64,000 nt of DNA from an uncultured Candidatus Rokubacteria bacterium (GTDB lineage: Bacteria; Methylomirabilota; Methylomirabilia; Rokubacteriales; CSP1-6): assembly GCA_963762145.1 (NCBI GenBank), contig CAVXJS010000015.1:320001-384000 (forward strand), written 5' to 3'. Position numbers and translations under genes: made by a program. Under the pieces are notes generated by a model that saw nothing but the letters and a program-made list of their open reading frames with translations, was not told the origin of the DNA and did not search any database. Below, one piece after another: positions 1-64,000 of this stretch (positions are counted from its first letter, which is position 1; every line of letters begins with the position of its first letter).

Positions 1-337
1 GGCCGCGCCGCGCGGTCCGCGCCCACGCCCTTGATCTCGGCCACGAAGTCCAGATAGGAGCGCGACCGAGAGATCGGGATAGAGCGGCGCGTTCTCCGGG
101 AGATAGCCGATCCGCCGCCGCACCTCCAGCGACTGCGAGAACACGTCGAAGCCGGCCACCTGCGCGGTGCCGCCGGTGGCGGGCATGAAGCACGGAGAGG
201 ATCTTCATCGTGGTGGACTTGCCCGCCCCGTTGGGGCCGAGAAAGCCGACGATGCGGCCCTTCTCCACGGTGAAGGACACATCGTGGATGGCCGTGACCG
301 GTCCGTAGCGCTTCGTGAGATTGTCGACTTGGATCAT
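1..337 (-). CDS. ABC transporter ATP-binding subunit (ABC-2/GldA-like), runs off window edge, frameshifted
   Basis: Manual translation MIQVDNLTKRYGPVTAIHDVSFTVEKGRIVGFLGPNGAGKSTTMKIL (Walker A), then after an indel FDVFSQSLEVRRRIGYLPENAPLY. Confidence 0.85.
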   Translation of the reverse strand, partial: MIQVDNLTKRYGPVTAIHDVSFTVEKGRIVGFLGPNGAGKSTTMKILSVLHARHRRHRAGGRLRRVLAVAGGAAADRLSPGERAALSRSLGRAPIWTSWPRSRAWARTARRG

Positions 338-393
338 ACGTGCGGGTCGCGAGTTCCGCCGGGGACCGCCGCGAAGTATAGCACAGGGCCGGT

Positions 394-2077
394 CTACGAA
401 GAGCCCCGTGATGACGCCGTCCGGCGTCGACGTCCACCCTCTCGGCGTTGGGCTCTGCGCGGGAAGCCGGGCATCGTGGTGATGTCACCGGTGATGGCCA
501 CCAGGAAGCCGGCGCCCGCCGAGATGCGGATCTCGTTGACCGTGATCTTGAAGCCGCGCGGGCCGGTTCAGCAGGGTCGGGTCGTCGGACAGCGAGCGCT
601 GCAGTCTTGGCCACGCAGATCGGAAGCCTCCCGTAGCCGAGGGACTCGGCCTGGGCGATCTGCCGCTCGACCCGCTTGGGGTATTCGACGCCGTCCGCGC
701 CGTAGATCCGACGCGCGATGGTGTCGAGCTTCACCTTGATGGGGTCGTCGAGCGCGTAGAGCGGCGCGAAGGCCGAGCGCTCCCGGGCCAGGAGGGCAAG
801 CAGGCCCCGGGCCAGCTCCTCGCCGCCCGCGCCCCCGCGGCCGAAGACGTCGGCCACGTGCATCGCCACCCCGAGCTCGCGCGCAGCGCTCCCGCACCGC
901 CGCGTACTCCGCCTCGGTGTCCGACGGGTAGCGGTTCATCCCGACGAGCACCGGCACCTGAACTGGCGCACGGCCTCCACGTGCGCCTCCAGGTTGTCGA
1001 GGCCGAGGGTGAGCGCGGCCACGTTCTCCCGGTCCAGGTCCGGCACCGGCATCCCGCCGTGGTACTTGAGCGCCCGCGCGGTGGCCACGATCATGGCCGC
1101 GTCGGGCTTGAGCCCGGCGAGCCGGCACTTGATGTCGAAGAACTTCTCGGCGCCCAGGTCGGTGGCGAAGCCCGCCTCGGTGAGGCAGATGTCGCCGAGC
1201 TTGAGCGCCAGCCGGGTGGCGAGCACCGAGTTGCAGCCGTGGGCGATGTTGGCGAACGGGCCGCCGTGGACCAGGGCGGGCGTGCCCTCCATCGTCTGCA
1301 CCAGGTTCGGGTGGATCGCGTCGCGCAGGAGCGCGGCCATCGCGCCGGTCACGCCGAGCGCGTCGGCGGTCACCGGCTTGCCGTCGGCGGTCAGCGCGAC
1401 GAGCATGCGGCCGAGCCGCTGCTTGAGGTCCATCAAGTCCTCGGCGAGGCAGAGCGCGGCCATGATCTCGGAGGCCGACGGTGATGAGGAAGCCCGCCTC
1501 GCGCGGCACGCCGTCGAGGCGCCCGCCGAGGCCGACCACCACGTCGCGCAGAGCGCGGTCGTTGACGTCGAGGATGCGCTTCCACGCGACCTGGCGGACG
1601 TCGATCCCGAGCGGGTTGCCGTGGTGGAGGTGGTTGTCGATGGCGGCCGCGAGCAGGTTGTGCGCGGAGGTGATCGCGTGGAAGTCGCCGGTGAAGTGCA
1701 GGTTGATCTCGTCCATCGGCACCACCTGCGCCTTGCCGCCCCCGGTGCCGCCGCCCTTCATGCCGAGCGTGGGCCCGATGGACGGCTCCCGCAGCGCGAT
1801 CACCGGCCGGGCGCCGACGCGCCAGAGCGCCTGCCCGATGCCGATGGTCATCGTGGTCTTGCCGTCGCCGGCCGGGGTCGGCGTGATCGACGACACCACC
1901 ACCAGCTTGCCGTCGGGCCGGTCGCGGCGGGCGGCTCAGCGCGCCGACGCGCACCTTGGCCTTGTCGTGGCCGTAGGGGATCCACTCCTCCGCGCCGAGG
2001 CCGAGCTCGCGCGCGATCTCGGCGATCGGCCGGGGCTGCCGGTCAGCGTCGGGGCGTGACGGGGTCGAGGTCGGCAT
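394..2077 (-). CDS. fhs: Formate--tetrahydrofolate ligase (several indels)
   Basis: Pieces in several frames: [95 protein letters not shown]. Confidence 0.95.
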
Positions 2078-2465
2078 CGGGCATGATCTCCTTCAGCCAG
2101 TCGGGGATGGGAATCATCTTGGCGGTGGCGGGGTTCCAGCACGCGTGCACGGTGTGCCCGGTGGCCACCAGCTCCTTGGCCTCGTTGCGGATCTCGTAGC
2201 TGAACCGGAAGCTGGCCCGCCTGCGCTCGCTCACCCGCGAGACGACCTCGAGCAGGTCGTCGAGCTTTGCCGGCTTGACGTACTTCACGAAGGCTTCCAC
2301 CACCGGCAGGTGCACGCGCTCGTTCACCGCCGACATCGGCCAGCCGTATTCGCGGAGGTACTCCACGCGCCCCACCTCGAAGTAGGTGAGGTAGTTGCCG
2401 TAGTAGACGACCGACATCGTGTCGGTGTCCTTGTAGCGGACGCGCACGCGGGTGACCGATGGCAT
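2043..2465 (-). CDS. Acyl-CoA thioesterase, YbgC/FadM (4HBT) family
   Basis: RVRYKDTDTMSVVYYGNYLTYFEVGRVEYLR hotdog motif; start uncertain. Confidence 0.9.
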   Translation of the reverse strand: MPSVTRVRVRYKDTDTMSVVYYGNYLTYFEVGRVEYLREYGWPMSAVNERVHLPVVEAFVKYVKPAKLDDLLEVVSRVSERRRASFRFSYEIRNEAKELVATGHTVHACWNPATAKMIPIPDWLKEIMPDADLDPVTPRR

Positions 2466-2488
2466 CGACGCGCGCCATGGTACCACTC

Positions 2489-2571
2489 GGGGTCAGGTCT
2501 TACATTCCTACATTTCCTCGCGCGAGGTGAGCCCGAGACGCGGCAAATGTCGGAATGTAAGACCTGACCCC
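2489..2571. repeat. REP/MITE-like palindromic element
   Basis: GGGGTCAGGTCTTACATTCC(T)ACATTT ... AAATGT(C)GGAATGTAAGACCTGACCCC: 20-bp perfect inverted repeat plus a further 6 bp after one mismatch; AT-richer than flanks; fills the intergenic gap. Confidence 0.85.
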
Positions 2572-2574
2572 AGG

Positions 2575-3321
2575 CTAGCGCTTGAAGACTTCCTTCAGGA
2601 GGTCGGTGGCGCGGGCGGTCGGGTTGGTGCGGATCTGCTTCTCCTGCTCCCCCAGCACCGTGAAGAGCCCGCCCAGCCCCTTGTCCACCACGTAGCCGTC
2701 CAGGTCGAAGGTCTGGGACTTGGCGAACGGGATCGAATCGAAGCGCCCGACCAGATCCTTGTACTGCCGGCTCACGCCGACCTGATTCATGGACTGCTCG
2801 ACCATCGGTCGGAACGCGGTGGTGAGCTGCGGCGTGGTCTTGCCGCGGAAATACTCGGTGGCCGCGGTGTCCCCGCCGTTCAGGATCTTGCGGGCGTCGT
2901 CGAAGCTCATCGCGCCGATCGCGTCGAAGAAGATCACCTTGGCCTGGGGCGCGGCCCGCTCGGCGGCGCGGTTCATGCCGAGCACCAGCTCGTCGATCTG
3001 CCCGCCGTAGCCCACCGTGCGCAGCCCGCTCTCGAAGCTCCGCAGCTTCTCCGGCATCAGGATCTTGATGGCCTGGTTGGAGAAGTAGCCGTCGGTCTTC
3101 CCGGTGAGGCTCACCGTCTTCTCGGTGGCCACCTGGAGCGCTTCCTTGAGTCCCGCGCCGATCTTGGCCTCGGACAGCCCCGCCCCCGCGCTCCCCTCCC
3201 CGCCCCCCAGCCCCTTCAGCAGCTTGTCCCACTGCGCGCCGGCGGGTCCCGTCAGCACGAACAGGACCCCCGCGACGGCCAGCCACCCGGACCAGTGCCT
3301 CACTCTTCGACGTGTCCGCAT
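2575..3321 (-). CDS. DUF4197 family exported protein
   Basis: Signal peptide (..PAGAQW), [49 protein letters not shown]-like C-terminus. Confidence 0.9.
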
Positions 3322-3339
3322 GATGTCTCCTCGCTCGGG

Positions 3340-4329
3340 CTAGAGGTACTGCCCGTAGCGGATCTTCTCGACGACGGCCCGGATGCGCCGGTACACGTCC
3401 ACCTGGCGCAGCAGGTCCTGGGTGGTGACGAGGCCCGCGTCGTGACCCTGCCCCGCCGCGTGGACCTTCTCCTCGAGCGCGCGACGCAGCAGGTCGCGGA
3501 TCTCGCCCCCGCTCATGCCGCCCATCGGCGGCAGCAGCGAGCGGTAATCGAGATCGTCCACCAGACGCCGATCCGCGGCGTGCTCGGCGCGCGCCCGGGT
3601 CAGCTCGAGGATCTGCTGCTGCGCGGCCGCGTCCGGCAGCGGCACCTCGACCAGGCGATCGAGCCGGCCCGGGGCCACCAGGGACGGATCGACCGCGTCG
3701 GTGCGGCTGGTCGCCGCCACCACGACGATCCGGGAGAACGCTTCCAGGGTATCGAGCTTTTCGCAGAGCGCGGCCACGATGCGGGCGCCCGCCTCGCGCG
3801 CCTGCGCCGGCGGCAGCAGATGCTCGAGCGCGAGCGCGTCGGCCTGATCGAGATACACCACCGCCCGGCCCTGCTCGCGCGCCAGGCCGAGGATCTCCTG
3901 CAGCAGCTCGCCGGTATTCGGCCCGAACTTGGAGGTGAGCGTGCCGAGCTTCAGGTGGTAGAAGATGGCCCCCGCCTCGGTGGCGAGCGCGCGCGCCAGC
4001 AGCGTCTTGCCGGTGCCCGGCGGCCCGTAGATCAGCAGGCCCTTGGGCGGGCTGATGCCCCACTTGCGATAGAGCTCGGGATCGGTCAGCGCGGTCACGA
4101 AGCTCCGCACGATGCCCTTGGCCTCCGCGAGCCCGCCGATGTCGGCGAAGGAGGTCTCCGGCTTAACCTGTACCTCGACGCGGCCGGTGAGCTCGGCGAG
4201 CTTCTCGCCGAGCTTGCTGAAGATCTCGCCCAGTCGGCGCTCGATCGCCCACTGCTGCCCCTCGACATTCTGGGAGGGGTTGTGCGGCGGCAGGGCGGCC
4301 GCGCCCGCGCGAGGCGTCTCGCTCGCCAC
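3340..4329 (-). CDS. Single-domain AAA+ protein (PAN/ARC/CDC48 clade) with degenerate catalytic motifs and C-terminal GQYL
   Basis: FADIGGL, PPKGLLIYGPPGTGKT (Walker A), VYLDQAD (Walker B E->Q), AATSRTDAVDPSLVAPGRLDR (SRH variant), ends RYGQYL. Confidence 0.9.
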   Translation of the reverse strand: MASETPRAGAAALPPHNPSQNVEGQQWAIERRLGEIFSKLGEKLAELTGRVEVQVKPETSFADIGGLAEAKGIVRSFVTALTDPELYRKWGISPPKGLLIYGPPGTGKTLLARALATEAGAIFYHLKLGTLTSKFGPNTGELLQEILGLAREQGRAVVYLDQADALALEHLLPPAQAREAGARIVAALCEKLDTLEAFSRIVVVAATSRTDAVDPSLVAPGRLDRLVEVPLPDAAAQQQILELTRARAEHAADRRLVDDLDYRSLLPPMGGMSGGEIRDLLRRALEEKVHAAGQGHDAGLVTTQDLLRQVDVYRRIRAVVEKIRYGQYL

Positions 4330-4862
4330 TAGATCCGCTCTCCCGGCCCGCCCGGGCTCCCGGGCGGCCGCTCGGACTTCTCGAACACGCGCTCCTCCGC
4401 GAAGACGGGCGCCTTCGCCCGGATGGCCAGCGCGATCGCGTCGGAGGGGCGGGAGTCGAGCTCCATCGCGGTGCCGTCCGAGGTCAGGTACACCGTCGCG
4501 TAGTAGGTGTTGTTGCGCAGGTCGGTGATCACCACCTTGGTGACCTGCACCTTGAGCCGGCCGAACAGGGTGAGGAAGAGATCGTGGGTGAGCGGGCGCG
4601 GCGGCGTGACGTTCTCGAGCGGCACCGCGATCGCGGTGGCCTCCGCGGGCCCGATCATCATCAGGAAGCGCCGCTTGTCGCGCTTGCCCTCGAGCAACAC
4701 GCCGTGCTGGCCGCGCGGATCGCTGAACACGCCGATCACCGCGACTTCCTGGAGCGTGGCGGCGGGCGGCGCGGGCGTCTCACCCGGGTTGCGGGCGCCG
4801 ACGAGGAGCATGCCCAGCGCGAGCACCGGCGCCAGGCGGCGATATCGGGTGCGTCTCACCAT
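4329..4862 (-). CDS. Bifunctional nuclease family (DUF151) protein with signal-peptide-like N-terminus
   Basis: MIGPAEATAI, PPRPLTHDL, TYYATVYL, LDSRPSDAIALAIR; ATG at 4862; stop overlaps the AAA start. Confidence 0.9.
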   Translation of the reverse strand: MVRRTRYRRLAPVLALGMLLVGARNPGETPAPPAATLQEVAVIGVFSDPRGQHGVLLEGKRDKRRFLMMIGPAEATAIAVPLENVTPPRPLTHDLFLTLFGRLKVQVTKVVITDLRNNTYYATVYLTSDGTAMELDSRPSDAIALAIRAKAPVFAEERVFEKSERPPGSPGGPGERI

Positions 4863-4939
4863 GATCGACCGGGCCTCCCACGCGATGACGTGCGAGTCAG
4901 TATCGGGCCGCCTCCGGGGCAAGTCAACCAAGCCGCCGC

Positions 4940-6157
4940 TCAGGACGCGGGCACCGGCGCGGTCACCGGTCGCGCGTAGCCGACGCGGAGCCGGACGCTC
5001 AGGCAGGAGCCGACGAGCAGGAGCACGGTGAGCGCGCTCCACATCACGGCATACCCGCGCCCGTGCGCCACGTACCCGAAGGCGATCGCTCCGAACGAGT
5101 TGCCGAGCAGGATCACCGAGCTGAAGATGCCGACCGCGCTGCCGCGGCGGCGCTCGGGCGTGACGTCCATCAGGAGGGCCGACATGGCCGGGTAGAGGAA
5201 GCCGTGGGCCGCGCCGGCCAGGAACCCGGCCAGGAAGAGGAACGGCAGCACCGGCAGCCGGAGCGCGGGCGCGAACAGGATCGCGACCAGCGCGATGATG
5301 CAGGTCGCGGAGGCCTGCACGAACATGCACGGGATGATCACCGCGCGCCGCCCGCGCACGTCGATCAGGTTGCCTCCCACCACCCGCACCAGCATCGCCG
5401 CCGCCGCGTACGCGGTGTAGAAGAGCCCGACGCTTGCGATCCCGAGCTCCTCGCCGAAGGTGGGCAGGAACGTGAAGATCGTCCCGGTCCCGAGCCCGAA
5501 GAACAGCCCGATCGCCATGTGCATGTGCCGCAGCTCGAGCAGACCTTCCCGGATGACGTGCAGGCCGGGCCGGGCGCCCAGGGCGGCCGGGCGCACGTCG
5601 CGCACTCCCCAGCACAGCGCGGCCGCGACCACCGCGATCAGGGTGGTGGACGTGAAGAACGTGGGGAAGCCGAAGCGGCGGATCACGAACTCGCCGAACA
5701 GCGGGGCGAGCGACGTGGAGACGAGGCCCGAGAGGCCGAAGATGCCCAGCGCCCACCCGCGCCGCTCCGCGGGAACCATCTCCACCACGTGGATGTAGTT
5801 CGCGACGAAGAACGCGGAGAAGGCCACGCCCTGCAGGATGCGCAGCACGCCCAGCAGGGGGAGCGGGCTCGACACCACGAAGAGCGCGCAGGACACGACG
5901 AGCGAGAGGACGCCGAGCCGCATGAAGAAGCGGCGCCCCAGGTAGTCGATGAGGGCGCCCACCACCGGCTGGCAGACGATGCCGGCCGCGCTGTAGAGGC
6001 CCTGCACGAGCCCGATATCCGCCTCGTCACCGCCGAGCCTCTGGATGTACAGCGGCAGGAGCAGGAAGGTGTTCAGCGCGCCAAAGAAGAAGAAGTTCGT
6101 GAGCATGAGCCGCGCGAACGGGCCATGGCTCAGGAGCTCGAGGGTCGAGCTGGTCAC
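4940..6157 (-). CDS. MFS transporter
   Basis: About 12 hydrophobic segments; GALIDYLGRR and GNLIDVRGRR MFS motif-A variants; ERRGWALG. Confidence 0.9.
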   Translation of the reverse strand: MTSSTLELLSHGPFARLMLTNFFFFGALNTFLLLPLYIQRLGGDEADIGLVQGLYSAAGIVCQPVVGALIDYLGRRFFMRLGVLSLVVSCALFVVSSPLPLLGVLRILQGVAFSAFFVANYIHVVEMVPAERRGWALGIFGLSGLVSTSLAPLFGEFVIRRFGFPTFFTSTTLIAVVAAALCWGVRDVRPAALGARPGLHVIREGLLELRHMHMAIGLFFGLGTGTIFTFLPTFGEELGIASVGLFYTAYAAAAMLVRVVGGNLIDVRGRRAVIIPCMFVQASATCIIALVAILFAPALRLPVLPFLFLAGFLAGAAHGFLYPAMSALLMDVTPERRRGSAVGIFSSVILLGNSFGAIAFGYVAHGRGYAVMWSALTVLLLVGSCLSVRLRVGYARPVTAPVPAS

Positions 6158-6223
6158 ACGCGTTGCGGGGGGAGCGACCGCGACAGTAGAATGGCCGGCG
6201 GCATGAATCCTCGCGAGTATAGC

Positions 6224-7126
6224 ATGCGGGGTCCCGCGGGCCCGGCGGTCGACGACGTCATGGCCGCCGCCGCGACGATCGAGACCGACGGCCGCGGCCG
6301 CTTCCTCGCGCCGCCGGTTCTGCAGAGCTGGCCCGGAATCGTGCACGGCGGCGGCCTCGTCGCGCTGCTGGACTCGGCCGCCGCCGCGCTCGGGCCGGAC
6401 TCGCGGCCGCGCCTCATCGAAGGACGCCTCACCTCGTCGGTGCCGCTCGACACGCCGCTGGCGCTCGAAGGGCACGTCGACGGCGGCGACACCACCGTCA
6501 CCATTCTCGACGGGACCCAGCCGCTCACGTCGGCCACGATCCGCCACGAGCCCGTCGACGACGTCGCGCCCGATCCCGCGTGGCGGACGAGCGGCCGCGA
6601 GGGCTGGCCGATGCCGCTGTCCGATCAGTGCCTGGCCTGCGGCGCGCACAACCCGCTCGGGCTGCAGCTCGGCCTGCGCTTCGACGCCGAAGGCGTGTGG
6701 GCCCGCTTCCCGCCTCGCCAGCCCTGGCGGCGGCCCGGCGATCGCCTCGCGCCCGCGCTGGCCGCGGTGGTGCTCGACGAGATCGCGTGGTGGCTCGGCG
6801 CGCTGGTCACGAAGGAAGGCGGCCTCACCAATCGCATCGCCCTGACCCTGCTGCGTCCCGAGGCGATCGCGCCGGGCCCGGTCACCGCGGTGGGCCGCTT
6901 CGCCGACGTCACGCCGGTGGACCGCCGGCGCACGTTCTGGCGCACCCGCTCGGCGCTGCTCGCGGCCGACGGTACCCTGCTGGCCACCGCCGCCATCGTC
7001 TTCCGGGCGGGCGCCGACTACTCCGAGCGCCAGATGGCCTTCTTCCGCTCGCGCACCGATCCCGAGGTCTTCGAGCGGATGTTCCCGAATCATCGCGGCG
7101 AGGGGCGCGACGGGGGGAGTCGGTAA
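6224..7126 (+). CDS. Tandem hotdog-fold (PaaI-like) thioesterase protein
   Basis: WPGIVHGGGLVALLD, then CLACGAHNPLGLQL and a second AVVLDE motif; start uncertain (6191-6260). Confidence 0.7.
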   Translation: MRGPAGPAVDDVMAAAATIETDGRGRFLAPPVLQSWPGIVHGGGLVALLDSAAAALGPDSRPRLIEGRLTSSVPLDTPLALEGHVDGGDTTVTILDGTQPLTSATIRHEPVDDVAPDPAWRTSGREGWPMPLSDQCLACGAHNPLGLQLGLRFDAEGVWARFPPRQPWRRPGDRLAPALAAVVLDEIAWWLGALVTKEGGLTNRIALTLLRPEAIAPGPVTAVGRFADVTPVDRRRTFWRTRSALLAADGTLLATAAIVFRAGADYSERQMAFFRSRTDPEVFERMFPNHRGEGRDGGSR

Positions 7127-7220
7127 CTCCTGCCGAGTGGCTCTTACCGGAGTCCCGTATCCGGCGGCGACTGCGGAGGCCATCCGACCGGTTCTCCTCC
7201 GCTCGACCGTGCCCTACGCC

Positions 7221-7237
7221 TTGGTCTCTTCCTTGCT
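7221..7237 (+). promoter_or_regulatory. Possible sigma54 -24/-12 promoter of hemerythrin gene
   Basis: TTGGTCTCTTCCTTGCT: GG-N10-GC spacing and TTGCT, but the -24 context is non-consensus. Confidence 0.4.
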
Positions 7238-7285
7238 TACTCAAACGGCAGACGTGCCGAGCGAACACGAAAGAGGAGAACCAGC

Positions 7286-7804
7286 ATGCCCGCAGCCAAG
7301 AAGCCCCGGACCAACCAGCGGGACGCGATCACGCTGCTCAAGGACGACCACCGGCAGGTTCGTACGCTGCTCGGCCAGCTCGAGGAAACGACGGACAAGG
7401 CGGTCGGCAAGCGCGAGAAGCTGCTCGCCTCCATCGAGCAGGAGCTCACGATCCACACCCGGATCGAGGAGGAGATCTTCTATCCCGCGTTCCGCGATGC
7501 GGCCCGGAAGAAGGAAGACGGAAAGCTCTACTTCGAGGCGCTCGAGGAGCACCACGTGGTGGACATGGTCCTACCCGAGATCAAGGGCGCCGACGTGGAG
7601 TCCGAGCAGTTCGCCGCCAAGGCCAAGGTCCTCAAGGACCTCGTCGAGCATCACGCGGAAGAGGAGGAGACGGAGATGTTCCCGCGGGCCCGCAAGCTCA
7701 TGACCCGCGACGAGCTGCTTCGCCTGGGCGCCGAGATGGCCCAGCTCAAGGCGTCGATGACGCGAGGGCTGGTCGACCGGCTGGCCGGACTGGTCGGGGC
7801 CTAG
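7286..7804 (+). CDS. Hemerythrin HHE cation-binding domain protein
   Basis: DAITLLKDDH, HTRIEEEIFYP, EALEEH, HHAEEEETEMFP; SD GAGGAG upstream. Confidence 0.92.
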   Translation: MPAAKKPRTNQRDAITLLKDDHRQVRTLLGQLEETTDKAVGKREKLLASIEQELTIHTRIEEEIFYPAFRDAARKKEDGKLYFEALEEHHVVDMVLPEIKGADVESEQFAAKAKVLKDLVEHHAEEEETEMFPRARKLMTRDELLRLGAEMAQLKASMTRGLVDRLAGLVGA

Positions 7805-7806
7805 CC

Positions 7807-8223
7807 ATGGCCCCCCGGTCCGCCCGCCTGGCGGTGGCCGCGGTCGTCGCGGCCATGACGCTGATCGGCGGGGCTGAAGCTCAGAGCCCGAAGCCGACCC
7901 CTGCGCCGAAGACGGACGGCCCGGTTCAGGGCTATCAGGGTGGGTACGATCCGACCGACAAGAGCAAGGCCCCGGCCGCGCCGGACGGCAAGAAGACGGA
8001 CGCGGGAAACGCCGATGAAGGTCAGCGCGGAACGAGCGTGTCCGGTGCGATCAAGAAGATCGACGGGCGGACCCTCACCCTGGACAACGGCGTCGTTCTC
8101 GTGGTGCCCCCCACGTTGCAGGTGGACCAGGCCGTCCTTCGGGTAGGAGCGCGGATCATCGCGCGCTACGAGGATAAGGGCGGCACCCACGTCGTGACGA
8201 CGATTCGCCGGGAGCCCAGCTAG
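7807..8223 (+). CDS. Secreted small beta-barrel protein (DUF1344/DUF5666-like)
   Basis: Signal peptide ending AEA, low-complexity linker, then SGAIKKIDGRTLTLDNG...LRVGARIIARYEDKGG. Confidence 0.65.
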   Translation: MAPRSARLAVAAVVAAMTLIGGAEAQSPKPTPAPKTDGPVQGYQGGYDPTDKSKAPAAPDGKKTDAGNADEGQRGTSVSGAIKKIDGRTLTLDNGVVLVVPPTLQVDQAVLRVGARIIARYEDKGGTHVVTTIRREPS

Positions 8224-8264
8224 GCGCGCGCGAAGCACCCGCGCCCAGGCCGCCTCACCGGCGG

Positions 8265-9572
8265 TCACCGTCGAGGAGATGATCCTCCGCCGGTCTCGCA
8301 GGCCGCCAGCCGGGCGCTCAGGAACGCGTGCTCGCGCGGGTTGTTCACGAGGCCGAGCGCGCGCCGGTACTCGACGGCCGCCTCCGGCGCCCGGCCGAGG
8401 CGGCGGAGGAACTCGGCGCGCGCGGCGGGCAGCAGATGATAGGCCCGCAAGGCCGGATCGTCGATGCGATCGAGCGCGGCCAGGCCGGCCGCGGGCCCGT
8501 CGGCAAGCCCGATCGCCACCGCGAGGTTCAGGTCGATGACCGGGGACGGGGCGAGCGCCGAGAGCGCCCGGTAGTGGCTCACGATGCCCGGCCAGTCCGT
8601 CGCCTCCCAGGATGCGGCCTGCGCGTGACGGGCGGCGATGGCGGCCTGCAGCTGATAGGCCCCCGCGCGCGCCGGCGGCCCCGCTCGCTCGAGACAGGCG
8701 AGGCCCCGCTCGATCCGGCCCCGGTCCCACCGCCGCCGGTCCTGATCCTCGAGGAGCACCAGATTGCCGTCGGCGTCCGTGCGCGCCGCGGCCCGGGAGG
8801 CCTGGAGCTCCATCAGGGCCAGCAGGCCCAGCACCTCGGGCTCGCGGGGCATCAGCTCGGCGAGCACGCGGGCGAGGCGGATGGCCTCAGCGCAGAGATC
8901 GTGCCGCACGAGGTCGTCGCCCGAATGGGCCGCGTAGCCCTCGTTGAAGACCAGATACAGCACCGCGAGCACGGCCGACAGCCGCGCGGCCAGCTCGGCC
9001 CCTTCCGGCACCTCGTACGGGAAGCCCCCGTCCCGGATCGTCCGCTTCGCGCGCACCAGGCGCTGGGCGATCGTCGGCTCGGACACCAGGAACGCCCGCG
9101 CGATCTCCGTCGTCGAGAGGCCCCCCACCAGCCGCAGCGTGAGCGCGACGCGGCTGTCGGCGGGAAGCGCGGGATGGCAGCAGGTGAAGATCAGCCGGAG
9201 CCGGTCGTCGGGAACCTCGTCGGGGATCTCGTCGACGCCGGGCACGTCAGGCGCCGGATGCGCCGCGCCGAGCGCCTCGTGGGCGAGGGCGTCCGCGCGC
9301 GCGCCCGCGCGGCGGGCGCGGCGCAGATGATCGAGGGCCCGCCGTCGGGCCGTGGTGAGGAGCCAGGCGCCCGGACGGTCCGGGACACCGTCCGCGGGCC
9401 AGTGGGCGAGCGCCTGCTCGAAGGCCTCCTGGACCACCTCCTGCGCCGCGTCGATGTCGCGCGTGATCCGGAGCACCGAGGCGACCACCCGCGCGTGCTC
9501 GATCCGGAAGACGTCGGCCAGCCGCGCGCGCACGCGCTCGTCGGAGGTCGGGGCCCGCTCGATCGGATCCAC
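8265..9572 (-). CDS. ECF sigma factor with C-terminal TPR extension (ECF42/DUF6596 type)
   Basis: PGAWLLTTARRRALD, DDRLRLIFTCCHPAL, TIAQRLVRAKR, VLYLVFNEGY, GAYQLQAAIAA. Confidence 0.93.
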   Translation of the reverse strand: MDPIERAPTSDERVRARLADVFRIEHARVVASVLRITRDIDAAQEVVQEAFEQALAHWPADGVPDRPGAWLLTTARRRALDHLRRARRAGARADALAHEALGAAHPAPDVPGVDEIPDEVPDDRLRLIFTCCHPALPADSRVALTLRLVGGLSTTEIARAFLVSEPTIAQRLVRAKRTIRDGGFPYEVPEGAELAARLSAVLAVLYLVFNEGYAAHSGDDLVRHDLCAEAIRLARVLAELMPREPEVLGLLALMELQASRAAARTDADGNLVLLEDQDRRRWDRGRIERGLACLERAGPPARAGAYQLQAAIAARHAQAASWEATDWPGIVSHYRALSALAPSPVIDLNLAVAIGLADGPAAGLAALDRIDDPALRAYHLLPAARAEFLRRLGRAPEAAVEYRRALGLVNNPREHAFLSARLAACETGGGSSPRR

Positions 9573-9654
9573 GGATCGAGATGGTACGCCAAGTGGGGAT
9601 CATGCTCGATCCTGGTGGGGCCGGGCCCCGGCGCGCCGGCGGACGCGCCTCCGC

Positions 9655-9999
9655 TCACATCGCCCAGACCGGCCGCACGTCGACGAAGCCGCCCTCGCCG
9701 AGCGGGATCTTCTTCGCCCACTCCAGGGCTTCCTCGCGGGTGTCGCACTCGATCAGGTAGAAGCCGCCCAGGGCTTCCTTCGTCTCGGTGAAGGGCCCGT
9801 CCATGATCTGGCGCTGCCCGGCCTTGAAGCGGACGCGGCTGCCGTCGGTGTCGGGGCGCAGGCGCTCGCCGTGCACCATCTTGCCGGCCGCGCGCAGCTC
9901 CTGGGCGAAGCGGCCGTGTCCCTGGACCATGGCGTCCATCTGGGCCGGGGACGGAGCGGGCTGGTTCTTGTCGGAGCAGATGAGCAGCATGTAACGCAT
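9655..9999 (-). CDS. DGPF/YciI family protein
   Basis: MDGPFTETKEALGGFYLIEC; canonical partner of ECF42. Confidence 0.93.
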   Translation of the reverse strand: MRYMLLICSDKNQPAPSPAQMDAMVQGHGRFAQELRAAGKMVHGERLRPDTDGSRVRFKAGQRQIMDGPFTETKEALGGFYLIECDTREEALEWAKKIPLGEGGFVDVRPVWAM

Positions 10000-10057
10000 C
10001 GTATGCCTCCCTGTCGTGCCTGGGGTGTCGGGCCGTCGGCCTGGCCCTCATCTATAC

Positions 10058-10083
10058 GACGCCGATGACCCCCGGAATCGACA
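10058..10083 (-). promoter_or_regulatory. ECF42-type promoter upstream of DGPF gene
   Basis: Minus strand TGTCGA-N16-CGTC, matching the TGTCGA / CG(A/T)C motif described for ECF42 targets. Confidence 0.7.
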
Positions 10084-10090
10084 GGCAGGG

Positions 10091-10936
10091 TCAGGTCGGA
10101 CGGCTCGCCCGGGCCTCCGCCGCCTTCACCTGCAGCGCCTCCCAGACCGCCAGGGGCACGGGCGGGTTGCCGAGCACCGCGGCGCGCACCGGCGGGCCGT
10201 GGAAATCCGAGCCGCCGGTCGCGAGCAGGCCGTGCCGGCGGCAGAGCTCGACGTAGCTGCCGCGCTGGGCCGGCGAGTGCTCGTTGTAGAAGCACTCGAT
10301 GCCCATGAGCCCGGCCGCGACCAGGGACGGAATGATCGCGTCCCGATCGGCCAGCCCCGGATGGGCGAACACGGGCACGCCGCCGGCGCGGCGCAGCAGG
10401 CGCACCGCGTCCTCGGGCGTGAGCTTCTTGCGCTGGACGTGCGCGGGCTTGCCCGCGGCCAGGTACCGGTCGAAGGCCTCGCGCACCGTCTTGACGTAGC
10501 CGCGCTCGACCATCACGCGCGCCACGTGCGGCCGCCCGGCCGAGCCCTCCTGCACCAGGGCGAACACCCGCTCCGGGTCGATCGGCAGGCCCAGCTCCGC
10601 GAGACGCTCGGCCATCCGGTGCACGCGCGCGCGCCGCTCCTCCCGCTGTGCGCGGCAGAAGTCCTGGAACCAGGGCGCCTCGTAGTCCATGCAATAGCCG
10701 AGGATGTGGATCTCGGCGCCCTCGACGTCGCAGTTGATCTCGATGCCGGGCACGATGGTGAGCGGCGGGTGCCGCCGCGCCTCCTCGATCGCCTCGGCGA
10801 GGCCGTCGGTCGAGTCGTGATCGGTGATCGCGAGCACGCGCACCCCGCGGCGTGCAGCCTCCGCCACCAGCTCGCGCGGCCGGAGCGTACCGTCGGAGGC
10901 GACGGTGTGGGTGTGGAGGTCGACGCCGCCCGCCAT
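10091..10936 (-). CDS. PHP domain phosphoesterase (TrpH/YciV-like)
   Basis: DLHTHTVASDG, AITDHD, GRPHVA, VFAHPG, TGGSDFHG. Confidence 0.93.
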   Translation of the reverse strand: MAGGVDLHTHTVASDGTLRPRELVAEAARRGVRVLAITDHDSTDGLAEAIEEARRHPPLTIVPGIEINCDVEGAEIHILGYCMDYEAPWFQDFCRAQREERRARVHRMAERLAELGLPIDPERVFALVQEGSAGRPHVARVMVERGYVKTVREAFDRYLAAGKPAHVQRKKLTPEDAVRLLRRAGGVPVFAHPGLADRDAIIPSLVAAGLMGIECFYNEHSPAQRGSYVELCRRHGLLATGGSDFHGPPVRAAVLGNPPVPLAVWEALQVKAAEARASRPT

Positions 10937-10952
10937 CGGAGCCCCGGGGCGC

Positions 10953-12457
10953 CTAGCGTGACCCGTTCGCGAGATAGGTGAGCAGCGTCCGGACCCCCAC
11001 GCCGGTGGCGCCCTTGGGCCCGAGGGGCAATTCCCGCTCGGTGAACGCGGTGCCCGCGATGTCGAGGTGCGCCCACGGCACGCCCGCGGTGAACTCGCGC
11101 ATGAAGAGGCCGGCCACGATGGCGCCGGCCCCGCGCTGGCTCGAGATGTTGTTGAGATCGGCCACGTCGCTCTTGAGCCCGTCCTTGTACTCGTCGTGCA
11201 GCGGAAGGCGCCACATCCGCTCCCCCGCCCCGTCGGCGGCGGCCTGCAGCCGCGAGGCCAGCCCGTCGTCGCTCGCCATCATGCCCGATACGCCCTGGCC
11301 GAGCGCGATGACCACCGCGCCGGTCAAGGTCGCCATGTCGATCATCTCGTCCGGCTTGATGTGCTCGACCGCGTAGGCGAGCGCGTCGGCCAGCGTGAGC
11401 CGGCCCTCCGCGTCCGTATTGCCGATCTCGATGGTGAGCCCGTTCATCGCCCGCACGATGTCGCCCGGGCGCTGCGCGGTGCCGGAGGGCATGTTCTCGG
11501 TGGCCGCGATCAGCCCGTGCACCTCGACCGGGGGCTTGAGCCGCGGGAGAGCCTGGAAGATGCCGAGCACCGCCGCGGCGCCCGACATGTCGTCCTTCAT
11601 CCGCAGCATGCCGTCGGCGGTCTTGAGATCGAGTCCGCCCGAGTCGAACGTGATGCCCTTGCCGATCACCACGACCCGGCGGCGCGCCCGGCCCTTCGGG
11701 ATGTAGGTGAGGTGAATGAACTTGGGCGGCTCCTCGCTGCCCTGGGCCACGCCCACGTAGGCGCCCATGCCCATCTTGGCGCACTCGGCCCGGTCCAGCA
11801 CCCGCACGGTGAGCCCGCCCTCCTCGGCGATCTCGGCCGCGCGGCGCGCCAGGAACGTCGGCGTCACCACGTTGGCCGGCTCGTTGACCAGGTCGCGCGC
11901 GAGGCAGGTGGCCTCCGCCGCGACGCGGCCGATGCGCACCCCGTCCCGCGCGGCGGCCCCGCTGCGCCGGTCGGGCTCGAGCACGGTCAGCGAGCGGACC
12001 ACCTTGCCGTTCTTCTCCTTCAGGTACTTGTCGAAGCGATAGGTGCCGAGCAGGGCGCCCTCCGCGACCGCCTGCGCGCGCTCGCGCGCGGGCAGCCCGG
12101 CGGCGGGCATGAACACCGCGATGGAAGCGGCGCCAAGGTCGCGCGCGCGCCGCACCGCGGCGGCGGTGGCGCGGCGAATGGGCTCGGCGTCGCGGGCCCG
12201 CGCCCCCGCTTGAGCGGGCCCAGCCCGACCACCAGCACGCGCTCGGCCGGGATCGCTCCCCCGGTATGGAAGTAGGAGATCTGCCCCGGCTTGCCCTCGA
12301 ACTTCTCGCTCTTCTGGACGCGCGAGAGGAGGCCGCCGAGCGCCCGGTCCAGCGCGACGATCTCCGGCGCGGGCCGCGCGCCGTCGCCGTACTGCCCCAG
12401 CACCAGCACGTCCGCGCGCGCTTCCGATGGGCTTCGGGTCTCGAGGGCCAGCTCCAT
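10953..12457 (-). CDS. pepA: Leucyl aminopeptidase (M17), indel near 12170-12210
   Basis: IGKGITFDSGG, MKDDMSGAAAV, NTDAEGRLTLAD, WAHLDIAG; N-terminal half in another frame (KFEGKPGQ, RVLVVGLG). Confidence 0.93.
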
Positions 12458-12462
12458 TGCGG

Positions 12463-12936
12463 TCATCCTCCCTGGGACAGGGTCGTGGGCGGGCAGACGC
12501 TCACGGCGCGGCGGACCATGTCCGCGAGCCCGTCGGTGGTGTCGTAGCGGTCGAGGTCGGCGATCGGCACCCAGCGCACCTCGGCGGCGTCGCTGCCCGC
12601 GCGCGGGACCCCGGACTCGATCGCGGCGACGTAGTCGATGATCACGTAGTGATAGTGCACGCGGGGCGCCTCCGATCCGTTCCCGGGCACGAGCCGCACC
12701 CGGTCGATCACCCCGCAGAGCCCGAGCAGGCGCACGTCCACCCCGCACTCCTCCATCACCTCGCGGCGCGCCGCGTCCTCGATGCGCTCGCCCAGATGCA
12801 CGAGCCCCCCGGGAATGCTCCACTTGCCCAGGGACGGCGCCTGTCCGCGCTTGACCAGCAGCACGCGGTCGCCGTCCAGGATCACCGCGCCCACGCCCAC
12901 GCGGGGCGCATCCGGGAACTCGCGCGCGAACGTCAT
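12463..12936 (-). CDS. NUDIX hydrolase
   Basis: Nudix box PGGLVHLGERIEDAARREVMEECG; GSDAAEVRW. Confidence 0.92.
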   Translation of the reverse strand: MTFAREFPDAPRVGVGAVILDGDRVLLVKRGQAPSLGKWSIPGGLVHLGERIEDAARREVMEECGVDVRLLGLCGVIDRVRLVPGNGSEAPRVHYHYVIIDYVAAIESGVPRAGSDAAEVRWVPIADLDRYDTTDGLADMVRRAVSVCPPTTLSQGG

Positions 12937-13835
12937 CGGGCTCCCCCTCTCCCCTCAGGGGAGAGGGCAGGGTGAGGGGTTGGGCGTTGAGGGGTCAGGG
13001 TAGGGTGAGGGGTCAGGGTGGTCACGGTCATCGCGCGGCCGGATCGCGTCCAGCGGTCGGTCCCGTACTTCTCGCGCACCAGCGACTCCGCGAGCTCCAT
13101 CTCCTCCGCGGCGAGCCCGCCGGCGGCCAGCTCGAGCCCGTGCGCCGTGCGGAAGCCCTCGGTCAGCGCGGTCATGGCCTCCTCGAACGAGGGGCGCCGG
13201 GCCAGCACCGCCTCGAGCGTGGTCATGCCGGCGAGCGGATCGCGCTCGACCGGGAACACCCGACGCAGGCGATCCGGCGCGGCGCCGAGCATCACCGCGC
13301 CGTGCTGCAGGAAGCCCGCGCCCTGTCGCCGCTGGGCGCTCCCCACCACCTTGAGGCCGCTGACCTCGAGCTCGTACGAGCCGGTCCGCGCGAAGCAGAA
13401 GGTGGGCATCGCGGTGGGATCGGAGGGCTGCACCGGCACCATCTCGACCGGCGCGCCCAGCCGGTTGATCCCGGCCGCGAGGGCCGCGCCGATCCACCGG
13501 TACGTCTCGAGCAGGTCCGCCGCGCCCTCGAAATCGCCCGCGCGCGCCGCCACGCTGTAGGTCAGCTCGAGATCCGGTCCTTCGTGGAGGATCGCGCTGC
13601 CGCCGGTGGGCCGGCGCACGAGCCCGATGCCGAGCGCGGACGCGGCTCCGACGTCGATGCGATGATCGAGGGGCTGGCCGTAGCCGAGGGAGATGGTGGG
13701 GGGCTGCCAGGCGAAGAACCGGAGCGTGGGAGGCGCGGTGCCCGCGAGCCGGCCCAGCAGGAGGGCCTCGTCGAGCGCCATGTTCAGCGCGCCGTCGAGG
13801 GGCTCGGTGACCAGCAGGCGGAACGGAGTCGTCAC
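12933..13835 (-). CDS. Lipoate-protein ligase/octanoyltransferase (LplA/LipM family)
   Basis: [28 protein letters not shown]; directly downstream of gcv genes. Confidence 0.92.
12944..13020. repeat. REP-like hairpin repeat copy 1 plus G-rich tandem tail, inside the 3' end of the lipoate ligase gene
   Basis: CCCCTCTCCCCTCAGGGGAGAGGGCAGGGTGAGGGG (35/36 identical to copy at 54238), followed by TGAGGGGT reiterations. Confidence 0.85.
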
Positions 13836-13842
13836 CCCTGGG

Positions 13843-15325
13843 TCATTTCGTGGGACGCCACCTCAGCACGGGCTGGCGGGCGGCCAGCGTCTGGTCCAGG
13901 CGGCGCACCGGCGTCGTGACCGGCGCCTCGTGGATCAGCTGCGGGTTCGTCTCGGTCTCCCGCGCGATCTGGATCATGGCGTCGCAGAACTGGTCGAGCG
14001 TCTCCTTCGACTCGGTCTCGGTGGGCTCGATCATCAGCGCCTCCTCGACGATGAGCGGGAAGTACGTCGACGGGGCGTAGAAGCCCAGATCGAGCAGCCG
14101 CTTGGCGATGTCCATCGCGGACACCCCGAGCTTCTTCTGCCGACGCGCCGAGAGCACGCACTCGTGCATGCACGGGCCCGGCGCGGAGCGGTCGTAGTCG
14201 CCCTCGAGGCGCTTCAGGATGTAGTTGGCGTTGAGCACCGCGTTCTCGGAAACCGAGCGGAGGCCGTCCGGTCCCATGGTGCGGATGTAGGTGTAGGCGC
14301 GCACCAGCATGCCGAAGTTGCCCCAGAAGGCCTGCAGCTTGCCGATCGACTGCGGCCGGTTCCAGTCGAGGCCGTAGGCCCCTGCACTCGGATCGTCCCG
14401 CTTCACCACCACCGGGGTGGGCAGGAACGGCGCCAGGTGCGCCTTGATGCCCACCGGCCCCGAGCCGGGGCCCGCCGCCGCCGTGCGGGGTGGTGAACGT
14501 CTTGTGCAGGTTGAAGTGGCAGACGTCGAAGCCCAGGTCGCCGGGGCGCGTGATGCCGAGGATCGCGTTGAAGTTGGCGCCGTCCATGTAGACCTGCACG
14601 CCCTTGGCGTGGCACATCTCGGTGATCTGGTGGATCTGCGACTCGAAGAGGCCGAGCGTGTTGGGCTGGGTGATCATGAACGCGGCCACGTCCTCGTCGA
14701 GGTGGCGCTCGAGGTCGACGAGGTCCACGTCGCCGTTGGCCTCGGACTTGAGCTCGACGACCGCGAAGCCGGCCAGCGCGGTGGACGCGGGATTGGTCCC
14801 GTGCGCGGAGTCGGGGATCAGCACCTTGTGGCGCCGCTCGCCCCGCGCCAGGTGGTAGGCGCGGATCATCAGCACGCCGGCCAGCTCGCCCTGGGCGCCC
14901 GCCGCGGGCTGGAGCGACACCTCGTCCATGCCGGAGATCTCGGCGAGGTCCCGCGCGAGCTCCCACATGAGCTGGAGCGCGCCCTGGCTCGCCGCCTCGG
15001 GGGCGAGCGGGTGCAGGCGCGCGAAGCCGGCCAGCCGCGCCATGTCCTCGTTGATCTTCGGGTTGTACTTCATCGTGCACGAGCCGAGCGGATAGAAGTG
15101 CGTGTCCACTCCGTAGTTCATCTGCGACAGGCGCGAGTAGTGGCGGATCACGTCGACCTCGGAGACCTCGGGCAGCTCGGCGGGCGACTCCCGCAGGTGC
15201 GCCTTGGGCAGGAGCGCGGCCGGATCGCTGTCCGGCACGTCGCTCTCGGGCAGCGAGTAGGCGAAGCGCCCGGGCGAGGAGAGCTCGAAGATCAGCTTGT
15301 CGTAGGCGGGCTTGGCGGCGTGCAT
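13843..15325 (-). CDS. gcvPB: Glycine dehydrogenase subunit B (indel ~14460)
   Basis: [66 protein letters not shown]. Confidence 0.95.
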
Positions 15326-15333
15326 GGGCGGCC

Positions 15334-16678
15334 TCAGGCCACCGCCGCGGCCAGCGCGGCCGCGTAGGCGTCGATCTCGTCCTTGGTGCGCTTCTCGGTC
15401 ACCGCGACGAGCAGGCAGTCCTTGTAGGCGCGGTCGAAGCCCCTTGAGCGGCACGCCGGCGAGCAGCCGGTCCTTCAGGAGCCGCTTGATCACGCGCTCG
15501 GGCGACTTGGGGAGCTGGAGCGTGAACTCCTTGAAGAAGGGCGCGGTGAAGCGCAGCCGCACCCCCGGGATCTTCGTGAGCTCGCGCGCCGCGTAGTGGG
15601 CCTTGGCGGTCGAGAGCTCGCCCACCTTGCGGAGGCCGCGCTTGCCCAGGATCGCCACGTAGATCGTGGCCATCAGCGCGCACAGCGCCACGTTGGTGCA
15701 GATGTTCGACGTCGCCTTCTCGCGCCGGATGTGCTGCTCGCGGGTCTGCAGCGTGAGCACGAAGCCGCGCTGGCCGTCCACGTCCACGGTGGCGCCGACC
15801 AGGCGTCCCGGCATCCGCCGCACCAGCTCCTGCTTGGCCGCGAACACGCCCAGGTTGGGCCCGCCGAAGCTCATCGGCACGCCGAGCCCCTGCCCCTCGC
15901 CCACCACGATGTCGGCGCCGCAGGCGCCCGGGGGCGTCAGCAGGCCCAGGTTGACCGGATCGGCGACCACCACGAGCAGCGCGCCGGCCTCGTGGGCGAT
16001 GTCCGCGATGGCCCGGACGTCCTCGAGCGAGCCGAAGAAGTTCGGGTACTGGATCACCACCGCCGCGCTGTGCTTGGACACCGCCTTCCGCAGCGCGTCC
16101 AGGTCGGTGATCCCGTCGCCGAGCGGCACCGACTTGATCTTGAGCCCGGGGCCCTCGCCGTAGGTCTCGACCACCTGGCGGTAGAGCGGATTCACCCCGC
16201 GCGACATCAGCAGGGTGTCGCGCCCGGTCACCGAGTGGGCCATCAGGGTGGCCTCGGCCAGGGAGGAGGCGCCGTCGTAGATCGAGGCGTTGGCCACGTC
16301 CATGCCGGTCAGCTCCGCCATCATGGTCTGGTACTCGAAGATCGAGCGGAGCGTGCCCTGGCTGGCCTCCGGCTGGTACGGGGTGTAGGCGGTGAAGAAC
16401 TCGCCGCGCGAGATCAGGTGGTTGATCGGGCTCGGGATCGCGTGATCGTAGGAGCCGGCCCCGAGGAAGCAGGCGTGGTCGTCCGCGCCCGCGTTGAGCG
16501 CGGCGATGCGCTGAAGATGCCGGATCAGGTCGGTCTCGGCCATCGCGCTCGGCAGGTTGAGGGGCCGCGACAGCCGCGCCTTGGTCGGGATGCGGACCAG
16601 CAGATCCTCGATCGAGCCGGCGCCGATGACGCCCAGCATCTCCTTCTGCTGGGCCGCCGTGTTGGAGATGTAGCGCAT
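15334..16678 (-). CDS. gcvPA: Glycine dehydrogenase subunit A (indel ~15440)
   Basis: [43 protein letters not shown]. Confidence 0.95.
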
Positions 16679-16679
16679 G

Positions 16680-17072
16680 CTAGTGCCCACCGCCCGCGGT
16701 GAGCTTCTCGTAGTCCGCGGCGCTCATGAGGCCGTCCACGTCCTTGGGATTGGCCATCCGGATGATGAGCATCCAGCCCTTCCCGTAGGGGTCGGTGTTC
16801 ACGAGCTCGGGCTGCTTCGGCAGCTCCCCGTTGACCTCCACCACCTCGCCCGAGACCGGCGCGAAGAGATCGGAGACCGCCTTGACGGACTCGACCACTC
16901 CGAACGTCTTCATGGCCGTGACCTTCGCGCCCACCTTGGGCAGCTCGACGAAGACCACGTCGCCGAGCTGCTCCTGGGCGAAGGCGGTGATGCCGATGCG
17001 GGCGCGGTCACCCTCCACCTTGGCCCATTCGTGCTCGCGGGTGTACCTGAGCTCAGCGGGAACGTTCGCCAT
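16680..17072 (-). CDS. gcvH: Glycine cleavage system H protein
   Basis: [26 protein letters not shown], lipoyl-Lys motif VESVKAVSD. Confidence 0.97.
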
Positions 17073-17084
17073 CGACGCTCTCTC

Positions 17085-18207
17085 CTAGGTCTTCTTGGTG
17101 TGCGAGGGATGGAAGGGGGTCTTGACCACGCGGGCGGCGTGCTCCGCCCCCCGGATCTCCACCGCCAGCTCGCTGCCGACCGCGGACATCGCCGAGGGGA
17201 CGTAGCCGATCCCGATCGAGCGCTCCACCGACGGGCCGAACGAGCCCGAGGTGACCACGCCCACCGGCGCGCCGCCCGACATGAGCCGGTAGCCGTGCCG
17301 GGGTACCGCCCGCTCCGCCATCTCGAAGCCGACCAGCTTGCGGGCGACCCCGCGCGCGCGGAGCGCCTCGATGGCCTCGCGGCCGATGAACTCGCCCTTG
17401 GCGGGCTTGACCACCCAGCCGAGCCCCGCCTCGAGCGGGTTCGTGGTCTGGTCGATGTCGTTGCCGTAGAGCGCGTACTTCATCTCGAGGCGCAGCGTGT
17501 CGCGGGCCCCCAGCCCGATCGGCTGGATGCCGTCCGCACGGCCCCCCTCGATCAGGGCGGCCCAGAGACGCTCGGCCCCGCCCGCGGCGACGTAGAGCTC
17601 GAAGCCGTCCTCGCCGGTGTAGCCGGTGCGGGAGATGATCGCGGGCACGCCCGCCACCGCCCCGCGGACGAAGTGGTAGTACGCGACGCCGGTCACGTCG
17701 CGATCGGCCAGGCGGCCCACCAGCGCCTCCGCCTTCGGACCCTGCACCGCGAGCAGCGCGGTCTCGTCGCTCACGTTCTTCCACTCGGCGCGGCCGACGC
17801 TGTGCGAGGTGACCCACGACCAGTCCTTGTCGATGTTGGAGGCGTTGACCACGAGCATGTAGTGGTCGTCGGCCAGCCGATACACCGTCAGGTCGTCCAC
17901 GATGCCGCCTTCCGGGTAGCAGAGGGCCGCGTACTGGACCTGGCCGAGCTCGAGGGTCCGCGCGTCGTTGGTGCACAGGCGCTGGATCGCCGCGAGCGCG
18001 TCGGGACCGCGCACCTCGAACTCGCCCATGTGGCTGATGTCGAAGAGGCCGACTCGCGCGGCGTACCGCGCGGTGCTCCTCGATGATCCCGCTGTACTGC
18101 ACCGGCATGTCCCAGCCGCCGAAGGGAACCATCTTCGCGCCCGCCTTGACGTGAACGTCGCGGAGCGGGGTGCGCTTGAGCGGGGAAGACGCGGTGGTGT
18201 CCGTCAT
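17085..18207 (-). CDS. gcvT: Aminomethyltransferase (indel ~18055)
   Basis: [42 protein letters not shown]. Confidence 0.96.
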
Positions 18208-18231
18208 CTGGCTGCCCGGGGCGCCCTCATC

Positions 18232-18663
18232 TTAATGGATGGCCTCCGGCGTGGCAACGATCCGGTAGCCGCGGCTCTCCATGCAGGCGATCCACGCACG
18301 CTCGAAGGGGGAGCTCCCGCGGGCGCTCAGCGCGAGGCCGCCGATTCCCCCCGCGCCTGCGCCCGCGATGAGACCATCGCTCGCCGTCGAGGCGGTGGTG
18401 GCGGGCAACCCCGTGATCAGCCCGCCGACCGCGGCGCCCGCCGCGCCGAGCGTGAAGACGCGGCGCAGGGTATTGGCCAGCGGCGAGTCTTCGCCGTTGT
18501 AGTCGAGGCGGTAGCCCACCTCGGCCTTGCAGTCGGCGACGTCGAGGCGGTGCTGTGTCGGAGTCTGCTCCCGGGTCGCGGCCACCTCCGGCATCCGGGT
18601 CACCGCGCAGCCGGCGACCAGGACCGCGGCGGTCAGCGCGAGGGCGGCGCGGCCGGTCGTCAT
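18232..18663 (-). CDS. Glycine-zipper lipoprotein
   Basis: Lipobox VAGC, D..C, GAAGAAVGG and GAGAGGIGG zippers, CMESRGY end. Confidence 0.8.
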   Translation of the reverse strand: MTTGRAALALTAAVLVAGCAVTRMPEVAATREQTPTQHRLDVADCKAEVGYRLDYNGEDSPLANTLRRVFTLGAAGAAVGGLITGLPATTASTASDGLIAGAGAGGIGGLALSARGSSPFERAWIACMESRGYRIVATPEAIH

Positions 18664-19484
18664 CGGGCGGGCAGCCAGTCGCGCAGCGGCTTCACCTGGC
18701 AGCCCGCCTTCTCCAGCGCTTCCCGCACCGTGCGCACGATGCGCTCCGCCCCCGGGGTATCGCCGTGGCAGCAGATGGTCTGGACCGAGATGTCGATCTC
18801 CACCCCGTCCATGGTGCGGACCTTGCCCCGCATCGCCATCTCCACCGCCTGCGCGGCGGCCTTGACCGGGTCGGTGATCAGCGAGCCCGCGATCTTGCGG
18901 GAGACGAGCGTGCCGTCCACGTTGTAGGCGCGGTCCGCGAAGCCCTCCGAGGCCACGCGCGCGCCCATCTTGCGACAGGTGGCGTCGTAGCGTCCGGACG
19001 CGAGCGTCATCAGGATCAGGCCCGAGTCCATCGCGGACTGCCCGGCCGCGGTGGCGAGCGCCTCGTCGGCCTCCATCATGTTGTAGAGGATGCCGTGAGG
19101 CTTCATGTGCTGCAGCTCGGATCCCGCCGCCCGCGCGATCTCGCGCAGCGCGCCGGTCTGGTAGCAGAGGTAGTCCTGCAGCTCGCGCTGGTCCACGTCC
19201 ATCTTCCGCCGCCCGAAGCCCATGAGATCGGGCAGCGAGGGGTGTGCGCCGAGGGCGACCCGGTTCGCCAGCGCCAGCTCCACCGTGCGGCGCATGATGT
19301 GCGGGTCGCCCCCGTGGAAGCCGCACGCCACGTTGGCGGAGCTGATGAACGGCATGATGGCCTCGTCGGCGCCGAGCGTCCAGCGCCCGTACGACTCGCC
19401 CATGTCGCAGTTGAGGTCGATGGTCTTGCGAGCCGCAGCCGAAGGCGAGGCGAGCGCATTTGAAAGAGGGGCGACGGTGGTCAT
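18660..19484 (-). CDS. pxpA: 5-oxoprolinase subunit A (LamB/YcsF)
   Basis: IDLNCDMGESYG, SANVACGFHGGDP, HMKPHGILYN, EGFADRAY, TICCHGDTPGA. Confidence 0.93.
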   Translation of the reverse strand: MTTVAPLSNALASPSAAARKTIDLNCDMGESYGRWTLGADEAIMPFISSANVACGFHGGDPHIMRRTVELALANRVALGAHPSLPDLMGFGRRKMDVDQRELQDYLCYQTGALREIARAAGSELQHMKPHGILYNMMEADEALATAAGQSAMDSGLILMTLASGRYDATCRKMGARVASEGFADRAYNVDGTLVSRKIAGSLITDPVKAAAQAVEMAMRGKVRTMDGVEIDISVQTICCHGDTPGAERIVRTVREALEKAGCQVKPLRDWLPAR

Positions 19485-19488
19485 GGCG

Positions 19489-20809
19489 CTACTCGAGCAC
19501 CCGGCCCAAGGTTTCGACGAAGCGGTCCACGTCGGCGTCGGTCATGGCCAGCGAGCAGGCGCCGAGCCCGCGTTGCGAGAGCAGGACGCCCTCGTTGACC
19601 AGGCCCAGGAACGTGCGCGCCGACGCCTTGGGATCCTCGGGACGGGCGGAGCGATAGTCGCTGAGCTTCTTCTTGGTGTGGTGGAGCCAGAAGAGCGAGC
19701 CGGTGCCGGTGATCTGGCCCGCGTAGCCCTTCTTGCGCAGCACGCGCCGCACCCCGTCGCGCAGCCGGTCTCCGAGTGCCTCGAGACGCGCATACGCGTC
19801 GGGCGTGAGCTGCTCCATGGTCGCGATGCCGCCCGCCATCGTGAGCGGGTTGGCGTTGAAGGTGCCGCCGTGGTTGATCCGCCCCTTGCCGTCGCGCGGG
19901 TCGTAGTAGTTCATGACGTCGGCGCGGCCGCCGAAGGCGCCGACCGCGAGGCCGCCGCCGATGATCTTGCCGAGGGTCGTGAGGTCCGGCCGGATGTTGA
20001 AGCGCTCCTGGGCGCCGCCCGCGGCCGATGCGGAACGAGATGACCTCGTCGAAGATCAGGAGGATGTCCAGGCGCTGGGTGACCTCGCGCAGCTTCTCGA
20101 GGAATCCCTCGCGCGCCGGGATCATGCCCGCGTTGGCGAGCAGCGGATCGATGATCAGCGCCGCGACGTCGCTCCCCTGCTTCTCGAGGATCTTCTCGCA
20201 GGCGTCCGCGTCGTTCCACGGCAGCGTGACCACGTGCTTCAGCACCATCGGGGGCACGCCCGAGGACCACGCGACCGACTTCGGCCGCTTGCGCGAGCCC
20301 GCGGTAGCCGGATCCGGCGCCACGCTCACCAGCACCCAGTCGTGGGTGCCGTGGTAGGCGCCTTCGAACTTGGCGATCTTGGACTTGCCGGTGAAGGCGC
20401 GCGCGACGCGCACCGCGTGCATGGTGGCCTCGGTGCCCGAGTTGGCGAATCGCACGACCTCCATGCCTGGGATGCGCGTGGTGAGGATCTCGGCGAGCCG
20501 GATCTCGTGCTCGCTCGGGCCCGGGAACGACATGCCGTGCACCGCCGCGTCCTGGATCGCCTTCACCACCTGCGGGTTGGCGTGGCCCAGGATCAGGCTG
20601 GTGTAGTTGCCGTTGAAGTCGAGCCGCTCGTGCCCGTCGGCGTCCCAGATCCGCGCGCCCTCGCCGCGGGTGATGTAGAACGGGTACGGGTCGAAGAAGG
20701 TGGTCGTCCGGCTGTTGCCGCCCGGCATCACCCGCAGGGCTTCCTCGAAGAGCTGGCGGGAGCGGGGGGTCTTGGCCTGGTAGTCGGTGACGGCGCGCTC
20801 GAGAGACAT
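19489..20809 (-). CDS. Class-III PLP aminotransferase (GSA-aminomutase-like), indel ~20020
   Basis: MPGGNSR, FANSGTEATM, KFEGAYHG, LIFDEVIS, TTLGKIIGGG, HGGTFNANPLTM. Confidence 0.88.
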
Positions 20810-20833
20810 GGCGTTCCTCCCTGGATCCGGTGA

Positions 20834-21765
20834 CTATTCGATTGCGGTGTCCAGCGCCCGCAGGCTCTGCCGCAGCATCGCATGAGCCTCGGCCACTGTC
20901 ACGCGGCGGAAATGGAGCCGCCCGCCCGGGCTTGACCTGGGCGATCCGGCCGATGTGGAAGGAGCAGATCGTGCCGATCTTCGTGTATCCCCCGGTGGAT
21001 TGCCGGTCGGCCAGCAGCACGATGGGCTGGCCGTCGCCGATCACCTGGATGCCGCCCAGCGCCACGCCGTCGGAGATGATGTCGTGGCCGCGGGTGTGCT
21101 CGATGATCGCGCCCCGCAGCCGTGCGCCCATGCGGTCGTTCTGGGGCAGCATCTCGTAGGGCGCCTCGAAGAGGGCGGCGACGCCCTTCGGCGTGAAGCG
21201 GTCGTCCTGCGGACCCAGCACCACCGCCAGCTCGGGGTCGGCGCCCGTAGGCGGGGACGCGGTCCGGATGCAGCCGGTGCGGCCGCGCCGCGCCCGCGGG
21301 GCCCAGCGGCAGCCGGTCGGCCTTGCGCAGCGCGCGGCCCTCGAGACCGCCCAGCCGGCCGCGCACGTAGGTCGAGCGCGAGCCCAGCACCGGCGGCGTC
21401 TGGATGCCGCCCGCGATGGCCACGTAGGCGCGCACGCCGCTGCGCGCGGGGCCGAGCTTCAGCACGTCGCCCGCGTGCACGCGCAGCCCCTGCCAGGCGG
21501 GCACCGGGGCCCCGTTGACGGTGGGCGCCATGTCGGCGCCGGTGATCGCGACCAGGCGGTCGTCGGTGAACTCCACCCGCGGGCCGATCAGCGTGCACTC
21601 GAGCCCGGCCGCGGTGTCCGGATTGGCGATCAGGCGGTTGGCGAGGAGGAAGGCCTCGCGGTCCATCGGCCCCGAGGCCGGGATGCCCACGCGGAGATGG
21701 CCGGGCCGGCCCAGATCCTGGATGGTGGTGAGCGGGCCCGCGTCCTGGACGAGCAGGTCGCTCAT
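20834..21765 (-). CDS. pxpC: 5-oxoprolinase subunit C (KipA/AHS2), indels
   Basis: GPLTTIQDLGRPG, GVRAYVAIAGG, LGSRSTY, DRMGARL, GQPIVLLADRQSTGGYTKIG. Confidence 0.9.
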
Positions 21766-22509
21766 GACGTCGGTGGAGGGCCGGGATCCGGGGCACGTAG
21801 CGGCCGGCGTCCACCAGCGGCCGCGATCGCGTCGTACTCGGCGCGGTCGACCGGGCGGAAGCGCACGTGGTCGCCCGCGCGGAGCAGGATCGGATCCGGC
21901 GCGGTCGGATCGTAGATGCGGCACCGGCGTGCGGCCGAGCACCCAGAAGCCGCCCGGGCTCTCCACCGAGTAGATGCAGCACTGCACGCCGCCGATGCTC
22001 ACGCTGCCGGGAGGCGTCTTCACGCGCGGGTTCGTCAGGCGCGGGATCGTCAGGCGCTCGGGCATGCCGGTCATGTACGGGAGCCCGGGGGTGAAGCCGA
22101 CGAAGTAGACGTAGTAGTCGGCCTCCGCGTGCAGGCGTGCCATCTCGTCGGGGGCGAGCCCGAGCTTGGCCGCGGCCGCCTCCAGCTCGAAGCCCAGCTC
22201 GCCGCCGTAGCAGCACGGCAGCTCCACGGTGCGGACCGGCGGCAGCACCTCGGGACGCGCCTCGGCCAGCGAGCGCGCGCAGCGTGGCGGTCAGCTCCTC
22301 GTAGCCGACCACCAGCGGGTCGTAGTAGACGAGCAGGGCGCGGTAGCTGGGAACCGTCTCGCCGACACCCGGGCACGCGCTTCTGCTGCGAGCAGGTACT
22401 CGAGCGCCAGGATGCGGGCGTTGATGTCCCGGGTGATCTCGTCGCCCAGCTCGACCGAGAGGGCGCGATCCCCGCAGGCGAGGAACCGCGGCTCGGACCA
22501 GATCGTCAC
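21762..22509 (-). CDS. pxpB: 5-oxoprolinase subunit B (KipI/AHS1), indels
   Basis: GDRALSVELG, VELPCCYGGE, VYFVGFTPGLPY, PGSVSIGG, SPGGFWVLGRTP. Confidence 0.9.
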
Positions 22510-22522
22510 CGGGCGGGAGGGA

Positions 22523-23312
22523 TCAGATTGCGGCGAGCGTGTGGTTCGGCAGATCGGTGATGAACATGTGCCCCGGGCTGTGGGTGATCATGAACGCGGG
22601 CTTCGAGGCCAGCGCCACCGCCTGCGGCGTCACCCCGCAGGCCCAGAACACCGGCACCTCGCCCGCGCGAACGCCCACCGAGTCGCCCCAGTCGGGCTTG
22701 TCGACGTCGGCGATGCCGAGGGCCGCCGGGTCGCCGATGTGCACGGGGGCGCCGTGGGCGCCGGGGAAGCGCGCCGAGGCGGTCACCGCCTTCGAGACGA
22801 GCCCGGTCGGGATCGGCCGCATCGAGACGACCATGGGCCCGTGGAACTGGCCGGCGGGCCGGCACGCCACGGAGGTCTTCCACATCGCCACGTTCTTGCC
22901 CTCGTCGATGTGGCGCATCGGGATGCCGGCGTCGAGCAGCGCCCACTCGAAGGTGAACGAGCAGCCGAGCAGGAAGGCGACCGAGGTCGTCGCGCCAGAA
23001 CGGGGTCACGTCGGTGACCTCGTCGGCGAGCACGCCGTCCTTGTAGATGCGGTACCGGGGAATGTCCGTGCGCAGGTCGGCCCCCGGGGCCACCCCCACC
23101 GGCTCGGGCGAGCCCACGTCGGTCACCTCGATCAGGGGGCAGGGCCGCGGGTTGCGCTGGCAGAAGAGCAGGAAGTCGTACGCCTGCTCCTTCGGCAGCA
23201 CCGCGAGGTTGGCCTGCACGAAGCCGGGCGCGAGCCCGGCGGTCACGCTCCTGAGCCGCCCGGCCCGGATGTCGGCCCGGATCTCCTTCGGATGGCGCGC
23301 GTCGATCGGCAT
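22523..23312 (-). CDS. Putative hydro-lyase / D-glutamate cyclase family (DUF1445, YcsI-like), indel ~22985
   Basis: [71 protein letters not shown]. Confidence 0.92.
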
Positions 23313-23336
23313 CGGTGGTGTCTCCCGTCGTCCAGT

Positions 23337-24317
23337 CTACTTGAGGTGCGCGAGCCGGGGCCAGAGATCGGCGTTGGCGAGCACGTGCGGCTTCTCCCCG
23401 CGCAGCACGCGGAGCATCTCGGCGGTCACCTGCAGCGCCATCCCGCGCATCGTCTCCCGCGTCACTCCCGCGATGTGGGGCGAGACGATCACGTTCTCGA
23501 GCTGGAAGAGCCGGTTGTCGGAGGACGCGGGCTCCTCCTCGAAGACGTCGATGCCCGCCGCGCGGATCTTGCCGCTCTCGAGCCCGGCGACGAGCGCGTC
23601 CTCGTCCTGGGTCTTGCCCCGGGAGGTATTCACGAAGATCACGCCGTCCTTCATCTGGGCCACCGCGGCGGCGTCGATCATGTGATGCGATTCCTTGGTG
23701 TGCGGCGTGTGGCACGTCACCACGTCGGCCTGGCGCAGCACCGAGGCCATGTCGGGCATCGGCTCGACCCCGCGGTTGCGCACCTCGTCCGCGGGCACGT
23801 ACTTGTCGTAGCCGATCACCCGCATGCCGAGGGCGGCCGCGGTCCGGGCCACCCGCCGGCCGATGTTGCCGACGCCGATGATGCCGAGCGTCTTGCCGTT
23901 CATCTCGAGCATGCCTTCCCAGCGGGCCTTGCCCCAGTCGGCCTTCCGCGTGCGCTGGTCCACCACCACCGCCTGCTTGGCGCACGCCAGCATGAGCATG
24001 ATCGCGTGCTCGGCCACCGAGTTCGAGTTGGAGCCGGGCGCGTGCACCACCGCGACCCCGAGGTCGGTGGCGGCGGGCAGGTCCACGATGTCGAGGCCGA
24101 CGCCGTGGCGTCCGACCACCTTCAGCTTCGGGCAGGCAGCCATCAAGCTCCGGGTGCAATCCGGCTTGAGCCGGAACAGGATGCCCTCGGCCTCCTTGGC
24201 CGCCTCGATCATGCCGGCCTCGGTCTCGGCGTTGGTGACGACGACCCGGGCTTCCGCCTCCAGTTGCTTCATCCCATCCGCGTGGATGGGCCCACCGAGC
24301 ACCACGAGCGGTTTCAT
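23337..24317 (-). CDS. D-isomer 2-hydroxyacid dehydrogenase (SerA-like, no ACT domain)
   Basis: GRHGVGLD, SVAEHA, GIIGVGNIG, VNTSRG, GIDVFEEEP, SPHIAG. Confidence 0.92.
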   Translation of the reverse strand: MKPLVVLGGPIHADGMKQLEAEARVVVTNAETEAGMIEAAKEAEGILFRLKPDCTRSLMAACPKLKVVGRHGVGLDIVDLPAATDLGVAVVHAPGSNSNSVAEHAIMLMLACAKQAVVVDQRTRKADWGKARWEGMLEMNGKTLGIIGVGNIGRRVARTAAALGMRVIGYDKYVPADEVRNRGVEPMPDMASVLRQADVVTCHTPHTKESHHMIDAAAVAQMKDGVIFVNTSRGKTQDEDALVAGLESGKIRAAGIDVFEEEPASSDNRLFQLENVIVSPHIAGVTRETMRGMALQVTAEMLRVLRGEKPHVLANADLWPRLAHLK

Positions 24318-24324
24318 GGCGCGC

Positions 24325-24330
24325 ATTATA
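24325..24330 (-). promoter_or_regulatory. sigma70 -10 box, probable leaderless transcript
   Basis: Perfect TATAAT 7 nt upstream of the ATG at 24317; no SD. Confidence 0.55.
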
Positions 24331-24333
24331 ACC

Positions 24334-24348
24334 TGGCACGGACGTTGC
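24334..24348 (+). promoter_or_regulatory. sigma54 promoter of udgX
   Basis: CTGGCACGGACGTTGC matches YTGGCACG-N4-TTGC. Confidence 0.8.
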
Positions 24349-24374
24349 CGGGGATCATGAGCCGGAGCCCATTC

Positions 24375-25025
24375 ATGGACCCGAAGCGCCTCGCGCCGAC
24401 GCTCGACGCCTTGCGCCGCCGTGCCGCCGATTGCACGGCGTGCGACCTCTACAAGCGCGCCACCCAGACCGTCTTCGGCGAGGGACCGGCACGCGCGCCC
24501 ATCGTGATCGTGGGTGAGCAGCCCGGGAACGAGGAAGACCTCGCGGGCCGGCCGTTCGTGGGACCGGCCGGGCGTCTCCTCGACCAGGCCCTGGCCGAGG
24601 CCGAGCTCGACCGCCGGCGGGTCTACGTCACGAACGCGGTCAAGCACTTCAAGTGGAAGGCGACGTCCGGTGGCAAGCGCCGCATTCACGAGCGCCCGCG
24701 CCCGGAGGAGGTGGAGGCGTGCCACCCGTGGTTCGAGCAGGAGCTCTGGCTGATCCGGCCGGCGGTCCTGATCTGTCTGGGCGTGACCGCCGCCCAGGCC
24801 GTGCTCCGGCGTCGCGTCACCATCCGGGACGCGCGCGGGCACGCTCTCGTGTCACCGCAGGGCATCCCCACCTTCGTCACCATCCATCCCTCGGCGATCC
24901 TGCGGGTCCCGGACCGTGACTCACGCGAGGCCGAGCTTCACCGGCTGGCGAGTGATCTGCGACGCGCCGCCGCCCGCGCCCGGAACCGACGCGTTTTGCG
25001 CGCCGTGGAAGAAACGACCCGGTAG
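24375..25025 (+). CDS. udgX: UdgX family uracil-DNA binding protein
   Basis: CTACDL Fe-S motif, GEQPG, YVTNAVKHFKW, diagnostic KRRIH loop, TIHPSAILR. Confidence 0.92.
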   Translation: MDPKRLAPTLDALRRRAADCTACDLYKRATQTVFGEGPARAPIVIVGEQPGNEEDLAGRPFVGPAGRLLDQALAEAELDRRRVYVTNAVKHFKWKATSGGKRRIHERPRPEEVEACHPWFEQELWLIRPAVLICLGVTAAQAVLRRRVTIRDARGHALVSPQGIPTFVTIHPSAILRVPDRDSREAELHRLASDLRRAAARARNRRVLRAVEETTR

Positions 25026-25118
25026 AAGTTCCTGTCGGCTCCGGCGCCCGCGAGGGCGCGGCGGCACCCGAGGCGGCGAAACATTGAGGTTCACGCGCGG
25101 CCCCGCCCGTCCTCCCGC

Positions 25119-25134
25119 TGGCACGTCGCTTGAA
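25119..25134 (+). promoter_or_regulatory. sigma54-like promoter of nucleotidyltransferase gene
   Basis: CTGGCACGTCGCTTGAA: perfect -24 box, -12 box is TTGA instead of TTGC. Confidence 0.6.
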
Positions 25135-25205
25135 CTCTCGGCGCGGCCACGCATTCAACGAGCCACTCGAAAACGACCGAGCCCGAGCGGGCCGGAGGAG
25201 CCGGC

Positions 25206-26195
25206 ATGAAGGAAGAGACGGCACTGGCAGATGGGCAGGAGGACGGACAGGTATCCCCGCGGCCGGAAGCACAGCACTGCTGGGCGGTGATCCTGGCCGG
25301 AGGCGAAGGCATGCGCCTTCGCCCGCTGGTCCGCCAGGTATGCGGCGCCGATCGGCCGAAGCAGTACGTGCGCCTCCTCGGCCCACGCACCCTGCTCGGC
25401 CAGACCCTGGACCGGGTCTCGCTCGCCTTACCGGAGGAGCGGACCCTGGTCGTCACCGTGCGGCGACATGCCGGTTACATCGCCGAGGAGTTCTCCAACG
25501 GCTCTCGCCCTCGCATCCTGGCTCAGCCGCTCGATCGGGGTACCGCCGCCGGCGTGCTCTACCCCGCGCACTGGATTGCGTGGCGGAACCCGGAGGCGAC
25601 GGTGGCCATCTTCCCGTCCGATCACTTCTTGCTCGGCGACGCGGCCTTCATGGCCCACGTTGCGGAAGTGACCGGCTGGGTCGAGAAGAATCCGGAGCGG
25701 CTCGTCCTGCTCGGCGCGCAGCCGACGTCGCCCGAAGTGGAGTATGGGTGGATCGAGCCCGACGGGGTGCTGGGGGATCTGTCCACCGGCGCGGTCCGGG
25801 GCGTCCGGCAGTTCTGGGAGAAGCCGTCGGTCGCGCGCGCCCGCGCGTGCCTGGCGGCCGGACACCTGTGGAACACGTCGGTCCTGGTCGGCAAGGTGGC
25901 CACATTGCTGCAGATCGGCTGGCAGGCGCTTCCCGAGCTGAGCGATCGGCTCGCCCACATCGAGCCGTTCGTGGGCACGAGCGACGAGGCCGAAGCGGTC
26001 CGTCAAGCCTACGAGCTGATGCCCCGAGCCAACTTCTCGAAGAACGTCCTGGAAGTGTGCCCGGATGCCCTCGCGGTGTCGCGACTACCGCGCGTCGTGT
26101 GGTCCGATCTGGGCAGTCCCCACCGGGTCATGGAGGCGGTCACCCGGATGCGGATTCGCCCGGAGTGGGCCGAAACCCTGGCGCCGTCGGCCTGA
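25206..26195 (+). CDS. Sugar-phosphate nucleotidyltransferase (mannose-1-phosphate guanylyltransferase-like, no PMI domain)
   Basis: ILAGGEGMRL, PKQY, QPLDRGTA, FPSDH, EYGWIEP, FWEKP, WSDLGS. Confidence 0.88.
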   Translation: MKEETALADGQEDGQVSPRPEAQHCWAVILAGGEGMRLRPLVRQVCGADRPKQYVRLLGPRTLLGQTLDRVSLALPEERTLVVTVRRHAGYIAEEFSNGSRPRILAQPLDRGTAAGVLYPAHWIAWRNPEATVAIFPSDHFLLGDAAFMAHVAEVTGWVEKNPERLVLLGAQPTSPEVEYGWIEPDGVLGDLSTGAVRGVRQFWEKPSVARARACLAAGHLWNTSVLVGKVATLLQIGWQALPELSDRLAHIEPFVGTSDEAEAVRQAYELMPRANFSKNVLEVCPDALAVSRLPRVVWSDLGSPHRVMEAVTRMRIRPEWAETLAPSA

Positions 26196-26217
26196 GCCGT
26201 GCGTCGCCTCGGCCGAT

Positions 26218-26490
26218 TCAGGCCGAGGCGACGACCCGGGGCACCGGGCGGAGCGGCGGGGACGTCGTCAGCGTGATGTGAAGCTCGCAGTAGTCCTGGA
26301 GCAGCTCGGGACTCTGCTCCCGGATCTCGGCCAGCACCGACTCCGCGCCCTTGCCGGTGCGAAGCTGTGTCGCAGCGCGGGCCAGGATCTGCTGGCGACG
26401 CGCCAGCTCATGCTGGGTCTCCGAGATCTCGGCCATGCGCCGGGTGACCTCCGTCAGGAGCGACTCGTCAAGCTCTCGCCGAAGCGCCAT
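26218..26490 (-). CDS. Small helical hypothetical protein (90 aa)
   Basis: Strong SD (GAGAGGAG), own sigma54 promoter, coiled-coil-like LLTEVTRRMAEISETQHELARRQQILARAA. Confidence 0.7.
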   Translation of the reverse strand: MALRRELDESLLTEVTRRMAEISETQHELARRQQILARAATQLRTGKGAESVLAEIREQSPELLQDYCELHITLTTSPPLRPVPRVVASA

Positions 26491-26537
26491 CGTCGTGGTG
26501 TCTCCTCTCGTAGATGCGCAGCACTCGTGGCAGTCAA

Positions 26538-26553
26538 AGCAACTCGGTTGCCA
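26538..26553 (-). promoter_or_regulatory. sigma54 promoter of the small hypothetical gene
   Basis: Minus strand TGGCAACCGAGTTGCT (GG-N10-GC). Confidence 0.7.
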
Positions 26554-26760
26554 CCTCGGTAAACACTGCCACGACCCTATTTGCGATCCGGGCCGAGCCG
26601 GCCTGCGCCAGAAGTGTCCAAGGGTTACCGGGTAGGAACTTCCGGGCATGACGGGCCGAGGAAGAAGAGCGGGTCGTTCTTACCGCGCCACGATGCCGTC
26701 AGCCCTCTGTCGCGGCCGGGACTCTCATACAAATCCCACACATCGAGCTCCGGAAGTCCG

Positions 26761-26775
26761 GGCACGGCAATTGCT
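26761..26775 (+). promoter_or_regulatory. sigma54 promoter of the NtrC-type regulator
   Basis: GGCACGGCAATTGCT (GG-N10-GC, CACG, TTGCT). Confidence 0.75.
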
Positions 26776-26801
26776 CCCAAAGTCGGCATGAGCGATTGGC
26801 G

Positions 26802-28202
26802 ATGGCGGTGAAACCTCAGATCCTGATCGTCGACGACGAGGAAGATTCGCGCGCCGCGCTCGAGACCCTGCTCGGCACGTGGGGCTACGCGACGGACGTC
26901 GCGTCCCAGGGACGGGAAGCGCTCGACAAAGCGCCGAACATGCGCCCCTCGCTCGTCATCACCGATCTCATGATGCCGGACATGGACGGCCTGACCCTCC
27001 TGAGCGCGCTGCAGCAGGAGATGCCGAGGGTGCCGGTCATCATCCTCACCGGGCGGGCGACGGTCGATACAGCGGTGGGCGCGATGCGACAGGGCGCCTA
27101 CGACTACCTGACGAAGCCGGTGGATCTGGACCGGCTCCGGCTGCTGATCGAGAAGGCCCTCGACCGGGCCAGAACCCTGGACGAGATCACGATCCTGCGG
27201 CGACGCGTGAAGGACGTCTGGGGCATGGGTCGGCTGATCGGCCGCAGCGGGCCCATGCAGGATGTCCACCGCCTGATCGAGCAGGCCGCGGCCACCGCCG
27301 CGCCGGTGCTGATCCACGGGGAGACCGGCACCGGCAAGGAACTGGTGGCCCGCACGCTGCACGAGCTGTCGGGGCGCGCGGCCGGTCCCTTCGTGGCGGT
27401 CAACTGCGCGGCCATGCCGGAGACGCTGCTCGAGAGCGAGATCTTCGGCCACGAGCGGGGCGCCTTCACGGACGCGCGCGATCGGCGCGAGGGCTGTTTC
27501 GAGCTGGCCCACGGCGGCACCCTCCTGCTCGACGAGGTCGCCGAGATGGCCCCCGGGACCCAGGCCAAGTTCCTCCGCGTGCTCGAGGAGGGCTCGTTCC
27601 GGCGCCTCGGAGGCAAGAGCGAGATCAAGGTGGACGTGCGGGTGATCGCCGCCACCAACAAGGACCCGATCGCGGCCATGAAGGACGGGGCGTTCCGCGA
27701 GGACCTGTACTACCGCCTGAACGTCTTCACTCTCGCGGTGCCTCCGCTGCGCCAGCGGATCGAGGATATTCCCTTGATCGTGACCGGCTTCATCGAGGAG
27801 TTCAACGGCAAGTACGACAAGCGGATCACCGGCGCCGACGACGGCACGCTCAAGATCCTGATGGCGCACGCCTGGCCCGGCAATGTCCGCGAGCTGCGCA
27901 ACGTGGTGGAGCGAGCCTTCATCGCCTGCGAGGGCGACGTGCTCACCCCCCGTTACCTGCCGAACACCTCGCCGGTCGCGGCCACCACCGCGTGGAGCGG
28001 CGATCCCGACGCCCTCACCGTCCCGATCGGGCTGCCCCTGCGAGAGGTCGAGAAGCAGTTCGTGCTGCGCACCCTGGCCGCCGAGAACAACAACAAGACC
28101 CGGGCCGCCGAGCGCCTCGCGATCAGCACCAAGACGCTCCACAACATGCTGCAGCGCTGGGGGCTGCTGGGCCGCACGGCCGCCTCGCGGGCAGGGTCGT
28201 GA
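26802..28202 (+). CDS. sigma54-dependent response regulator (NtrC/AtoC: REC-AAA-HTH)
   Basis: LIVDDE, ITDLMMP, GETGTGKE, ESEIFGHERGAFTDA, LLLDEV, FREDLYYRLNV, WPGNVRELRN, Fis-type HTH. Confidence 0.96.
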   Translation: MAVKPQILIVDDEEDSRAALETLLGTWGYATDVASQGREALDKAPNMRPSLVITDLMMPDMDGLTLLSALQQEMPRVPVIILTGRATVDTAVGAMRQGAYDYLTKPVDLDRLRLLIEKALDRARTLDEITILRRRVKDVWGMGRLIGRSGPMQDVHRLIEQAAATAAPVLIHGETGTGKELVARTLHELSGRAAGPFVAVNCAAMPETLLESEIFGHERGAFTDARDRREGCFELAHGGTLLLDEVAEMAPGTQAKFLRVLEEGSFRRLGGKSEIKVDVRVIAATNKDPIAAMKDGAFREDLYYRLNVFTLAVPPLRQRIEDIPLIVTGFIEEFNGKYDKRITGADDGTLKILMAHAWPGNVRELRNVVERAFIACEGDVLTPRYLPNTSPVAATTAWSGDPDALTVPIGLPLREVEKQFVLRTLAAENNNKTRAAERLAISTKTLHNMLQRWGLLGRTAASRAGS

Positions 28203-28561
28203 TCCGCGTGGAGGACCGAGCCCCCGAGGCCCATGCGAGCCCGATCCAGAAGCTTGCCGAGCTCGAGGAGGCGATCGGACGGCTTCCCGACCTGTCCGAC
28301 GAGACCCGCGCGGCCCTGACGAGCCGGGTGACGGCGCTGCAGGCGTCTCTCGAGACGGAGCACCGCGCGGATCGGGAGCAGCGGCACCAGATGAGCCACG
28401 ACCTCCGGACCCCCCTCAACGCGATCGCGGGCTGGACTCACATTCTCCGGCTCGACGCGACGACCTCCGGGACCGTCCTGCGCGCGGCGGAGGTGTTCGA
28501 CCGGAACGTGAGGATCCTGACGCGACTGATCGATACCTACACGGACGACGCGGGCCGCTAG
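28199..28561 (+). CDS. Stand-alone HisKA (DHp) domain protein
   Basis: GTG overlaps the regulator stop; 120 aa; H-box MSHDLRTPLNAIAGWTHIL and RNVRILTRLID; no HATPase domain. Confidence 0.85.
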   Translation: MIRVEDRAPEAHASPIQKLAELEEAIGRLPDLSDETRAALTSRVTALQASLETEHRADREQRHQMSHDLRTPLNAIAGWTHILRLDATTSGTVLRAAEVFDRNVRILTRLIDTYTDDAGR

Positions 28562-30456
28562 CGCGGCACCGCGGCGTCGATCACCTCCGCCAGGCGCGCC
28601 GGATCCACCGGCTTCACGAGGTGCGTGTCGAACCCCGCTTCCCGTGACCGCCGGTAGTCGTCCGGCAGGCCGTAGCCGGTGAGGGCCACCAGCCGCACCG
28701 GCCGGCCATGCTCGTCCGCCCGCACGCGCCGGGCTACCTCGTAGCCGTCGAGGCCCGGTAGCCCCACGTCGATCAGGGCGATGTCCGGTCGGACCCGGAG
28801 GATCGCCTCGACCCCGGCCGGCCCGTCCGCGGCTTCGTGCACCTCGTGCCCGGCGCGCTCGAGGAGGTACCGGAGCATGTCGCGGCTGTCCCGGGTGTCC
28901 TCGACGATGAGGATTCGCCGCGACCTCGCGTGGGGCGCGGCCGCCATCTCCGAGACCTTGGCCGGCTCGGGGACCTGGGGCAGCTCCACGACGACCGTGC
29001 TGCCGAGCCCCGGCCCCGGGCTTCGCATCTCGACTCGACCCCCGTGCTGCTCGGCGAGGCGCCGCACCAGGGTCAACCCGATGCCGAGGCCGCCTTCCGC
29101 CCGGTCGAGGGTCCGCTCGCCCTGGAAGAAGAGGTCGAAGGCCCGCTCGATCATGTGCGGCGTCATGCCGGCGCCGGTGTCCGCCACCGTGAGCCGTCCC
29201 ATGGATCCGTCGCCGCGCACCGTGACCTCGATGCGCCCGCCTCTCGGCGTGTACTTGACCGCGTTCGAGAGCAGGTTCATGACGATCTGCTCCACCCGCG
29301 ACTGATCGGCCAGGACCCAGGTGGGCTCGGCCCGCACCGTGACCGCGTGATGGGGCGCCTCGCCGGGAGGCATGAGGCCCGCGACGCATCGCTCCGCGGT
29401 CTCGGCGAGGTCCACCGGCACGCGGACCAGGTTGATCTTGCCGGTGCTGACGCGGCCCACGTCGAGCAAATCGTCCACCAGCCGGCCGAGCTGGCGGACC
29501 TGCCGGGCGATGACCTCCTGCGCCTTCAGCGCGGGCTGGTCCCGGGTCCCCTGCACGTCGAGCACGCGCACCGCGCTGCCGATCACGTCGAGCGGATTGC
29601 GCAGCTCGTGGCCGAGCATCGCAAGGAACTCGTCCTTGGCCCGGTTGGTCGCCTCCGCTTCCTCTCGCGCCTCCTGCTCGCGCGCGAAGAGGGCGGCGCG
29701 GACCTGGGCGGCCTGGCGCTCGATGGTGATGTCGCTGACGATGCACACGAGACCGGTCACCGCGTCGCCGTCGAGCACCGGATCCACGAGCAGTCGGAAC
29801 CAGCCCTGGTCCCGCTGCACGTCGAGGGTCTGCCGCCGCCGGCTCTGCTCCACCCGCGTGGTGAGGGACGGCTCGTCGCCGCCGCCCAGCTGCTGCCAGA
29901 TGTCGGCCCAGGGCCGGCCCACCAGATCGGCGGGCGCGACACCGACGAGCGCCCCGAACGCGCCGTTGCACCGCACGATCGCGCCGCCGGCGTTCAGGAG
30001 GCAGATGCCGTCGCCGATGGCGTCGAAGGTGGCCTGCCACTCGCGGTTGGCCGCCCGCAGCCCTTCCTCGGCGCGACGGAGCCGCAGCAGCGAGTGAATG
30101 GTTGCGAGCAGGACGGCGGGCTCGACCGGGTCGGTGAGGTAGCTGTCCGCGCCGCCCGCGTAGGCAAGATCCTGGGCCTTGTCGCTGACGAACGTCGCGG
30201 AGATGTGCACGATCGGCACCGTGAGGGTCTCGGGATGTGCCCGGAGCCGCCGGCAGACCTCGAACCCGTCGATGTCGGGCAGGTTCACATCCAGCAGGAT
30301 CAAGACCGGCCGGCTCTCCGCCGCGATCCGGAGCGCCTCCGCGCCGGTACCCGCCTGCAAGACCTCGAACCCCGCGCGCTTCAGCATCTCGGTGCGCGCA
30401 TATTGCGATGCTTCGTAGTCGTCCACGTTGAGGATGAGACCGCGTGACTCGGTCAC
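28558..30456 (-). CDS. Hybrid histidine kinase REC-PAS-HisKA-HATPase-REC
   Basis: ILNVDD..LLDVNLP, WQATFDAIGDG, LGHELRNPL, NLLSNAVKY, GLGIGL, LIDVGLPGLDG. Confidence 0.95.
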   Translation of the reverse strand: MTESRGLILNVDDYEASQYARTEMLKRAGFEVLQAGTGAEALRIAAESRPVLILLDVNLPDIDGFEVCRRLRAHPETLTVPIVHISATFVSDKAQDLAYAGGADSYLTDPVEPAVLLATIHSLLRLRRAEEGLRAANREWQATFDAIGDGICLLNAGGAIVRCNGAFGALVGVAPADLVGRPWADIWQQLGGGDEPSLTTRVEQSRRRQTLDVQRDQGWFRLLVDPVLDGDAVTGLVCIVSDITIERQAAQVRAALFAREQEAREEAEATNRAKDEFLAMLGHELRNPLDVIGSAVRVLDVQGTRDQPALKAQEVIARQVRQLGRLVDDLLDVGRVSTGKINLVRVPVDLAETAERCVAGLMPPGEAPHHAVTVRAEPTWVLADQSRVEQIVMNLLSNAVKYTPRGGRIEVTVRGDGSMGRLTVADTGAGMTPHMIERAFDLFFQGERTLDRAEGGLGIGLTLVRRLAEQHGGRVEMRSPGPGLGSTVVVELPQVPEPAKVSEMAAAPHARSRRILIVEDTRDSRDMLRYLLERAGHEVHEAADGPAGVEAILRVRPDIALIDVGLPGLDGYEVARRVRADEHGRPVRLVALTGYGLPDDYRRSREAGFDTHLVKPVDPARLAEVIDAAVPR

Positions 30457-32605
30457 CGAGCGGCCTCCCCGGCGGGCGGGGCCGACAGGGCGGCCCGAAG
30501 GTCGTCGGCCGAGTCGCCGGTCGCCAGCGCCTGCTTGGAGAGGATCCGGAGCGCGTGGGGAGCCAGCCGCCGCCGGTCCTCATCGCTGAGGGTCTTCGAG
30601 GTCAGGACCACCACCGGGATGTCCATCGTGGCCGGATCCTCCTTCAGCCGCTCTAGCACGTCGAATCCGGACATCTCGGGCATCACGAGGTCGAGCACGA
30701 TGGCGTCGGGACGCTCCGCCCGGGCGTCGCGCAGGCCTTCCACCGGGCCGGCCGCTTCCCGGACGTCGAAGGTGGTTCCGGCCAGATGGGTCCGGACGAG
30801 ATAGCGGGAGATCTCGTCGTCGTCGATCACGAGGACGCGGCGGCCGCCGGGCTCCCGGTCGAGCAGACGGTTCAGGGTGCCGAGCAGCCAGGCCGGGTGT
30901 ACCGGCTTGATCGCGTAGGCGCTGGCTCCCAGGGTCAGGCCCTTGGCGTGATCGTCGATGCTGGACACCACCACGATCGGCATGGTGCGGGTGTCGTCGC
31001 GGCGCCGCACCTCGCTGATGAACGCCCAGGCGTCCTCGCCCTGGAGACGGATGTCGAGCACCATCGCGACCGGACGCAGATGGTCGATCAGGCGCCGAGC
31101 GTCCGGGAGGGTGCGGGCCGCCACCGCCTGGAAGGACGAGCCGCGGAAGTAGTGCTCGTAGAGCAGGAGATCCTGGGCGCTGTCTTCCACGACCAGCACC
31201 GGCACGCGTCCCGCTTCGATCGGCTCGACGGGCCGGATGGTGCCGGCCTCGGCCTCGACCGCGTAGCACGCCGGGATCCGTGGCGGTGAACGTGGATCCG
31301 ACCCCCACGGCGCTCTCGAGGGTGATGCGGCCGCCGAGCAGCGCGGCCAGCCGCCGGACCAGCGGCAGGCCGAGCCCGGTTCCCCTCACGCGGCGCTGGA
31401 CCGGGTTCTCGATCTGGCGCGAACTCCTCGAAGATGCGCTGCTGGTCCTCGGCCGCGATGCCGATGCCGGTGTCGGCCACCGAGAAGTCGACCATGCCGT
31501 CTTGCAACCGTCCGCGCGCTCACCCGGATCTCGCCGCGCTCGGTGAACTTGAGCGCGTTGGAGAGCAGGTTGCGCAGGATCTGCGAGACCTTCCCCTCGT
31601 CGGTGTGCAAGAGCGGGCAGGCCGTCCGGCTCCTCGAAGACGAGGGTGACCGACTCGTTCAGGAGCAGGGGCCGCAGCATGCCGCGCAGCGCGGCGAAGA
31701 GGTCCCGGACGTCGAACTCGGCGGGACGGATCACGATCTTGCCCGCCTCGACCTTGGCGAGGTCGAGCAGGTCGTTCACCAGCTCGGTGAGATCCTCGGC
31801 GGCCTGGCGGATGTAGCCGACCTGGCGCCGCTGCTCGGCGGTGAGCGGGCGCTCCGCGTCCTCGAGGAGCAAGCGCGAGAGGGCCAGCATCGAGTTGAGC
31901 GGCGTCCGGAACTCGTGGCTCATGTTCGAGAGGAACCGCGACTTCATCTCGTCGGCGCGCCGGAGGGTGTCCGCCTTCTCGTCCAGCTCCGCGTAGAGGG
32001 CGAGCACGCCCCGGTTGGTGTCGTGCAGCTCGGCGTTCAGGCGGGAGAGATCCTGCCTGGCGCTGCCCGAGCTCGTCGAGCGTGCGCAGCAGCTCCTGGT
32101 TCTGCTGCCGGATCTCCTCCAGCGGACTCTGGGGCGCTTCGCCCGCGAGCGCGGTCGCGAGGCGCCGCGAGCCCGGCGGCGGCGATCTCGGGCGCTCGGC
32201 GCGGGAACAGCTTGCCGAGCGTGACGGTGGCCCCCGCCCCGGGCCGACTCTCCACGTCGAAGTGATCGACCAGGCGGCGGCGCCCCGAGCATGCCGATGC
32301 CCATGCCGGTCGAGGAGCGGTACCGGCCCGCGAGGACGGCGTCGAGATCCCGCGATGCCGGGGCCGCGGTCGCTCACGCGCATCACCAGGAGCTGGGGCG
32401 CGCGTGGGCCCTCGACCGTGAACTCGACCTTGCCTCCGCCCGCGTACATGAACGCGTTGCGCGCGATCTCGGAGATCGCGGTCGCGATCCGCGTCTGGTC
32501 CTGGCCCTCGAAGCCGAGGCGGGCGGCGATCTCCCGGGCCCGCTGGCGAACCGCGACCACGTCCTGCTCGTGACGAACGAAGAGCGAGGTGAGGAGCACG
32601 CTCAT
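30453..32605 (-). CDS. Hybrid kinase: RsbT-like HATPase + HisKA-HATPase + two REC domains (several indels)
   Basis: QTRIATAISEIARNA, TNRGVLALYAELDEKA, MSHEFRTPLN, NLLSNALKF, GTGLGL, VLDIRL and VLDLVMP receivers. Confidence 0.88.
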
Positions 32606-33633
32606 GGCCGGATCACGAGGGGGGCGCCGGACCGCCACGACCGTGACGTCGTCGCGGCCCCGGCTCCAGTCCCGGTAGAGGATGCCCGCGACCACGGAGG
32701 GATGGCGGCTGGGCAGGCCCGGGATAGCTCCCGATCTGCCAGCGGCTGCCGAGGCCGTCGGAATGCATGACGAGGAGCGCGTCGTCGGACCAGGGATACG
32801 CGAACTCGTTGATGCGGCCGGCGCTATGCCCGGCGGTGCCGTTGCCGGAGACGAGGTGCCGGGTGACGCGCGCCCGCGACGATCGCCCCCGCGATGTTGC
32901 CGATGCCCGCGAGTAGGCGAGCTGGCCCCGGGCGGGGTCGATGCGCGCCACCGCCACCGCGGCGCCCCGGGTCCCGCGGAGCGCGTCGTGGATCGCCGCG
33001 ACCTGGGCGGCGGGCGAGAGGTCCGGGGCCGACTCGAAGGCGGCCACCGCCAGCCGCGCGGCGTCCGCGGCGCCGAGCCCGTGCCCGAGCCCGTCGACGA
33101 CGACCACAGGCGGACACGCGCGGGCAGCGGCCACCGCGAAGGCGTCCCCGCAGACCTCCTCGCCCGCCTTCGGCACGGTCACGCCCCCGACCTGCACCGA
33201 CGGCACACGCGCGTCGTGCCGACCGGACGCGTCGACCCGCGCCATGATCGCGGTGCCGCCCGGGCCGTGTCGAGTACACGTCCACGAGCGAGGCGAGGCG
33301 CTCGCACCGCGCCCAGGCCGGTGCCCGGGCTGCCCGCGGTCGAGTACCCGTCGCGGAAGCACTCGGCGATGCTCGCCATCCCCGCGCCCCTGTCCAGCGC
33401 GAGCAGCTCGATCGCGGCGGGCAGCTCGAGCACGCGAACGAGCAGCTCCCCGCCGCCCGCGTGCTTGATCAGGTTGCCTCCGAGCTCGTTGACCACGAGC
33501 GCCAGCTTGCCCTGCTGGCCCGCGTCGAGCCCCACCCGCCCGGCGAGCTCCAGGATCGGCGACGCGCCTCGCCCACCTGGCTCGATCGGTGATCACGAAC
33601 GGGCTCGACGTGCGGCGCCGCGATCATATCCAT
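32602..33633 (-). CDS. Anti-sigma HATPase + SpoIIE/PP2C phosphatase (RsbX-like), several indels
   Basis: ALVVNELGGNLIKHAGGG, DGYSTAGSPGTGLGA, GEEVCGD, VDGLGHG, LVMHSDGL, RGRDDVTVV. Confidence 0.85.
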
Positions 33634-34031
33634 CTCGTGATGGACACGCGTGTGCCCTGGCCCGGCGCGGAGACGATGTCGAACTCGCTCGACAGCCGCC
33701 TGGCCCCGCCCAGACCCAGGCCGAGGCCGGAGCCGGTGGTGTGGCCGTCGCGCAGCGCCTGCGGCACGTCCGGCGATGCCGGGCCCCTTGTCCTCGAAGG
33801 TGAGACGCAGCCCCCGGCGTGAGCCCTCCAGCAGCTCCTCGATCCGGGTGGAGCCGCCGCCCCCGTGGATCAACGTGTTGCGCGCCAGCTCGCTCGCCGC
33901 GGTCACGATCTTGGTCTGGTCGACCAGGCTGAACGTCGAGGGCTCACCGCCCACCGGCGCGTGACCTGCCGCACGCGCACGACGTCCTCGTCGGAGTGGA
34001 CGTCCAGCGTCTCGTCACGGACCGTGGGCAT
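33624..34031 (-). CDS. rsbT: Stressosome Ser/Thr kinase RsbT (indels)
   Basis: [61 protein letters not shown]. Confidence 0.9.
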
Positions 34032-34423
34032 CGCGCTCCTCGCCCCGACCGAGGCGCCGGCGGATCAGCGTCCATGCCCTTCTCCGCGTTCAACGCGGTG
34101 CGGACCCCGTCGAGGCTCAGCCCCAGCTCGACCAGGGTGATGGCGACCGCGGGACGCATGCCCACCACCACGGTCTCCGCGTCCAGGATCCGCGCCATGT
34201 TCGCGATGTTGCCGAGCGCGCGACCGATGAACGAGTCGACGATCTCGAGGGCCGAGATGTCGATCAGCACGCCGCGGGCCCGGTGCCGGACGATCTACTG
34301 GGTCAGCTCGTCCTGCAGCGTCATCACCAGGCGGTCGTGCATCTCCACCTGGATGGTGACGAGCAGGAACTCCCCCATCTTCAGGATGGGGATGCGCTCG
34401 TCGGGCGGCTTGCCGTCAACCAC
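34015..34423 (-). CDS. rsbS: Stressosome STAS protein RsbS (indels)
   Basis: [53 protein letters not shown]. Confidence 0.92.
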
Positions 34424-35277
34424 GGGGCGCGGTTCTCGTCACGCTGGCGCCCACCCGCCCCATCGCGAGCACGAGCGCGTCGGCGAGGGTGGCCTTGGTG
34501 GCGACGTTGCCGAGGTCGACGCCCAGATGGACGATGGTCTGGGCGATCTGCGGCCGGATGCCGCTGATGATGCACTCCGCGCCCATGAGCCGCGCCGCGC
34601 CGACCGTCTTGAGCAGGTGCTGGGCCACGAGGGTGTCCACGGTGGGCACACCGGTGATGTCGATGATCGCGATCGAGGCGCCGGTGTCGACGATGCGCTC
34701 GCAGGAGATTCTCCATCACCACCTGCGTCCGGTCGCTGTCGAGCGTCCCGATCAGGGGCACCGCGAGGATCCCCTCCCACAGGGAGACCACCGGAGTCGA
34801 CAGCTCGAGCATCTCGTGCTGCTGGCGTACGATGAGCTCCTCGCGACTCTTCATGAAGAACTCGGTGGTCAAGAGCCCGAGCCGGTCGAGCATGAGCGTG
34901 ACGGTCCACAGCTCGCGGGCGAGCCCCTCGGCGTCGCCGCGATATGCCTCCTGCAGGCGAGAGAATAGCGGCTGCTTGAGCGAGAAGACGAACGTGGCGG
35001 TCTCGCTCGGCGTGAAGCCCTGCCGGGCGCGCGAAGCGGAAAGGCCGCGCAGCAGGTCCCGGACCTTCGCCCACGCCGGTCCGTCGATCCCCGCGTTTCC
35101 GTCGGCCTGCACCGCGTCGGCGAGGAGCCGCACGAGGGAGCGCGCCTGCGTTTCCACCTCGCCTCGGTCCATGGCGCCCGCGGTACCGCCCTTCGTGACG
35201 AGGTCGATCCAATCCGCCAGGATCTTCGGCTCGTGCTCACGCACGATCGCCGCGAGCTTGCTTCTGTGATCAGCCAT
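34416..35277 (-). CDS. rsbR: Stressosome sensor RsbR (RsbRD_N-type N-domain + STAS), indel ~34700
   Basis: SRARQGFTPSETATFVFSLKQP, ELSTPVV, PLIGTLDSDRTQ, VDTLVAQHLLKT, ISGIRPQIAQT. Confidence 0.93.
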
Positions 35278-35326
35278 GTTGCGCGCTCCTGTTCGACGAA
35301 AGGATGGGGAACGTCTCGCCAGGATA

Positions 35327-35355
35327 TTAAACGCGTCACGTACCGGGCTTTCAAG
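35327..35355 (-). promoter_or_regulatory. sigma70-type promoter of the rsb operon
   Basis: Minus strand TTGAAA-N17-TTTAAT; SD AGGAG before ATG. Confidence 0.5.
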
Positions 35356-35467
35356 TAGCGCGTGGTTCGCGCCGGCCGTTCTGCGAGGTCCGAGCAGAGA
35401 GGCCGGTAAAAAATTCCCCCGAGCGGCTGGTGGCCTGGCGGGCCGCGCGCCGGGCGCCGGCCCCCAT

Positions 35468-35494
35468 TGACAAGGCCCGTGTTTTGACGATAAT
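35468..35494 (+). promoter_or_regulatory. sigma70-type promoter of the peptide ABC operon
   Basis: TTGACA followed about 16 nt later by GATAAT. Confidence 0.5.
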
Positions 35495-35672
35495 CACCGC
35501 ACCCGCAGAGCCCGATTCGGGTTCAGTCCAACTTCACGAGCGCTCCGACCCTTCGTCTCATGGAGGAGACGGCGGTGATTCGACTCCAGCGCAGGTGTCC
35601 GGCAGGTCGCTCCGGCGGCGTTGCCCGCTGCGCTCTCGCTCTGTCCCCTCGTCCTTCCTGGAGATCGTCCCG

Positions 35673-37226
35673 ATGAGATCCGGCCGCGCGCTCGTCGCCC
35701 TGACCGCTGCACTCGTCCTGTCCGGCCTCGTCCCCGGGGCCCGGCCCGCCCTGGCCGCCGGGCCCGAGGGCCAGGTCACGTGGGCCGTTCACGTCTCCCT
35801 GGCCCCGACCTGGTTCGATCCGGCCGAGACCGCCGGCATCATCACGCCCTTCATGGTGCTGTACGCCCTGCACGACGCCCTCGTGAAGCCGATGCCCGGC
35901 AAGGCGATGGCGCCCTCGCTCGCCGAGTCGTGGACCCAGTCGAAGGACGGCCTCGTCTACGAGTTCGTGCTGCGCAAGAACGTCCGTTTCCACAACGGCG
36001 ACGTGATGACGGCCGAGGACGTGAAGTTCTCCTTCGAGCGCTACCGCGGGGCGAGCGCGGCCCTCCTCAAGGGCAAGGTCGCCAAGGTCGAGGCGGTCGA
36101 CCCCCACCGCGTCCGCTTCACCCTGAAGCAGGCGTGGCCCGACTTCCTGGCCTTCTACGCGACCCCGGCGACCGGCGCCGCCTGGATCGTGCCGCGGAAG
36201 TACGTCGAGCAGGTGGGCGACGAGGGCTTCAAGAAGGCCCCGGTGGGCGCGGGGCCGTACAAGTTCGTCTCGTTCAAGCCGGGGGTCGAGCTGACCCTGG
36301 AGGCCCACGAGCAGTACTGGCGGAAGGCCCCGATGGTGAAGACGCTCGTGTTCCGGCACATCCCGGACGAGTCGACCCGTCTGGCCGCCCTGAAGCGGGG
36401 CGAGGTGGACGTGGCCTACTCGATCACCGGGCCGCTCGCCGAGGAGGTGAAGCGCTCGCCCGGGCTCGCGCTCGTGCCGACCTACTTCACCTTCACCACC
36501 TGGCTGGTCTTCCCCGACCAGTGGGACGCGAAGTCCCCCTGGCAGGACCGGCGCGTCCGGCTGGCCGCGAACCTCGCGATCGACCGCGCGGGCATCAACA
36601 GCGCGGTCTACCTGGGCCTGTCCAAGGTCTCGCACTCCTTCATCCCTCAGGGCATGGAGTACTTCTGGACCCCTCCGCCCTACGCCTTCGACGCGAAGGC
36701 CGCCAAGCAGCTCCTGGTGGAGGCGGGCTACCCGAACGGCTTCGACGCGGGCGACCTCACCGGCGACACGATCTACGGCGTGGCCATCGGCGAGCCGGTC
36801 GCCAACTACCTGCAGCAGGTCGGGATCCGGGTTCGCCTCCGGCCCATGGAGCGGGTCGCCTTCTTCAAGGAGTACGGCGAGAAGAAGCTCCGCGGGGTGA
36901 TCTTCAGCGGCAGCGGCGCCCCCGGCAATGCCCCCACCCGCCTCGAGCAGTACGCGGTGACCGGGGGCCGCTACACCTACGGCTCCTATCCCGACGTGGA
37001 CGGCCTCTACACCGAGCAGGTCAACGAGATGAACCCGCGGGTGCGCCAGCAGATCCTCCACAAGATCCAGCAGCTCATCTACGAGAAGGTCATGTTCGGA
37101 CCGGTGATCGAGCCCGCCTTCCTCAACGGGGTGGGCCCGCGGCTCGAGGTCCACGGGCTGGGCCTCGTGGCCAATCACGCGTACTCGGCGCCGTACGAAG
37201 AGCTGCGCCTGAAGAAGAAGAGGTGA
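35673..37226 (+). CDS. ABC transporter substrate-binding protein, family 5 (Opp/Dpp)
   Basis: Signal peptide, PSLAESW, LRKNVRFHNG..TAEDVKFS, PVGAGPYKF, DRRVRLAANLAIDR. Confidence 0.95.
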   Translation: MRSGRALVALTAALVLSGLVPGARPALAAGPEGQVTWAVHVSLAPTWFDPAETAGIITPFMVLYALHDALVKPMPGKAMAPSLAESWTQSKDGLVYEFVLRKNVRFHNGDVMTAEDVKFSFERYRGASAALLKGKVAKVEAVDPHRVRFTLKQAWPDFLAFYATPATGAAWIVPRKYVEQVGDEGFKKAPVGAGPYKFVSFKPGVELTLEAHEQYWRKAPMVKTLVFRHIPDESTRLAALKRGEVDVAYSITGPLAEEVKRSPGLALVPTYFTFTTWLVFPDQWDAKSPWQDRRVRLAANLAIDRAGINSAVYLGLSKVSHSFIPQGMEYFWTPPPYAFDAKAAKQLLVEAGYPNGFDAGDLTGDTIYGVAIGEPVANYLQQVGIRVRLRPMERVAFFKEYGEKKLRGVIFSGSGAPGNAPTRLEQYAVTGGRYTYGSYPDVDGLYTEQVNEMNPRVRQQILHKIQQLIYEKVMFGPVIEPAFLNGVGPRLEVHGLGLVANHAYSAPYEELRLKKKR

Positions 37227-37227
37227 G

Positions 37228-38148
37228 ATGAAGCGCTACATCGCCAAGCGGGTCGGTTTCGCCGCGATCTCGCTCGTGCTCCTGTCGCTCACGATCTTCC
37301 TGCTCGTGCGGCTGACCGGCGATCCGACCGTGCTCCTGGTCGAGCCGGGAGCCAGCCAGGCCGACATGGAGGCGATCCGCAAGCAGTTCGGCCTCGACCG
37401 CCCGATCTGGGTGCAGTACGGCCACTTCGTCTCGAGCCTGGTGCGCGGCGATCTCGGCCATTCCTTCTACTACCGCACCCCGGTCCTCGAGCTCTATCTC
37501 TCCCGGCTGCCCAGCTCGCTCCTGCTCGCGAGCGCGGCCATGGCCTTCTCGCTCGTGATCGGCATCCCCACCGGGATCATCGCGGCGGTGCGCGTCAACC
37601 AGTGGTGGGACAGCGCGGGCAAGGTGTTCGCCCTCCTCGGGCTATCGCTGCCGTCGTTCTGGGTGGGCCTCCTCCTGATCCTCTTCTTCTCGGTCTACCT
37701 GGGGTGGCTCCCTTCGTCCGGGTCCGGCACGACGGCCCACCTGCTGATGCCCGCCTTCGCGCTCGGGTGGTACTTCGCGGCCGCCCACATGCGGCTCACC
37801 CGGTCCTCCATGCTGGACGTGCTGGGCTCCGAGTACGTGAAGCTGGCGCGGCTCAAGGGGCTTCCGGAAGCGCTCGTGATCGGCAAGCACGCGTTCAAGA
37901 ACGCCCTCATCCCGGTGCTCACCCTGGCCGGCATCAACCTGGTGATCATGGTCAACGTCGCGGTGGTGGTGGAGACGGTCTTCGCGTGGCCCGGCATCGG
38001 GCGGCTGCTCTACGAGGGCATCGCCTTCCGGGACTTCCCGGTCGTGCAGGCGACGGTCATCCTGAACGGGGCCATGGTGGTGGTGGTGAGCCTCCTCGTC
38101 GACATCCTCTACGCGGTGATCGACCCGCGCATCCGGCTCGCGCGATGA
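37228..38148 (+). CDS. Peptide ABC permease (OppB/DppB)
   Basis: FGLDRP, GDLGHS, RLTRSSML..EYVKLARLKG, ETVFAWPGIG, IDPRIR. Confidence 0.95.
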   Translation: MKRYIAKRVGFAAISLVLLSLTIFLLVRLTGDPTVLLVEPGASQADMEAIRKQFGLDRPIWVQYGHFVSSLVRGDLGHSFYYRTPVLELYLSRLPSSLLLASAAMAFSLVIGIPTGIIAAVRVNQWWDSAGKVFALLGLSLPSFWVGLLLILFFSVYLGWLPSSGSGTTAHLLMPAFALGWYFAAAHMRLTRSSMLDVLGSEYVKLARLKGLPEALVIGKHAFKNALIPVLTLAGINLVIMVNVAVVVETVFAWPGIGRLLYEGIAFRDFPVVQATVILNGAMVVVVSLLVDILYAVIDPRIRLAR

Positions 38149-39025
38149 ACGGCAGCCGCGCCGCCACGCTCCCCGTTGCCGGGCGCCTCGCCGCGTTCCG
38201 GAGCGACGGCTTCCCGGTGATTCCGCTGTCCATCCTGGGCCTGTTGCTCTTCGTGGCCATCTTCGCCAACGTGCTCGCCCCGCACGATCCCGAGGTCGGC
38301 AGCCTCGGGGAGCGCTTCCGCCCTCCGTTCTGGCAGCAGGGCGGGAGCGAGAAGTTCCTGCTCGGCAGCGACCACCTGGGGCGCGACGTGCTCTCCCGGC
38401 TGATCTTCGGGGCCCGCGTCTCCATCGTGGTGGGGTTCACCGCGGTGCTGGTGGCCGGCGTCCTGGGCACCGGCCTCGGCATCCTGTCCGGCTACCTGGG
38501 CGGCTGGGTGGATCAGGTCATCATGCGGATCACCGACACCTGGCTCGCCCTGCCCGCGCTGACCTTCGCGATCTTCCTGGCCGCGGTGGTGGGGCCCAGC
38601 GAGATGAACATCGTGATCATCCTGGGCGCGGTGTACTGGACCCGCTACGCGCGGGTGATCCGCGGCGAGGTGCTCTCGCTCAAGGAGCGCGACTTCGTCC
38701 GCCTCGCCATCGTGGCGGGCTGCTCCAAGCGCACCATCATGAAGCGGCACATCCTGCCCAACGTGCTGAACTCCGCGATCGTGCTGGGCACGCTCATGCT
38801 CGGCGTGGTGGTGGTGACCGAGGCGGCCCTGTCCTTCCTCGGCGTCGGGGTGCCGCCCCCCAAGCCGGCGTGGGGGCTCATGCTCGCCGACGGCAAGAAG
38901 GGCATGATGGCGGGCTACTGGTGGCTCACCGTGCTGCCCGGCTGCTGCATCATGTTCATGGTGCTCTCCGCCAACCTCCTGGGTGACTGGCTCCGCGTGA
39001 AGCTCGACCCCCAGCTCCGTCAGCT

Positions 39026-39029
<4 letters not shown>
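38145..39029 (+). CDS. Peptide ABC permease (OppC/DppC)
   Basis: LGSDHLGRDVLSRLIFGAR, YARVIRGE, HILPN, EAALSFLG, NLLGDWLR. Confidence 0.95.
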
Positions 39030-40026
<997 letters not shown>

Positions 40027-40030
<4 letters not shown>

Positions 40031-41007
40031 GCGTCCAGACGCCCATCCTCGAGGCGCGCAATCTCACCAAGCACTTCCCGGTGAAGCGCGGCGTGTTCGC
40101 CAAGACCCTGGGGGTGGTGCGGGCGGTCGATGGCGTCAACTTCTCGGTCCTCCCGGGCAAGACCCTCGGCCTGGTCGGGGAATCGGGCTGTGGCAAGACC
40201 ACGACCGCCAAGCTGGTGCTGAAGCTGGAGGACCCCACCGGCGGCGCCCTGCGCTTCGAGGGGCGCGAGATCGGCGGCCTCGGGGGCAACGACGTCAAGC
40301 AGTACCGGCGCGCGGTGCAGGCGGTGTTTCAGGACCCGTTCGCGTCGCTCAATCCGCGCATGCGGGTGGACGCCATCATCGCCGAGCCCCTGATCACCCA
40401 CGAGCGGCTGCCCGCCGCCGAGGTGGCCAAGCGAGTGCGGAACGTGATCGACCTGGTGGGGCTGCCGGAGCGGTCGGCGAACCTGTTCCCCCACGAGTTC
40501 TCCGGCGGCCAGCGTCAGCGCATCGCGATCGCGCGATCCCTGACGCTCTCGCCCAAGCTGGTCGTGCTCGACGAGCCGGTCTCCGCGCTCGACGTATCCA
40601 TCCGGGCCCAGATCCTGAACCTGCTGCGCGACCTGCAGGCCCGGCTCGGGCTGTCCTATCTCTTCATCGCCCACGACCTGGCCGCGGTGGCGCACATGAG
40701 CCACACCATCGCGGTGATGTACCTCGGGCAGATCGTGGAGATCGGAGACGCGGCGACCGTCGCGACCCGGCCGCGGCATCCCTACACCCAGGCCCTGTTC
40801 GCGGCGGCCCTACCCTCGCATCCCTCCGAGCAGCGCGACGAGCTGGTGCTGGCCGGTGAGGTGCCGAGCCCGCTCAACCCGCCCGCCGCCTGCCGGTTCC
40901 ATCCGCGCTGCCCGCACGTGATGCCCCGCTGCTCGAGCGAGGAGCCGGCGCTGGGCGAGCACGATGGGCGGCGGGTGGCCTGTCACCTCTATACCGCGCC
41001 GGCATAG
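40027..41007 (+). CDS. Peptide ABC ATPase (OppF/DppF)
   Basis: [38 protein letters not shown]. Confidence 0.95.
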
Positions 41008-41303
41008 CTCTCCGGCAGGCCGCGCTCGCGGGCTTCCGCGAGCACGCGCGCGTTGACCTCCGCGACGTCGGTCGCGGCGACCACCCGCGCGAAGCCGGAC
41101 ACGTCGCCGGGCGCGTACTCCCGCGGCCACCAGGAGAGGCGGCCCTCGCGCGCCACCTCGAGGAGCGCGGGCGCGAGCCAGGGACTGACCACCGTGACGC
41201 GGGTGCCGGCCTCCAGCAGCGACGCGACGGCCCGAACGGCGACGATTCCACCGCCGACCACCAAGCAGGACTGGACGCGCTCGCTCACGTGGCTGGGCTC
41301 CAT
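40989..41303 (-). CDS. Stand-alone N-terminal NAD-binding domain of siroheme synthase/precorrin-2 dehydrogenase (short)
   Basis: [40 protein letters not shown]; stops before the catalytic NVVD region. Confidence 0.65.
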
Positions 41304-41458
41304 CGGCGAGAGCAACCGCCGTGCCACGGGCGAGCCCGCGCGGAACCGCGACAAATCGGGCCCGGCGCCGCGCGCGGCCGCGGCGCGGTGATCACCCGGC
41401 AGGCAGTCGCTGCCGCGAATTCGGTCACGGAGCGGGCAGAGGCTACAATGGTCGGAGC

Positions 41459-42113
41459 ATGGATCTCCTGTGGCTGCTCGTCGACATCGTGCTCCATCTG
41501 GACCGGCATCTCAGCGAGATCATCCAGCAGTACGGGGTCTGGACCTACCTGATCCTGTTCCTGATCGTCTTCTGCGAGACGGGTCTGGTGGTGACGCCCT
41601 TCCTGCCCGGCGACTCGCTCCTCTTCGCGGTCGGCACCTTCGCGGCCCTCGGGGCGCCTCGACCTGGGGCTGGTCATCGTTCTGCTGAGCGTCGCCGCGA
41701 TCCTGGGGGACAGCGTCAACTACGCGATCGGGGCGAGGCTCGGCCCGCGCGTGTTCCGGCAGGAGGGGGTGCGGTTCCTGAACCGCCGGCACCTCGACCG
41801 CACCCACGAGTTCTACGAGCGCTACGGGGCCAAGACCATCGTCATCGCGCGGTTCGTGCCGATCGTGCGCACGTTCGCCCCCTTCGTGGCCGGCATCGGG
41901 CGGATGCAGTACGGGCACTTCCTGTTCTACAACGTGGCGGGGGCGCTCGTGTGGATCCTCAGCCTCGTGCTGGGCGGCTACCTCTTCGGGAACATCCCGG
42001 TGGTCCGGCGCAACTTCTCGCTCGTGATCTTCGCGATCATCATCCTGTCCATCCTGCCCGCGATCATCGAGGTGTGGCGCCAGCGGGGCCGCGCCGGAAC
42101 CGCAGCCCGGTGA
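41459..42113 (+). CDS. dedA: DedA family membrane protein (indel ~41655)
   Basis: [46 protein letters not shown]. Confidence 0.93.
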
Positions 42114-42651
42114 CGCCCTCCTCCGTCTTCCGGTCCTCGACCTGGGCCCGGGTGGCGAGCAGGCGCAGCATCCGGTAGTTGTCGGCCTGCACGTAGGCGC
42201 GGAAGCGCCGGATCCCCCGCGCCTCGGCCGCCTCCAGCACCGCGTCGAGCAGGATGCCTCCCAGGCCGCGCCCCTGCCAGCCGTCCTCCACGACGAACGC
42301 CACCTCGACGGTCTCCGGCTCCTCCGCGGGCTCGTAGCGGCCGACGCCGAGGAGCTGGACCCCCGCGACCGTCTCGCGCTCGGCCACCAGGGCCATGCGG
42401 CGCACGTAGTCCACGTTGGCGAAGAAGTGGTACCAGTCGGGCGGCAGCCGCCGCAGCACCGTGAAGAACCGCCGGTAGGCGCTATGCTGGCTCAGGCGTT
42501 CGTAGAGGTCCACGAGCCGCGGCTCGTCGTCGGGTCGGATCGGACGGATCCGCACGGAGAACCCGTCCCGGAGCGTGACCGTCCGCACCAGCTCGCGCGG
42601 GTACGCTGCCGCCTCCGGCACCACCTCGCCCATCGGAGCCTCCATCTCCAC
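42064..42651 (-). CDS. GNAT N-acetyltransferase (Pat/ACS-associated type)
   Basis: [41 protein letters not shown]. Confidence 0.9.
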
Positions 42652-42766
42652 GATCGCCTCGCCATTGAGCTGGAGATTGGCGCGAGAAGGATGCGACCCG
42701 CGGGGCGGACGCCGGCAAGTCGGACCAGGAGGCGGCCCCCTGGCGGCTACGGGCGGTTTCTTGCGG

Positions 42767-43613
42767 TTACTTGATGGCGCCGGCGGTGAGGCCGGAGACG
42801 TAGTAATCGAGGAAGAACACGTACAGGATCACGATGGGCACCGAGCCCAGCACCGCGCCCGCCATCAGCGAGCCCCAGAAGTAGATGTCGCCGCGGATCA
42901 GCTCGGTGGTGACGCCCACGCTCGCGGTGATCTGCTCCGACGAGGACGTGAACGTGAGCGCGTAGATGAACTCGTTCCACGAGAGCGTGAAGGCGAACAG
43001 CGCCGCGCACACGAGCCCGGGCACCGCGATGGGCAGGACGATGCGCCAGAGCGCCTGGATGCGCGTGGCCCCGTCCACCATCGCGCACTCCTCGATCTCC
43101 TTGGGGACGGTGCGGAAGTAGCCGATGAGGAGCCACGTGCAGAACGGGACCAGGAAGGTCGGGTACGTCAGCACGAGCGCCCACTTCGAATCGCCCATCC
43201 CGATCCAGTTGATGATCTGGGCCAGCGGCAGGAACAGGAGCGAGGTGGGCACGAGGTAGGTGACGAAGATGCCGGTACCGAAGGCGGCGACCCCCGCGAA
43301 CTTCAGCCGGGCGAGCGCGTAGGCCGCGATGGTGCCGATGACCACCGATACCACGGTGGACAGGCCGGTCACGAGCAGGCTGTTCTTGGTCCAGGTGAGG
43401 AACTCGGTGTCCCAGAGGAGCTTGGTGTAGTGCTCGAGGGTGGGTCCCTGCGTGATGATGAGGGGCACCGCGAAGCGGTCGTAGAGCTCGCGGTCCTGCT
43501 TCAGCGACGTGAGCGTCATGTGATAGAAGGGGAACAGCGCGAAGAGCAGGAACGGCAGCCAGCAGCAGGTGCTTCCCGACCTTCCCCAGGAACGGCCGGC
43601 GCGCGACGGTCAT
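42767..43613 (-). CDS. Carbohydrate ABC permease (indel ~43560)
   Basis: NSLLV, AAYALAR, EAA-loop variant PKEIEECAMVDGA, SWNEFIYA, GLTAGAIK. Confidence 0.93.
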
Positions 43614-43614
43614 C

Positions 43615-44556
43615 TCAGAAGGTCTGCTTCCGCACGAAACGGAGCTGGGCCCAGACCACGAAGACGAGCAGCGGGAAGAGGTAGAGCGAGATCGCCGCGC
43701 CCTCGCCGATCCGGCCGGTGTCGATCCCGATCATGCGCGACAGCGTGGCGAAGAGGTGGGTGGAGTTGATCGGCCCGCCGTGGGTGAGCACGTAGACGAT
43801 GTTGAAGTCGCTGAAGGTGAAGATCGTGGAGAACAGCACCACCACCGCCAGCACCGGCTTGAGCAGCGGCAGCGTGATGTGCCAGAAGCGCGCGTTGGCC
43901 CCCGCCCCGTCGGCCTCGGCCGCCTCGTAGAGCTCCTTGGGGATGGCCACCAGCCCGGCGAGGATGGTGATGGCGAAGAACGGCAGCCCCCGCCAGATGT
44001 TGACGGTGATCACCGCCGCCATCGCGTAGTACTTCTGGCCGAGCCAGTTCGGGCCCGGGCGGATCCATGAGCCCGATGGCGATGCCGGTCCAGTTCACCA
44101 CGCTGTAGAGCGAGTTGAACATCCACCACCAGCCGAGCGTGCTGAGCGCGGTCGGGATCACCCACGGCAGCAGCACCACGCCGCGGATCATGCGCTTGAA
44201 CCAGAGCTGCTCGTTGAGGAGCAGCGCCAGGATGATCCCCAGCACCACCTTGAAGACCACCGCGATCCCGGTGAAGACGAACGCGTTCTGGAAGGTCTGG
44301 CGGAAGGCGTCGCTGTCCCAGAGCTTCACGAAGTTCGGAGGCCGATGAACTCGCTCGGCCGCCCGATGAAGGCGTTGGACATCGAGAAGTAGAGCGCCAT
44401 CACGAACGGATAGGCCACGAGCAGCAGCAGGAGGAGCAGGGCCGGGGTGACGAAGACCGGCCCCAGGATCTCCTCGCGGTCGAGCAATCCCCGCACCCGG
44501 GCCACCAACCCCGGGCGCCCGCGTGGGACCGGAATCTCCTGCGCTCTGACCGCCAT
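43615..44556 (-). CDS. Carbohydrate ABC permease (indels)
   Basis: AYPF, FIGL.NF, LLPWVIP, WRGLPF, PKELYEAAEADGA, LTHGGP. Confidence 0.92.
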
Positions 44557-44574
44557 GGTCTCGTCTCGCGCGAA

Positions 44575-45856
44575 CTAGCCCGCGAGGATCTTCTTCATCT
44601 CGTTCTCGGCCCAGGCGATGGCGTCCTTGGTCGAGGTGCCGGTGACCGCCTTGGCGATCATGTTCGGCAGGAGATAGGAGTTGGTGATGAGCTGCACCTT
44701 GTCCGACGGCGGCGCCGGCCAGCCGTAGGTGTGGTACTGCACGCCCTCGCCCTTGAGCGCGGCGTACTTCGGATCGGTCTTGAAGCACCGGGTGGTCCTG
44801 GAGGTTCTCGTAGACCGGCAGGTTGAAGGCGTCCCCGGACATGATGTACTCGTCGTAGACCTCGCGCTTGCCGATCAGGTAGCGGATCCATTCCTTGGAC
44901 GGCCTCGATGTTCTTCGAGAACTTCCAGATCCCGATGTGACCGCGGCACGTCGGTCTCGTGGCGCCCCTGGGGCCCGCGCGAGGCTCCGGTGGTGGTTGA
45001 TACCGTCGGCGGTGACCAGCTTGCGCTTCTTGGCCACGATGTAGGCCGACACCGGATTGTGGATCCAGCCCGCCTTGCCCTGCTGGATGGACTCGTTGTT
45101 GCTCGCGTCCGACCACGACAGGACCTCGGGCTCCATGCAGTCGCGGTACATCTTCTGGTACCACTCGATGGTCTGCACGGTGGCCGGCGAGTTGATGCGG
45201 ACCGTCTTGCCGTCCTTGTCCACCTCCATGCCGCCGAAGGACCACAGCACCGGCCCCGCGGTCGAGATCGAGTCGTAGTTCTGCGAGATGGGGATCCCGA
45301 CCGGGTTCCCCATCTTCTTGAGCTCCTTGCCGACCGTGTAGAGGTCCTCCCAGGTGTCGGGGACCTTGAGGCCGGCCTTCTTGAACAGGTCCTCGCGATA
45401 GGTCGCGACGAACATGCCGTGGTACTGAGGCACCGCGCGCCAGACGCCCTTGACGTGCGCGCCCTCGTAGGCGGAGGAGAGCGCCTTGCCGTGCTTCTTC
45501 TCGAGCTCGGCCACCACGTCCGAGACGTCCACGAGCTGCGGCTCGTAGAGCCACGGGAAGTGCATGCGCATCTCGACCAGGTCGTGGCCGGCCTGCGTCT
45601 GGATCTCGGATGCGTACTTGGCCTGCTGCGGGCCCATGTGGGAGATGTGGTCGATCTTGAGCTTGATCCCGGTGTCCTTGGTGAAGCGCTGGCCGATCTC
45701 GGCCATCTTCTTGTCGGACGCGGGCGCGAAGTTGTTCCAGCAGAGATATGAGATCTCGCGCTGCTGGCCCCGGGCCGGCGGCACGCGGGTGGCGAGGATG
45801 CCGGCGAGGCCGGCTCCGGTTGTCGTCAGGAACTGGCGGCGGGTGACGGATCCCAT
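44575..45856 (-). CDS. Carbohydrate-type ABC substrate-binding protein with Tat signal (indels)
   Basis: VTRRQFL Tat motif, YREDLFKKAGLKVPDTWEDL, WSDASNN. Confidence 0.88.
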
Positions 45857-45914
45857 AGGCTCCTCCTCACTGAGGGGACGGGTCGGGGCATAGATCCGGA
45901 AAAGGTGTGTGCGG

Positions 45915-45944
45915 ACTGTATGCTGCGCGCCCGGCTCCTGTCAA
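45915..45944 (-). promoter_or_regulatory. sigma70-type promoter of the sugar ABC operon
   Basis: TTGACA-N18-TACAGT on the minus strand. Confidence 0.45.
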
Positions 45945-46052
45945 GCAATCCCGCGGATAGGTTCACGCGTAGACGCGGAGAATGCCGTAGAGCACCGTGC
46001 CGACGAGCAGGGCTCCGGCGATGAGGGTCAGCGCGACCTCGCGCGGCCCGCG

Positions 46053-48027
46053 TCACGACGGGCTCACCGGGTGCACGACCATGGCCACCGGCGGCCGGAG
46101 CTTGCTGCAGCCCGAGGCCGAGCACGAGCAGGCCCAGGCCGATCAGGTCGGTGATCAGCGCCGGGTCGATCAGGCAGAAGGCGGCCGCGATGAAAATCGC
46201 CGCGCTCGGGCCGGGCGACTCCGGATGAAGTAGCCCTCGAGCCCGGCTGCGAGCGCGATCACCCCGATCGTGCCGGTCAGCACGGCCACGGCCGATGTCC
46301 GTCCACGGCCCTGAGAACAGCAGTGCCGGATAGTAGACGAAGAAGAACGGCACGATGAAGCCGGCGGCCGCGAACTTCACCGCCTGCCAGCCCGCCGCCC
46401 AGAGCCCGAGCGACTGATCGACGCGGCGGCATACACCGCCAGGGCACTCCGGCGGGGTGACCGCGGAGAGGCAGCGAAGTAGAACGCGAACATGTGCGCG
46501 GCCATCGGGGCGGCACGCCGAGCTTGATGAGCGCCGGGATCAGCAGCGCGGCCAGCATGATGTACGCGGCGTGGTCGGCAGCGCCATGCCCAGGATGATC
46601 GCCGCGACCATGGTGATGAACAGCGCGAGCAGCAGGCTGCTGCCCGAGATGCTCCACCAGGAAGCTCGTGAAGCGGATGGCCAGGCCGGTCTGGAGCATG
46701 ACGCCGATGATGATGCCGGCGGCGGCGGTGGCCATCGCCACCGGCACCGTCTGCTCGCGCCGTCCCGAGCGCGGCCGGCCCGTCCCGGAGACGAGTGCAT
46801 CCGCCCCCGTCCGCGAGACCGCGACAGCTCGCATGGCCGCCGGTTCCGCGAGCCCGGTCGATCACCAGAGCGGCTCTACCGCGACGGATCCCAGACCGGA
46901 CCGAGCACGATCACGGACGCCGCGTCGAGATGATCGCGGCGTAGGTGGCGGTGAAGCCCTGCAGGAGCAGAAAGAAGATGATGAGCAGGGGGATGAAGAG
47001 GTGCCCCTGCCGCAGCATGATGTGGCCGAGGATCGGCAGCTCGTCCCGGGGGATACCGCGCAGGCCGCTCCGGATCGCGTTGAAGTGGATGGCCGCGAAG
47101 AGGGCGCCGTAGTAGAACAGCGCCGGGATAGGGCGGCGAGCATGATGGAGCCGTAGGAGACGCCGAGGAACTCGGCCATCACGAACGCGGCCGCGCCCAT
47201 GATCGGCGGCATGATCTGCCCGCCGGTGGAGGCCACCGCCTCGATCGCGGCCGCCGCTTCCGGCTTGAAGCCGGTCCGCTTCATCATCGGGATGGTCAGC
47301 CAGCCGTCCACCATCACGTTGGCCACCGCGGAGCCCGAGATGGTCCCGAACAGGCTCGAGGACACCACCGCGACCTTGCCGGGGCCACCGCGCGCCCCAC
47401 CCGCGATGGCGTTGGCGAAGTTCATGAAGAATTGGCCCGCGCCAGACTTCTCGAGGAACGCTCCGAAGATGATGAAGAGGATGACGTAGGAGCCGGCGAC
47501 ACCGAGCGGGATCCCGAAGATGCCCTCGCTGGTGAAGTACGTCTGGTCGAGCAGGATCTCGAGGTCAGGCCCGGTGGTGGAAGATCCCCGGGAGCCAGGG
47601 CCCCGCGAGGGCGTAGAGGATGAAGCTCGCCGCCAGCGATGGGCAGGGCGGCGCCGATGGTGCGCCGCGTCGCGTCGAGAACCAGGACCACCGCGAGTGC
47701 CGCCATCGCGATGTCCAGCGCGCTGAGGGGGTCGGCGGTGGGGAAGCGGCTGTTGACGTACTCGTACCGGACGAACAGGTAGCCGGTGCACGACGAGCGA
47801 GAGGGCGGCCCGACGCCAGATCGGTCCACGGGATCGCGATCCGACGGGCCGCCCTTGCGCGCGGGGAAGAGCAGGAACGCGAGCACCAGGCTGAACGCGA
47901 GGGTGATGATCCGCAGCGCCAGGCTGTCCGGCGGCGCGGGCGTGAGCCGGGCGTAGACGTGGTAGAGGGACATGCACACCGCCACCACGCCGATGACCAG
48001 GCCGGCGTAACCGGCGAGCTTGCGCAC
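46053..48027 (-). CDS. TRAP transporter fused 4TM/12TM permease (many indels)
   Basis: EGIFGIPL, FIIFGAFL, GGPGKVAV, SGSAVANV, EAVASTGGQIMPPIMGAAAF, ILGMALPTT, GFIVPFFFVY. Confidence 0.88.
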
Positions 48028-48035
48028 CGGAGCGG

Positions 48036-49016
48036 TTACTTCAGGAGGCCGGCTTCTCGGTAGTAACTCTCCGCCCCGGGATGCCGGGGCATGCCGAACG
48101 ACTCGGCGAAGTGCTGCGGAGTGGTGCCCTTCATGACCGAGCTCACGTGGCCGAACGCGTCCCGCCCCTCAACGATCGCCTTGGTGACCTTGTAGATCGC
48201 GTCGGCGGGCGCCTTGGACGAGGCGATGAGGATGGTCGGGGCCTGGATGGTCACCACGTCCTCCTCGATCCCGTAGGCGCCATACGTGCCCTTGGGGACC
48301 ACGTGGCGGATGAATCCGGCGTTGAGGGCCTGCATCTTCTTGATTGTGTCGTCGCTCAGACCCACCATCCGCAGCTTCCGCGAAGAGCCCACGTCCAGCA
48401 CGAACGAGGCCGGGACGACGGTGTACCACCCCATCGCCACCGCCTGCCGGTTCTTGATCAGCTCGCCGTTCTCGGTGATCGAGCCGTAGCTCTTGGTCCC
48501 GAGGTCGTCGAGCTTCAGGCCGACGACCTTGAGCAGGAGCTCCCAGCCCTCGGCGAGGCTGGTGTTGCCGCGCGGCGGCAGCGCCACCGCCTTGCCCTTC
48601 AGATCCTCGAGCTTCCGGACGTCGCTGTCCGCGGGCACGATAAGCTGCCAGACGTTCGGGTAATAGTTGGCGACGAACAGGGGCTTGTCGGTCTGCTTGC
48701 CCTTCCAGGTGTTCACGCCTGCGCGCGCGTCAGCGAGGACGGTGGTCATCGACCAGCCGATGTCGGCCTTGTCGTTGCGGATCTTCTCCATGTTGACGAG
48801 GGCGGCGCCCGGCTCGACCTGCACGTCCAGCTCGGGGAACTTCTTCTTGATCACGTCGGCGGTCGCTGCGGCCATGGGCGTCCAGGTTCCGCCGGTCGGG
48901 CCGGCCGAGAAGATCGAGACCGACCTTGTCCTGGGCGTGGCTGGGCGCGGCGAGGGCCAGAGTGACGAGCAGCGCGGCGGCCAGATGGAACGACCCGTCA
49001 GGGTCATCACGATCAT
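48036..49016 (-). CDS. TAXI-family TRAP solute-binding protein (compensating indels in the signal region)
   Basis: AGPTGGTW, GAALVN, LEDLKGK, YKVTKA, PRHPGAESYYREAG. Confidence 0.9.
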   Translation of the reverse strand: MIVMTLTGRSIWPPRCSSLWPSPRPATPRTRSVSIFSAGPTGGTWTPMAAATADVIKKKFPELDVQVEPGAALVNMEKIRNDKADIGWSMTTVLADARAGVNTWKGKQTDKPLFVANYYPNVWQLIVPADSDVRKLEDLKGKAVALPPRGNTSLAEGWELLLKVVGLKLDDLGTKSYGSITENGELIKNRQAVAMGWYTVVPASFVLDVGSSRKLRMVGLSDDTIKKMQALNAGFIRHVVPKGTYGAYGIEEDVVTIQAPTILIASSKAPADAIYKVTKAIVEGRDAFGHVSSVMKGTTPQHFAESFGMPRHPGAESYYREAGLLK

Positions 49017-49056
49017 CGGTGGAACCTCGCCTGTTCCTCGAGGATGCGAGCAGCGG

Positions 49057-50325
49057 TTAGTGAGCGAGCAGCGGTTCGATCCGGCCCGCCGCGTCGAAGC
49101 CGAGGGGGTGGCCCTCGCCGACCACGGTCAGGTCGGGACGTTTGGCGATCTCCGGCAGCAGCGCCTCCGAGCACTCGATCTCGCCCAGCACCAGCGTGCT
49201 CCGGATCCGGATCACGCGGGCACGCTCGGGCGGGGTGAGGCCGATGCAGTTCAGCGCGTTCTCGACCGCCTCGCGGTCGCTCTCGAACACGAGCGGCAGC
49301 TTGGCCCCGTTGGGGGCGCAGGCGGTGAGGGTGTTGATGGCGGTCGGCTTCCAGTCGATCTTCTCGGCCAGCCGGCGCGTGGTGAAGTCGGCGTTGCCGA
49401 TCCCGGTGGCGTTGCCGTGGCTCTCCTCGGTCAGGTCGAGGGCCACGATCCACAGGATCTTCGGGTCGGCCGGGAAGGGCTCGTGCGGGTTCGACGGGCG
49501 GCCGATCACGTTGGTGTCCATGCCGGAGCCGGAGATGTTCTTGCCGATCTCCTCGACCACCAGCACGTCGATGGGGGAGAAGGGCAGCCGCGCCATCCAG
49601 TCGCGCGCGTCCTTGAGCATCCGCCGCTCGCCCGCCTCGAGATCGGCGGCGTTGAACGCCTCCACCCTCGCGGTCTCGTCGTACCCGTTTTCGACGATCC
49701 CGAGCCCGAACCCGATCCGGGCCTTGGCCAGCATCTCGCGTCCCACCGCGGTGATCACCGTCTCGTAGCCGTGATTGACGTTGGCCCGGTGGTATTGGGT
49801 GGCCCCGTGGTACTTGCCGAGCCCGATCGTCATCATCTTGAAGAGGCCGGACTCGATCGAGCCCTTGAAGTCGGTGTGGGGCTTGATCCGATTGACCACC
49901 CCGATCCAGTCGGCCTCGGAGGCGATCCGGTCGAGCCAGATCGGCAGCCCCAGGGCCTCCCCCACCTGGACCACGTCCATGGAGGCCCGGACCTCGCAGC
50001 CCATGGTGGCCTCGGTGATGCCGTAGTGCTCCAGCACCGAGCGCTGCCCGTCGGCGGTGGCTCCGCCATGGCTGCCCATGGCCGGGAAGACGAAGGGCCG
50101 GGCCCCCTGGGCCTTGAGCCAGTCCACCGTGGCCCGGACGATGACCGCGATGTTGGCGATCCCTCGGCTCCCGGCTCCCACCGCCACCCTGTCCCCCCGC
50201 TTGATGGGCAGGGCGGCGCCGGCCAGGGCCGTCCGGACCCCTCCCGGGATGTCCTCCAGGCGGGTGCGCGGAAAGGCCTGCCGCACACGGTGCATCGTGG
50301 GGAGCGCCACCGATCCCAGCGGCAT
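49057..50325 (-). CDS. LarA/DUF2088-DUF362-like protein (lactate racemase domain family)
   Basis: GDRVAVGAGSRGIANI, PAMGSHGGATADGQ, VNRIKPHTDF, ESGLFKM..IGLGK, IGKNISGSGMDTNVIGR. Confidence 0.8.
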   Translation of the reverse strand: MPLGSVALPTMHRVRQAFPRTRLEDIPGGVRTALAGAALPIKRGDRVAVGAGSRGIANIAVIVRATVDWLKAQGARPFVFPAMGSHGGATADGQRSVLEHYGITEATMGCEVRASMDVVQVGEALGLPIWLDRIASEADWIGVVNRIKPHTDFKGSIESGLFKMMTIGLGKYHGATQYHRANVNHGYETVITAVGREMLAKARIGFGLGIVENGYDETARVEAFNAADLEAGERRMLKDARDWMARLPFSPIDVLVVEEIGKNISGSGMDTNVIGRPSNPHEPFPADPKILWIVALDLTEESHGNATGIGNADFTTRRLAEKIDWKPTAINTLTACAPNGAKLPLVFESDREAVENALNCIGLTPPERARVIRIRSTLVLGEIECSEALLPEIAKRPDLTVVGEGHPLGFDAAGRIEPLLAH

Positions 50326-50367
50326 GGCGGGATCATAATGTACTTGCCCCGGGGCCTGTCAATGTCC

Positions 50368-50396
50368 TTGACTTTCCAGACTTCCGCCCTTACAAC
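50368..50396 (+). promoter_or_regulatory. sigma70-type promoter of the bamD operon
   Basis: TTGACT-N17-TACAAC. Confidence 0.5.
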
Positions 50397-50427
50397 TGGG
50401 GGCCAATCAATGGCCAACCGCTGGCCG

Positions 50428-51201
50428 ATGCATATCAAATTCCTCCTGGTTCCCGCGACGCTGTTGAGTCTGCTCCTGCTCGTGAGCGGGTGCACGACCC
50501 TTGCGGACTTCTTCCGCCAGCGCCCGCAGGCGCTACCGCCTGCCTCCGAGCTGTATGCGGAAGGCGAGACTCAGCTCGGCAAGGGCCGGTACGACGAGGC
50601 GCGCATGGCGTTCCGCAAGGTCGCGGAGCGGCACCCACAGTCGACCTATGCGCCGCGCGCCCGCTTCCTGATCGGCGAGGCGTTCTTCCGCGAGGGAATG
50701 TTCGACAAGGCGATCAAGGAGTTCGAAGGCTTCCTGGCCTTCTACCCGCGCCACGAGATCGCCGATCTGGTGCAGTACCGGCTCGCGATGAGCTACTACG
50801 ACCAGATGAAGCCGGTCGAGCAGGATCAGGAGATCACCCGCAAGGCGATGGAGGCATTCAAGGTGCTCGTCCGCGAGTACCCGGAGAGCCGCTACGCCGC
50901 GGACGCGCTCGCCAAGGTCGACGTCTGCCGGGGTCGCCTGGCCCAGAAGGAGCTGTGGATCGCCGCCTACTACATCAATCAAGGCAATCCCGCGGCGGCC
51001 CGCCTACGGCTGGAGAAGGTGGTCAAGGAATACCCCCGCACCCTCGTGATCCCGGAGGCGCTCTTCCGGCTGGGTGAGGTATATTCCGGCGACGGACGGG
51101 CCGAGGACTCCCAGCGTTTGTACCGGCAGCTGGCGGATGAGTACCCTTACACGGAGTGGGGCAGGCGCGCGGCGCAGCGTCTCCAGGCCGCAACGAGGTA
51201 A
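50428..51201 (+). CDS. bamD: Outer membrane protein assembly factor BamD
   Basis: Lipobox VSGC, TPR helices, FLAFYPRH, DQEIT, YPESRYA, LAQKELWIAAYY; alternative start 50410. Confidence 0.92.
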   Translation: MHIKFLLVPATLLSLLLLVSGCTTLADFFRQRPQALPPASELYAEGETQLGKGRYDEARMAFRKVAERHPQSTYAPRARFLIGEAFFREGMFDKAIKEFEGFLAFYPRHEIADLVQYRLAMSYYDQMKPVEQDQEITRKAMEAFKVLVREYPESRYAADALAKVDVCRGRLAQKELWIAAYYINQGNPAAARLRLEKVVKEYPRTLVIPEALFRLGEVYSGDGRAEDSQRLYRQLADEYPYTEWGRRAAQRLQAATR

Positions 51202-51204
51202 GTC

Positions 51205-52242
51205 ATGCACGACGTCGTCGATCTCCGATCCGATACTCTCACCCTCCCGACCCAGGCGATGCGCGATGCCATGGCGCGCGCCGAGGTGGGCGACGACGTC
51301 TGGGAAGAGGACCCGACCGTCCGGCGCCTCGAGGACACCGCGGCCCGGCGCACCGGCAAGGAGGCGGCCCTGTTCGTCTCCTCGGGCACGCAGGGCAACC
51401 TGGTCTCGGTGCTCGCCCAGACGCGCGCCGGGCAGGAAGTGGTGCTCGACGCCGACTCCCACATCTTCAATTACGAGGGCGCGGGCGCGGCCGTCTTCGG
51501 CGGCGTGCAGACCCTGCCGGTCAAGACCGCGCGCGGCTTCCTGACGCCCGAGCAGGTGCGCGAGCACATCCGCCCGAACAACATCCACATCCCGATGACC
51601 GGGCTGGTCGCGGTCGAGAACACGCACAACCGTCACGGCGGCACCTGCTGCACGCCCGACGAGATCGAGGCGGTGGCCGCCGCGGCCCACGCGGCCGGCG
51701 TACCGGTGCACCTCGACGGCGCGCGGCTCTTCAACGCGGCGGTGGCGCTCGGGCGGCCGGTGGCCGACTTCGCGCGCCCGGTGGACTCGCTCACCTTCTG
51801 CCTGTCCAAGGGCCTCGGCGCCCCGGTGGGCTCGCTGGTGTGCGGCTCGCGCGAGCTCGTCGCCCGGGCCCGGCGGGTGCGGAAGATGCTGGGCGGCGGC
51901 ATGCGTCAGGTGGGCGTGCTGGCCGCGGCCGGCCTCGTCGCGCTCGACTCCATGGTGGACCGGCTCGCGGAGGATCACGCCAACTGCCGCCGCCTCGCGG
52001 AGGGCGTGAGCCGGCTGCCCCGCGTGAAGCTGGACCTGGCCACCGTGCAGACCAACATCGTCATCTTCCGGGTGGAGCGGGACGGGGGAGCCGCGGAGCT
52101 GGTCACCGGCTGCCTCGCCCGCAAGGTCAAGATCCACCAGACCGGTCCCGGCACCATTCGCTGCGTGACCCACAAGGACGTCGACGGCGACGACATCGAG
52201 CGGGCCCTCGAGGCCTTCCGCGAGATCACGGCGGCCTGGTAG
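51205..52242 (+). CDS. ltaE: Low-specificity L-threonine aldolase
   Basis: DLRSDT, VGDDVW.EDPT, SGTQGN, ENTHN..GG, HLDGARLFNA, CLSKGLGAPVGS, LGGGMRQ. Confidence 0.95.
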   Translation: MHDVVDLRSDTLTLPTQAMRDAMARAEVGDDVWEEDPTVRRLEDTAARRTGKEAALFVSSGTQGNLVSVLAQTRAGQEVVLDADSHIFNYEGAGAAVFGGVQTLPVKTARGFLTPEQVREHIRPNNIHIPMTGLVAVENTHNRHGGTCCTPDEIEAVAAAAHAAGVPVHLDGARLFNAAVALGRPVADFARPVDSLTFCLSKGLGAPVGSLVCGSRELVARARRVRKMLGGGMRQVGVLAAAGLVALDSMVDRLAEDHANCRRLAEGVSRLPRVKLDLATVQTNIVIFRVERDGGAAELVTGCLARKVKIHQTGPGTIRCVTHKDVDGDDIERALEAFREITAAW

Positions 52243-52272
52243 CCGCCCGCACCCCAGAGGAGGCCGCACCCT

Positions 52273-53250
<978 letters not shown>

Positions 53251-53259
53251 AGGGCAGCC

Positions 53260-54234
<975 letters not shown>

Positions 54235-54237
54235 TTT

Positions 54238-54339
54238 CCCCTCTCCCCTCTGGGGAGAGGGCAGGGTGAGGGGCTCGATGGTGAGGGGCTCGATCGTGAG
54301 GGGCTCGATGGCGAGAGTTCGACGGTGAGAGGCGCGAGG
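54238..54339. repeat. REP-like hairpin repeat copy 2 plus 15-bp tandem array
   Basis: CCCCTCTCCCCTCTGGGGAGAGGGCAGGGTGAGGGG, then GTGAGGGGCTCGAT(G/C) x3 (54266-54310) and two degenerate units. Confidence 0.85.
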
Positions 54340-54350
54340 CGACTTCGATC

Positions 54351-55247
54351 ATGATCAAGTGGTCCGGCATCTTTCACATCCTCGCCACCCCGTTCCGCGA
54401 GGACGGCGCGCTCGACGTCGCGGGCCTCCCCCGCCTGATCGAGTCCGCGCTCGCCACCGGGGTCAACGGCCTCACCATCCTCGGCATCGCGGGCGAGGCG
54501 CACCGCCTCACCGACGAGGAGCGCCGCCGCGTGGTGGAGACGGTGGTCAAGGAGACGCGCGGCCGCGTGCCCGTCGCGGTGGGCGTCTCGGCCTCCGGCA
54601 CGCACCTGGCCACTGCGTTCGCCCGCATGGCGCGCGAGCACGGCGCGGACGCGCTGATGGTCGCACCGCCCGCGGGCCTCAAGAACCTGGATTTGGTGGC
54701 GGAGTGCTTCCGCATAGTCGCGGCGGCCACCGGCCTGCCGATCGTGCTGCAGGACGAGCCGGTCACCACCCAGGTGAACATGCCGGCGCCCTTCATCGCC
54801 CAGCTCTGCGCCGAGATCGCGCAGATCCAGGCGGTCAAGCTGGAGGAGCCACCGACCCTGCCCAAGATCACGCGGCTGCGCGCCCTCTTCGGCAACCGGG
54901 TGGCGATCTTCGGCGGCCTCGGCGGCGTGTACTTCTTCGAGGAGCTCTCCCGCGGGGCCGACGGGGCCATGACCGGCTTCCCCTACCCCGAGGCCCTGCG
55001 CGGCATTCGCGACCACTTCGTGGCCGGCCGCCGCGACGAGGCCCGCGCCCTCTTCTACCGGTGGCTCCCCCTGATCCGGTACGAGACCCAGCCGGGCGCC
55101 ACCCCCGGCACCGCGGTGGGCATCCGCAAGGAGATCCTGCGCCGCCGCGGCTTCATCGCCTGCGCGCTCGTGCGGCCGCCCGCGCCGGTGCTCGACGCGG
55201 CCACGCAGACCGAGCTGGACGAGCTCCTCGCCGCCATCCTTCCCTGA
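54351..55247 (+). CDS. DapA/DHDPS-NAL family aldolase (non-canonical)
   Basis: ATPF..DG.LD, LGIAGE (vs GTTGE), Schiff-base Lys in AVKLEE, GAMTG. Confidence 0.88.
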   Translation: MIKWSGIFHILATPFREDGALDVAGLPRLIESALATGVNGLTILGIAGEAHRLTDEERRRVVETVVKETRGRVPVAVGVSASGTHLATAFARMAREHGADALMVAPPAGLKNLDLVAECFRIVAAATGLPIVLQDEPVTTQVNMPAPFIAQLCAEIAQIQAVKLEEPPTLPKITRLRALFGNRVAIFGGLGGVYFFEELSRGADGAMTGFPYPEALRGIRDHFVAGRRDEARALFYRWLPLIRYETQPGATPGTAVGIRKEILRRRGFIACALVRPPAPVLDAATQTELDELLAAILP

Positions 55248-55252
55248 GCGTC

Positions 55253-56065
55253 GTGCCCCACGCCCAGGCCAACGGCGTCCGCGTCTTCTACCAGGAGACC
55301 GGCGCGCCCGACGCGCCCCCGCTCGTGCTCATCATGGGGTGGGGCGGGGACCACACCGCGTGGGCGCTGCAGGCGCCCGCCTTCGCAGCCGAGCATCGCG
55401 TGATCGCGCTCGACAACCGCGGCGCCGGCCAGAGCGATGCGCCGTCCACGCCCTACACCATCGCCGGCATGGCCGCCGACGTGGCGGGCCTGCTGGACGC
55501 GCTCGGGATCCGCCGCGCCCACGTCTGCGGCGCCTCGATGGGCGGGATGATCGCCCAGGAGCTGGCCCTGCGCTACCCGGACCGGGTTCGCACGCTCGGC
55601 CTGCACTGCACGGCCGCCGCCATCGACGCCTACGGCCGCTTCCTGATCGACACCCTCATCGCGGTGAAGGCGCGGGGCGACCGCGAGGAGTACGTGCGGG
55701 CGGTGATGCCCTGGGTGCTCTGCCGCAAGACCATGGTGGAGCGGCCCGAGTTCATCCGCTTCTGGATCGAGCGAGCGCTCGCCTACCCCTACCCGATCGG
55801 GCTCGAGGGCCTCTCCCGCCAGGCCGACGCGATCCGCGGCCACGACACCGCCGCGCGCCTCGGGGAGATCCGTGTGCCGACCCTGATCACCACCGGCACC
55901 GAGGACATCCTGGTTCCGCCGGTCTCCTCCCGCGACCTGCACGCGCGGATCCCCGGCTCGGAGCTCGTCGCGATGGAGGACGCGGGCCACCTGCACTTCA
56001 TCGAGCAAGCAGAGCGGTTCACCGCGACCAGCCTGGAGTTCCTCGAGAAGCACCGCGGGGCCTGA
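55253..56065 (+). CDS. Alpha/beta hydrolase
   Basis: LDNRGAGQS, nucleophile GASMGG, GTEDILVP, AGHL. Confidence 0.92.
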   Translation: MPHAQANGVRVFYQETGAPDAPPLVLIMGWGGDHTAWALQAPAFAAEHRVIALDNRGAGQSDAPSTPYTIAGMAADVAGLLDALGIRRAHVCGASMGGMIAQELALRYPDRVRTLGLHCTAAAIDAYGRFLIDTLIAVKARGDREEYVRAVMPWVLCRKTMVERPEFIRFWIERALAYPYPIGLEGLSRQADAIRGHDTAARLGEIRVPTLITTGTEDILVPPVSSRDLHARIPGSELVAMEDAGHLHFIEQAERFTATSLEFLEKHRGA

Positions 56066-56082
56066 CGGCCCGCGGCCCGCCC

Positions 56083-56988
56083 TCAGCGGGCGGATCGGGC
56101 GATGGCCGGTGCCGACTCCTCCCAGATATAGCTGTGGGGGTTCACCGGCTGGCTCTTGACCTGGATCTCGTAGTGCAGGTGGGGGCCGGAGGATCGGCCC
56201 GTGTTCCCCGTCGTCGCCACCGTGTCGCCCCGCTTGATGACCTGGTCCATGGCCACGTTCACCCGGGACAGGTGACCGTAGAGGGAGCGGGTCTCGTTGC
56301 CGTGATCGATGATGAGGGTGACACCGTACTCGGCGTGCGTCCCCGCGAAGATCACCACGCCCGGAGCCGGCGCCCGCACCGCTGTCCCGATCGGGGCTCC
56401 GATGTCGATGCCGCTGTGGAACTCCGAGTTGGGCGCCCACGGCGAGCGCCGCTGACCGAAGTCGGAGTTCACCGGCCCGCGCACCGGCCACCGCGATGGC
56501 AGCGAGGCGAGGACGCGGCTGGCCCGGCCCAGGAAGCGCTCGAGGGTCCGGATGGACTCGCCCTCCTCTCGGACGATGCCGAGCAGGCGGTCGACCTCCT
56601 CCTTGACCGGCCCACGGTCTGGCTCCGCCGCGGTCTTCCCGCCGATGCCGGTTCCCCGCTTGACCGGGGCGGCCTCGGGGCCAAAGGGCTCCCAGATCTT
56701 GGCGTGCAGATCCCGCCAGCTATCGATCTCCCCCCGGATCTCGCGAAGCCGCGACTGGGAAGCGTCGAGCAGCCCTTGCTGGATGTGCAGGCGCTCGCTC
56801 AGCGCCGCGAACGTGCCGCGCTGGTGGCGGAGGTTGACGTAGTCGGGATAGATGAACGCCAGCCCGAGGATCGTGACCGCGAGCCCACTGACGACGACGC
56901 CCACGGCCCAGCCGGGGACCGATAGCCGCAGGACGCGGCTTCCATCGTCCCGGACCATCAGCAGGTTGAACTGTTTGGGCTTGGACAT
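56083..56988 (-). CDS. M23 family peptidoglycan endopeptidase with TM and coiled coil
   Basis: PSRWPV, HSGIDI, YGHLS, GNTGRSSGPHLHYE. Confidence 0.95.
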   Translation of the reverse strand: MSKPKQFNLLMVRDDGSRVLRLSVPGWAVGVVVSGLAVTILGLAFIYPDYVNLRHQRGTFAALSERLHIQQGLLDASQSRLREIRGEIDSWRDLHAKIWEPFGPEAAPVKRGTGIGGKTAAEPDRGPVKEEVDRLLGIVREEGESIRTLERFLGRASRVLASLPSRWPVRGPVNSDFGQRRSPWAPNSEFHSGIDIGAPIGTAVRAPAPGVVIFAGTHAEYGVTLIIDHGNETRSLYGHLSRVNVAMDQVIKRGDTVATTGNTGRSSGPHLHYEIQVKSQPVNPHSYIWEESAPAIARSAR

Positions 56989-56998
56989 CGCGGGCGGG

Positions 56999-57424
56999 TC
57001 AGCGCTTGAGCGGGACCACTGAGAGATCCCGCCCTGGGGTCATGTCCCGGAGCGGGGCCTCGGCCAGCGGGCTGGGTTTGGCCATCCGACAGTGCCCGTC
57101 GAACAGGACTCCCTCCTCGATCACGACCACGGGAGCCTCCACGTCGCCGGAGACCCGGGCCGTCCGCTTCAGCTCGATGCGCTCCAGGGCGCTCAGGTTG
57201 CCGGTCACCTGCCCGTTCACCACCAGGCGCCCGGCCCGGACATCGGCATGGAGGACGGCGCGCTCCCCGATGATGAGGGTGTCGTTGGAGCTGATCTCGC
57301 CCTTGAACTTGCCGTTGAGCATGACGGTGCCCCGGAACGTGTAGCGGCCTTCGATCTCGGATCCTTCGTCGATGAAGGCGGTCAGCTCGCTTCGCCGCGG
57401 CGCCTCTGCCCTACGCCTGAACAT
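56999..57424 (-). CDS. Bactofilin (polymer-forming cytoskeletal protein)
   Basis: [41 protein letters not shown]. Confidence 0.93.
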
Positions 57425-57456
57425 AAGACTCGTCCCCCGCTCGCTGGACTGCGTCG

Positions 57457-57553
57457 TCCTACCGGGTCCTGGCGGCCCCTCGGGGCCTTCGACTCCACTG
57501 ACTACGGAACGCGTTGGAAGGGTGGGTGCTGGTTACAGTCTCGCCCGGTAGGA
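57457..57553 (-). ncRNA. Candidate structured 5' leader of the bactofilin-M23 operon
   Basis: 10-bp perfect closing helix TCCTACCGGG/CCCGGTAGGA with inner helices; TTGACA-N18-TAGAAA immediately upstream on the minus strand. Confidence 0.4.
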
Positions 57554-57640
57554 TTTTCTAGCACGCCCATTCTAGGGGTGTCAACCCCCCGCCCGAGCCC
57601 TGGGGGCACCGCCGAGGTGCGTGCTATCTCCGCGCCTTTG

Positions 57641-57670
57641 TTGACACTCCTGAGTACGCCACAGTATGAT
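57641..57670 (+). promoter_or_regulatory. sigma70 promoter of the aminotransferase-hom operon
   Basis: TTGACA-N18-TATGAT. Confidence 0.7.
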
Positions 57671-57706
57671 CGAACTCCTGATCGAAGTCCTCCCGGGAGA
57701 AGATCT

Positions 57707-58879
57707 ATGGACGAGTTCTACCGGATCAAGCGGCTGCCCCCGTACGTCTTCGCGATCGTCAACGACCTGAAGTCCAAGGCTCGAGCTCGTGGCGAGGACA
57801 TCATCGATCTCGGCATGGGCAACCCGGACCAGGAGACCCCCAAGCACATCGTCGACAAGCTGGTGGAGGCGGCGCGGAATCCCCGGAACCACCGTTACTC
57901 GGCCTCCAAGGGGATCACCCGGCTGCGGAAGGCGGTCACGACGTGGTACCGGACCCGCCACGGGGTGGAGCTCGATCCGGAGACCGAGGCCATCGCCACC
58001 ATCGGAGCCAAGGAGGGCATGGCCCACCTGGCCCTTGCGGTGCTCCAGCCCGGCGACGGGGTCCTGGTGCCGAACCCCACCTACCCGATCCACTCCTACT
58101 CGGTGGTCATCGCGGACGGCGACCTGCGCTCGGTCCCGCTGGTCCCGGGGGAGGACTTCTTTGCCCGCCTCCAGGAGACGGCCCGGCTGGCCTGGCCCAA
58201 GGCGAAGCTCCTGATCCTGTCCTTCCCGCACAACCCGACCACCGCCTGCGTGGACCGGGACTTCTTCGTGAAGGTGGTGGACTTCGCGCGGGAGCACCAC
58301 ATGATGGTGGTGCACGACTTCGCCTACGCCGACTTCACCTTCGACGGCTACAAGGCCCCCTCGTTCCTGGAGATCCCGGGAGCCAAGGAGGTGGGCGTGG
58401 AGATCTTCTCGCTGTCGAAGTCGTACAACATGCCGGGCTGGCGGGTGGGCTTCGTGTGCGGCAACTCGAGGATGATCCACGCCCTGGCCCGCATCAAGTC
58501 CTACCTCGACTACGGCGCCTTCCAGCCCATCCAGATCGCCGCGATCATCGCGCTGGAGGGCGAGCAGGGCTGCGTGGCCGACATCGTGGAGCTGCATCGC
58601 AAGCGCCGCGACGTCCTGGTCAACGGCCTCAACAAGATCGGCTGGAAGGTGGAGAAGCCCCGGGGGACCATGTTCGTCTGGGCGCCCATCCCGGACGAGT
58701 TCCGGAGCATGGGCTCGCTCGAGTTCTCCAAGCTGCTCATCCAGGAGTGCAAGGTGGCGGTCTCCCCGGGGATCGGGTTCGGCGAGTACGGTGACGGCCA
58801 CGTCCGGTTCGCCCTGGTCGAGAACGAGCAGCGCATCCGGCAGGCCCTGCGTGGCCTCAAGACCCTGAGCGGCCGCTAG
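57707..58879 (+). CDS. Class I/II PLP aminotransferase (AlaC/YfdZ-like)
   Basis: [61 protein letters not shown]. Confidence 0.93.
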
Positions 58880-58885
58880 CGCCCC

Positions 58886-60195
58886 GTGAGAACCCCCTGA
58901 ACGAGATCAAGATCGCCCTGCTGGGCCTGGGCACCGTCGGCTGCGGCGTGGTCAAGGTGCTCCAGAGCCACGGCGCCGAGATGGCCGAGCGCGCGGGGTG
59001 CCGGCTCGCCCTCGGGCGGGTCGTGGACGCCGACCTCACGCGCCCGCGCGACGGCATCGACCTGGCCCGCCTGCCCCTGGGCGGCGACGTCAACCAGGCC
59101 ATCGACGACCCCTCGGTGCAGATCGTCATCGAGCTGATCGGCGGGCTCGAGCCCGCGCGCACCTTCATCCTCCGCGCCCTCGCCGCCGGCAAGCACGTGG
59201 TCACCGCCAACAAGGCGCTGCTCGCCCATCACGGCACCGAGCTCTTCGAGGAGGCGCGGCGTCGCGGGGTGATGCTCGGCTTCGAGGCCGCGGTGGCGGG
59301 CGGCATCCCGCTCATCCGGGCCGTCAAGGACGGGCTCCCCGCGAACCGGATCCTGTCCACCTTCGGCATCGTCAACGGCACGTGCAACTACATCCTGTCC
59401 AAGATGACCGACGAGGGGCGGGACTTCGGCGAGGTCCTGAAGGAAGCGCAGGCCCACGGCTACGCCGAGTCCGATCCGACCCTCGACATCGAGGGCATGG
59501 ACTCGGCCCACAAGCTGCAGATCCTGGCGACCCTGGCCTTCCGCACCGCGGTGGATCTCAAGGACATCTACACCGAGGGCATCACCGCGGTGACCCAGCA
59601 GGACGTGGTCAACGCCACCGAGCTGGGCTACCGCATCAAGCTGCTCGCGATCGCCAAGGCGTCGGACGGCGGGCTGGAGGCGCGCGTGCACCCCACGATG
59701 ATTCCGGCGGGGTCCCCGATGGCCGCGGTCTCCGGGGTCTTCAACGCGGTGTTCATGACCGGCGACAACGTGGGCAACCTCATGTTCTACGGCCGCGGCG
59801 CCGGGCAGCTCCCGACCGCCTCCGCGGTCTGGTCGGACGCGCTCGAGATCGCGCGGCGGGTCGCCCACGGCATCCCGGCGCTGGACATCGATCTCCCGTC
59901 CGTCGGCCGGAACCCGCTGCCGCTGCGGCCCATGGACGACATCCGCTCGGCCTACTACCTGCGCGTGATGGCCCTGGACCAGCCGGGTGTGCTCGCCCAG
60001 GTGGCGGGCATCCTCGGGCGGCACGACATCTCCCTGGTCTCCGTGCTCCAGAAGGAGCGCGCGCGCACCGAGGCGGTGCCGGTGGTCATGATGACGCACG
60101 AGGCGCGCGAGCGGGACATGCGCGCCGCGCTCGCCGCCATCGACAAGCTGCCGGTGGTGGCCGGGCGCACCACGATGATCCGGGTGGAGGCATGA
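58886..60195 (+). CDS. hom: Homoserine dehydrogenase with ACT domain (probable homopolymer indel just after the start)
   Basis: IALLGLGTVG, VVTANKALLA, FEAAVAGGIP, GIVNGTCNYIL, YGRGAGQLPTASAV, DQPGVLA. Confidence 0.95.
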
Positions 60196-60229
60196 CCGCG
60201 GGCGCGCGGGGGATCTGAGCCGCCCCTAC

Positions 60230-61225
60230 ATGCCGTCGTCCCGACGGCTGGCGCAGATCCTCCTGGGCCTGGCGGTGAGCGCGGGCCTTCTCGTCTACTG
60301 CTTCTGGGACGTGGATCTGGCCATCATCGCGGCGCGCCTGCGCGAGACCCTCTGGACCTTCCTCGCGCTCAGCATCGTGCTCGCCTTCGGCTCCCTCTGG
60401 GCCCGGGCCTGGCGCTGGGGCTACCTCTTCCCTCCGGGCCCCCGCCCGCCCCATCTCTTCCGGGCGCTCCTCATCGGCTACATGGGCAACAACCTGCTGC
60501 CGCTCCGCGCCGGGGAAGTGGTGCGGATCTACGTGGCCTCCCGGCACGGTCCGCGATTCTGGACCACCCTGGCCACCGTGGTGGTCGAGCGCGTCCTGGA
60601 TGGCCTGGCGCTCGGGTTGATCGTGGCCGGCCTCCTGCTGCTGGTGCCGGTCCCGGCCGAGATGCGCTGGTCGATCGCGATCTTCCTGGCCGTGGACCTG
60701 GCCGCCATCCTGGTGCTCGCGATGATTGCCCTCGCGCCCGGCGTATGCCGCGCGCTGATCGAGACGGTCTTCCACCGGGTCGGGTGGCTCGAGCGTCGGC
60801 TGATCGGGTTCCTCGGGACGATGACCGAGGGCCTTCGCGGTCTCCGGGCGCCCCGCCACGCGTTCCCGGTATTCCTGGGCTCGCTGGCGATCTGGCTCCT
60901 GCTCGCCCTGTCGGTGTGGACCGCGATGCACGCGGCCCACCTGGATCTGCCGCTGGTGGCATCCTGGGTCGTGCTGGCCTTCCTCGGGCTCGGGGTGAGC
61001 CTGCCGTCGAGCCCCGGCTTCGTCGGCGTGATCCAGGCCGCGACGGTGCTGGCGCTGGCGCTGTTCGCGGTGCCGCGCGCGGAGGCCCTGTCCTTCTCGC
61101 TACTGTTTCACGCCTCGCAGTTCTTCCCGATCACCGCGGCCGGACTGGTGTGCCTGCTGCTGGAGCAGGTCAGCCTGACCGACGCGGCGCGCGCGGCCTC
61201 TCAGGGCGTCTCGTCGGAGGGGTAG
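60230..61225 (+). CDS. Lysylphosphatidylglycerol synthase TM / flippase-like protein (UPF0104)
   Basis: RAWRW, GYMGNNLLPLRAGEVVR, VVERVLD, LPSSPGFVG. Confidence 0.9.
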   Translation: MPSSRRLAQILLGLAVSAGLLVYCFWDVDLAIIAARLRETLWTFLALSIVLAFGSLWARAWRWGYLFPPGPRPPHLFRALLIGYMGNNLLPLRAGEVVRIYVASRHGPRFWTTLATVVVERVLDGLALGLIVAGLLLLVPVPAEMRWSIAIFLAVDLAAILVLAMIALAPGVCRALIETVFHRVGWLERRLIGFLGTMTEGLRGLRAPRHAFPVFLGSLAIWLLLALSVWTAMHAAHLDLPLVASWVVLAFLGLGVSLPSSPGFVGVIQAATVLALALFAVPRAEALSFSLLFHASQFFPITAAGLVCLLLEQVSLTDAARAASQGVSSEG

Positions 61226-61434
61226 CGATCGAGGCGGAGCCGGGCGAGCCGGCCCCATCGGCGCCGCTCGACCCATTCGGTGAACCGGTCGCTGAGGTCG
61301 ATGAGCAGGACCGCGCCCACCGCCACCACGACCAGCCAGCCGAGGCCGCGCAGGGTCGCCGTCGCGCCCGCGACGAGCATCGCGGGGACCGCGGCGGCCA
61401 CGAGCAGCGCCAGGACACCGATGCCGAGTCGCAT
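61201..61434 (-). CDS. Small membrane protein (2 TM), hypothetical
   Basis: 77-aa ORF with two hydrophobic segments filling the gap. Confidence 0.5.
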   Translation of the reverse strand: MRLGIGVLALLVAAAVPAMLVAGATATLRGLGWLVVVAVGAVLLIDLSDRFTEWVERRRWGRLARLRLDRYPSDETP

Positions 61435-61601
61435 ATCCAGAGCCTAGAGTTGGACCCCGGGGATCGCCAAGACAATTGCGCGACGCGGCGTTCGCTCGGT
61501 CGGAGCGTAAACGGATGGGCGTGCCTCCGCGTCTCATCCGGTGAAGGCGGGGCTCCGCGGATCGTCTCGTAAAATATCTTTGAAACCAGGAGGATAGACC
61601 A

Positions 61602-62056
61602 ATGATTGCACGGTCTCGGCGGATGGGACGGGTCCTGGCGGCCACGGGCCTGACGATCGGGCTGCTCGGCACGGCGGCGTCGGCGCAGGAGATCCGGAGC
61701 GACGTCTCCGAGCTGCGCCGGGACCGGCGGGAGATTCGCCAGGACAACCGGGAGATCCGCGATGATCGGCGCGAGCTGCGCGGCGATACCCGCGAGATCC
61801 ACCGGGATCGCCGCGAGCTGCGCGGCGATCGCGGGAGCTGCGCGACGCGTACGGATCGGGCGACCCGCAGGCGGTGCGACAGGCCCGGCAGGACCTGCGG
61901 GACGACCGGCGCGATCTCCGCCACGACGTCGGCGAACGGCGACAGGATCGACACGAGCTCCGCGAGGACCGGCGGGAGCGGCGTCACGACGTGCGCGAGC
62001 TGCGCGGCGATCGGCGCGAGCTGCGGCGCGACGTCGCGGTCCGGCGCGGGCGGTAG
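61602..62056 (+). CDS. Secreted charged heptad-repeat (DRRELRx) protein, 1-nt deletion ~61833
   Basis: SD AGGAGG; signal peptide ending ASA; repeats in two frames join into one protein when one C is restored. Confidence 0.8.
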
Positions 62057-62139
62057 CCGAGGGGGACGCCCCCGACGCGGCGGCGCGGCGAATTGGTGTC
62101 GCGTGCACGCGTGTGGGAAGATCGGGGCCAGAGGCGCCC

Positions 62140-62718
62140 GTGGAGTCGAGCGATGAACAGCTGTGCCGTGCGATCGCTACGCAGGAACCGGGAGCCTTCG
62201 ATCTCCTGGTCGAGCGCTACCAGGAGCGGGCCTACCGGATCGCCTGGTCCGTGCTGCGCGATCGTGAGGACGCCCGGGATTGCTCGCAGGAGGCGTTCAT
62301 CCGCCTCCACGAATCGGCCGGCTCGTTCGCGGGGCAGTCGAAGTTCTCGACGTGGTTCTACCGGATCCTGGTCAACTGCTGCGTGGACCTGCAGCGACGC
62401 CGGCGCGGGTGGCGCCGGCTCGTCGGCTGGCGGGACCAGCGTGCGGAGGCGCCCGACGAGCCGGATCCGGTGGAGCAGGCGCCCGCGCCCTTCACGGATC
62501 CGGTCGAGGGCATGGACGCGGAGCGGCGGATGACGAAGGTCTGGGAGGTGGTGGCCGATCTCTCGCCCCAGCAGCGCGCGGCGGTGACGCTGTCGTGCCG
62601 TGAGGGGCTGGCGACGAAGGACATCGCCGCCGTGCTGAACGTGTCGGAAGCCACCGTGCGGGTCCACCTGCACCGCGCGCTCTCCACGCTCAGGCAGCGG
62701 CTCGGAGACGAGGGATGA
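62140..62718 (+). CDS. ECF RNA polymerase sigma factor
   Basis: AFDLLVERYQ, EDARDCSQEAF, KFSTWFYRILVN, LSPQQRAAV, TVRVHLHRA. Confidence 0.93.
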   Translation: MESSDEQLCRAIATQEPGAFDLLVERYQERAYRIAWSVLRDREDARDCSQEAFIRLHESAGSFAGQSKFSTWFYRILVNCCVDLQRRRRGWRRLVGWRDQRAEAPDEPDPVEQAPAPFTDPVEGMDAERRMTKVWEVVADLSPQQRAAVTLSCREGLATKDIAAVLNVSEATVRVHLHRALSTLRQRLGDEG

Positions 62719-63215
62719 ACGACGCACACGTCGAGGAATGGCTGATCGATCACGTTCGCGGCGAGCTCGATCCGGCGGACCGGGTCCGGGTGGACGCCCA
62801 CCTGGCCGCGTGCGACGCCTGCCGCGCGTCGCGCGAGCGGTTCGGCGCGCTGATGACCGAGCTGGCCCGGACCGCTCCCGCGCCGCCCCCGATCCACTGG
62901 GGCGCGTATCGCGCGCAGCTGCGAGACCGGCTCGAGCGCCGGATCTCGGGGCGCAGCGGGGAGCGCGCCGGCCTGTGGGCGTGGGTCGCGCGGCCCCTCC
63001 CCGCCCTGGTGGCCGCGGGCCTCGTGGCGCTGCTGGTGATGACCGGGATGCCGGGCGGCGTGCGCCCGCCGGATCCCCTCGCGCTCGACAACACCATCCT
63101 GGCGAGCCAGCTCGACATGATCGCGCGGCTCGACGTGGTGCAGCAGCTCGACCTGCTCGAGGACTTCAACGTCATCGGCGATCTGGACGAGCTGCCGGAG
63201 CCCCAGAAGAGCTGA
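62715..63215 (+). CDS. Zinc-finger (zf-HC2) transmembrane anti-sigma factor
   Basis: HLAACDAC (HxxxCxxC), TM helix, LDLLEDFNVI tail; overlaps the sigma stop. Confidence 0.9.
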   Translation: MNDAHVEEWLIDHVRGELDPADRVRVDAHLAACDACRASRERFGALMTELARTAPAPPPIHWGAYRAQLRDRLERRISGRSGERAGLWAWVARPLPALVAAGLVALLVMTGMPGGVRPPDPLALDNTILASQLDMIARLDVVQQLDLLEDFNVIGDLDELPEPQKS

Positions 63216-63218
63216 GCG

Positions 63219-63512
63219 GTGACCCCATGGATCTGGCCCGTCGGCCTCGCGGCGCTGGCGCTGGCGGGCGTGAGCGAGGCGACGGCGGCCGAGCCCGGCG
63301 GGCGCGCGGGCTCGCCGGAGGCGGTGGACGCGGAGATGCTGAGAGACCTCGACCTGCTGAGCAGTCCCGACTACGCGCGCGACCGCGAGGTGGCGCGGCG
63401 CATGGGCTTGTTCGAGCGGCTGCGCATGCTCGAGATCCAGCGCGCGCAGGACGCGGCGGGGGCGGCCGAATCCGCGTCGTCCCCCGCTCCGCCCGTCCGG
63501 AGCGTGAAGTGA
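63219..63512 (+). CDS. Small exported hypothetical protein
   Basis: Signal peptide, EMLRDLDLL motif resembling the anti-sigma tail; operonic spacing. Confidence 0.65.
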   Translation: MTPWIWPVGLAALALAGVSEATAAEPGGRAGSPEAVDAEMLRDLDLLSSPDYARDREVARRMGLFERLRMLEIQRAQDAAGAAESASSPAPPVRSVK

Positions 63513-64000
63513 TGCGTCTCCTCGCGCTCGTGGTGGCCGCGGTCCTCGGGCTCGCCGCCCCCGCCACCGCCCAGGCGCCGCCTCCGCCGCCCGCGGACGC
63601 GCCGGTCCAGGGCCTCGAGCGGCTGTCGCCGGAAGAGCGCGCGGTGGCCGAGCGCAACCTCGAGCGCTGGCGCGGCATGACGCCCGAGCAGCGGCAGCAC
63701 GCGCTCGAGAACTACCGCCACTGGAAGAGCCTCTCCCCCGAGGAGCGGCGGAACGCACGCCAGAATCTCCAGCGCTTCCGCCAGATGCCGCCGAGCGAGC
63801 GCGCGCGGATCATGGAGGACTTCCAGCGCTGGAACCAGCTCCCCGACGACCGCAAGCGCGAGCTCGAGCGCGCCTACGAGCGCTACCAGCAGCTCCCGCC
63901 GGAGCGCCGGCAGCAGATCCAGCAGCGCTACGAGCGGTACCAGTCGCTCACCCCGGAGCAGCGCCAGCGGCTGGACCGAAACCTCGAGCGGTGGCGCAGC
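63512..64000 (+). CDS. DUF3106-like repeat protein, runs off window edge
   Basis: MRLLALVVAAVLG signal, then repeated W/F/Y..(L/M)(S/T/P)PE(E/Q)R units (RWRGMTPEQR, HWKSLSPEER, RWNQLPDDRK). Confidence 0.85.
   Translation, partial: MRLLALVVAAVLGLAAPATAQAPPPPPADAPVQGLERLSPEERAVAERNLERWRGMTPEQRQHALENYRHWKSLSPEERRNARQNLQRFRQMPPSERARIMEDFQRWNQLPDDRKRELERAYERYQQLPPERRQQIQQRYERYQSLTPEQRQRLDRNLERWRS

Follow-up and report, generated by a model that had tools for sequence, protein, structure and literature searches.

Work on bacterial proteasomes has been carried out mostly in actinobacteria. In the literature searched, the C-terminal motif GQYL is assigned to two carriers only, Mpa/ARC and Bpa/PafE. 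Mpa is a protein of 610 aa, in which a classic-clade AAA module featuring canonical motifs (KYVG, DE, N and RPGR) is combined with coiled-coil, OB and beta-grasp domains. Bpa/PafE is, according to the papers cited on it, a four-helix-bundle dodecamer. As stated in the portions used of the minireview PMC12288473, GQYL is needed in both Mpa and PafE to open the proteasome, a lysine of PrcA is the partner of the activator C-terminus, and the Mpa tail is tucked away by the beta-grasp domain. Subunits carrying the HbYX motif are described in excerpts of PMC5476697 as occupying the pockets between alpha subunits on ATP binding.

AAA rings with HbYX tails sharing one 20S are found in archaea, where CDC48 and AMA were first predicted as partners from the motif (sections of PMC3493965, Forouzan et al. 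2012). A comparable network in bacteria, beyond Mpa and Cpa, was not encountered in the literature searched. Cpa, a Cdc48-like actinobacterial protein with two AAA domains, also binds to the bacterial 20S, but carries neither GQYL nor HbYX (PMC6017811, in part). ProEnd, a database of HbYX proteins, treats bacteria beyond actinobacteria as proteasome-less in the parts considered, and GQYL does not occur in the text of the article, supplements aside (PMC11475706).

The AAA gene described here resides in a window of 64,000 nucleotides, the whole stretch of DNA analysed, from an uncultured Candidatus Rokubacteria bacterium (phylum Methylomirabilota). Methylomirabilota are a phylum of soil bacteria, and the encoded protein, denominated P0002, probably represents a type of proteasome cap not described before. 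P0002 resembles Mpa/ARC, also encoded by the host genome, in the classic-clade AAA module and in the identical GQYL end, but lacks any N-domain, has degenerate catalytic residues and is only 29-32% identical to it. With Bpa/PafE it shares the tail and a proposed role of cap independent of ATP hydrolysis, yet the two folds are unrelated. Similarly to the archaeal rings, it would be one of several AAA proteins using a common C-terminal motif on one 20S; CDC48 and AMA, as far as described in the sections cited, are however archaeal, N-domain-bearing, active ATPases. Like Cpa, it would be a second AAA protein interacting with a bacterial 20S, and differs from it by the single AAA domain and the invariant GQYL.

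Anatomy of the gene and of the protein

The initial annotation of this DNA had reported an indel-free frame ending in GQYL, with an intact Walker A motif and four substitutions at functional positions. All these features were found, and are listed in Table 1. The plus strand is also open across the gene, but the frame is meaningless and was discarded.

Table 1. Features of the AAA gene and flanking genes (positions are those of the window)
Feature	Coordinates	Strand	Remarks
AAA protein gene, P0002, 329 aa, single domain	3340..4329	minus	GTG start; stop codon 3340-3342
N-terminal helix	4213..4278	minus	residues 18-39; AF2 model and conserved columns
Walker A GPPGTGKT, intact	4003..4026	minus	residues 102-109
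Pore loop-1 KFGP, non-canonical	3919..3930	minus	residues 134-137; strongly conserved inside f1
Walker B VVYLDQAD	3838..3861	minus	residues 157-164; D161; Q162 replaces the catalytic Glu
Sensor-1 Ser208 instead of Asn	3706..3708	minus	VAT alignment
SRH APGR	3664..3675	minus	residues 219-222; first Arg replaced by A219; second Arg R222 retained
GQYL codons, proposed 20S alpha-ring docking tail	3343..3354	minus	residues 326-329; C-terminus ...EKIRYGQYL
BFN/DUF151-domain protein, 177 aa, signal-peptide-like N-terminus	4329..4862	minus	upstream; TM0160 E=7.7e-20
MFS transporter gene	4940..6160 (start approximate)	minus	further upstream; lineage-level synteny only
DUF4197 gene, signal peptide	2575..3321	minus	downstream; synteny confined to close relatives

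P0002 matches the Pfam AAA model PF00004 with E=5e-26 (92.1 bits, gathering score 21.2). Motifs were assigned residue by residue on the alignment of P0002 to the D1 and D2 domains of VAT. In this alignment the pore loop reads SKFGPNT vs SKYYGQS/SKWVGES, Walker B VVYLDQAD vs IIFIDEID, sensor-1 AATSR vs GATNR, and the SRH LVAPGRLD vs LRRPGRFD. The aromatic F135 is retained in the pore loop, and the hydrophobic-Gly pair that follows it is gone. The set made by the catalytic Walker B Glu, the sensor-1 Asn and both SRH arginines is incomplete, only R222 being left. The gene is functional and under purifying selection, as dN/dS values calculated against 12 orthologues range from 0.11 to 0.32. Sequencing error, already considered improbable in the initial annotation, does not explain the substitutions, since the DQ/S/A combination is shared by 31 of the 157 distinct sequences of the family; moreover, not a single indel separates the gene from a 95%-identical relative (L047).

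Known families fit P0002 only in part. Scores are highest with the PAN/Rpt models NF003069 and TIGR01242 (181.9 and 173.9 bits, cut-off 500); TIGR01243 gives 163 (cut-off 802.65) and the Mpa/ARC model TIGR03689 104.5 bits (cut-off 504.75; the real Mpa of the genome scores 755.1). The BPA domain PF10759 has no match in P0002. The N-domain plus tandem AAA architecture of Cdc48, VAT and Cpa is absent, and P0002 can be aligned to either VAT D1 or D2. Membership in a defence system was also considered and rejected, because the PADLOC similarity is that of a generic AAA protein. IetA, which in the IetAS anti-phage system has the IetS protease as neighbour, scores 79.7 bits, below the PAN model (NCBIfam IteA, 74 vs 510), and the BFN and DUF4197 neighbours give no PADLOC match.

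The AF2 model of P0002 (pLDDT 86.9) has its best Foldseek matches in the AAA domains of PAN (3whk/3h4m, TM 0.89-0.91, target-normalised). The N-terminal segment is predicted to be disordered up to residue 17, and to form then the long helix listed in Table 1 and a short one at 44-47; neither an OB nor a coiled-coil domain is present in the model, as anticipated. A long C-terminal helix (303-328) ends in a tail of low confidence, and the lid helix leads directly into the tail, with no beta-grasp in between. PAN and Rpt1-6 provide both the best NCBIfam model and the best structural match, with the nucleotidase-domain fold in common, and feature also a C-terminal helix followed by a tail with penultimate Tyr. 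P0002 differs from them for the lack of the coiled-coil/OB N-domain, GQYL in place of HbYX, the bacterial host and the degenerate catalysis.

GQYL tails and proteasome genes in the host genome

A complete Pup-proteasome system, a necessary partner of the regulator proposed in the initial annotation, is encoded by the host. Mpa, Dop, PrcB, PrcA and PafA all score over the NCBIfam cut-offs, and are located on the same contig about 185 kb from the AAA gene; Pup and HslV are encoded as well. The genome has also its own Bpa homologue, as a separate gene (PF10759, E=1.9e-43; PDB 6bgl, E=1.7e-34). Lys52 of PrcA, which we take to be the lysine contacted by activator C-termini, is invariant.

The host genome contains 30,312 stop-to-stop frames of 100 aa or more. 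Three of them end in GQYL, and correspond to Mpa, Bpa and P0002, while the 23 alternative orders of G, Q, Y and L are not found at the end of a single frame. The GQYL tail of P0002 is far from chance. A complex prediction run with three PrcA subunits and AAA residues 236-329, both supplied as alignments, spoke neither for binding nor against it (score 0.30, mark 0.32, without controls).

The family in Methylomirabilota

The family is restricted to the phylum, and was found in 204 of 251 Methylomirabilota genomes. Members are short AAA proteins of about 300-330 aa devoid of N-domain. One longer frame, P0134 (547 aa), looked like a BFN-AAA fusion, and was discarded because the frame is over-called and its N-terminal part is of low complexity. 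The closest relatives of P0002 form a lineage separate from Mpa (P0180, P0182, P0259).

The tail is the best-conserved feature of the family, as the initial annotation would have it. RYGQYL is found in 153 of the 157 distinct sequences of f1, the family of the window; the four exceptions are two sequences cut at contig ends, one lacking the last residue and one ending in GQSL. KIRYGQYL ends all 32 deep-branch homologues, which come from five other families of the phylum and are 40-56% identical, as well as the three full-length representatives of 50%-identity clusters found among 1.84 billion. Walker A follows (GPPGTGK[ST] in 150/157), and the pore loop TSKFGPNTGE is exactly preserved in 123/157. 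Elsewhere the pore loop varies: f2 has KVGP, and KWY[G/A] is seen in every row of f10 and in most of those of f7.

Catalytic positions are less constant. At the f1 level, Walker B may be DE, DQ, AE, DD or GE, sensor-1 N, S, H, A or I, and the first SRH arginine is replaced by Ala in most sequences (A, R, Q, G, L, K and S all occur). The second SRH arginine is found in every f1-level row listed, and is a Gly in one f10 row. Among the 157 sequences, DQ marks the subclade of the window, at 81% identity or more, plus the single case of P0036 at 76%; DE prevails in the rest of f1, and f2 has DD or ED. The family is therefore not degenerate throughout: of the variants that the initial annotation proposed to check for conservation, the KFGP loop is strongly kept within f1, and DQ is nearly confined to the subclade. 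It had also regarded canonical DE/N/R motifs in close homologues as an argument against its reading. These motifs do occur, but only in distant homologues, and DE, N and R are found together in none of the 157 f1-level sequences.

Evolution of the catalytic motifs

In the rooted tree f7 and f13 are basal, and their members are nearly all canonical in the four motifs (KWY[G/A], DE, N, R). The degenerate f1 and f2 form a clade on a long stem (0.63, SH-aLRT 100). From the distribution of residues on the tree, degeneracy is a derived condition, reached in steps from an AAA ATPase of ordinary appearance. In the order of the window, the SRH lost its first arginine and the pore loop its canonical form; DQ arose nearly exclusively in its genus, where the sensor-1 Asn was lost as well. 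Walker A and the second arginine are kept while Walker B Glu, sensor-1 and first arginine vary, the pattern expected if selection acts on nucleotide binding and not on hydrolysis.

Neighbouring genes

The BFN gene stop and the GTG start of the AAA gene share one base. BFN genes are found directly upstream of the AAA gene at 30/36 f1 and 10/10 f2 loci, but at none of the 22 loci monitored in f7, f8, f10 and f13. In both f1 and f2 the BFN N-terminus is signal-peptide-like, so that the protein is perhaps non-cytosolic. The MFS gene is upstream at 36/36 f1 loci and absent from f10 loci, where neighbours are unrelated (DUF3568, ThiF), and the DUF4197 gene is present at 17/36 f1 loci. The three genes were rejected as functional partners, because synteny stops short of f7, f8, f10 and f13, and BFN looks exported. 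As a side observation, the BFN gene is coupled in translation to the AAA gene, and both it and the degenerate motifs first occur on one branch of the tree.

Co-occurrence with PrcA

PrcA is present in 194 of the 251 genomes of the phylum. Phylum-wide co-occurrence of AAA and PrcA was dismissed as evidence, as both are near-universal and the comparison does not discriminate. In f13 PrcA was found in 18/20 genomes and the AAA protein in 2/20, a closed genome being among those lacking it, and the proteasome can hence do without the AAA protein. In f1 the AAA protein was detected in 149/158 genomes and PrcA in 120/158. All six f10 genomes host the AAA gene, and PrcA was detected in none of the six. 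Pieces of Mpa, PrcB and PafA/Dop sit in f10 on contigs ending at the expected prcA position, which argues for an assembly gap rather than a loss.

Possible roles of P0002

In our reading P0002 would not act as an unfoldase, but would open the gate in a nucleotide-dependent manner or regulate occupancy. From sequence and fold we infer a nucleotide-bound hexameric ring, the GQYL tails of which would enter the inter-subunit PrcA pockets of the host 20S. The tails of Mpa and Bpa would occupy the same pockets, and P0002 would be a third cap, independent of Pup. Basal members of the family look like working unfoldases; after the loss of the canonical pore loop and of the first arginine of the SRH in the order of the window, and of Walker B glutamate and sensor-1 asparagine in its genus, with Walker A intact, the protein would remain ATP-bound, which would be the docking state. 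In this state it could hold the gate open for peptides and unfolded or disordered substrates, and/or be a competitor of Mpa and Bpa at either end of the 20S. Since the ATP-independent Bpa is already present, P0002 would be a third regulator, rather than a Bpa replacement. To the core of this proposal, namely a Pup-independent third 20S cap that binds ATP with little or no hydrolysis, and acts as gate opener and/or Mpa/Bpa competitor, we give an even chance. Against it, the AAA gene lies apart from the proteasome genes, next to conserved neighbours that look exported or membrane-bound. The near-invariant KFGPNTGE shows in addition that selection still acts on the pore loop, and this fits poorly with a passive cap.

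A wider scenario is more doubtful. Methylomirabilota may have evolved a third class of caps, minimal AAA rings with GQYL and no N-domain, and in one order an ATP-hydrolysing unfoldase may have been turned into a pseudo-ATPase, a natural 'Walker B trap'. Binding of ATP would by itself keep the ring locked on the 20S with the gate open, and couple Pup-independent degradation directly to the ATP level of the cell. The conversion would have coincided with the gain of the coupled BFN/DUF151 gene.

The evidence for docking would equally suit a protein that sits on the 20S with a negative or structural role, as an occupancy regulator vs Mpa and Bpa, or as a chaperone for assembly or storage of the alpha-ring. 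HbYX-bearing proteins that are not activators provide a parallel. A third activator seems redundant where an ATP-dependent and an ATP-independent one are present, and the loss of catalytic and canonical pore-loop residues suits a protein no longer processing substrates. This role is nevertheless unlikely: basal members resemble active unfoldases, the pore loop is conserved rather than decaying, and opening is expected to follow docking, GQYL being needed for opening in both known carriers (PMC12288473, in the portions used).

Quite unlikely is also that GQYL serves a partner other than PrcA, be it the HslV ring or another protein, or that P0002 takes part in a BFN-linked process foreign to the proteasome. 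The ring would be 6-fold, and the symmetry of HslV, present in the host, fits it better than the 7-fold PrcA ring. The distance from the proteasome locus, the BFN gene coupled on the branch of the degenerate motifs, and the excess of f1 genomes with AAA over those with PrcA point the same way. Yet both established 20S binders of the host have exactly this tail, which occurs in no other frame; furthermore BFN is perhaps non-cytosolic, and basal members retain the tail without a BFN neighbour.

Could P0002 still be a working, perhaps slow, ATP-driven translocase feeding the 20S, in which the second arginine, the KF loop and nearby acidic residues compensate for the losses? The pore loop retains Lys-Phe, nearly invariant in f1, the second SRH arginine is missing from only one sequence examined, most f1 members have DE, and basal members are nearly all canonical. 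We regard this too as quite unlikely for P0002, which combines Q162, S208 and A219. In other AAA proteins, each of the three changes (Glu to Gln in Walker B, Asn to Ser at sensor-1, first arginine lost) is enough to impair hydrolysis strongly. The variability of these positions across f1 argues that constraint is gone, and the full DE, N and R set is missing at the f1 level.

Mixed rings in which P0002 is the inactive subunit next to Mpa, the hetero-ring of the initial annotation, found no support and can be given almost no weight: the two proteins are both classic-clade AAA with the same tail, but identity is low, there is no coiled-coil/OB to pair with the N-terminal collar of Mpa, and the nearest relatives of P0002 form a lineage of their own.

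If a third, phylum-specific GQYL family is confirmed, interchangeable rings would form a network around the bacterial 20S, as in archaea. The natural series that begins with the nearly canonical proteins of f7 and f13 and ends with the fully degenerate ones in the genus of the window would separate docking and gate opening from hydrolysis and translocation, for which non-hydrolysable nucleotides and engineered Walker B mutants have otherwise been used. As a plain helix instead of a beta-grasp leads into the tail, P0002-type proteins may bind the 20S in vitro more readily than Mpa, and would in that case be useful tools.

The AAA gene and its product

The AAA gene reported in the initial annotation is real and encodes 329 aa; it lies on the minus strand, and the plus-strand frame across the same interval is open but meaningless. 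A single Pfam domain is found in the product, hereafter the query (PF00004 AAA, E=5e-26). The top NCBIfam models are those of the PAN subfamily (181.9 and 173.9 bits), followed by CDC48, FtsH and Mpa (104.5 bits), all scores being far under the respective cut-offs. Motifs were assigned by aligning the query to archaeal VAT domains, and all those initially claimed are borne out. Walker A is GPPGTGKT, Walker B is VVYLDQAD (IIFIDEID in VAT), sensor-1 is AATSR (GATNR in VAT), the SRH reads LVAPGRLD instead of LRRPGRFD, and the C-terminus is EKIRYGQYL. Of the two SRH arginines, the second (R222) is retained, a refinement of the initial description. Pore loop-1 is SKFGPNT, to be compared with SKYYGQS or SKWVGES in VAT; the KFGP variant is as described, with the further refinement that the aromatic residue is kept as Phe135. 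No indels separate the gene from a 95%-identical relative, and dN/dS ranges from 0.11 to 0.32 against 12 orthologues. The gene is maintained, and is neither an error nor a pseudogene.

In the AF2 model (pLDDT 86.9, pTM 0.83), N-terminal residues 1-17 are disordered and 18-39 form one long helix. The AAA core and lid are standard, and the C-terminal helix spans 303-328, confidence being low at its last three residues. The top Foldseek matches are the PAN nucleotidase domains 3whk and 3h4m (target-normalised TM 0.89-0.91, 29-32% identity). No coiled coil, OB domain or beta-grasp domain precedes the tail in the model. In Mpa, the beta-grasp domain is described in a 2025 minireview as tucking GQYL under the ring, which lessens engagement with the 20S (PMC12288473).

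Location of the genes discussed in the text. Plain positions are window coordinates; G000 is the host genome, C numbers are its contigs and L numbers are loci.
Feature	Position	Strand	Remarks
AAA gene	3340..4329	minus	329 aa, GTG start
BFN/DUF151-domain gene	4329-4862	minus	177 aa; PF02577; TM0160 E=7.7e-20; also in loci L076-L085
Split formate-tetrahydrofolate ligase gene	3-2077	minus	Pfam pieces 10-46, 58-198, 403-490 of 556
Mpa-Dop-PrcB-PrcA-PafA cluster	L013:6342-12784 = G000:C15:134341-140783		
Bpa/PafE homologue with GQYL end	G000:C19:180442-180963 (L061:4446-4910)	minus	155 aa

Extent and conservation of the family

A word-indexed search with the query gave 4,272 matches, the best 120 of which share 71-95% identity. 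Scanning of genome contigs identified 39 loci, corresponding to 36 family members and three generic AAA proteins (28-30% identity). When 1.84 billion cluster representatives were searched exhaustively, the only full-length family clusters were P0124 (64%), P0137 (43%) and P0147 (41%), plus fragments; below these, ordinary Cdc48-like and other AAA proteins are found. The names of homologues assign the host to Methylomirabilota/Rokubacteria. Family members bearing organism names are Methylomirabilota, and at E<=1e-60 the family is present in 204 of the 251 genomes of the phylum, and in 82/104 high-quality ones. Phylum tallies, for the family as for PrcA, include the unpublished genomes G217, G216, G076, G044 and G034, of which no sequences were used.

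Copies of the locus 75-94% identical were also found on contigs with foreign labels (L014, L016, L019, L020, L023, L029, L041), the labels being Acidoferrum, Limnocylindria, Deferrimicrobiaceae, Dormiibacterota, Nitrosotalea (an archaeon), Verrucomicrobiia and Binatia. The MFS-BFN-AAA synteny is identical in these, and a few matches with 85-94% identity labelled as other phyla stem from one MAG series. They are probably mis-binned Methylomirabilota contigs.

Conservation was monitored in 157 distinct sequences at the level of f1, the taxonomic family containing the window's genome. RYGQYL is found in 153; of the four exceptions, two are truncated at contig ends, one is missing its final residue and one has GQSL. 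Walker A fits GPPGTGK[ST] in 150/157, 123/157 match the pore-loop decapeptide TSKFGPNTGE exactly, and the second SRH position is Arg in every row listed. Other positions vary: DE, DQ, AE, DD or GE is found at the Walker B pair, N, S, H, A or I at sensor-1, and mostly A at the first SRH arginine, with R, Q, G, L, K or S in the rest. The most frequent Walker B/sensor-1/first-Arg sets are DE-N-A (40 of the 157), DE-S-A (36), DQ-S-A (31, window included) and DQ-A-A (9), and DE, N and R never occur together in the 157 sequences. DQ is confined to sequences at least 81% identical to the query, plus one at 76%. The KIRYGQYL end is conserved in all 32 homologues, 40-56% identical, from five other families of the phylum, a set leaving out one locus from an unpublished genome.

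Stepwise loss of catalytic residues

P0180, P0182 and P0259, the closest relatives outside the family, served to root a tree of 76 rows built by a quick method; these three and P0147 were flagged as long branches, and the polarity of motif changes depends on this outgroup and on the general AAA consensus. The three outgroup proteins (478-517 aa, 39-41% identity) have an N-domain of about 230 aa and no GQYL. They share the lid sequence with the family; Walker B and sensor-1 are canonical, both SRH arginines are present, and the pore loop is canonical in two of the three. They may represent the stock that gave rise to the GQYL family. The stem of the clade formed by f1 and f2 is long (0.63 changes per column, SH-aLRT 100).

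Motif states in families of Methylomirabilota (f numbers).
Group	Pore loop	Walker B	Sensor-1	First SRH Arg
f7, f13 (basal)	mostly KWY[G/A], also KWFA, KWRG, KLRG	DE	N (one D)	R (one C)
f10	KWY[G/A]	DE	N or S	G
f8	KWSM, RWPV or RWAA	DE or HE	S, C or H	G
f2	[KR]VGP	DD or ED	S	A
f1	mostly KFGP, some KFGA, KFAA	mostly DE	variable	mostly A
Window's genus (in f1)	KFGP	mostly DQ	mostly S, also A, N	A

In our reading of these sequences, a minimal GQYL-tailed AAA ATPase, ordinary-looking at first, would have progressively lost hydrolysis-related residues in one order, selection plausibly persisting on nucleotide binding, on the remodelled pore loop and on the tail.

GQYL ends and proteasome genes in the host genome

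The genes prcAB, arc/mpa, pup, pafA and dop, named in the initial annotation, were all found in the host genome. Mpa, Dop, PrcB, PrcA and PafA each exceed their own NCBIfam equivalog cut-off, and form a complete locus on the same contig as the AAA gene, about 185 kb from it. Host Mpa has canonical motifs (KYVG, DE, N, RPGR) and a TGQYL end. The pup gene is missing between dop and prcB, and is located on a different contig. HslV and HslU are also encoded. The G+C content of the cluster is 0.657, lower than that of its flanks (0.70-0.71) and of the AAA gene (0.72), a composition compatible with horizontal acquisition.

The 6.26-Mb assembly has 30,312 stop-to-stop frames of 100 aa or more, and all were scanned for GQYL C-termini. 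Only three were found, in Mpa, in the query and in a 155-aa protein on another contig, which is a clear Bpa/PafE homologue (PF10759 E=1.9e-43; PDB 6bgl E=1.7e-34); none of the frames ends in any of the other 23 permutations of G, Q, Y and L. The GQYL end in the host proteome marks two established 20S caps and the query, and this restriction is considered the strongest single argument that the query may dock on the 20S. A GQYL-ended Bpa/PafE homologue is thus present in a non-actinobacterial genome.

Co-occurrence with the 20S proteasome

PrcA (TIGR03691) was detected in 194 of the 251 Methylomirabilota genomes and, being near phylum-wide, its presence or absence discriminates poorly. In f6 both PrcA and the AAA protein are missing (0/2 each, both genomes 100% complete). 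PrcA is found in 18/20 f13 genomes, mostly without the AAA protein (2/20, and a closed genome lacks it); the proteasome therefore does not require the candidate cap. The reverse is seen in f10 (AAA 6/6, PrcA 0/6), a result capable of refuting the docking model, which was followed up in five published f10 genomes. Mpa scores above cut-off in two and is partial in a third, PafA/Dop fragments are found in two, PafA is truncated by a contig end in the best genome, and one 1.6-kb contig carries a complete PrcB and stops where prcA would be expected next. Since these pieces are present and contigs end there, we infer that prcA is unassembled in f10 rather than absent. MAG contigs of f10 (loci L058-L060; genomes G043, G041) break at or beside prcA. 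Detection in f1 is 120/158 for PrcA versus 149/158 for the AAA protein. The proteasome locus seems systematically under-assembled or under-binned in these MAGs; the low G+C of the Pup-proteasome genes relative to their flanks may hamper assembly or binning.

A putative non-hydrolysing cap

Changing the Walker B E to Q blocks hydrolysis and not binding, and PAN associates with the 20S and opens its gate in the presence of non-hydrolysable nucleotide. GQYL is needed in Mpa and PafE for proteasome opening (PMC12288473; PMC6017811), and ATP binding drives HbYX subunits into the inter-alpha pockets (PMC5476697). The query would form an ATP-bound ring incapable of turnover and still docking-competent, which would occupy one 20S end via GQYL, and either hold the gate open for unfolded substrates or compete with Mpa and Bpa. 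To this composite, an ATP-bound non-hydrolysing GQYL cap acting as gate opener or competitor, we assign about an even chance, and it is the best explanation at hand. A purely passive plug is unlikely, because the KFGPNTGE loop is strongly conserved, as if the pore were still in contact with something. The anatomy, the conservation, the fold and the presence in one genome of the 20S and two other GQYL proteins are directly supported, and we infer from them the ring, its lack of turnover, docking, and gate opening or competition. The proteasome regulator initially proposed finds partial support.

The query falls outside Mpa/ARC, PAN/Rpt, Cdc48/Cpa and Bpa by the defining features of each, although the proposed docking would work as in all of them. 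Its nearest conceptual counterpart is the network of HbYX-tailed AAA ATPases of archaea (PMC3493965). No description of a short GQYL-tailed AAA family was found in open-access literature and preprints on GQYL, bacterial proteasomes and Methylomirabilota/Rokubacteria, and the GQYL carriers named in the portions of text retrieved are only Mpa/ARC and Bpa/PafE. Among the papers listed on Methylomirabilota, Methylomirabilis or NC10, the proteasome is never mentioned. The family represents a third, phylum-specific set of candidate GQYL-tailed 20S caps, the window's form being in a degenerate, putatively pseudo-ATPase state.

Neighbouring genes

The stop of the BFN gene overlaps the GTG start of the AAA gene by one base, an arrangement indicative of translational coupling. 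An MFS transporter gene is located upstream of BFN and a DUF4197 gene downstream of AAA, all on the minus strand. BFN immediately precedes AAA in 30/36 f1 loci and in all ten f2 loci, and in none of 22 loci from f7, f8, f10 and f13 (1.5-kb flanks), which places its gain on the same branch as the catalytic and pore-loop losses. The coincidence is a single evolutionary event, not a statistic. BFN proteins have a signal-peptide-like N-terminus, evidence against their touching a cytosolic ring directly.

The gene for formate-tetrahydrofolate ligase is spread over at least three reading frames and carries about 12 window-specific 1-bp indels, the gene of relatives being one 563-aa frame. It is either a real pseudogene or the product of locally poor assembly; the 4.5 kb beside it host almost no window-specific indels.
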